A DNA stretch of 63,669 nucleotides, counting the filler, from Phoronis australis (lineage: Eukaryota > Animalia > Phoronida): assembly GCA_002633005.1 (NCBI GenBank). It is 7 parts of 7 records of this genome, joined end to end, with 100 filler letters (N's around TTAATTAATTAA, not from the genome) between each part and the next. Parts side by side here need not be neighbours in the genome. Positions count along the whole stretch, not along the records: positions 1 to 10,888 come from NMRA01000838.1; positions 10,989 to 16,492 come from NMRA01002323.1; 5 more parts are not named here. One strand, 5' to 3'. Made by a program: the position numbers and the translations under genes. Within the stretch, counting starts at the first letter, position 1. The number at the start of each line of letters is the position of its first letter. The notes below the pieces were generated by a model. That model saw only the letters and a program-made list of their open reading frames with translations. It was not told the origin of the DNA and searched no databases. This document shows positions 1 to 63,669 of the stretch, piece after piece.

Positions 1-672
1 ATGGGGGCCTAAACAAAAAATATTTCTCATCACGACAAGAATAAAATCCGGACACGTCGTCGGGAGATTTTAGACACTAACAAGGGCATTTGCAAAGGCC
101 AGGACGTTTTAAAAATAAAAACGTTTCGTAAACACGCAAGTTGATGTCAGGCGTGCAAGTTCAATGTCACAGTCGGAAGTCGAACAGCACGGCCAGAGCA
201 CATGTTACGCTACAACGAAAAGTTGCAGCCTTCGGTGTATTTCCTATTTGTATTTTCATCAGAAATTTCCGTCATGCGGAACTCGGCGATTCTTTTCATA
301 GCTAAAGCGCCAAACACAAGCTAAACGCAAGACAATCGAGTAACGGTCGTGACATCGTCAAGACAAGGTAAAAATTACAAACCCGTTATACCGATTCTCG
401 GACTCAAGCCGTATACAGTAGTAATCATCCGTTGAACGCTTTAGTGACACGGGAGTTGTGTCGATCCCAAATTTCCGTTTCTAAAAATTTTCCTTGTCCG
501 AAAGTCGCGGGACAAAAATCCGACGTTTATGGCATTGTCCGAAATTTGGGGATAGTTGAAAAACATTTTTTGACCTTGTACGAATTTCGTGGACTATGAA
601 AAACTTATTTCGGAAATATTTATTCTTGGTCGAAAATGGCGGGCCGTCCGAAAATCACGCGACTTTACCGTA
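1..672. mobile_element. Non-autonomous DNA transposon, copy 1 (right end; TA target)
   Basis: 239-672 is nearly identical to 35459-35893. Both copies end ...CGCGACTTTACCG followed by TA. Confidence 0.7.
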
Positions 673-2150
673 TATTTAAGCTCTGTGACGTATCTAATTT
701 ATGAAAGACTTTCTACAAAACCGAGGTGCATTGCTATCAAACTTTGTTGCTAAATTACGATCATTTTACAGAAAATTGTGCTGAAATCCCAGGGCAAAAA
801 CTCGCCGACTGCCTGCCTCGCAATTGTTGATATGGCAACTTGAATTGACCGTCGGATATTATTGATAAATTGAAGATGTTACTGTTGTATTTTAGGACTG
901 TAGGTAAGGCATTTTTCGCAAGTACACGTTCATGGACTAGGCGCTTATTTTAGCAGTCTGAAAACGCGTGGGGGGGGTGCTTATAGGGGCATGGGCGGTT
1001 ATTACAGCGAATACTGTATTTGCATTACATACCACAGCTTGGTGCGTATTGACTTAAACCTGTTGTTCAATTTGCCTGTCATAAGACACTGGTAACTGAA
1101 CACTACAGCTAATTAAGGTTATGTCAGGCCTTACTGAAAAGTCTATACTTAGCCAAATATCTAGTAGAAAAGTCTAGAGAATTGAACTCGACATAAGTAT
1201 ATATCATCTACAGCAGAAACTGTGTAGACTTTTGATTTTTTACTTCATACCAATTAGCCACCAATTAGATCACGTGACCTTGCTTTTCAAAGAAAATTTC
1301 GCAAAGAAGAAAGGTACATCCATAGCAAAACAACAGGATCAATAACATGACAAATTTTTATATGACACAAAAACGCTGAACTTAACGGGTTTTCTAGATC
1401 AATAGTATTTCGTATTTCATTCTATGCAACGTAAGTGCCATTTTGATAGCCCCCCATGCAAAATTGGAACACTTCGAACACACAATGTTTTGGAGAACAG
1501 CGCATAAATATAGATTATTACATTGCGAAGAAGTAGTTATCCCCCTTATCTAGATCCCTCCTGGATTTTGAAGAATTATCACCCTCGAGGCTTACACACT
1601 TTGGGGGATAATTCTCCAAAATCCACATGTAATAATCTATTTTTACCACATACTGAACAATAAACATTGCAATTAATCGATCTATCATTCTTGACTGGCC
1701 TAGGCTTTTGCAACTACTTTCTATGCCAGAGGCTTGGGGCCGGAGGTCGTGACATTGTAAGAAACAAGCTATTCTTGTTAAAATAATGTTTTTGCACCTA
1801 AAACCAATTAAAAATTTAAACAAATAGGAATAAAATGAATCTGTAAAATAAGTTTTAAGCAACTAGTCCAGCTTACTACACATCTCATCACCGTGTAAGT
1901 GTAGTCAGCTAAAGTAGGTTACCAATGGTTACTGAGTATGTCACAGGATCCAGACGACACGTAACCAGCATTCAAACTGGATATCGATGATTTACAAATG
2001 AAAGAAATGACAGATAGATTTTACTGAATTAAAGATATCGTTTTTATTGAACTTGCGCGTCTTCTTTTTCATAGAGGTACAGTGCCATTTGTTGAACATG
2101 CGATTACCGGTCTTCATTTAAGTATTCTATTTTCACGTTTGATGATGTCA

Positions 2151-2230
2151 GCTGCTGGGTGGCGCAGCAGTTAAGTCGACGACTCGAGACTCTAACAAAG
2201 CGGGTTCGAAACCAGCATCGGTTTCGCCAA
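2151..2230 (+). mobile_element. tRNA-derived SINE head or tRNA pseudogene
   Basis: A-box-like TGGCGCAGCAG and B-box GGTTCGAAACC at tRNA spacing. No clean cloverleaf. Confidence 0.45.
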
Positions 2231-3190
2231 ATTCGCCTCAAAATGTTATTCAATGAGCGTTGAATAACTAAATGGGTTAATTAACAGTTGTATTGGCCAT
2301 GTCAGGCTGTAAAATCGGATTAGCCATAACTGAGAAACGATGTTCAGAAGTTGCCAAAATATTCTTCAAGGGTAATACTAGTATATACCTTAACATAATC
2401 CTTGAAGGCAGATTTTTCAACAGCCTTTTTAGCAGGGTGGCATGTCAATCTTACGCTCTTCCACTCAAATTTAATGGTCACGCTCAAATTTTGATCACCC
2501 AAACTCAGTCAGCTGTGACTACAATGCATTTAGTGCTATCAAACTGTAAACCACTTTCAAATTGTTCAGTTTAGAATCTGCTACAATTTGTATCTTATTT
2601 TTTCATCAAAATCATTTCAATGATTTGAAATACTGAATTCCAGTTTAAAGTATACATCCATTTCGAAGTACAGACAATGCCAAATGTCATACTGATAGCC
2701 TTCTGATTGTAATGCTCTATTAGTCTAAATATTTATATGCCACAAAAATGACAAGCATCCAACAATTTGAACTTTTTGAAATAAAAAATAATCTATAAAT
2801 GCACACCCTCTAAAACCAACCTATCAGATTTTATGCTAAGTTGCTTGCCTAAACTAAATCAAAAGCTAGTCTGCATCACAATTTCCGGTATTATTAACAC
2901 AACAGCAGGTGTCTATTGTATGCTAATATACTGCCTTTAAATTGCATCTTATTAAAATACTATACATTGCCGGAACTCCAGATAACACTGTACAACAAGT
3001 TGACTGAACACAATATCACAATTTTCACAACTGGCTTCAGTATTTGTGACAATGATATTTTTACAATCTGACATAGAGTACACTTGTTTAACACAGAAAG
3101 TTCAGTCATTAGCTTATAGAAGGAGTGGCTGACTCAACTGTCTGGTAAACAACTCTACCATTAACTGGTAAATAACAACTATCATCAAAT

Positions 3191-3350
3191 GAAGTGGCTG
3201 ATGTAACCAACAAAGACATCAAAGCAGCAATAGCAGCCTTGAACCATGGCAAGGTTATGGACTCGTGTGGCCTGAGCATTCAGTACCTTAAGTCTCTGGT
3301 AACACCTTTGAGACACATAAGATCACGCAGGTACTTAAGACAGGCGTACG
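3191..3350 (+). mobile_element. Degenerate LINE ORF2 fragment just upstream of the RT domain
   Basis: Translates EVADVTNKDIKAAIAALNHGKVMDSCGLSIQYLK, then QVLKTGV in a shifted frame. This fits the LINE pattern vT..eV..AI..L..GKa.d..Gl..e.lK...K.G.i. Confidence 0.55.
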
Positions 3351-3389
3351 CCATATAGTGGTAGTATTACAATATTGATGATAGTAGCC

Positions 3390-4635
3390 CGATGCATTTG
3401 GATGTTATGAAGCAGTTAGGGAGTGTTGTGGACATGAGTGAGGACAAGCATACAACAGATGGGGAAACACGTATCATGACGTGGGATACCACCTATGTAT
3501 CTCTCTTCAGTGAAATTTAAACGGACCGTCTGTATTCTCGCCAACACAGTTGTGAAGGGTGTCACCCTCAATTTAAAGGAACCATTTGTAATCCCGCCAG
3601 AATAGTTACGAAGGTTGATGTCCTCAATTTCCCCAATGTATCCCACCAGCCAATCCTATTTGAGCTTACGTTAACTTTAGATTAGCGAACCTCAATTCCT
3701 CATTCGGTGCATGACCTACAGTCATGTTCATCTCATCTTATATTCAACTTGTCGAAGCATGAGGTGACACCGACAGTTACTCCATTGGAACTTAAGGAAC
3801 CTGCAAAATCCTGTTGTCCATGAAAACTCAGGTTCAGGAGTAATGTTTGGTAAAACTGACCAAGGTAACGGAAACTTAAGGGAGTGTTGATACGCTGTCG
3901 GGAGATTTACTGAAGAAATTGACTTAATTATTTGACAAATCTTCTGCTCATTTAAATTCAGAATTTCAAGAAGTCTCAACTCAAGAACTTTTACTTGATT
4001 TTGAAGATTCATTTGCTGCTGATAATCTAGATTTAGGGAATTTCATGACAATACAACATAAAATACGGGGACAGCAAAACTTATAAGAATGGGTATGCGC
4101 TAGACGCCTGGTTGTTTTGTGACTGAGGAAGAACAATATTCAAAGATTTGTAAAATACAGGTGTACGTGTACCTTTAATGAGTGACAGGGCTGCCATTCC
4201 TGTATTAATACACAAACCTGACGGCACAGTGCATTACTGTATCTAATATACACAGCATTAACTAATGTGAACATGAAGGACGCATGGCCCTTACCTTCAA
4301 TTGTAAAATGCCAACATCTCCTACCCACTAATGTTTAGTTTAGCAACATATTTGGAGCAAATTCTGCTTATTGGTCTTTATTACAAAATATGGGCATCTT
4401 CATTTTATGCTTTTTGGGGTTGTGTGGTGACCCTAGTGCACAATCTGTTGAGCCATGAGTCTACGACTACGGGGATTAAACTGAAACAATTAGCATTTCT
4501 AAATGCTATTTAAATTTAGTGTTGGGCATCAGTTCTGAAAACCGCACTGACTGTTTGGAAGGCGTTGTAACTCGATTTCAGCAGTATGGCCTAAGATTAG
4601 ATTTAAAAAAGTGCTTATTCTAGAAAAAAGTCCCC
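3390..4635 (+). mobile_element. Highly degenerate Ty3/Gypsy pol (protease to RT remnants)
   Basis: Frameshifted RT motifs: KPDGTVHYCI*Y, LTNVNMKDAWPLPSI, SAYW, LEGVVTRFQQYGLRLDLKKCLF. Protease-like LDVMKQLGSVVDM near 3400. Confidence 0.65.
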
Positions 4636-6476
4636 CGCATATGGGCAGTATACGGATACACCTGGCAGCACAAGAGCTTTCGCTCAGCATTTTGGATTGC
4701 TGCAAAATCTAAAGGTTTGTTATCAGCATGATTGAAATGCCACCATACTCATAGTGAAATCTCTTTGTAAACCTTAGCGGTACCTAGTGTAGTGAATGCT
4801 GGAAATGCAAGAACACGGTCATAGACGGCCGAGTACGAGTAATGCATTTTCGTGCAGATGGTGATAAACAACTGAATTTACATCTGCAAACAGCTTAGTG
4901 TATAGTGACTTCTAGGGAGGTATTCTGTGTCAATGCTAGTTTCTGTAGTTCAGTGTTGTTGAGGTTTGTGAAGAGTTTTAGACTGTAAGAGGTTGATGGC
5001 CAAATTTCACGCATTGGACCAGTCTTCGCCGTGGTTGAGTGTAGGCGACAACACACCCTAATGTAGCGTGTATGCCAGAAGCTTTTTGGGAAATTATGCC
5101 TCACACTGACTAAACCATCAAAGGCTTTTGATGTCTTTAATCCCATCCAATTCAAACAAATACTCACACAATCAATGTTTCTTAAGGGTATCAAACAGTC
5201 CTTTGTTCAATAACTGAAATAAAAAACTGAGCCATTTCTGTTTTGATTGACTGAATCATTACTACAGCATGTAAATTTATAAATCACATCAAGGTAGTAA
5301 GACAGTCACAAATGCACTACACTGCTTAATCTGCACTAGTTCACTAGTGCTTGCGTACTTAAGCAAAGTGGCATCACTGAAGAACGAAGAAACATATTGG
5401 CACAAAGTCTTAATTACCAAAGTATTTGATCACTCAACTTTGATGTTTTGGTCAGAGTGAGGCATAATTTGCCTAGAAACTTCCGATGTATGGCGGCCCT
5501 ATGGCTATGTAATGATCATTAGATCTGTGCCTGCAACACTGATCCAGTTTAGACAGTCAGTATTATTGCCTAGCCTAGGTCGAGTAAAGACGGGGAACAG
5601 CAAACTACAGACACTCACCCCTGAACCTGGTTGATATTCAGCGCATTGCAATCAATTGTTGGCTGCCAAAGTTGGCAAGTTTTGTCGCAGTGTAACTTGC
5701 AACAACACACCAGTCACCCAGGTCAGGGATCGGCAAGACGAGACAAAATGCGGTGAAAGGGCAAGAAGTCTGATTTGGAGAACAAACCACATAATTAACA
5801 ATTGTTAACTCCACGGAAACACTATTAAACACCAAGTGCTAATCAATAACAAGCAACGTCGTCGTCGTCGTCACTTTCCAGACATCAGACAGTCATCACT
5901 CTTTTCAAAATCGAGAAGGGAAGAGGAAACGATTGCATAAATACAACTAGCCCGATAAGTATTCACACAACAGCGGAAGCACAATGAAGCTCGTAGAACA
6001 ACCTTTTCGTTTTAAGGAATATTTATACAAACCTTAATTAAAGACCATACGCAAAGTTTCAGGTTTCAGGTACACCCCCTATTTTTCACCGCTGTCCACC
6101 ATGTTTGACTTTAAGTCACGTGACTCCACCTGGCCACCACATATAAAGTTTGTAGAAAAAAACAAGAGAAGTTAATACAATTTAACTCTATGATGAAAAA
6201 CTTTAACAAAAATTATTATCACTAGAAAAAGTGTTTTTTTTAAAATATCTTATTTACATATTTTTCAGTACTAAAACTTCGATGGTCGGTGGTGTGTAAA
6301 TTTTCAGGGCCAAACTGGGACTTCCGTTTTAGGATTTTAGATTTTATCATAAATTTATAACTCTTGCACAGCATCACCTTGAAGCACATTTTGTGAGTTG
6401 TTTTGTGTTTTGCCAATAGTCTCTTTTGTCTGTCTTGTGTGGAATTCTTTGCCTGAGTCTGTTCTTGTTTATGCAG

Positions 6477-6647
6477 TGTAGTGAATGGCTCCTATTAAGG
6501 TTCTTTTCGGGCTACTCACCCTTGTTCATTCCTAGTTCTGTACACGTTATTAGACGCACGTCCTCTTGCCATGGAGGACAGCACACGAGAGAGAAAAGGT
6601 CCACACCAGCAGGCAGCTCCCCAGTCACGTGACAAAAAACTATATCC
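6477..6647 (-). mobile_element. LTR family A, partial copy
   Basis: Near-identical to 9853-10023, begins TGTAGTGAA, and stops exactly where LTR-B begins. Confidence 0.8.
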
Positions 6648-6916
6648 TGTTGTGAATGTTGGTTTGTGTGGTCTTGTCTATCGTGTTGTCTTGTGTGTTC
6701 GTGTTCGTCCGTGGGTTTCCGTCAGTGGCCGGATGTTGTAAGTTCTAGTTTTGTCACGTGACTGGGGAATCAAGAGCTCTCTGTTCGTGTGGCACTGCTG
6801 CACGCAGGACGTCTGCGTTTGTGGGTCTTCAACTCAAGCGTGTATTCAAGCTTTCATATGAGTAAAGGTAAGCTGCACGAGAACCTGTGTATCGAGTCAC
6901 AACATTTGGCGTAGTT
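6648..6916 (+). mobile_element. LTR family B: 5' LTR plus tRNA-Ser-type primer binding site
   Basis: 257-bp unit 6648-6904 bounded by the perfect inverted repeats TGTTGTGA...TCACAACA. It is followed by a 2-nt spacer and TGGCGTAGT (6907), complementary to the 3' end of tRNA-Ser. Confidence 0.75.
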
Positions 6917-9852
6917 GCTACGTGCAGTTTCTACCTTTACACCGAGTGGCGCGTAGTTCGAAATAANTTCAAGTACCTTCACTGCATAACGGTTTTCAGT
7001 TCTTGGACGTTTCGAAATATCTGCACGAACATTATATATGGCTCGATCCATGCTCATTTTGAATGGTTTACTTGAAACCCAGGGTAAAATGGAACTAACA
7101 ATGGTAGCTTAGACCACAGGCGTCCTCAGATCGTCCCCAATACACTATATATAATACTACAAGGTATGAGTGAGACTCCGGACTAGAAATTCCACGGGTG
7201 CTTCACTTCAGCCGCCCATAACAAACATAAAACTCAATAAATTTACATAAAACAGAAGTTCAACAAACCATGAAGAATTGTTCTTTCTCCCAATGCCATT
7301 TATGGTGTCCTGCTCCACCAAGTTCGCAAGAAATTCGCGGTCAAAACACAGAAATCGTCCCAAAAAGCTCGTCCGGGGCAACTCATTGGTCCCACGCGCA
7401 GGGTACGGAATTATCCAAGGAGTTGCGGATGAACGGCAATTTGCCTTGATGTATAGTGCGTATTCGGAACGATCAGCTGAGGACGCCTGCGGCTTAGACT
7501 GCCGGTACGTTTACTTGTGAGAGGGCGCTCCTCGCTCGTGTCACAACCGAACAGACGCCTCAGTCCGCCGGGCTTCAACAATACAACGCTAACACTATTG
7601 TTGACTGGCGTGTCGTTTTTATATGAAGTATGCATTTCAGTTCGTCCTTTCTGGAGTTAAATGGAAACCTTGTTTATGTTTTGAAGCCAAATAATGTCCT
7701 GTAGCGCTCGACAACTCTCAAAAAATTGGAAGAAGTACATTTTTGAAAACTCGAACTCTGCAAAACGGACGTAAGCTTTGGCGAATTTCACGCTTGTAGG
7801 AAAAGACCACCCACCAAGGACTATAATATTTAACCTGTAACTTGGGGAGTATAAATTTTTAATTGATTCCTGCCTTGTCCTTGGAGGATCGACGCCAATG
7901 ATGCATTAGAAGGTGTCGTGCACATACCGAGGATTGGTGGAAATCCGATCACGGATTTCTTAACCCCGTGGTCGGTTTGGCGATTACATAACCAGGTCTT
8001 CGGAATTTCCTCTTTTATCCTCTCCGTTTCATCATTTCTTGCAGTTAATTTTACAATTCAAAAAAAATTCTATCACATAAACCTATTTGTAGAACGATGG
8101 GTCACCTGGAAAATTTTCCTCGTCCATTTCAAGCCTCGATTCTCAAGACAAATGCGTTACGTCCTCTTAATAGGATATACGCTATTTCAATGAGATGGAA
8201 GGTTCAGCATTGCCTAAAATTACATTAGACCACATGTACGTATTAGCAAAGCAATCGACCAGTTGTAGGGCAAGACAAGAAAACGTGACAGAGCAAATTA
8301 CAGGGTCTGGTGTCCGCAGAAAACTTAATGGAGATTGCTGAGATACTGGTGAACAGATTCAAAGGCGACAGTTGACAGAACAGTGAGATAAAGTGTAATG
8401 ATAGTGGCCAACAGACAGAGGGACAGGGAACGATAAAAATGCAAATAAACATCATGATGAACTGTCTGCCCGCAAATACATATTCATCAATATGGGGAAA
8501 GGTCAATTGACAGGCTCCGACCGACATCCTGTTCAAATTGTGCGTGCCATGGATCCTGGATCCGCCAGTGCAATGCATGTAAATATTTTATAAACAAGTT
8601 ACTTGTCTAGTGGAGGTCGGAAAGGACATTCAGAAAAGAAAGTCTGCCATTCCCGTCGCTACGATGTATATTCGGAAAGTTTTTTAAAATGTTAAAAACG
8701 TAACTGGGGTTCAACCGAATCACGGTAAGCCTATGAATGCCGAAAAAATTTTGTGGTCACTGCAATGCTCGAAACAATTTGTTTCATTCAAGACTGGGTC
8801 TTGGTCATGGCAAATTAGCACCGTACGCGTATGGGATTTTGGAACCAGAACCTAGGCCACTCACGGTTTGTACGCCGGGGTTCCCCCAGTTCAATGAATG
8901 ATGGAATAACTTTTTCCAGTCTTACCGGAACATATCTGTGCCAAGTTGTTCTCACGGTTGCCACCACCATAGACTCAAGTGACCCTCCGCGTCTCGCCAA
9001 TATCCGATGATACGTTTTTAGTTGGAATGCCAATTTTCACGGGGCCGACGAGCCGCTTGTCCGGTGGTGTACACCGATGGAGTATGCTATGCTGATCAAG
9101 GCGAACTTTCATTTGACTGTTTTTCAGAAATTACCTATGAGGCAGACCGTGAATTAAAACATGTTTTGTTTCCTGCCTACACCTATAACCTTCTGGTGGG
9201 TTCCGTTTCGCTGGCGGCACAGTCGTACTGCATGACTCAGTTCTGCTACTGGGAACTTGACACAAATCACCGTTCGGTGCAATGCGCATCTACACTCGTG
9301 CTTTGCGCAAATTTTTACAGAAAAGATGTTGCCCCCCCCCTCTTGTGATATCCTAGATCCGCCACTGAGAAATTTTGACGAAGTCCTCCCGCATTCGCCC
9401 CTCAAAATGCAAAAGCCGGTGGCCACCAATCTCATTGGCAGCCACCGGGTACTCCGCCACTAGGTGCCGCTTTATCATACTCAAAATCAATCATGGCTGC
9501 CGTACTGAAGTGTTTACGGAAAATTGGAGTGTTCACAAAAACTGCTTCAAACACTATAAAAGTTTCCCGGTCGGTTGGCTCATTCTATCCTATCAATGAT
9601 GACATGCATGGCTTAACAGATCATCACAAGCAGGTTTGTTTTTTTACTCTGCTTAGTTAAAATATCTGAAAGCAAGCCCTCTGGCCTCTGGTTATTAGCC
9701 TTAGGCCCTTAGGGTAAGGGCCTTAGGGCTTAGGCTTGGATCAACTTCAGAAGTTCAGTCTTCAGACTAGTCTTCAACTTAAGTTCAAGCCCAAGGAGGC
9801 TAGTCGTAGTTGATCTGCCCTGAGCGCTTTCCTGTATGGCAGTTCTCATAAG

Positions 9853-10101
9853 TGTAGTGAATGGCTGCTATTAAGGTTCTTTTCGGGCTACTCACCCTTG
9901 CTCATTCCTAGTTCTGTACACGTTATTAGACGCACGTCCTCTTGCCATGGAGGACAACACACGAGAGACAGCAGGTCCACACCAGCAGGCAGCTCCCCAG
10001 TCACGTGACAAAAAACTATATCCGGACGACCATAACACTCATACGAACAAGGACGGACGACATTGAAACTGGACAACGAATACCTACCTAGGTTCACGAC
10101 A
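9853..10101 (-). mobile_element. LTR family A, complete 3' LTR
   Basis: 249 bp with TG...CA ends and 8/9 inverted termini (minus strand TGTCGTGAA...TTCACTACA). A polypurine tract abuts it, and a second copy lies at 6477. Confidence 0.85.
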
Positions 10102-10115
10102 CTCCTCCCCTCCCT
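10102..10115 (-). other. Polypurine tract of the LTR retrotransposon
   Basis: Minus-strand AGGGAGGGGAGGAG directly precedes the TG start of the LTR. Confidence 0.8.
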
Positions 10116-10710
10116 AAAAATGACTAAATGAACTGATTGGAAAAAAAAACAATGAGGAGTGAATGTGAACAGGAACTAAAAAAAACTATAACTATTCCCC
10201 CCCCTACCTACTAATTAGTGGACAAACAGCCTCAATCATAAGGCATGTTAGTATAACAATGGCGCCCGGTAACTAAACTATATATATAAAAAAAAAAACG
10301 TGACTGGAGATCCTAACTTACGACTAAAAATGTGTGGAAAAATGCCAACTTTTGGCAAAAAGTCAAAACAACGAAAAAAAAACAAAAATGAGCTAATAAT
10401 AAATAAAAAAAACTGAATGTTGAGTACCCTAATTGTCAACTTAATTAACAAAGAAACAGACAATCAACGTAACACAACAGATAACAATAAGGTAGCATAG
10501 TTTGGTGAAACTGAACAGACCTACCCGCGAACGAGTATCCCTGGATCAGCCTCTTTTATTTTTTGTTTTGAGGTGACTGAAAAAAAATAAATTTTTAAAA
10601 GGAATGTTAAAGGTAATAACTGGTAGCTTTTTGCTACTTCAAGTGAAATTTAACTATAACGCTATGCTACTACACAAAACATAACAACGCTGGATTCACC
10701 GTCGATGAGC

Positions 10711-10887
10711 CTACAGCGTATACAATCGGCGGGCGTTCCTAGCGGTCTGTCGAAGGACTTGTGCAACAGTCGTGCCGCGATGTTTGGCCACCACCTCAGC
10801 CACCTCTCCAACGAACTGAGGATAATTTGGGCGTTCCTTTAATGACAAGTGAGGAGCGTCGGTCTCTAAAAGGAGACGATCTTCAGG
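10711..10887 (-). CDS. TatD-family deoxyribonuclease, C-terminal 58 aa (5' part lost in gap), apparently retrotransposon-borne
   Basis: Manual translation PEDRLLLETDAPHLSLKERPNYPQFVGEVAEVVAKHRGTTVAQVLRQTARNARRLYTL* carries the TatD signature P.DRLLLETDAP and the terminal T..NARRL helix. Confidence 0.8.
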   Translation of the reverse strand, partial: PEDRLLLETDAPHLSLKERPNYPQFVGEVAEVVAKHRGTTVAQVLRQTARNARRLYTL

Positions 10888-11339
10888 TNNNNNNNNNNNN
10901 NNNNNNNNNNNNNNNNNNNNNNNNNNNNNNNNTTAATTAATTAANNNNNNNNNNNNNNNNNNNNNNNNNNNNNNNNNNNNNNNNNNNNTTTATCATGCTA
11001 TAATGTTCATAGTAACGGTACACGTTAGGTCAGTTTCGGCTTAAGTAAAGTCGTCCGAGCGTTAGCATCTCTAGCATAGGATTTGAAGATTGTTTGTAGA
11101 TTTTGTTACATACATGTATTATAAAAGTCACTGCATAAGACAGTCAAGTTAATCTAATCATTATCAGAAAATGAAATGTGGCGATATTCTTTTTTTCTTT
11201 TATAACGCTTTTTTAAATTGCATTATCGAATCAAGTACAGTAGCTTCAAAAATGTAGTTGTTTTTTCTTTTGGAGGTTATCTTCGGTTTTTATAAAATTC
11301 TCCATCTCCCAATTTAATTTTAAATCTCCTCCTTTCAGA

Positions 11340-11342
<3 letters not shown>

Positions 11343-11380
<38 letters not shown>

Positions 11381-11417
11381 TAACAATAACAATAATAATA
11401 ATAATAATAATAATAAC

Positions 11418-11452
<35 letters not shown>

Positions 11453-11613
11453 TAATAATAATAATAATTACAACAATAATAATAATAATAATAATAATAA
11501 CAAAAATAAAAATAATAATAATAATAATAATAACAAAAATAAAAATAATAATAATAATAATAACAAAAATAAAAATAATAATAATAATAATAACAAAAAT
11601 AATAATAATAAAA

Positions 11614-11646
<33 letters not shown>

Positions 11647-11660
11647 GATAACGGTAATAA
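11343..11660. repeat. (AAT)n microsatellite with AAC/AAA variants
   Basis: Direct inspection. It produces the spurious poly-Leu/Tyr ORFs. Confidence 0.97.
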
Positions 11661-11759
11661 TGGGACAGTGTCAGAATTTTGCGAAATAAAGTACGCAAAA
11701 CAGAATGTCCGATTCCTTATTTAGACGTCCTTCTAAAGGTCCATTGCAGCAGGCATTGC

Positions 11760-11901
11760 CATGGGCGGCGCACCACAGGGGATTGAGGGCTATAGCCCCC
11801 CAGTTATGTCAGCGCATCGCCGCTCATGGACATAGGCAGCGCACCATATTGGGGGCTAGGGGGATATAGACCCCACTTATTTCAGTGCTGCGCCGCCCAT
11901 G
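11760..11901. mobile_element. MITE
   Basis: Terminal inverted repeats CATGGGCGGCGCA / TGCGCCGCCCATG with an internal partial duplication. Confidence 0.55.
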
Positions 11902-12100
11902 ATTGTGCTATTATTTCACTAATCATACGTGTACTCAGCAATTCTGCCAGCCAAATTTTGCAAGTGGTTGTTGCCTATTACAGTTTTCACTGAAACTGCT
12001 TTACTTTCTAGATTTCTAAATGCTTTGTTAAGTGAATTTTCGACCAACATGGTGCTCTGGTGTTTCATCTTAAATCCAGCATTTCGACCTGTTGTTTTAT

Positions 12101-12394
12101 GCTCGGAGTATGTCCCGAAAATAATAGGTGCGTCGCAAGCTCCGTTTCCAGAGATACAAAGGAGACAGTGTATAGGCGATATAAGGTCATTTATTATGAC
12201 TGATAAGGTACAGAAATATGAGTGTACAAATAACATAAAGATAATATCATTTGTGCTCGGAATATGTCCCGAAAATAATAGGTGCGTCGCAAGCTCCGTT
12301 TCCAGAGATACAAAGGAGACAGCGTATAGGCGATATAAGGTCATTTATTATGACTGATGAGGTACAGAAATATGAGTGTACAAATAACATAAAG
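12101..12394. repeat. Direct repeat, 2 copies, 153-bp period
   Basis: TGCTCGGA.TATGTCCCGAAAATAATAGG...ACAAATAACATAAAGA starts at 12101 and at 12254. AATAAA is present on the minus strand. Confidence 0.9.
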
Positions 12395-13364
12395 ACAAAA
12401 TAATAATCTCACGAGAGATGTCGAAGACAGCTCATGCCCATCTGCAGGGAAGCACCAAAAGAAAAGGGAGGAAAAAGGAGGTATTGTGTAGATTCGCATA
12501 CTTACAGAGGCTGCTGGCAGCCGGATACCCAACCCTAACTCCAGGGGCCAAGGCTGGAGGGGGAGGTATGTTTACCTAAGTGCTGCAACAGCTGCTGGGT
12601 GTGAACTCACCCTGGTGTCGTGGCGGTAACGAATGGAACTAGAGTAAGGCTAAAAATACAAAAGTAATACATGGAAGACTGAACAAAACAATGAGACAAA
12701 GTGGCAAAGTGGTAAATAGGAAAAACAAGATACACGGAGTGAAACGAAAGCACCATAAGTAAGATAAGGAAAGAGGTATATAAGGCCCCGTAAACGAACA
12801 ACAGCACGAACTGAAAATGTTACAGAGGCTATGCAGGGCTACACCCGAAACACAAGAGAAAGTACCTAAGATATGAAAAAAGAGATGTTAACAGAAACTG
12901 AAGTACGCAAGGTGACAATATAAACAAAATAACAGTATGAATTAATCGAGAAAAGAAACTAACCCTAAGTAAACTGGCGAAATAATACAAAGTGACTAAC
13001 AGGGACGGAGAGAAGTAATAAAATTTGGCTAACAGAGAGAAGTGGGTAAACTGAACAATAACATTAGGCAGTAAGTCGAATGAGTACAAACTAGGAACAA
13101 CGTGAGGAAACTAAAAACACCCACGGACAACAACAGAAAAACTAAGAAGAAATACCCTAGATATAACCGGCAATACTAATGCCAGAGGGAGGGGATGGGG
13201 GAGAGATGGGAGGAGGTAGGGGATAGAGGAGAAAAAGGTGCAGGCAATACTGACACCGAAGGGGTAGGACCAAAGGGGCAGCCAATACTGAAAACGGTGA
13301 GGGAAGGGAGGTTGCAGGCAAGAATGGGCAAAACGGATGAGAGGAGGGGTAGGGGGACGGAAGA

Positions 13365-14361
13365 TTAAATTCGTCTGCCCTTAACGGGAGGAGGAGGGGT
13401 AGAAGCAGGCGTGGGGGACTGCCTGCGACAAGACTTAGCCGGGTGTTTTCCATTGCAAGAGGAGCAGACATGGAGGTAAGGACACTGAGTGGGGGGCTTA
13501 GGGCAGGTGTGGGAGTTGTAGGACCAGCAGTAGCCAGGGGTGCGATGAGGAGAGGTGGTTTGGGGGAGGGGGATTGGTTCGACCTGAGGGAGGTCTGAAC
13601 CCACAGCTCCTGATTGATGGAGTGCCAAGGGTCGTGGGAAGGGAACCGGGTGTGGAGATAAAGGTAAGGATGGTGTGGGCGTATTTGCAAANNNNNNNNN
13701 NNNNNNNNNNNNNNNNNNNNNNNNNNNNNNNNNNNNNNNNNNNNNNNNNNNNNNNNNNNNNNNNNNNNNNNNNNNNNNNNNNNNNNNNNNNNNNNNNNNN
13801 NNNNNNNNNNNNNNNNNNNNNNNNNNNNNNNNNNNNNNNNNNNNNNNNNNNNNNNNNNNNNNNNNNNNNNNNNNNNNNNNNNNNNNNNNNNNNNNNNNNN
13901 NNNNNNNNNNNNNNNNNNNNNNNNNNNNNNNNNNNNNNNNNNNNNNNNNNNNNNNNNNNNNNNNNNNNNNNNNNNNNNNNNNNNNNNNNNNNNNNNNNNN
14001 NNNNNNNNNNNNNNNNNNNNNNNNNNNNNNNNNNNNNNNNNNNNNNNNNNNNNNNNNNNNNNNNNNNNNNNNNNNNNNNNNNNNNNNNNNNNNNNNNNNN
14101 NNNNNNNNNNNNNNNNNNNGGTGGAGGCTGCACAGTGATGACCGACGGAGCAGCTGGCAGGGGTGCTGAGACCGACGACGGCACGGAGAGGAGAGATGGA
14201 TCCTGGCGAAGTTGCTGGATGACAGACGAGACTACGGTGGAAACGTCCGGCGCTGGTGCAGAGGGCGGACTCGAGGACGTCGCAGACGATGTAGAGGAGC
14301 GAGCGCGTGCCGGTGAAGGGCGAGAAGACGGTGAGTTGGATGGACGAGCTGAATGACGAGG
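13365..14361 (-). mobile_element. DIRS/Ngaro-like (tyrosine-recombinase retrotransposon) gag, frameshifted and gapped
   Basis: Ser/Pro-rich N-terminus and WHSINQELW motif. In a shifted frame, CWSYNSHTCPKPPTQCPYLHVCSSCNGKHPAKSC, the CCCH+CCHC double knuckle typical of Ngaro/DIRS gag. Confidence 0.65.
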
Positions 14362-15354
14362 CATCTGAAAAAGAAAAAGGGAGCGGCAGAGAGACTGATG
14401 CAAAAAAGGGGAACGACCGCCCCGGGAAGGGGTGGCCGAACCCTAGAGGTGGAACACAATCGAGGGAAACGTGGGATGTATATGGGAGAAAGATGGCTCT
14501 ATATATAAACACATGGATGGAACCTTAACTCAAAACACGAGAAAATATGAGCATCTTACTTATCAGTCTTGTGAAAATAGAGTTGAAATCATGTATACAA
14601 GTAGAAAAAAAAGATTACGCCTCTGAATGAAATTCATGTTCCTTGCTACGTAACACCTAAAAATTAGTTACAAATAACAATAAATTAACACCAAACAGAT
14701 GGTCTCACAACTAAATTCTAAATTTGAGCATGGTTGTCTATGGTTGGTATGAACATAACAACTGATTGCGAACATAAAATGCCAGAAAAAAAACAACACT
14801 AACATAACCCTGTTGTTTCTGTTAAGGATTTTTGTTTTTCACTCATGCAGCAGCTTTCGAAGCTGTTTTCTCTGTATCTGCAAAGAAGCATGTGACCAAC
14901 TACACAGGAAGTTAACTCATTTGCTTTTTAAACACATTATAGCAGATAACAGTACAGGTCACTCGAACGAAACTGTCAACACTACAGAACTGAATAACAA
15001 GAGCAACGCAGAGCGTTCAAATGCACCCACGAATGTGCCGCAAACAATGTGCCTCTAGGGATGTTTATTTGTATCATAAAATGGCCAGTAGGTGGCGCAA
15101 AATATGTCGAATCCATCCGAAAACGGGAACATACCATCGTTTTTAATAGAAAGCTATTTACTAAATTTCACAAAAATCCATAAAGTACACACCTGAAGGG
15201 CAATCAACAACGTACAGTTAACATAGGTTTCCCAGTTGCATGACTTTCGTGATCTAATCGTTGTACCAGCTAGCTACAGCTGTTTAAAATCCTAAAATGC
15301 ATGCAGTCATCTAGCATTAGGCCTGTCCTGCAAATTAATGCATCGAGCATGATA

Positions 15355-15960
15355 TAGCATCAGTGTACCCATTTTCGACCCCCCCCCCTTTCAACCTATT
15401 TTTGTGCTTCATTCATATAAGTTACTGCAAAAGCTCTTATGATCTTATAAAACATATTTTCCAGGCTTTTGAATGGTGTAGAAAATCGATCAAGAGGACA
15501 AAAAATAAACTTTGATTGAAGATCCACTCATTTGCCTTGGTTCACGCAACAATGTACCCACGATCAACCCCCCACCGTCATTGTCTTCCAAAACACATCA
15601 GGGATGCTTCTGGATCGCTGCAACTTATTGCTGACAAATATAATTTTAATGTAATTATTTAATGCGCTGTGACACCAGTACACAATTTTGCTTCAAATCC
15701 GCACTTCTTCCAAAATGTTAATGTCGCAGTCGAGCTACCTCTCTGCTGAACTGGGATATTTAACTACCCGACTCCCGAGGTCAAGTAACATGCGATTTTT
15801 CAGTCGTGCGGTTTAGTAAACATGACCACTGAACGCACTTTGTACACGCTATTTGGCTATTTGTGTCCCAGACTTAAGCAGACTTTTGTTTCTCAGGTAA
15901 GATCATTAAATACTCGTTCAATCAACAAAAATCATAAGGGGTCGATCATGGTACATTGTC
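15355..15960. mobile_element. Non-autonomous DNA transposon related to 61294-61749
   Basis: Starts TAGCATCAGTGTACCCATTTTCGACCC. A related motif lies at about 15552 and an inverted one at about 15937-15959. Confidence 0.5.
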
Positions 15961-17261
15961 GTTTTGGCGGTATGCACTGGGCATATCCGGCAGTCTTGCA
16001 GTTGCATGACATTGAGATCGAGAATGCAGTAAGTTCACGATCAGCTTAGACATGAAATACTTACGGTCATCGTCAAAGACTTTGGTTTTCACCCTTCTCT
16101 TACTCATGGTTGCGAATGCAGTGCGTTGACAAGAAACGTTGGTCGTAATCTTGGACTGTCAAACAGGCAGTGGACGTTATTTGAAAATGGCGCGACCGGA
16201 CAGTTGTCAGTTGGCACCTGCTGTGATTTCTCTTGCACTTGATATTTTTTATTAAAATTTTTATAGATAGATATTTCATTTAGGGAAAATCATTTTTTAT
16301 TCACAGTTGTTGAAAGAAACAGCATGCCACTAAAATACATGCAAAAAACGATCGTTTTGATACAGTCTCAAAGCCAAAGCTTACTATTTTGATTCATTCA
16401 TTTTCTGCTAATAACGGAGGTATAAAAGTGTACCGTACTGGAGTCGAGCACCATCTTCAGCACCTTCATGTGATTGGCCCAAATCTTGCGAGNNNNNNNN
16501 NNNNNNNNNNNNNNNNNNNNNNNNNNNNNNNNNNNNTTAATTAATTAANNNNNNNNNNNNNNNNNNNNNNNNNNNNNNNNNNNNNNNNNNNNTGTTTTGT
16601 AAACTTAGATGTAAAAACCTTGGTCTATGCATTTTTTTGTAAAAAAAATCTGTGTGTTTGGGGGGATTGCTGGGGATGGGGGGTTACGCGTCGGAATTAT
16701 GGACGCCCTGGAATATTGGGAACCTCATTTTGGACACCCTACTTTCGAAATCCTGGATGAAGGCCTGCTATGCATTGCCTATTTTTGTACATTCTCTTCG
16801 GAAATGGTGACTTATAAGCCCAAGTTGTGGCTGGGTAGCAATTGTTACAGGTCTCTAAAGTAAATGATTATTGTTTGATTGATATGTAGATATACACGTA
16901 AGTACACAGTGACTATCTCAAGTCACACACACAGTAACAAGCACGTCAGAACACACAAACTCTCCAACTCTGAACTGCTTCTCTACATGTATTCTTAACT
17001 TCCGGTTCGATGTTTGTTAATGTGCCGGAGCATGTTCACTACTCCAACGCCATGTTGGTACCTTCGGATTTTCTTAATTCAATCGACAACATTCACACCA
17101 AAGTGTCGCGATTGGCTTTCTCCATTTATGTCAACTAATGCGCATTCTCGTCGTACCTATCACAACATCACCAGAACGTTTACATCCACTAAAAAGGGCA
17201 GCTGTAGAATGCCAGTTTTACAGAATGCATTTTTGTGTACTTATCTTTCAGAGGTTTGATA

Positions 17262-32343
<15,082 letters not shown>

Positions 32344-32421
32344 CATTAGAATTTGTCTCTTGTCTTCTGATTCCCACACTCTCTTCCTTAGCTTTCTTGT
32401 TCTAGCCTAACACAAGATTAC

Positions 32422-32427
32422 AATAAA
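32422..32427 (+). terminator. Candidate polyadenylation signal of SPG7
   Basis: AATAAA about 80 nt after the stop, followed by T/GT-rich sequence. Confidence 0.5.
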
Positions 32428-33188
32428 GATCATGTTTTGTAATTTAATGAGTTGTATATTTGCCTGATTTTACACTTGTGCTTACTTACCGGGGTATGTA
32501 CAAGTTTTTAAAATTACTCAAATAGCATAATCTCACCATTGCAGTGGACTAGTGAAATTTTATGTCAAAAATAATTGCAGGCTGTCTGGTACACGTTGGA
32601 TCAGACGTGCAAAGACGCTTAAGTGAGCCCATTTCACTGATCACCTGGAATCATTTTACACTTGATTAATATACCTTAAACTGAGCTGTGGAGCTTGAGA
32701 TCTGATTCAAGGGTCTATCAATGTGCCTCAGTGGAACTCGACCTACGACCTTGAGTAAAGAAAACCAACACTTATCCTGCTAGGTCGCTCTGTGTGCCGC
32801 CTCTTGACTGCAAGGGCTGAACTGTGCTTGCAAAAACTATGCTACAAACGGCTTTGGTCATAACTCATGACTATTACACAATGCACAGATTTGGATGTGA
32901 CTTTATTTCATTCCTACTGCTACAAAAGTGAACAGAGTACAGAACGTTGGACTTTCCATAGTAGGCCTACCAAAATATATCTCACCTTGATTTTTTGCTT
33001 CCCTCTGTATGGTGTATGCCTAAACTACACTGAATTCTCAATAAACGAGACAAGCCTTACTTTATATCTCAAACCTGCTCCTGTCTGGACTCAAATGGCA
33101 AGGTATAAGGAAATATTCGTAGTGCGCAGTGGCAGATTCCATTTCCGCAACAATTCTCTCAAAGCCAACTTGCCTTCCTACACTAACC

Positions 33189-33969
33189 CTAAATGACGAA
33201 TTCGTCTATACATAAGTACAGTGACATTTTTACTTGGCGAAATAAATTTCGATTCAGTCCACTGAACTTGCCTTTGAATGGAATCATCATCTCATCAACA
33301 GAATTGAATTCCTCAGGCGTAACTTTTAGGCAGTTGGTACGAAACATATCTAGCCATGGTTTCAGTTTCCACAATTTGAACTGCGCCTTTTCTTCCTCTG
33401 TCACTTGCATGTTGTTCGTGAAATGCAGAAGAGTGGGTATTTGCAGAAACCTGTTGCGACTCATAACAGCAGCCACAGGCCCATAACGCGTTTTGTTTTC
33501 CCAGTAAGTCCGATTACCTGGCATCTTAACAATACCCATTCTAAGGTACATCGCCATCACTTGCTCCACCTCATTGAGGCTGATGTTTGCATCAGTGCCA
33601 TTTTTCTGCATAGCATAGATGTTGGAGTTCTCAGTTAAAAGATCAATCATTTCTGCTGTTATAAACTGAGTAAACTACTGGTGTGCAGTTTTCAACTCTC
33701 CATCGGGAGGTGTTGTTATAGCTTCACCTTCAAACAGAATATCAGGGGGCTGAAACTGACGGTTACGCCACTTGTAAGACTCTTTTTTTCTTCACCGGCT
33801 TGGGAACAAGACGAAATAGTGGTTCATCATCACTGGAGTCATCCTGATCTCCACTCTGCCCTAAGTCTGTGGTGTTATTGCCATCTTTACTGGTTGAAGG
33901 CTGAACTGCATCATCACTCTCACTGTCATAACTGTTGTCTTCGGGTAGAAACAGACACTCAGTAATCAT
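33189..33969 (-). mobile_element. piggyBac transposase fragment (PGBD3-like DDE_Tnp_1_7), truncated and frameshifted
   Basis: Acidic N-terminus (DSESDD...SSDDEPL), then MSRNRF...LHF.NN...KLWKLKPWLD...SVDEMMIPFKG. Homology ends just after the first catalytic Asp. Confidence 0.88.
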
Positions 33970-35458
33970 TGACGAGGTTTACAGTAAACCCGAGTCACTT
34001 GTGGTTGTCATGATAGAATGAGCACGGCGAGGCTAAAAACAATCGGCCAAATCACAATCAATTTCCATATTCGAAGGCAACTTTTGGTGAAGAGTGAAGG
34101 TTATCATATAACTGTCAAAGCTGGGTTGTTTTAAAGTACCGTCTACCCAGGTTTTTATTCTAAATATTTTTTTTCACAAGAACCACCGAATAAAATTTCA
34201 TAACCTAATGCATCACAGTTGTAGAAAACGGTACGTACATTACAACTTGTGGTAACAGCTCACTTCTATCATGCAACAATACATAAGGTTGCGGTTAATT
34301 GAATACGTTCTGGATCAGATTCATCAAGTATCACATATTAAAGTTGTTCAAGTTGTTCTAGACGATGATACATTACATATCTTAACACAGTATAATGAGA
34401 ACTTCTTCTTTTGCAACGTGATTCTTACAAATAGAAAATGGCAAGTAGCTACTTTTTTCAAAAACTTGATTGGTGGTATTTGCCCAGTTTGTAATACATT
34501 CACCAGACAGTCAAAATATTTTAGCAATGCTCGGCCCCTTGTTCAACTTGTAAACAGTAAAAAAGTGGTACTGGTTGGAAAGTACGTACACTGCGCAGTC
34601 AATCAACGTGGAATTTGACTAAGTTACAAATGTATGGGATGGTCTCGAGTTTTGCGCTGCATCTACTAGTTTGTTTGTTGCAAGTTGTCTTGAGAGGTAG
34701 AGAACCTTCCTCTGTAACATCAGTTGTCACGTGACGTGTCTTCTAGGATGTTACTGTTCACATCGGGGTACGTACACTACATGTCAATGACATGTCAGGT
34801 TTGTAACAAAATACTGACAATCTATTGAAAGATAGCTGATTTACTAAGTCAATTCAAAGAGAAAAAATAAAATGCACACATATCTGCCATACTTTGAAAA
34901 TCAAAATAATCGGGTATGTACGCTACACAAATGCAAAAATTTCACTCAAAACAAATGTATTTGGAAAAAACACCCATTCAACCTAATTTTTGAGGGAAGG
35001 ACACTGTGTATGACCAATGCTGTTCACTTACCAAGTGATACTTTAATTTCATGAAATTTGTAAACATTGGGGTACGAACACTACACCACTTTTTCTTCAT
35101 CACATGGTAACACAATGCTGTATGGCCATTTATTTATCTTTGGTGAAAATAAGCACTATGTTCTTATTTAAAAGGCAATAATTTTATATGCAATGACTAT
35201 CTCTGTTACTGAATTCCACACGGGGGTACGTACACTACATTCTTTTAGCCTTTTGGCCCATTTTCAGCATAGCAGAACCCAGTCGATATCAAAACCTTTG
35301 GTTTGTTCAGATATTGAATAATTTGCTGTGTTGCATAGGCTAACATATTCTACAGTTCNNNNNNNNNNNNNNNNNNNNNNNNNNNNNNNNNNNNNNNNNN
35401 NNTTAATTAATTAANNNNNNNNNNNNNNNNNNNNNNNNNNNNNNNNNNNNNNNNNNNN

Positions 35459-35893
35459 ATTTCCCATTTGTATTTTCATCAGAAATTTTCGTCATGCGGG
35501 ACTCGGTGACTCTTTCCATAGCTAAAGCGCCAAACACAAGCTAAACGCAAGACAATCGAGTAACGGTCATGACATCGTCAAGACAAGGTAAAAATTACAA
35601 AGCCCGTTACACCAATTCTCAGATTCAAGCCTTATAGAGTAGTAATCATCCGTTGAACGCTTTAGTGACACGGGAGTTGCGTCGATCCCAAATTAGCGTT
35701 TCTAAAATTTTCCTTGTCCGAAAGTCGCGGGGCAAAACTCCGACGTTTATGACTTTGTCCGAAGTTCGAAGATCATTAAAAAACAGTTTTTGGACCTTGT
35801 ACGAATTCCGTGGACTATGAAAAACTCATTTCGGAAATATTTATTCTTGGTCGAAAATAGCGGGCCGTCCGAAAATCACGCGACTTTACCGTA
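35459..35893. mobile_element. Non-autonomous DNA transposon, copy 2, inserted at a TA in the TRIM 5' LTR
   Basis: Near-identical to 239-672. The junction CCG|TATGAGCC matches CA|TATGAGCC in the intact 3' LTR. Confidence 0.75.
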
Positions 35894-36371
35894 TGAGCCT
35901 TTGTTAGCCACTCACTAACGGGCAATTGCCTATTAGCTGAATGCGGTTTTATGGGGGTCGCTGGTTCGATTCTCGAGGTCGGGTAATCTCGGCTATTACT
36001 ACAATTGGCGTAGTTGGCAAGATGATATACCGATGAAGCACTGCCAACATACCTGCGGACGACCTCGGGACGGCGCGAATGGACGCAGGAGTCAGGACAA
36101 CCTGAATATGAGGGACTACCTTGTGTTCACCGGTGTTGTGGTGGCAAAAGTACCAAGTGACGTTGATGACCTGGTGTTCAACTTCCTGGTGGCGTGACCG
36201 TTCCGTAGGAAAGGGGGGAATGTTATGAAAGTGCTTCCGGTGAATCATATGAGCCTCTGTTAGCCACTCACTAAAGGGCAAGCCTATTAGCTGTATGATT
36301 AGCACGCTTGCCGGTTTTATGGGGGTCGCTGGTTCGATTTCCGAAGTCGGGTAATCTCGGCTATTACTACA
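35892..36371 (+). mobile_element. TRIM (miniature non-autonomous LTR retrotransposon)
   Basis: 5' LTR remnant 35892-36003, PBS TGGCGTAGTTGGCAAGAT 36006-36023, short internal region, PPT AGGAAAGGGGGGAA 36207-36220, and a 151-bp 3' LTR TG...CA at 36221-36371. Confidence 0.85.
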
Positions 36372-36613
36372 AAGTCAACAGCGAGTTGGTGTGATAGTTA
36401 CATCCTCAATACCTGTGGGAGTACCCCCCCCCCTCCTCCCAACATCTGCGTACCTGGGAGGTTCACAAGTTTACTAGGTAACTTCTTACTCCTTACCACT
36501 ATTCCAGAGGATGAAACTTTTAATACAAACCAGGCACCACTATGTATTGTAAGTCCTACACCTGGGAGTAACCTAGCTACCCCCCGGAGAAATATGTGTT
36601 GAATGGCATGGCA
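36371..36613. repeat. Dispersed repeat, copy 1
   Basis: Matches 49162-49406. Confidence 0.8.
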
Positions 36614-37860
36614 AAGTGAACTTACCGTGGCTGTCCTTTCGAGTGCCACTCTTTTCTGAATAAGAAGCGGTTGTCGTTGTTTTTAAAGTGATCTAGTTCA
36701 ACATAAGGCTTTCCCTGAGGAGTAACAGCCATGTTGCAAATCCAGTCCTTGTGTGCCAACAGCACTGTCAGTTTCAAACGAAGCAAACGGCGTGCGTTCA
36801 CTGAATGCGCAACCTAAGTGCTCAAGCGTGAACAGCTTACAGCGACATCTGGTGGTGATAATAAGTCTCATTTCTATCGAGTGACGAGACCGGTTTGACC
36901 ACTGTTGCAAGAAAAAAAAAATAAAATGAAAGATGCATTTTTCGCTTTTAAGCTGGCTAAAAACTGAAAAGTTGGACCTGTTACTATCATAAAATCGGTT
37001 CTCGTATTGGGGTGATAGGATTCTACTGCCTATAGTGCCATTTTAATCGGGTCCAGCCGACACGCCGCGGGGACAATTGGGTACTCTTTAGTCAGTGATA
37101 GTTTCGATGATCTTCTTGGACTTATTGGTATCGCCAGGAACTAGAATTGCATCACAGTAAGGAATATTATTACTTGACCTATTTTATGATGGAAAACGCT
37201 TAATTTTCGTTTTTAGTCAGGTATTTTATTATAGGTGAGGTGCATAGTCTATTTTCTAACTGAAAAATCATTTGTTCCATTTATGCCAAAGCTTAGTATT
37301 TGTGAGCTTTCACTCTTCAGTGTTAACGAATTCACTTTGACCTGACTCTACTAATTCAACGGCAAGTATTTTCTTTTATTGTGTAAAACTGACGTTAAAT
37401 AAAACCGTGAATGGACATCGGATCGTGAACACGAGCGGGCGCAACGCCCCGGAGCCTCAGGGGTTCGAATTTGCGCCAGCAGTGGCAGGTCTAGGCCGGG
37501 TGTCCTAATTACGATAAGCAACACATACTAAGTCATCAACTAAAATAACAAACGTGCCCGGTGAGTGTTTTATTTTGCAACGGACAAGGATTATCGGAAT
37601 TTATGCAAAGACATTTTTGTTATAGTGGCGAATAATATCTGATTCACTCATTGTCATTTTAAACTTATTATACGTCTGGACCAGCATGTGGTGCGTTTTA
37701 GACCGGGATCTCAGAGGTTTTTTGGGCATGAAAAGGTAACCAATATTTTTTGGTGTCACCGACAGTGCTCTATGGGTATCCTGATGCTTGGAAATGGCCG
37801 TCTGTAGGTTCGCTCTGGTGGGTGTGGTCAGGGGAGTCAAGAGAGTGACACTCAAAAATT

Positions 37861-38750
37861 GAGCTAGATCAACTTTTCTGATAACCACTTCAAACTACCT
37901 TGGATACCTACTACGTAATCCACTCAGTGTATCAAAATTGGTCACTGCCAGACAATTTCAGCGGTGGGGAGTATCCGCCAGACGGTTATAAACAAGGTAA
38001 AAAATGAGCTAGATCAACCCAACAGGTAACCGCATGAAACCAGTTGCAAAATATTCACCGTCAGCCCAGGTATCACGAATGAACACTGCCAGACAAATCT
38101 AGTGGTGGGTTAGCCCCGCCAGACACGCCCAAATACCCGAGTTGAGCTAGATCAACCCACGTACCAAGTAACCGTTTGAAACCAATTGTATGATGTTCAG
38201 CATCACTGTACATGGCACCGACGGTAAGATGCCAGACAATTTCAGAGGTGGGGTGCCCTTGCCAGACGATTATCAAAAAGGGTTAAAAATTGAGCTGGGT
38301 CAAGCCAAGAGGTACGTAACCGCTTAAACCAGTTGCAAAATATTCACCGTAAACCCAGGTATCACGAATAAACACTGCCAGACAAATCTAGTGGTGGGTT
38401 AGCCCCGCCAGACACACCCAAATACCTGAGTTGAGCTAGATCAATCCAAGAGGTAACCGCTTGAAACCAATTGCACGATGCTCAGCATCACTGCACATGG
38501 CACAACAGTAAGATGCCAGATAATTTCAGAGGTGGGTGTCCCTGCCAGACGACTAAAGAAAGGGCTGAGGTAAATCCACCCAAGAGGTAACCTCATGAAA
38601 CCAGATGCAAAATATTCTACGTAAGCCCATGTATCATGAATAAACACTGCGAGACAAGTCTAGTTGTGGATTAACCCCGCCACACACGATCAAACATCTG
38701 AGTTCGGCCAGATTTATCCGCCAGGTAACCGTTTGAAAACATTTGCATAA
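37861..38750. repeat. Tandem repeat of alternating A/B monomers of about 135-148 bp
   Basis: GAGCTAGATCAA-like anchors at 37861, 38006, 38144, 38292, 38433, 38567 and 38705. Confidence 0.85.
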
Positions 38751-39099
38751 TGTCGAGCAACATTTTGCATGCAACAAAGGGTACTTTACAGACATTATTA
38801 GCAGTGGGGCAGCAGTATGCAGAGGTTTGGTCGATGCAGGGGCGACTTTTTATTAGACGCCCATGTAATACCAGAAACGAAGATGCTGTGATGGTTGCTC
38901 GCAAAGAACGTTAGGATGTGATGTGGTCCAGAAAGAGAACATTCTCGCATTATTTCCTGCCAAAGTTTCAAATCAGCCATGCTTAAATGAGTGATTATAC
39001 CTCATTGCATGCTCAGACGGAAATATTAAGTTTAGTTGGCGAACGACTTAACAAAATTGTTTTCCTGGTTGTATTTTAACGTGTTACATCGCTGTAAAT

Positions 39100-40240
39100 G
39101 GGAACAGCCCACTATTTCGAAGGTTTACTACATGGAAGGTTCGCTATTCCGAAGATTCACTACTTCGCCGATTCACCACTCCGAAGATTCGCCGCTCCAA
39201 AAATATCTAAACTTTCAAACTCAGATGTGATTTTCTAACTTTTCTTCATGCAAAAATAAACGATATTTCGATTGTTAGATGCATCTGTACCGAGAACAAC
39301 ACCCGGGCACTAAAACACTTTGGATTCCATGCAGACAGTAAGCACCGTCTCCAGCTGGCCAGCACAACTAGAGACAGTAGTCAGATTTCATGTGCATGCG
39401 AAATTGCCTGCATGTCTTAAAATGAGTACGCACTTGCATTTTAAAATTATATGAAGTAGAAGTACTGATGAATTATCAACCATGACACAATTCGTAAAAT
39501 CCATGTCAATATCGAAACGCAGCGCGACGCACACTGCCGGGTGGAAACTAAATGAAGTTAGTAGGCCACCCTGTCCGTGCCAATTCTCACGAAATCAGGG
39601 AGTCCAATTTAGTCTTCTTAAATTTGAAACCTCCGTTGGTCGCCGCAGCCGTGCACCATGATGTTGTCTCGGCTTGAGAATGAGTCGTGATCACACAATC
39701 AGAGTAGTGAACTGTCGGAGTTCTGGGCCCAGTCTCGTCGAAATGGAACTCGAAATAATGATTGGCATTTTTTAATCTACTTTTGTGCGAACTAAAGATA
39801 GTGTCTATTACCCAATGCTCGAGTACATAATGACTTACGTGGGATGATTTATTAGTCCTAGTTTGCAGTTGACAAATCCAACATTAAACCTAAAAGTTCG
39901 AGTTTGAACTCGAAATTTTGAGTTTTTAGTCGAGTTTGTAGCACGAACATAAGGGGTTTTAAGTGCAAACTTGGAGTGTAAAATGAAACTTACATGCATG
40001 AACTATAATTATTCGAGCACAGTATGATAACCCCATGAGTTCGCACAAAAGGAGCAGAAAAATTACCAAAAATAATTTCGAGTTCGTTTCGAGTACAAAG
40101 ATTAAAGACTGGGCCCTGGCTTTGGAAGTGGAAATCAAAGTTGTGAATTCTAGAAGATAACGAACCTTCGGAGTAATAGGCTCGGAGTACTGGACCTTCG
40201 GAGCATTCATTGAACCTTCGTCATAGTGACATGGAATCTT
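39100..40240. mobile_element. Non-autonomous DNA element with inverted arrays of CCGAAG(G/A)TTC subterminal repeats
   Basis: Repeats at 39110-39200 and their reverse complements (GAACCTTCGGAG) at 40160-40225. Confidence 0.55.
39725..40116. mobile_element. Nested MITE
   Basis: TIR GGGCCCAGTCT / AGACTGGGCCC, plus inverted GAACTCGAAAT / ATTTCGAGTTC. Confidence 0.6.
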
Positions 40241-40587
40241 GGAAATCTTTTCCATCAAGTTTGTAGCTCGAATGAAGTCTGGAGGGTTGTGCACCATTGA
40301 CATTGATTGACTAGAGAAGATTTTCATTAACCAAATTTGAGGTCTACACCTACTTTTCCATCATAACGTGAAAATGCTCAACGGTGTATTCTCAGTGCAA
40401 GAAAACACGGTAGTTCAATGTCTGGTTTTTTAGCACAACGGAGGACTGCCTATAACGAACTTAACGTCAGCGTGACTGAATGTAAAAGAACGGAAACGTT
40501 CAAACGTGTTCACGCATGCATGTCAATTCATCAATCCACAATCAGTGGACACTGGATGAACAACATATTTGCATATTTGACGACCAC

Positions 40588-40745
40588 CAGTGGCGGATTT
40601 AGAGGGGGGCCAAAGGGGCCATGGCCCCCCCTAAAATTCTCCCAGATTCCATTTGGCAGTACTGGGGTGCGAATGTCTGACGGGCAAATCCAGGCTAATA
40701 CTCTGCCCTGGCTCCCCCTAACTCAAAATCCTGGATCCGCCCCTG
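40588..40745. mobile_element. hAT-like MITE with apparent 5-bp TSD
   Basis: TIRs CAGTGGCGGAT / ATCCGCCCCTG; flanks ACCAC / ATCAC. Confidence 0.7.
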
Positions 40746-42269
40746 ATCACTTTCAATTCAAAATTTGAAAATGCCTACAGTTTTACCGCACTATGCTTGC
40801 AATTAAACCAAAATAGCAGAATAACAAATCTCAATTTTCTGTTGTTCTGTTTCTTGGCCGAGTTTAAGGCATTCCCACCGCAATACTTTTTGGGAGCTCT
40901 CTCGCTGCTATATACAAAACATGTAACTTTCTTAAGTCTTAGGGCTAGACTTTATGGTTAGGAATAGACATTTACATGTGTATCTGGACTCACTTGTTAC
41001 CATTTGGTGTAGCCACCACGCGCGTGCTTTATGAATAACATAAAGCCTCCTCTTATCGTATGCACGATCCTGTTATCTACACAAGCAACGGCACTCGGGC
41101 GAAGTTTGTCGAGTACTGCCTAATGCCAGGTGAAGCGCTTTGAATCAGAGGCAAATTCAAAATCATAACTATCTAAGTTATCATTATAGTTAGTAGCACC
41201 AGTAGCTGCAACAATTTTGTTGTTGTTGTCCATTCATGTCCTATCTTTAACGAATATGCTGGGGCTTGACCTTTTCGGCGGGGAGGGGTTCGATCGAGCC
41301 CACCNCCCCCCCCCCGGCTACGGGCCTGTACTATTAATAATAAAAGTAAAAAGGTGAAGTATAAACTAGAACCTTTATTTAATTCAACTGCAATTCAGTC
41401 ACTATTTCCAAAAAGATTATACATAGTGGTTGGATACCCCCCTCCCCCAATGTGGATGCCCCGGGCCGTCGCCAAGGTGACTGAGCACCATATACAACAT
41501 CTACAAATAATTAATTCGAACGTGTTTTATATTCACTAAGAAGACAAAATGCGAATAGTTCCATTGCCCGCATATCTGTGTTGAGCAAATGAAATGATTG
41601 TCAATCTAACTTAACTGAAAAACTGTCAGGACTCGTTATACCCACGAATTGTGAATAACATGTTCGCAACATGAACAGAATGTTTTATCTACGTTACAGC
41701 TTTGATATTTTCCACGAAATCTAACACGACTATACGTACCCAATGTCAGGTGCCGCAGAAGTTTTTTCAGCCATTTTGGAGAACACCATATCAAACATAA
41801 AAATACGGACTGTTTCAAAGAGAGGTCAACATCCGATCTACGGAAGTTCTCCCTCGTACGTAGCACTGAGAACGCACCGTTTTCCGGTATCTCACGTAAT
41901 ATTGGGTTCTGCGAATTTCAACTTTTGGGACACAAAGTTCAGGTTTGGATGCGTCATTTTGTGACGATACGCACCTTTCCAGACGCAAACTTTAGCTCTT
42001 CGGGGGACCTGTCTTATGAAAAGTGACTCGGAACGCGAAAGCTCGTCAAATATGAGCCTTAAACAATTCGTGTCTAAAGTACCATCTCGCAACGTCTACT
42101 ACAGAGTTATTAACATTCCTATTTGAAGGAATTTCCAGGAAAAAATCACAAATTTTACGATTTTTGCAATACGCACTAAGGAAAAACTCTGTAGTTACCA
42201 CAGAGTTTCTAATCTGACTGACAAGAGGGGAATTAACGGCAGACTATCATGTGAGATCGCACTCTGAAT

Positions 42270-42858
42270 CTGAGGTCGGCAGCACAGTACGAGGTAAGCT
42301 AGTGAAGCAAGCGATTTCCTAAAAATAATTCCAAGTGTATTTGAGAATATTTAAATACTACAATACCTTTATAACTAATTTTCAACATTTAGGACTTGAA
42401 TCGGACTGGCTGCTGTTTGAACTCGCCATTGTTTTGTTTACCAAAGGTCACATTTCCTATGTAATAGAAATGTGCTAAGTCTATGTCTTGTCATACCAAA
42501 TATGGAGACGTGCTTTGTCTCGTGGAAAATTCAACAAAGTTACGAACAGTTGACAGATCGTTTTTTATTTGAAACTAAGAGAAAAGGGCTTTTCATCAAC
42601 AGAAATTTATTTTTACGAACAAAATGTAAAAATACACAAGGACTAGGTTAAATTTTGTTTCAGCGACTGTGAAGCACTTTGGATAATGCAATTTAGTCTG
42701 ATTTTCGCGTTCCACGTTCCAGACCTCATTAGACAGAAATCTGGTCTTTCGGCTGTCACTTTTTATACAATTGCTAAACCAAGGTTTAGTCAAGTAACTA
42801 TAGCTCATCACAGTCTAGAACTAATTTATAGAAATCTCCTCAGTAACTAGCAGCTATG
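42270..42858. repeat. Dispersed or locally duplicated segment, copy 1
   Basis: High identity to 49460-50232. Confidence 0.85.
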
Positions 42859-43354
42859 TGTGGATACTCGGGCACTTTGCTCTTTTGCCCGAACGAGATT
42901 TAGTTATTTCTCAAAAATAGTTGTGGGTAGCGTAAGACCAATTGCCACTTTCATGAAACGGACCCCTTGAGCTGACCGTAACTTGTGGTGGACCAAATCA
43001 GTGCGTCTTTGAACAGACACGTGCTCTCTTTTAAGGAAGTCTGGGCCTAAGCACTATACCAGCCTCCCCTTCAGTAACGCTAGGACCTCGCTAAAAGGCA
43101 AGACTTCGCGAGATTACGTGAGATATTGCCGTGCTTTTTGAATGAGAACACGTGACTTTGACTATCTTTTAGCTAGGTCCTAGAGTAGGTCCTAGCGTCT
43201 ACTGAACGCACGCCAATATTTGCTTTACGTGCCGTGGAAAGTGCAAAGTACTGGCGTGATGCACAATATAACACTAAGCTTTCATTGTATTTTCTGGTCT
43301 TGCACACGTTTTGTATCACAATGACTATGAAAACGTACACTAAGTTTATGAGAA

Positions 43355-43500
43355 GGCAGTGAGGCACCCGCTTTGTTTACATGAGGTCGTGAGTTCGAGT
43401 CCCACTGGGTCACACTGCTAAGCCCTTGAGTCGAGTTTCTAGCTCCTCAACTCAGTTTTAACTATAAGCATAAAAATGGGTCCAGTGATCAGTGCAATGG
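43355..43500 (+). mobile_element. tRNA-derived SINE, possibly CORE-type
   Basis: B-box GAGTTCGAGTCCC followed by CCCTTGAG...AAAAATGGGT, which resembles a CORE domain. Confidence 0.45.
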
Positions 43501-43683
43501 GCCCACATGTGCGACGTGTATCAGACCGCATGCACTTTTTTATAAAAACGTAAGTATAGCCTATCCTGGTTTAATAGTTACAATGGTGGGTTGGCAATGG
43601 AAAGGTTCAAGGTAAGAATCTCCATAGTGCGCCAGAAATATAATGCCAAAAGAAGTGTTTATCGTTGACCACCATGAATGTAC

Positions 43684-43859
43684 TAGATACCGTGCTCGTT
43701 CTTCTGAGAAAGTTGTAAACCTGAAGATGGACGTAGGAATGATCAAGTTTACTGTCCGATATTTAGGGTCCGTCCGATAATTAAGTACACTTTGTGTAGA
43801 TACCGTGCTCGTTCTTCTGAGAAAGTTGTAAACCTTAAGATGGACGTAGGAATGATCAA
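43684..43859. repeat. Direct repeat of about 62 bp, 2 copies
   Basis: TAGATACCGTGCTCGTTCTTCTGAGAAAG...GGAATGATCAA at 43684 and 43797. Confidence 0.85.
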
Positions 43860-44918
43860 CTGAAACGTCGCGCCAACGTAAAAAGGTTTGAGGCATAGTA
43901 CAAGAGTTGTATAGTTTGAGGTTGGTGTAAATAGGCCAATAGATTTTAAAGGATATTGTTGCAGTCAATACTTCATAGCGATTTTAGGAAGTCAACCCCT
44001 ATCTTGTTCGTCAGCTATTTGACGTGGTATGACGTTGCGACTCGTTATGGTAAACTGACCGTCATGAGCAAACAGAATAAATTACCAGAATAAACACCAT
44101 GTAATTTCTGCAAATGCAATTTTTCTTCATTTTCTGAATCATTTAGGGATCTTTAAAGGTATTTCAGAGTTATAATCGAGCATTATTGTCGCATTTCTGT
44201 GGTAAACAACTTTCTTACATTTTAAAAAGGTTAGTGCCACTGAAATGGTTATCACGTGGCAGTGTGTTGCAGCATTATATTTTACCCATCATTTTATTTG
44301 ATAGATAGATACATCTGCGGTAAACGTCTGATGCCGTCACACTGAAATTATTGTGAAATCAGTGTAATGGTTTTGGAACTTCTGACCTCACTGTCTGTCC
44401 AGCTTGAGCTGAATAACTTTGACACAGTACAAAACTATTACCTTGAGAATCCAGAAGACTATGTTCATTCACGCAATGTCGAAAAATAACATCTCCTTAA
44501 GTGTCAAAAAGGCATTCTAAGGTAAAAAAATGAGGTGCCCTGATTTCCCACCACTAAATGAGAGTACTGAAAATGTGTTTGAACAACACTGTAGCATTCA
44601 TAACCCCACAGGTCTGGAATTAGTTGTGAAATTCATGATAGAGTTCAAACCCGTGACATTGACCTTATCACCCTTCCGGGCATTTTCACCTGTTGTTAAC
44701 CGTACTTCACACGTAATCACAGTCAAATAAAAGTTACAGCTGCACACACATATATTATGCCCGATATGCAGGTTACATGAAATGCACACAGCGGAAATTT
44801 GATGGCTGTGAACCATACACGGATGTGCAGTCTATTTTGTGAAAACAAAAATGGAATTAAAAAGAGCTCAACGTTGAGCTTATAATTACTTCTCTCAGTC
44901 ACGAAATCTGACATTGAT

Positions 44919-46957
44919 CTATTCATCCTCATCGGCATTCCAACACATCAAATGTCGCCATCGCAAAGCGACACCTTTCGTCTGCACAGAATAAGTGGTA
45001 GAGCCGTTGCCTGCGCGACAATTTCGTTGAAATTGTGATTTCAAACTTTGAAAAAATCCCTTACGTTTTGCAACGTCTGTTTTATCCGTAATCGGCGACA
45101 GAGTTGTGGATGTTCTCTGACACAGAAGATTCGGCATCAAGAGGCACATCCACGAATGCAGAGGTGTTGTCGTCTTTTGGTCGAGTGTCCTCTACGACGA
45201 ATGTAATTTTATTACTTTGCAATCTTGTGTCAAAAACTTTCCTCTCACAATCAAACGCACAGCGTTCAGTGTCCATTGCGTTATCTTCTACAGCAAACGA
45301 CAAGAAATACTGGTGCAACGTTGCGAAAGAACGTAGACGGTCTGTCGCACGTGAGACGACCAGCATCTTCGAAAGCCCCTGTTTCGTTGCTAGATTGCCG
45401 ACTTGTGACGACAGTCTCGTCACTATTAATTACAGACACTTCAGAATCAGTTGGAACATGCAATTTTGCAAATGACATGGAACTGTGAGGCCAGTGTGTG
45501 ACACCAAAATTTTTTGGCGCCCTCTAGTCGAATATTTTCACGTTTGTCTTAGGAATTTTACTTTGTCCTGTACTCCAGTATCACCATAATTCTTCGCCCC
45601 TGTCTTGACATCGGAAACACTTTGTTCAATGTAAACTCTGTCCCGAAAACAGCAAAAGCAGCATTATGGCTTGCCGTAACTGACTGCTGCTGCAAATCCA
45701 CTAATTCGTCATTGTCAGGATCAATAATCATCTCTTCTACATTTGGAAGATCTGTATGCTAGTGGAGATTATTTTCTTGCGATTCCTCGTTCTGTATGGA
45801 ATCGGATGATAGTTCCTTCAAATTAGACTCCGTTTCAAAAATAGAAAACTTAGACTTATGGAGTGCCTAAGGAAACTGTTGTTGCTTATCTGCCATTCCA
45901 CCAGCAGGGTATCTAACCAGCTCTCTCTGTACGATTGGCAGATCTTTATTATCGTTCCTCTCCCTCGTTTCCTCTTTTTGTGCGAAAATCGGGAACACAT
46001 TGTCTTCCTCCGAAGTCGGCACAGTTTCGAAAACAGAAAACTGATTCATTAGTCCCACTATTTTGCCGCCACCAGGATCAGTGAGGGTTCTATCTGAATA
46101 GTTGGCAGGTATTCCTCCTCCTGGACATTCTTCTCCTCTGCTGGAAATACTTCCTCCGAGGTACCCCGCGTTTCGAAAGCAACGAAAATAGGATCGCGGC
46201 TTGCCGCATTTAAATGTCGCTGGTCTACTATTCCTCCGGCATCAGGGCCACAAATCGGCTCCTTCTCTGTAGTTGGGAGACTTATCTTCTCATTCTCATC
46301 CTTCTCCCCTGACTCCTCTTTTTGTGAGAAAATAAGGAAAAGTTTCAGGGGCGGATCCAGGNCGGTCCTGTTGACTAAAAAAAAAAACGGTAACGGGTTG
46401 TTCAGGGCCTATGCATTGTTTATTCACCCTCCTCCCGAGCCCTCCTGGTTGCGTGCATGTGCTAATCAGTAATTCGCTCCCGAACTCCCAAATGGTATCT
46501 GGTATAATTTTAGGGGGGCCATGGCCCCCTTCTCCCCCCTAAATCCGCCACTGAGTTTTTCTTCCTCCTCATAAACATTCTTCTCCCCTCCCATGGCTCC
46601 TTGCGAAGTGCTCTTTTCACATCTGGCTCCAGCTGTATAGATTGCTGTTGAGTTCGTATTGGACGAATTGCCAGGCGAGGACTGTCAATTTGTGTACTGT
46701 GCTTGTCTGTTTGCGACGTGCTACCTTCGCAATGTAAAGGTAGCACACATCTGCTACACACCCAGCATGAAATCCAATCCTTTTCACCCCAACGTCTGTT
46801 TTCTGAACTGTTTTGGATGAGTCAGATACGTTTCTTAGGCACTTATTATCCACTGCCGAGCTTGTAGAAATGTCTTTCTTGCACGGAAATCTCTGCGTGA
46901 CAGAGTCGACTTTCTCTGTCGTTTCCAGCACTATTTGCCATCAGCTTAAAAACCATG
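44919..46957 (-). pseudogene. Decayed intronless ORF for an acidic, internally repetitive protein of unknown family
   Basis: Chain of overlapping minus-strand frames sharing a peptide repeat (F..FET...FP...EE...LP...P..G...D). There are several frameshifts and stops. The frame is restored across the MITE at 46346-46553. Confidence 0.55.
46346..46553. mobile_element. hAT-like MITE with 5-bp TSD (AGTTT)
   Basis: TIRs CAGGGGCGGAT / ATCCGCCACTG with AGTTT on both sides. Same family as 40588-40745, in inverted orientation. Confidence 0.8.
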
Positions 46958-49161
46958 CTAAGTATGATCACAAAGTCCCCAAATGGCTCTGTTAACCATT
47001 GCTAGGTCCATTACAAGATTTTGATAAGTGAATACGTCACGAGTAGTGCCACGTCTTCAATCATTCACGTCAAATGGCAAAAACTATTCGAGGCGAGTTC
47101 CAAGACGCGAATATCGCGAACGAAACTAGTGTGATCGTAGACTATAGATAACATCTTTTTGTTTAAAGTGCCAGGCGATATCTCGCGAACTCTTGAGTGT
47201 TCTTGGTTTTTGTTTTAGCATATACCGTATGCAATTCCTAAAAAATGAAATACGCAACTTTTGAACGTACAGAAAATATTTTCTAGTATAACCCCATCCG
47301 GGGGTTACTCCTGGTCTGACTCAAGGGCACGGCAGACCAACCTTGAATTCCTAGGGATAACAAATATTTTTTAAACATACCAGGCTTGAAGTAATACCAG
47401 AAGAGATGTTATGTTCTCAAAATACGTACAAAATACAGACAGCATTAGACGTCCCAAATACCGCTTCAACTAGAGACGGCCAACAATTCTTTGGAAATTT
47501 AACAATTCCAGCATAACTTTTCAAGGTGAATTCAATTTCAAAAGCCAAACAGATCAGTTTTAGTCTACGGTAGTTTAATTTATTTTAGCAGGCATTTTAC
47601 TGCCCTGACGTCATCGCTGATATGGTAATTGCTCTCGCTCCACGTGTAAAAAAAACCCAGATTAGTGTTCCCGACAACGAAGCATTCGGTCTACAACGAT
47701 CTGTGTTTAAATGTATTGACACACACACAGTTGCGGCACAGTCGAAATTTCTAAAGATTTGTTGAGTTTTGGATAACTTTGTAAATTAGATTTTTATCTA
47801 TGCATGATTCATGTGGAGAATTTCTCGCTTACACTGGTGACCGCTCTGATTCCCTAAGCCCCAGACAACTTTTATGATGCCTATTCAGCACGCCCTTTGT
47901 ATTGAAGTAGATCTGAGCTAATGAAGTGGGAAGGTAATTGCTAGCATTACTGTCTCAACAATGGTTGTTGTTAATAACCCCAATTTGGTTTTCTCTGACA
48001 TTTGCAGAGCTATAACCTGCAAATCTGAAGAGTAGTTTTAACTTGTTACAGTACAAATATTACAAAATGACTAAAAAGAAAGATTAACTTGTGTTTATCT
48101 TCACAAAGGCCTACTTCCCATAGGAAAGGTAAGTTTCATATATTTTTTTTTTAATTTAATTTTAATGCTTCTGCCCACTTGTTTTTTTTTACCGGGAACG
48201 GGTTGATAACTTTATCTAAGTTTTGAACTTCAAGTATCAAAACAGTGGTAGATTTTGATGGGCCATCTAAACTTAATTAGTTAAGTTCATTGTGAGCCCA
48301 CCCCTAAACTTTCCACATTACAAGTACATTAAACATTTCACGTGTCATTAAAGTTTATCTTTATTAGAACTCAAATCATAAAATATATACAAAAGTGCAA
48401 ATATGGTGATAACCAAACTGAAGATTTGGAATCTCTAGACAATTTAGGTGGTACTGGTTATATAACTATTCTAGCTCTTTATCAAAAATAAAAAATTAAA
48501 AGTGGGCACAACTAATGTTTCCTGGTCAAAAATCTGGTTAAACGAGATTGAAAGAATGTTAAAAAATGAATCCAAGTGATATTGTTAACTCTGATCATCG
48601 TTTGTATATCCACCGAGTATATCAATACACGCAGTAGTTTATCTTCAATCGTCAGTACCCAATGGTTGTAGTTTTTAGATTATTAGTTCACCGATTTTTA
48701 AAAATCGAAAACCGTACTTGGTTGTTTTTTCCAGCTGAATACAGCCGTGGTGTTCATTTATAACGAAAATTATTAGTTAATGCATTTTGAAAATTCGACA
48801 TTATATATACAGAGATGTTTAATACAGTTTATGGTCGGATAGTGACATTTAATTGCTCTTGCTCGCATCGGGCAATGTGGTCATCACAACTGTACCTGAT
48901 TCCGGCGCCGCGCTCTCTTTGATCCTGGTACAAGCCGCTCAGAAGGACAAGCGGTGAAAATCCTCTTATCTTTAGAAATGCGTGACGTCATTGTAGGCGT
49001 ATTATTCACGTTATGTTGCAGCTCAGGACATTCCAAATTTTTATGTGAACTTTCGAGCTCCCATGTGTGAACACTTTCATATAGTATTCAATCAGGAAAG
49101 GCAACCACGAAAATTGTTTGGAAAAAGGCACCTACCTTTTCGTAGAGAAGCTGATAGTGAG

Positions 49162-49406
49162 AAAGTCAACAGTGAGTTGGTGTGATACATCCTCAATACC
49201 TGTGGGAGTACCCCCCTTCTCCCAACATCTGTGTACCTGGGAGGTTCACAAGCTTACTAGGTAACTTCGTACTCCTGAATAAGGCCTTACTACTTATCCA
49301 GAGGATGAAACTTGTTATCCAAACCAGGCATGCACCACTATGTAAGTCCTACGCCTGGGAGTAACCTAGCTACCCCCCGGAGAAATATGTGTTGAATGGC
49401 ATGGCA
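49162..49406. repeat. Dispersed repeat, copy 2
   Basis: Matches 36371-36613. Confidence 0.8.
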
Positions 49407-49459
49407 GTTAACAACACTCTACGTCTGGTAAAGTCACTGAACGGAAAAACGCCGTCATG

Positions 49460-50232
49460 TCTGAGGTCGACAGCACTGTTTGAGGCAAGTCAATGAAGCA
49501 GGCGATTTCCTAAAAATAATTCCAAGTGTATTTTAGAATATTTAAATACTACAATACCTTTATAACTAATCTTAACTTAAACAGTTAGGACTTGAATCGG
49601 ACTGGTTGCTGTTTGAAGTCGCCATTGTTTTGTTTACAATAAAAGTCACATTTCGTATGTAATGGAAATATGCTAAGTCTATATTTTGTCATACTAAATA
49701 TGGAGACACGCTTTGTCTCGTGGAAAATTCAACGAAATTACGAACAGTTGACAGATGTTTTTTTGGAATTTGAAACTAAAAGAAAAGGGCTTTGACATCA
49801 ACAGAAATTCATTGTTACGAACAAACTGTAAAAATACATAGGGACTAGGTTAAATAATTCTGCAAAATCCACTTTAAATTTTGTTTCAGCGACTGTGAAG
49901 CACTTTGCATCATGCATATTTAGTCTGTTTTTCGCGTTCCACGTTCCAGACCTCATTAGACAGAAATCTGGTCTTTCGGCTGTCACTTTTTATACAATTG
50001 CTAAACCAAGGTTTAGTCAAGTAACTATAGTTCATCACAGTCTAGAACTAATTTACAGAAATCTCCTCAGTAACTATAGTTCATCACAGTCTAGAACTAA
50101 TTTATAGAAATCTCCTCAGTAACTATAGTTCATCACAGTCTAGAACTAATTTACAGAAATCTCCTCAGTAACTATAGTTCATCACAGTCTAGAACTAATT
50201 TATAGAAATCTCCTCAGTAACTAGCAGCTATG
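49460..50232. repeat. Duplicated segment, copy 2, containing a 4 x 49-bp tandem array (50028-50223)
   Basis: Matches 42270-42858. Unit TAGTTCATCACAGTCTAGAACTAATTTA(C/T)AGAAATCTCCTCAGTAACTA. Confidence 0.88.
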
Positions 50233-53200
50233 CGATATCTCACAAAGTCTTGAGTGTTCTAGCGTTTTCTTTTAGCGAAGTTTTTGCAACTTCGGAACAC
50301 AAGCTCGATATAGCCGGCGCACATCCAAGGTGCATACTTAGTATGAAAGAGCATTTTGTTGGACATTTTTATTTAGTATTTGAGAGAAGAAACAGTTCAA
50401 GTTCTAAATTACCCGGTAGCAAAATTTTTAACTTTTTAAAGACGCTAGTGTTAAGTTCCCGGATGTTGCGTGCAACCTGACTCGCATAAAGCTTTCTTTA
50501 TTAATTGATGCCATACTTTAATTTGAAGTTTCACAAACTATTTATTTCCTTGTATCCAAAGTCTCTGTGTACAATTCTTTGTAAAGTGCATTCAACATAC
50601 GTTCTTAAATAAACTTGTATTATATTTTATTCCACTGTACATGTGCTTTTTCTGTTGTTATTCATGTTTTTCTATTATCTATTTAATTTATCCCGTACGC
50701 GTTGAATCTGTCGAGGAAAATACGGCCATGTAATAAAGTTTTCCGTATTTACCTCCCGCACTACTTCAACAATGACCTCTTGACAGGGAAAGTTCAAAAG
50801 GTAGGTCAATGTCGACTCGACGTCGTTAGCAGGTTAGATCGCCAAACTTTCGGAAAATAGTTCAAAGTAATAAAATTGTAGCAGTGTAAATAACGCTCAA
50901 CATACAATCAGGTCTCAATCGTAACATCTGGAACAAGACTGTTAATTATATGTCAGTTCTGTCTCAGTTTTCATTTGCTAAATATTTTATCGTCTGCAAC
51001 TCAGGTGCCGATTCCTCTGTAACTACAATATCAAATATTGTTGTTATTTAACTATTTTCAGGCGATGTTACAAGTGCAATGAAAATTTAACCTCATTTTC
51101 ATCTTTGTTATCTCTTTTTAAGTAATAAATCGTCACATTTAAAACCGTTTCTTTTACTGGAGAAAAGTTGCAGCCTAACGCGCAAGTACATACAAATTTG
51201 ATGTGATCCGCCACGTGAACAGTCTGAGTGAAGAATTTAAAAAATCTGCAGAAAAAGTGAATGAAACTTAGGAATTCGAAGCGTACGGGATAAATACAAA
51301 ACGTACCTCGATTGGCGAACATTATTCCGACTCGGTCAATACGGATATTACTTCATGTACGCCACTCTCGGTACGCCTTGTGTATTTATCGTTACTCGGT
51401 GGTCAGCTATTAGCGGCCCGTACCTTTGCTGGCCAATCAGTCATATAACAATGTATGTTTTTATATAATTAATAAACACAGTTTGTTTCTCTATAAAAAG
51501 AGCGGTACTTGAAATTAAGCATTTAAGGTTGAGAGCTGTGTTAATTTTTCACAACTTGAAAGGCACAAACATGACATGCCTTTCGCCGAATTTGTTGACA
51601 TTGGTGTTTTAATTATTTTTATGCTGCCTCTCTACCTCTCTCTGCCTCTCTGTGAATCGAACCACAGCAACGACAGTGGCAAGAGATGACGAATTACAGA
51701 CAAATCAGACTATAGCTTTGGCCCTTAATGTTAATTGATTTTTTTACGTTTGCCTCTATATCTTAGGATTTCGTTAGCTTATTTTCATGAAATTCTGCAA
51801 CAAATAGTTATGTTTTGCAGAGATGGCGCCACCATCTCAATTCGAAATGGCTTTGACGCAATATGCTACATCTAATGGCTATTCTTATAATTGTAAATAT
51901 ACCCATTGAAGCACACCTTTTGCAGTGCAATCATGGGTGCATTTCAACGTTCCGCGTTGCTCTTGTTGATATCTGTGTTTATATCTACTTAACCCCTTGC
52001 AAGGTCACAATTTGGTGTGTGTAGTCCTATTTTAAAGTCGACAACAATTGGACCACTGCTGTGCCTCCGATTGCAAATTTCATCTTTTTTTCTCAAAAAA
52101 GTCAGTTACGCCTGTCTCTATCTTTAGAGTTCCTTTGCGGATTTTTATTAAATTTTACGGATAGTGTTCTTAGAGAGAAGACGACGCCTTGCTTTGGATA
52201 GGTTCAATGTATTCTGTGTCGTTTTAAAGTATCCAAGGCACCCCACTGTGTCGAGCTGGGTTAACCCAACAAAGAAGCTATTTAAGTGCTTCAATGTATC
52301 CTAACTGTGATCACGTGGGTTTCAATGACAGCACACAGTAGAATCAGTGCAGACGTATTTTCCCCACTGGTGGCTCTGTCATCAATAAAATGCTAGTAGA
52401 AAAATGTCAGAACACTTTTCTCCTGAGGAAAAGGTTTCCTCACAGAACTGACTCCAGAAAAAATAATGTCATTGAGAGCAAGAAAAGTGACGCCAAGTCA
52501 ACGGGAGCAACAGTCCTTAGTGGGACAATGGCTCCAGACTAGGTAAACAGTTCCCGCAATCGGAAAAACGCAACCTTAAACAGTTAAAGGACATTTGGAA
52601 GCTGAGTGGAACGAGGGAAGTGGTACGATCGTCAGAGGAGATGAGATCACAGAAACAGGTTTATAAAGGTACTTTTGAGAGCGACTGATGAAATATAGCT
52701 TTAACCCTTCCTTGAATACTACATCGGTTGGCGTCAATGAGTCGGCCCGCGATGCGATCGAGAATAACAAAAAAAAAAAAAAAAAAAATTAAAAGGAATT
52801 TACAGCTNNNNNNNNNNNNNNNNNNNNNNNNNNNNNNNNNNNNNNNNNNNNTTAATTAATTAANNNNNNNNNNNNNNNNNNNNNNNNNNNNNNNNNNNNN
52901 NNNNNNNTGCACGGAAACTGAAACAATGCTTACGTAGTCGTTAATTACTTGGCACGACAGCCTCATTAGGCCTAATTGTATAGGTAAACAGAGTGTTTAT
53001 TCCGACTTATTATGCAGAAAACGGAGCCCGAAGAAACAAAAATCTCTTAAGTCTTATGGAGTCTTCATTAAACTGATGTTATCGGTGACAAAAGTTTTTT
53101 TGAGATCAGCCGCCATGCAGAATTGAGCTCCCAATGCAACGCTTGGCTGGCGATTTATAATAAAATCACAAAAACACGACGGATTTTCTTGTTTTACAAC

Positions 53201-56200
53201 CCTGGCCGAAGCTACTAACTTCAAGAAATCTGTCTCATCCACTGGTAGTCTCTAAATTGCGTTTTCGGCTGTAGAACCAATTATTCCCCTTAAATAGTAC
53301 GACAGGATATACCTTACGTCTCAGAAAGGTCAACTAGGTATCAACAAGTCAAAGAATGTCAAAAGACGTCAGTTTTGACGGCCGCTCCAGACCAAGCGCA
53401 AATGATTTCTCATTTCATTTAAATTTGATGATATGGCAAAAAATGACATTGCTCATAAAGCGACACTTTCTGTATTCTTTCAAAATCAATAGATGTGCCT
53501 TCATAAAAGTTGATATATTATTAAAAGTACGCTAGGTCCATTCACGGTACCGAGACTCTTCGTGGCATCGTTACCAGCTAGACAAAGAACAGGAGCCATG
53601 GCGAACAAAAGTTATGCGACTATAGGCAGTTCCTTCAGTTGACCTAGACCTTGGTTACCTTCGTATTTCTCGCACCCACCTGCGTAAATTCGCTACACAT
53701 GCAAACGACAAATAATTTTGTTGACAAATTCACTGTACTCCGTCAGACAATTACAGAGACAATAGTCAATAATCTCAGCACCCGCGCAGTCGAGGGGAAT
53801 TTTCGTTCCATGGAATATTCCCATGGGTGAACCCTAAATTAGCTTGTAGTAGGATGCGTGCTTGACTGCCGAAACGAGGCTAGATGACTGTGAGAACACG
53901 TAGACCGGACTAACCCAATCGCCCACTTCTCGCCAAATCTCGCCTAATCAAACGTTTTATGTTCTTTGGTCAATGGGTTCCTTCATGTCGTAGAACTTAG
54001 TTCCATGGTCTTGTGTATAAGTGACACTCCACAAGTTTTGCGGGCTTTAAAAGTGTAATTTGAAAGGTCTAAGTATGTTAAATTGCAATAATATCTTCAA
54101 GGTATTGCTATTTAAGCCTGAAAAGCTAAGTCCACGCAGTTCTATCTCTGTTTCACTTTGTGTACAGAACCTGAAAATGTGAAGACTATGATGGGCCAAA
54201 CGCTTGCTCAAGGTCAAATAAATTTGATTCCAAAATGAAATTTCAATCTTTTACTACTGCTGCTAGTGCAAAAATCATCCAAAACGAGAGCGTATAACAC
54301 CAAAAGCTACCATTTGCGTGTGATTACTATGCAGTGAAAGGCACATCATTCCGACTGCAATAACCCTGCAAGTTACAGAAATCTGATGACAAGTATGTAC
54401 CCACCAGTCAGTGTTACAAATCCTAAGTGCCTAAATGTTACCTGTATTTCGTACTAAGTTTTGTCTTCCTTCTTGCTTCTAGCGAAGGTTTAAGGAAAGC
54501 CACGGCTGAGCAAAAAGGGGTCCGAGTGTAAACCGTTTCCATTCTTTCAATCTGCTGACTCTGTTGTGTTGTGAGCCAAAGACAAGAAGTGATAGAAAAT
54601 AATACATCGAAGACTCCATTACCACAAGGTCATAGTGACGTCATCATCTGTGACATCACTAAGTGACACTAATACAACACCACCCCGCCAGTTTCGGCTA
54701 CACCGGAACGAACTGTCCTCTTAGCTTAAGCCTCTCAGAATGACTGGAGTTATGAAATCTATTACCAGTAAGTAACCTTGAGTTAGTTCGTTTTAGCCTT
54801 ATCTGCTTTTGGCAAAGGCAAAATACCATCGGTATTCAAACAACTGCCAAACGTAACCTTCACACACAACACAAAACTCAAAATCCCCTGGTAACCCAGC
54901 AGCTGAGTCGGACAATTATTAATGAAATTTGAGGAGACCAGGAAGTAAAATTAACTGCGGCCCAAAAAAAAACCTATAGCGTGTCGCCGTAAGAGTACGC
55001 ACGAAGGGTTATTAACAAGCAAAAATATCTTTTAAATGGGCGCAATTTACAGTTTGTACTCTTCAAGACTATCACGAGACGGAAGTAGTCTTGTTATTAC
55101 ACCTACGTAGAATTGACTATAAAGGTACATTATTGGTTTTGCTGCTGAAAATGTACTTTTCGGATTGTTGATGGATGGGATGCACTTCTTGAATTTATTA
55201 GCGTTAACCAGAGGTATCAACAGCAAAGTCCGTAGTGTTTTTTTCTTGATTTCATTACAAATCGCCAATTCTCGCCGTTGTCTGCCAGATATTTGCTGAA
55301 ATCAAGGCAGGTGTTTATCATTTAAATGCATTTCAAATACTGTACTGTGAACGCGACGGCTTTGGCGCAGTGTTAGCGCATACAGCTATTACTTCGGAGC
55401 TACTGGGTTTGATTCCGCGCTACCGCTGCTTGCTGTACAATTACTTTTTTTCGCCGAAAACGTTTCTTTAAAAATATGTTATTCACTTCACGTTTAATGC
55501 AAAAGTAAGTCAGGTGCGTGACATCACGCAACCTGACGCACCACGAGTTGTGCAAACTGAAGTTAGAAATGAATTGATTTCTTACTGTCACTTGACTTGT
55601 AAAAACTATACATTAAATGAGAAGAGAGGTCCCTGCGGACAAAATAGACGCAGCAGTAGTAACTGCTTGCGTCCCAACCGTAACTGCACGCGAGAGAATA
55701 GTTCGCATCATATCTCTGGCAACACGCTGTACGTCGTGAAGGGTATTAATTACGCTCTAATTATTTTCTGCTCATTGTATCAAGAAGTGGCAACAAGATC
55801 TCAAAACCAATTTTCACTCCCAATATAGATGACTAAACCGGGAATGGTATTTTGAAAGAAGTACCGAGCATGCGCTGTGATCCGATTTAAGTAGCCGGCG
55901 CGAGTGCATATAATCCAGAAAAGAGTTGCCGCTTGTTTGCGCATGTTTCGTGTCCACCTTCAAGAGTCGCAGAACAACTCAAGAACTTGCCATAATTATT
56001 CACTCTCGTCGCCAAGTGTATGACCGAAGCCGAGTCGTTGTAATTTCTCGCCAAAATGTTTTGAACATTCCAGGTAAAATACGCATTATTTTCTCTTCCA
56101 GTAGACGTGTGGATGGTTTGTAGTTTCTTCTGAAAAGGCATATCATAACGTTTACCCAGTCTAGCATTGCGTCTTTGGAAAAGTACTGACAACAGTCATT

Positions 56201-56465
56201 AAACCAAGCTTTTAGACGTTGGGGCCTGCTCTTCCAAACAGTCCTCGTAAATGAAAAAATTATTTTACTGCTGCGTTGCCCTTTCCATATGATTTGTGGA
56301 CTTCTTTGAAATTGTCGTGTATGACATCGAATCAAGTGCTGTCAGTGTTGCCTATTGTCATTATCGTTCATTCTTAATGCTAAGTCAAAGTAATTGCTAA
56401 ACTACTGAAGTGTTTCGCCATGAAGCGTTTTCAATCGCTTATTTTATGCTTTTCATTAGTTGCCG

Positions 56466-56847
56466 ATGGAGAATTACGAATGGACGAAAGGCTCGTGGTT
56501 GGAAACTCATGGAGACGACAAATATAGCGTATACAACTTTAGCGGAGCTGGTGCTATTTTGGAAGACTTTAAACAAGATCTTCTCACTCTTGACTCGGTA
56601 GTGACCAACGTTCTGTTGTCTTTATATATACCTGTGTTCGTTCTCTCGTTCTTTGCCAATGGTTTACTCCTCTACGTTCTGTGTTCCGGAAAACGGATGA
56701 GGCGGATTCAGAACTACTTTATGGCGAACCTGGCCTTCTCTGACCTCGGAATAACACTAGTTTGCATGCCACTTACTGTCGGTCACGTGATCTACAAGTC
56801 ATGGGTGTTCGGAGCAATGCTGTGTAAGCTAGCACCATGTCTACAAG
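56466..56847 (+). CDS. Rhodopsin-class (class A) neuropeptide GPCR, first coding exon (N-terminus to TM3); QRFP/NPFF-SIFamide/orexin-related
   Basis: TM1 LYIPVFVLSFFANGLL, TM2 NYFMANLAFSDL...VCMP, ECL1 WVFGAMLCK, donor GTATGT after PCLQ-G at phase 1. Later exons were not found in the window. Confidence 0.88.
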
Positions 56848-59800
56848 GTATGTTNNNNNNNNNNNNNNNNNNNNNNNNNNNNNNNNNNNNNNNNNNNNTT
56901 AATTAATTAANNNNNNNNNNNNNNNNNNNNNNNNNNNNNNNNNNNNNNNNNNNNTACAGATGATCTGTGATAACAATTCTCAGGAACTTTAACTGGAAAC
57001 GTACATACATTAGATTTTTGGACTTTTATGAGAGACTCAGAGAAGACGTCAATTTTACAATTAAATGGTGAAGCACTGTGCTTACTGTTAAGAGTACGTA
57101 GGACCTTGATGACAAGTTTGTGCATTCAGTCAAATATAAAAAATGTGAAATTTAACTCAAGAAATTAATATATATTTCCAGAAAAAAGAATGCCAATGGA
57201 ATTCGACTCTTGACTTCAAAACAAACTTTCATTGACTGGGACACGTGACCATGCTTTTTTAGTAAAATTTAACAATTGAAAACAGAAAGGCACAATCATA
57301 GCAAAACATCAGTATGAATAACATAACCAAACTTTATCTGATATAAATGTTCAAGATGAAATCTGAAAAAAATAGCAACAGTTTTCTACGCTACCATTTC
57401 ATTTCAACTTACACAACTATTTTCATTTTTTTAATAAAAATCATATTTTTACAGCACTTCATGCCAGGAGTCGCTGCCTGAGAAAAACAAATCTAATCAT
57501 AGCCCATCACGTGAACAGACTCCTTAACGAGGCCATATCTGATAACCGACAAATCAGCAAAGTCAGAACAATGGATTCCAAATCAAATAGAATAGAGAAA
57601 TTTGAACTTTTGTTCTCGGTCTTTCAGAGTTCAATAATCAGCAAAGACTGTACAACCACTATGGTTGTCCTTGAGTGACCTCACAAATCGGGTCAGATAA
57701 GGTCACAAGTTCCAGTTGGGGGTGAAGGAGCAATGGAAAGAAGAAAAAGGCCAGCCACTTTTAAGTCTACCAGGAGGTTGTGCTCATTGTTGAAAAAGGG
57801 GTGACAGAATGGTGCAGTGGCCGTCTTCTATCACTTCCCGTGGTAAATAATGTAAATTAAATGAAACAAGATCATATACCAATAATAACAGCATAAAAAC
57901 GAATACGACCCAAAAATAAGTACGAAGGAAAATTCTCAACTACAACTGATATTTAGCAACGCCATACCGACTTAAAATGGTTCTTACCTAAAGCAAATGT
58001 TGGACTGACTATGTGCCTGACAAAATAGGGCACCCCAATAAAACAGTAATAGATTATTTTTGTTGGCTGGCACAGCCAGATGTTTCTAAACCTGGCTTGA
58101 TAAAAACAAGTCTAGTCTAGACACATTAATTCACATTAGAGCTCTGACACCAAGGGAGTCATAGACTGGTTACTTGGTAACTAAGAAAGAATTTAAAGAC
58201 CCAATTAGGTCAAGACAATCTTCAACTCCAATAAATCAAGCTAGCTCAGCGGCATCTTCCCAGTAGAAATAATCAATGAATTCCAATCAGTTCATTCCTT
58301 TAATACCTGTAATGAAGAATTCGCCTAAGTTAAACCAACAAAGGGTTTCACCCCAAAAAGATGAACCAAAGCAATGACTTTCAAACATATGCTGCACAAG
58401 GCTTCACAGCAGGGGAGTCCAATGGGATGCTAAAGTACATAAGCACTTATTCCAACACTGGTGAACTTTACTCAGAATAGTGCAGGCGACCCTCACTAAA
58501 TAAATTTTCTGTTTAATTCAACCTCTCCACTTTGGCAAAAGCAATGAAATGGGCTTTAAATTTTAACTTAAACTTGTCTAAATATTGGAACATAAATCAA
58601 GAGCACTTTTACTTTTTTATAAAAAATTAAAAATTTCAATCAGTAAGCTTTTAAAGTGAGGTGATTAAGACCCGTATAATCAGAGAAATCACATGTGACC
58701 GTCAGTTTAAATAGTTTCTGAATTATAGTCACTGAGACAATTTATACACTCAACATTTCCAGTAATTGTTTTAAGAAATATGAAACATTGGCCGGCAAAC
58801 AGAAAATCTATGTGATTTCAATCAGTTCAGAGGAATAAAACTCCAGATTAAATCACAACTCAAGCTACTTCACAACAAGATCTGAGGTTTTTTCGGTTCA
58901 CACTGGGTTCAGCAGAGGCCGAAGAGCTCCCAGCTAGGAGCAGTTGGTAACACAACAGGGACATCTGGGGTCATAGAATGCGGTCAGCGATGACTTCGGG
59001 TCACTGTGGTACAACAGTGGGGTCACCTTAGACACATGAGCAATGTTGTAGAGAGCATCAAGGAAAATATGTGATTTAATACTTACATCTTTTAGTCAAC
59101 TGTGTCATTATCAGGGCACTTTACAATAAGATATAACATTCTGAAGAAATATCATTCTACAAAAACTGATAACCGATAAATGTATATTAAACGCAAATGT
59201 ATATATATAATGAGAAAATTATGCAAAAAAGGCTAAAACACAAAAGGCACAGAAGGATTCTTTGACAAGGACAGACGGCAACAATTCCCCACGGTAACTG
59301 TGGTTAGGGATAACTGTGGATTGAGAAATATCCACTTTTGGACAACTTTGGAAATTCACAGCTCAGAATTGGCCCGTCTGATTCACGTGAATCTTTCTGA
59401 TACTATGTGCCTGCACTGCTCCAAATTGCTGTTAAAATTATTTTTAAAATGTTCCACTTTTGAACGAGGGGTTATCAAAAAAGGACTAACATGACTTTTA
59501 TGACAAAAAACCTTTACAGTTGCAAAAAAACGAAAGCAGAAGATTTTATCTTGACCATTTATATTGTACAAAATTTTCTCATGTTGTTGATCCTAAAGTT
59601 TTGCTATGAATGTACCTTTTTTACTAAATTTCACTAAAAAGGATGATCACGTACCTAATTAATGACAGAGTGGTATAAAGTTAAAAATTAAATTCCACTG
59701 AATTTCTAGTTTCAGGAAATATAAACATTTGTTGAGTAAGATTCTACAGTTTTGTAGATATTAGGCGGAGGTTAAATGTACAGTTTTGTCAATAAGATTC

Positions 59801-61293
59801 TGCATTACCTTAACATGATACTGGACACATAGATAATGATATTGGACACATAGATAATGATATTGGACACAATGTTTAGGGAGCTCGCTAACTTTTACGA
59901 GATCACAAAACCTTCATCTATCAACTTTTAAATATTCATTATCAAACTACACAAAAAGTATACATTTTCTGAAACCTTAGCAAGAACAAACACCAATTGC
60001 GCCATGAAATTTCCATAAGTGTTTGGTTATGTGGCTATTATGTTTGTCTATTATCTATTTTTTCATTTCTTGAACCATTAAAGTCACAAAAGTTCACCTC
60101 TTAAATATGCGTTTGTTAATTTCTGCAATGCAGGTTTAATCAGTTTACTACACCAGTTGGTTTTTAATAGGGTCGCAAAGCCATTTTAATACTTAGTCAA
60201 AAAACCAGAGTCACCTTTGACTATTGACAGCCAAAATTTCCACAATTCTCGGGACACAATTCCCTTGACCATGGAGCATATAACAGCCATGCAAATTGTC
60301 ACGGAAATCTCATGCAAAAATCGCCGTTCAAAATTATTGGAATGCCAAGTATTTTTTCACAAGACCTGATCAAAGCTGACCAATCTATACTGCTATGATA
60401 AATTATTTTAAGAACATTTGTTTTGAAAGTGATGAACTTGAGAGCACTATTCCCAACTGCTTTGTGTGTAACTATTTTCAATAATCTCTTGTCTTTTACA
60501 AGTAGTTTTAATTTACATTATCACCTAATTTTGTAATTCTGATTATCTGTAACACTGTATTTTTATTCTCTGGTTGCTCCGTGGTCAGCGGACCCTTCAC
60601 GTCCTTCACGGAGCCTACATAAGCATTAATTTGTATTAATTGTATTTTTGTCTTAACATGTACTACTAACTACTACTACTACTACTACTGTGAGAATGAC
60701 CAGGTTCAACAAAAAATAGCAGGCACTCAAACCAAACCTAAAATTTCAACACTTAATATTTTTGCCCTTTCGAACTAAGACAGACAAGATTTCAACAACA
60801 TTGTACCCAGGAAATCCCCTTCCAAACAGCATGGGGGGAAATATCGGTTCAGTTTCATTAATTAAAGGCTGGTTTAGTGCAGTCAAGGCCTAAACTGGTT
60901 GCAATCAAGTACAAACATATTAGGCTTTGGGTGTATTTGGTAGACACAGCTTATTTTACAATTCCAAAGGCTAATTATAGTCATAAATTCTCATCGAATG
61001 CACAGTGAACTTGGTACATTAGAGATAAGACCATATCAAACTTGGTGACCGGGTTGTTCTCGTTTTTAACATCCTGTTATCAGGTCATTGGGAGACCCAT
61101 CAGAAGAACTGGAACAGTCCATTTTGGGCACCTGGTGAAGGGGGTGTCCGAGTGATTGAAATCTAAAATTAATTGTAGCAATTGTGAGAGCAAAGCTTAA
61201 AGGGAAAAATTTATCTTGTTATAGATAGTTTTTCAGAAAAAATTATGCTAAAATAATCATTCACATTTATGAAATCCGAAGGTATATAATTGG

Positions 61294-61749
61294 TAGCAAC
61301 AGTGCACCCATTTTCGACACCTTTTTACCTTATTTTGCACTGCCATGTACATTCTCACTTGGCTCACAAAAGTGTGTATCCATGATTGACACCCCAATTT
61401 TCAACATTTCCAAAAGTACTATGCTAGATTTCCTGACAAGTTAAGATTCAATTTAATTAAATTTAAGAGGAATTCTGAGTGCTATTCAATATACATTTCT
61501 GCTTCAAATTTTCCTTTTTTTCAAAAATGGAAACTTGCCCATTGTCTACTTCCTCTGTTACTTCAGCCTGTTATTACCCGCATTCAATAAAGCAAGATTT
61601 TGCGTAAACACGATTCAGACGGCATGTGCGCAGTGCAAGCTCTTGGCGTCTGAGACTTGAACAGAATTCAATGTAACGACTAAGACCATTAAATTCCTGT
61701 TTATTCAATGAAAATTGTGAGGGTGTCGATCGTGGGTACACTGATGCTA
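61294..61749. mobile_element. MITE with TIRs of about 28 bp and TA ends
   Basis: TAGCAACAGTGCACCCATTTTCGACACC / GGTGTCGATCGTGGGTACACTGATGCTA. Confidence 0.7.
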
Positions 61750-61923
61750 ATACTACATTTCCTCAGAGTTTTAAAATTCAAAAATATGAAAATCATGGGT
61801 GATAGTCAGGTTGAACACACGCGNNNNNNNNNNNNNNNNNNNNNNNNNNNNNNNNNNNNNNNNNNNNTTAATTAATTAANNNNNNNNNNNNNNNNNNNNN
61901 NNNNNNNNNNNNNNNNNNNNNNN

Positions 61924-63060
61924 TGTTGTTGAACTTCTTCAGCCTTTCTCTGCCACCACTGATCTTGCATTTCCCTCAGTTCCAGCTGCGCTTTACTCTC
62001 TAAGTGTTTGAACCTGTCCTTCTTTGAGACGGACGATGGATCATTCTGCCACTCTACATAGGCTTTCTTCTTGGCATCAAGGGTTGTAGAAATGGCTTCA
62101 TCGTTTTCATCAAACCAGTCTTGGTGCACCCGGGGTTTCGGTCCCAGTACCATTTCTGCGGTTTCTGTCACGGCCTCCTTGAACTGCGCCCATTTCTCAG
62201 TGCTAGTTCCAACAAGTGGTGTGTTGCCTGATAGCGTGTCGTCCTGGGAATCCTGAAACCGATGAAGGTGTAGAGGATGCTTTAACCTGGCTGTGTTGAA
62301 GGATGCCCTGATAATTTTCTGCCTGTTGCGCTGCGGGGGAACGATGTGCACGTTGAAAAGAGATCGTACTAGCCTGTGATCTGTCCAGCATTCAGCGCCC
62401 CTCATTACCTGGGTAATCTTGACATCCTGCATATCCCGCTGGCGAACGATGACAAAGTCAATCATGTGCCAATGTTTGGATCTGGGATGCATCCAGGTGG
62501 TCTTGTACTTGGCTGCTAGTCTGAACATAGTGTTGGTGATACACAGGTTGTGCTCAGCGCATTTACTTAGTAGGAGCATGCCGTTGCTCCTGAAATTGCC
62601 TACTCCGTGCCGTCCCAACACACCTTCCCAACTACTGCTGTCATTTCCGACTCGGGCATTGAAGTCTCCGAGGATTACAAGCTTGTCATTCGGGGAGTTG
62701 TCCTGATGATCTGGTCAAGGTCTTCGTAGAAGCGTTCCTTTGCTTCTTCGGGACTAATGAGCGTTGGGGCGTAGGCGATGATGATGGTGATGTGGCGAGA
62801 CTTGTTCAGTGGGAAGCGAAGCTTCATTAGGCGCTCATTGACACTAGTGGGAAGAGTAGGGATGTCCTTCAACATGGTGGACTTGATAGCAATTCCTACT
62901 CCATAAATTCTGTCTTCAGCCTCTGGTTTCCCTTTCCAGAAGAATCTGTAGCCTCCCTTCTCCTCTTTCAGTGACCCTTCATCAGCGAGTCTCGTCTCGC
63001 TGAGAGCTGCAATGTCTACGCTGGAGTTCTCTAGCTACAAGTGCAGTCCTTCTTTCTGGT
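61924..63060 (-). mobile_element. RTE-clade LINE (BovB-like), AP-endonuclease region, frameshifted; RT lost in gap
   Basis: IAALSETRLADEG...GVGIAIK...AYAPTL...LGDFNARVG...TTWMHPRSKHWHMIDFVIVR...CWTDHRLV...QDWFDEND. Confidence 0.92.
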
Positions 63061-63193
63061 CCAAGCCAAATGTCATTTTTCATAATTTTTGTGTTTCAAT
63101 ACAGAGAATGTTACAACTCGAAGCAACGTTGTTGCACCGTCTACAAGTTCTGTTCCAACAACCACGATGTTTGTGTTCAATGACAATCTTCTC

Positions 63194-63590
63194 TGATTTG
63201 AGGTCTGAATATCGCATCATTAGATTTTGGAAAAAAGTGGTCTTTCTCAGCATTGTGGATCTGTTACAAACATGTACAGGGTTTTGTATGTTTTGGCTGA
63301 TATAGAAAAGTGATGAGTGGAAGGTCAAGAAAGGCATTTCTCAATAAAGGAGCCAAGAGTGATTAGTGATTTGTTTTGAAGGTTTTTTAATCATGATTGA
63401 CGTGGACAAATTAGCTTCATATTTGGGGATGTTGTGCAAGTTTATGTCAATATTCCATGATTTGAGCTGTGAATATCACCTCATTAGATTTTCTGAAAAA
63501 GTTGTCTTTTTCACCATGGTGCATCTGTTACACAAGTTCAAACACAAAAAAAGTCATTACTTAATAACTAGGCAGTCAAGAGTGATTAGT
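63194..63590. repeat. Diverged direct repeat, period about 265 bp
   Basis: GATTTGAG...GAATATC..TCATTAGATTTT...ATCTGTTACA at about 63195 and 63459. CAAGAGTGATTAGT occurs twice. Confidence 0.55.
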
Positions 63591-63669
63591 TGCTCATTTT
63601 GAAGTGGTTATGTTTAAGCTCTGATTTTTCGAAATGATGGTGTTCTGTGTTCCTTCAAAAGTGTGTTAG

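Follow-up and report, generated by a model that had tools for sequence, protein, structure and literature searches.

A TatD nuclease tail at the 3' end of a multicopy LTR retrotransposon in Phoronis australis, probably the third gene of a Ty3/gypsy lineage

The window, that is, the whole stretch of 63,669 nucleotides of Phoronis australis DNA analysed here, carries on its minus strand the end of a nuclease gene followed by a spacer, a polypurine tract and a long terminal repeat. The features of this copy, with a second LTR copy and the adjoining assembly gap, are listed below with the basis of each call in brackets.

10711..10887, minus strand: final 58 codons of a TatD nuclease domain with their stop codon, the putative end of an ORF3 (frame, Pfam, profile test).
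10119..10710, minus strand: T-rich 3' spacer of 592 nt, multicopy and transcribed (read contigs, base composition).
10102..10115, minus strand: polypurine tract (PPT) adjoining the LTR (sequence).
9853..10101, minus strand: 3' LTR of 249 bp with TG..CA ends (sequence; loose contig ends at 10101).
10889..10988, no strand: artificial scaffold linker, which hides the rest of the copy and more than 1.2 kb of other DNA (sequence, contig).
6477..6647, minus strand: second LTR copy, 5'-truncated, 96.5% identical (sequence comparison).

The minus strand reads 58 stop-free codons from 10887 to 10714, and a TAG at 10713-10711 closes the frame, which is cut on its upstream side by the assembly gap. The frame corresponds to positions 194-252 of 253 in Pfam PF01026 (TatD_DNase) with an E value of 3.5e-12, and its 46.7 bits lie above the curated cut-off of 27. 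The catalytic E-x-D motif of the C-terminus is present as ETD and corresponds by motif to E705/D707 of TATDN2. Downstream of the stop, the spacer (10710-10119) has a T content of 43%. A T-run and then the purine tract AGGGAGGGGAGGAG at 10115-10102 directly adjoin the LTR, which opens with TGTCGTGAA and closes with TTCACTACA at 10101-9853, an imperfect terminal inverted repeat. Three contigs have loose ends at 10101 and so mark the LTR boundary. The original prediction had drawn this same order (TatD C-terminus, about 600 nt of T-rich spacer, PPT, TG..CA LTR) and had proposed the Pfam comparison of the 58-residue peptide; frame, Pfam match and sequence agree with it. The window thus has both the TG..CA ends and a PPT lying directly internal to the 3' LTR, and a primer-binding TGG sought after the LTR at 10101-9853 was absent. 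The second LTR copy reads from 6647 to 6477. No gag or pol was found linked to the LTR within the window, where the sole pol match is a decayed reverse transcriptase (RT) on the other strand; the assembly gap hides the upstream part of the copy, where gag, pol, the 5' LTR and a target-site duplication would not be visible.

Other features of the window were recorded on the way. The decayed RT is a gypsy-like relic at 3886-4641 on the plus strand, with many stops and about 27% identity to the RT of the relatives described below. A related LTR of 257 bp (TGTTGTGAA..ACAACA) lies on the plus strand at 6648-6904, starting exactly at the break of the second LTR copy and pointing the other way. After it comes TT-TGGCGTAGT, which resembles the start of a primer site and which we take to be of the tRNA-Ser type, and no gag or pol match was found after it in the window. 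With the LTR of the TatD element it has in common a 52-nt core (75%) around a GTCACGTGAC palindrome. Exons of an AFG3L2/paraplegin-type FtsH protease gene (FtsH_ext, AAA_lid_3, Peptidase_M41) were found on the plus strand at 21654-31482, and on the minus strand a piggyBac-type transposase fragment (DDE_Tnp_1_7) at 33189-33674 and a LINE endonuclease region at 61872-63034. A proline-rich minus-strand frame with a Cys/His cluster at 13365-14442, which spans a 428-N gap, gave the impression of a DIRS-type gag end; two pieces of it scanned against Pfam had no match.

The "gap" at 10889-10988 is an artificial linker of 44 N, a 12-base stop linker and 44 N, and the window contains this 44-12-44 geometry at six places (the linker letters were read at two). 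The DNA beyond the linker looks single-copy, with two contigs on 10989-11345 (357 bases) at a depth of 45. From beyond the linker one contig (1621 nt) reaches 1259 letters into the gap, and the real gap must therefore exceed 1.2 kb. This contig differs from another of 1058 nt in DNA run X1, which tracks the flank to 9853 and then departs into 570 letters of other sequence, the pattern expected of an allele that lacks the insertion.

Copy number was judged from contigs of run X1; the sequencing runs were chosen by species label, X1 to X3 represent one sample, and X1 may be the source of the assembly. Ninety-four contigs fell on 9500-10888 compared with two on 10989-11345. By identity, 20 of them were at 99% or more, 30 at 95-99%, 26 at 90-95% and 18 below 90%. 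Summed depth, which is not a copy number, was about 40 on the flank and 155-500 across the TatD bins. One variant inside the TatD frame was common to 15 separate contigs. Divergent contigs join LTR, PPT and spacer (records 3, 4 and 10) and spacer and TatD (records 7 and 15). Four variants are listed in the TatD frame, two of them synonymous, which is too few for use. Far from being a single-copy host exon, the TatD tail occurs in dispersed multiple copies, as expected of a Ty3/gypsy element and unlike the single copy of a host TATDN1, TATDN2 or TATDN3 gene.

About a fifth of each of two RNA runs (X6 and X7) was examined. Together they covered every bin from 10888 to about 9876, that is, TatD, spacer and most of the LTR, and depth dropped near the 3' end of the LTR. 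First mates lay mostly on the plus strand, which under the usual stranded protocol places the RNA in the TatD sense. This reading of strandedness is supported by reads of the opposite orientation, which end at a plus-strand CAG|GT donor at 9633. The reads and the window copy disagree at many shared sites, which places the origin of the reads in other copies or alleles; what the reads record is expression of the family, not of the locus. No splice joint in the TatD tail is listed for the RNA reads mapped to the window. The reads that end at the 9633 donor define an exon of a host transcript at 9500-9633 on the plus strand; the exon following it was not found in the window. The window copy looks as if it stands antisense in a host intron. 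Four and eight reads in the two runs showed a joint from 10576 to 9934, back 643 bases from spacer to LTR; its short side has only 21 letters, and it perhaps reflects another copy or an artefact.

To place the fragment among TatD proteins, a full phmmer scan was run, which gave 258 protein matches, 150 of them listed. Many top matches were long proteins with a C-terminal TatD. Pfam, run on 25 of these, found TatD in 24 and RT or integrase in none. Among ten proteins looked up, members from Mya, Haliotis and Gigantopelta belonged to clusters of 13, 5 and 4; the Mya arenaria cluster had 13 members at 90% identity or more, seven of them 824 aa long, on several large contigs. One intact 824-aa Mya arenaria relative is XP_052761473.1. 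A second search added Ruditapes, Crassostrea, Dreissena, Pinctada, Mercenaria, Argopecten, Diadema, Strongylocentrotus and Lytechinus.

The 150 listed matches were then sorted by motifs upstream of the TatD tail into 49 element-type and 38 bacterial-type proteins, and 63 unclassed ones were dropped. In a balanced five-fold profile test the window fragment scored +16.5 to +21.2 bits for the element-type set, and held-out tails scored above zero in 48 of 49 element-type and 1 of 38 bacterial-type cases. The fragment has a G-E-V signature found in 31/49 element-type and 1/38 bacterial-type tails, and it is missing the R-G..N-x-P loop found in 0/49 and 29/38, respectively. A first profile test had leaned bacterial (69.7 vs 63.2 bits), with a bias in that its bacterial set was fetched largely by the fragment itself. 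In the FastTree tree the fragment is the neighbour of the element clade, at a weakly supported node (64). By the balanced profile test the window fragment clearly groups with the animal element-type TatD. Two scans of viral contigs gave 11 loci at 24-29% identity.

A host TATDN exon, a retrocopy or a bacterial contaminant might adjoin a solo LTR by chance. The highest identity of the fragment within the tree set (59%) was indeed to a bacterial-type protein, and a homolog search with the 58 residues gave only ordinary TatD proteins at about 50% identity. A search aimed at animal TATDN2 returned mostly protist and also fungal and bacterial-type proteins, none of them named as an animal TATDN2. 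Against this explanation stand the abundance of divergent contigs that cover the TatD tail, the contigs that link it to spacer, PPT and LTR, the G-E-V signature without the R-G..N-x-P loop, and the PPT itself, which a solo LTR does not have. Multicopy contigs and the profile test largely refute the chance arrangement, and we consider it very improbable; a single-copy TatD splicing to host exons, which would have spoken against the original prediction, was not what the contigs and RNA reads revealed.

The element-type group has a DSHFHLDR motif, and this was used to fetch 70 further loci, 53 from metagenomes and 17 from genome bins, which stem from a small number of data sets and do not count as independent. 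We infer that these loci are host animal DNA, the bins being titled as bacteria. A Ty3/gypsy pol preceded TatD in the same strand orientation at 37 of the 70 loci and at 24 of the 26 with at least 3 kb of upstream sequence; none lay on the opposite strand. Gag, pol and ORF3 stand in line on nine contigs and are circularly permuted on two more. By Pfam the pol order is protease, RT, RNase H and integrase, with a C-terminal PHD finger in 14/14 integrase-bearing frames scanned and the RT motif FLDD in 10/10. Gag comprises HhH, a PNMA-like capsid and CCHC. The PHD finger ends pol in L015, L040, L041, L067, L069, L071, L072, L077 and L080, and gag starts with the helix-hairpin-helix in L040, L041, L069, L071 and L072; it is possible that the two form a chromatin-reading targeting module replacing a chromodomain. 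Bins titled Sedimenticola and Ca. Thiodiazotropha hold retrotransposon contigs (L065-L081), and the "TatD family hydrolase" genes of these bins are likely host contamination.

In all 15 loci examined for the junction, a stop codon closes pol, and 24-905 nt further on ORF3 begins at an ATG of its own. ORF3 is 608-1093 aa long, counted from the first ATG. The claim that TatD lies inside the element is borne out by the contigs that bridge LTR, PPT, spacer and TatD and by the pol upstream in the relatives. Of the two placements that had been put forward, a separate extra ORF after pol is supported by the relatives, and fusion of TatD to the end of pol was rejected within those 15 loci.

The spacer from ORF3 to LTR measures 94-1351 nt in the relatives. 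A G-rich tract followed by TG was found after ORF3 in 18 of the 30 loci with enough downstream DNA and in 0/30 on the other strand, by a pattern that was tuned after viewing the loci and would not match the TGTCG start in the window. A first PPT pattern had matched 4/20 relatives, one of them a false A-run. The GGGGAGGAG|TGT junction, the same as in the window, is present in L013, L067, L069, L071 and L073. An acceptor-like site lies within 15 nt before the first ATG in 9/20 ORF3s, compared with 252/3243 (7.8%) of other ATGs, and these sites suggest a spliced ORF3 message in the manner of env. RT-RNase H and TatD identities correlate (Spearman 0.60) over 45 non-independent pairs; this would fit co-inheritance and is not a proper test of it.

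The architecture of the relatives bears on whether the window family could be a non-autonomous derivative that kept ORF3 and LTRs and lost gag-pol. That would agree with the window, in which nothing of gag or pol is linked to the LTR and only the decayed RT on the other strand was matched, and 3 of the 32 relatives with at least 2.5 kb upstream have no pol. The other 29 do have it, and the upstream part of the window copy is the part hidden by the gap. We regard such a derivative as quite unlikely.

The TatD domain was intact in one frame at 35 of the 70 loci. All six metal ligands (H-x-H, E, H, H, D) were kept in 35/35 intact domains, three of the six having belonged to the pattern that selected these domains and the other three not; in the window copy the assembly gap covers the HxH, E, H, H part of the domain. 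The dN/dS ratios in the four closest pairs were 0.13, 0.41, 0.14 and 0.30; in farther pairs silent sites were mostly saturated, and protein identity was 54-66%. Judged from these alignments, ORF3 TatD is under purifying selection with an intact active site, in elements 34-58% identical in TatD. The checks of dN/dS and catalytic residues that had been suggested for the element were thus answered favourably, in relatives.

ORF3 consists of a long region rich in disorder-prone sequence, a Cys2His2 and helical domain of about 140 aa, and the C-terminal TatD barrel. The TatD model of one relative (P0222) has a pLDDT of 92.9 and matches the structures of YcfH, TatD and TATDN3. The best PDB sequence match of ORF3 TatD is YcfH, and its scores against TIGR00010, 105 and 128 bits, lie far below the cut-off of 206. 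No J-domain was found by Pfam in ORF3-type relatives. The domain of about 140 aa upstream of TatD has conserved C, C, H and H and a P-x-N-S..H-W-R motif, and its model folds confidently (pLDDT 95.5). No Pfam family was common to more than one of 39 members, and Foldseek gave no match at E 0.001, the best VIA Z was 3.3 and no Atlas match lay above 0.82, null results that do not make the fold new. No transmembrane-like stretch was found in 18/18 ORF3s (peak 19-residue hydropathy 0.92-1.72). Basic motifs before the zinc finger occurred in 12/18, barely above the 8.1 of shuffled sequences, too slight an excess to point to nuclear import. A further conserved N-terminal block is common to P0088, P0103, P0137 and P0149, two of which have CCHC knuckles.

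We conclude, with a probability of about 0.85 that covers the identity of the element and not the substrate of the nuclease, that TatD tail, spacer, PPT and LTR together form the 3' end of an LTR retrotransposon that is transcribed and present in many copies and that probably belongs to a Ty3/gypsy lineage with TatD as third gene and a likely accessory nuclease.

What the nuclease might do can be considered from TatD proteins already studied. According to PMC10085689, TatD proteins combine 3'-5' exonuclease with AP-endonuclease activity, and the substrates of E. coli TatD include ssDNA and RNA. PMC10711561 describes TATDN2 as degrading R-loop RNA, with binding that requires its long disordered N-terminus, and as having little activity on plain RNA-DNA duplexes. 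Since TATDN2 is weak on plain hybrids, a role of ORF3 in RT intermediates is disfavoured, if ORF3 behaves alike. Fish primordial germ cells need TATDN2, according to PMC12709183.

ORF3 would be made from its own, probably spliced, message like env and so would not be tied to Pol stoichiometry. Its TatD, predicted by homology to be a metal-dependent 3'-5' exonuclease with AP-endonuclease or R-loop RNase activity, might act in the nucleus and take away RNA stuck in R-loops or hybrids together with single-stranded cDNA by-products. By clearing the nucleic acids of the element itself, it could let copies go on transcribing and attract less sensing or damage response from the host. Our tentative reading, at somewhat less than even odds, is an accessory nuclease that clears R-loops and single-stranded by-products of the element itself.

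The same enzyme in the same element could instead be a tool of counter-defence or competition, directed at host small RNAs, their precursors or the cDNA of rival retroelements. A separate ORF in an accessory slot, likely with its own message, would suit such a tool, as would the action of E. coli TatD on ssDNA and RNA described in PMC10085689, and PMC5408684 raises a silencing role for the rotifer DEDDy ORF3. The Cys/His domain, on the other side, matched nothing that assigns it a function. Mature piRNAs bear a 3' methyl group, which hinders 3' exonucleases and also speaks against this use. We think it a rather unlikely role. Clearance of the element's own by-products is favoured over attack on small RNAs or rival elements because ORF3 has a TATDN2-like layout, is unfused to Pol and is without env features; the remaining weight falls on other roles.

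A broader scenario is, taken as a whole, less likely than not. An old mollusc-echinoderm Ty3/gypsy clade may have captured a TATDN2-like nuclease a single time and joined it to a zinc-binding domain without a match among solved folds. Made from a spliced message, the product would serve in counter-defence, as an enzyme dedicated to destroying the R-loops or nucleic-acid signals that let the germline recognise and silence the element. If so, many genes annotated as "TATDN2/YcfH-like" in molluscs and echinoderms would be retrotransposon genes.

The fragment in the window is small, and the lineage to which it points is broad and intact. Multicopy gene models named "TatD/TATDN2/YcfH-like" or "uncharacterized" in clams, abalones, oysters and sea urchins are likely retrotransposon DNA, and TatD genes in symbiont genome bins are likely host retrotransposon DNA. 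With an intact active site, function is testable with a soluble domain.

Enzymatic, non-env ORF3s are already known, and we did not find TatD described as ORF3 cargo. No TatD-ORF3 retrotransposon was found by titles and abstract starts; Repbase, Dfam, GyDB and subscription journals lie outside this scope and may hold such elements. The word "TatD" occurs zero times in the main text of PMC5408684, PMC6338049, PMC13524379, PMC12440569, PMC6238403, PMC10294476 and PMC8556966, and zero times in the supplements of PMC6238403 (five files, one scanned file unreadable) and PMC13524379 (seven files). In PMC6962438, TATDN2 is named only in a figure legend.

Three known systems are closest. Class II (HxH) TatD proteins (E. 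coli YcfH, human TATDN3, TATDN2) have in common with the relatives the barrel fold, HxH and the E/H/H/D ligands, and TATDN2 also the long N-terminal extension; unlike them, ORF3 is multicopy, element-borne, in one open frame and joined to an extra conserved domain. Errantiviruses, Ty3/gypsy elements with env as ORF3 (PMC13524379), likewise place a third ORF behind pol, preceded by acceptor-like sites, whereas the TatD ORF3 has no membrane anchor (18/18) and is an enzyme, not a fusogen. The LTR retrotransposons Juno and Vesta of bdelloid rotifers (PMC5408684) have a DEDDy 3'-5' exonuclease or a GDSL esterase as ORF3, and their DEDDy ORF3 is the closest parallel in print. The likeness lies in a non-envelope enzyme as ORF3 after pol, with catalytic residues kept and activity undemonstrated in both, and the DEDDy and TatD cargos both belong to 3'-5' exonuclease families. 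The differences are that TatD is by profile and fold a TIM-barrel metallohydrolase without the DEDDy domain, that a Cys2His2/helical domain and a long N-terminal region form one protein with it, behind a pol ending in a PHD finger, and that its named carriers are molluscs and sea urchins. With TatD, the cargo that LTR retrotransposons keep in the env slot comes to include two unrelated families of 3'-5' nucleases, a hint that selection for an enzyme of this kind has acted more than once.
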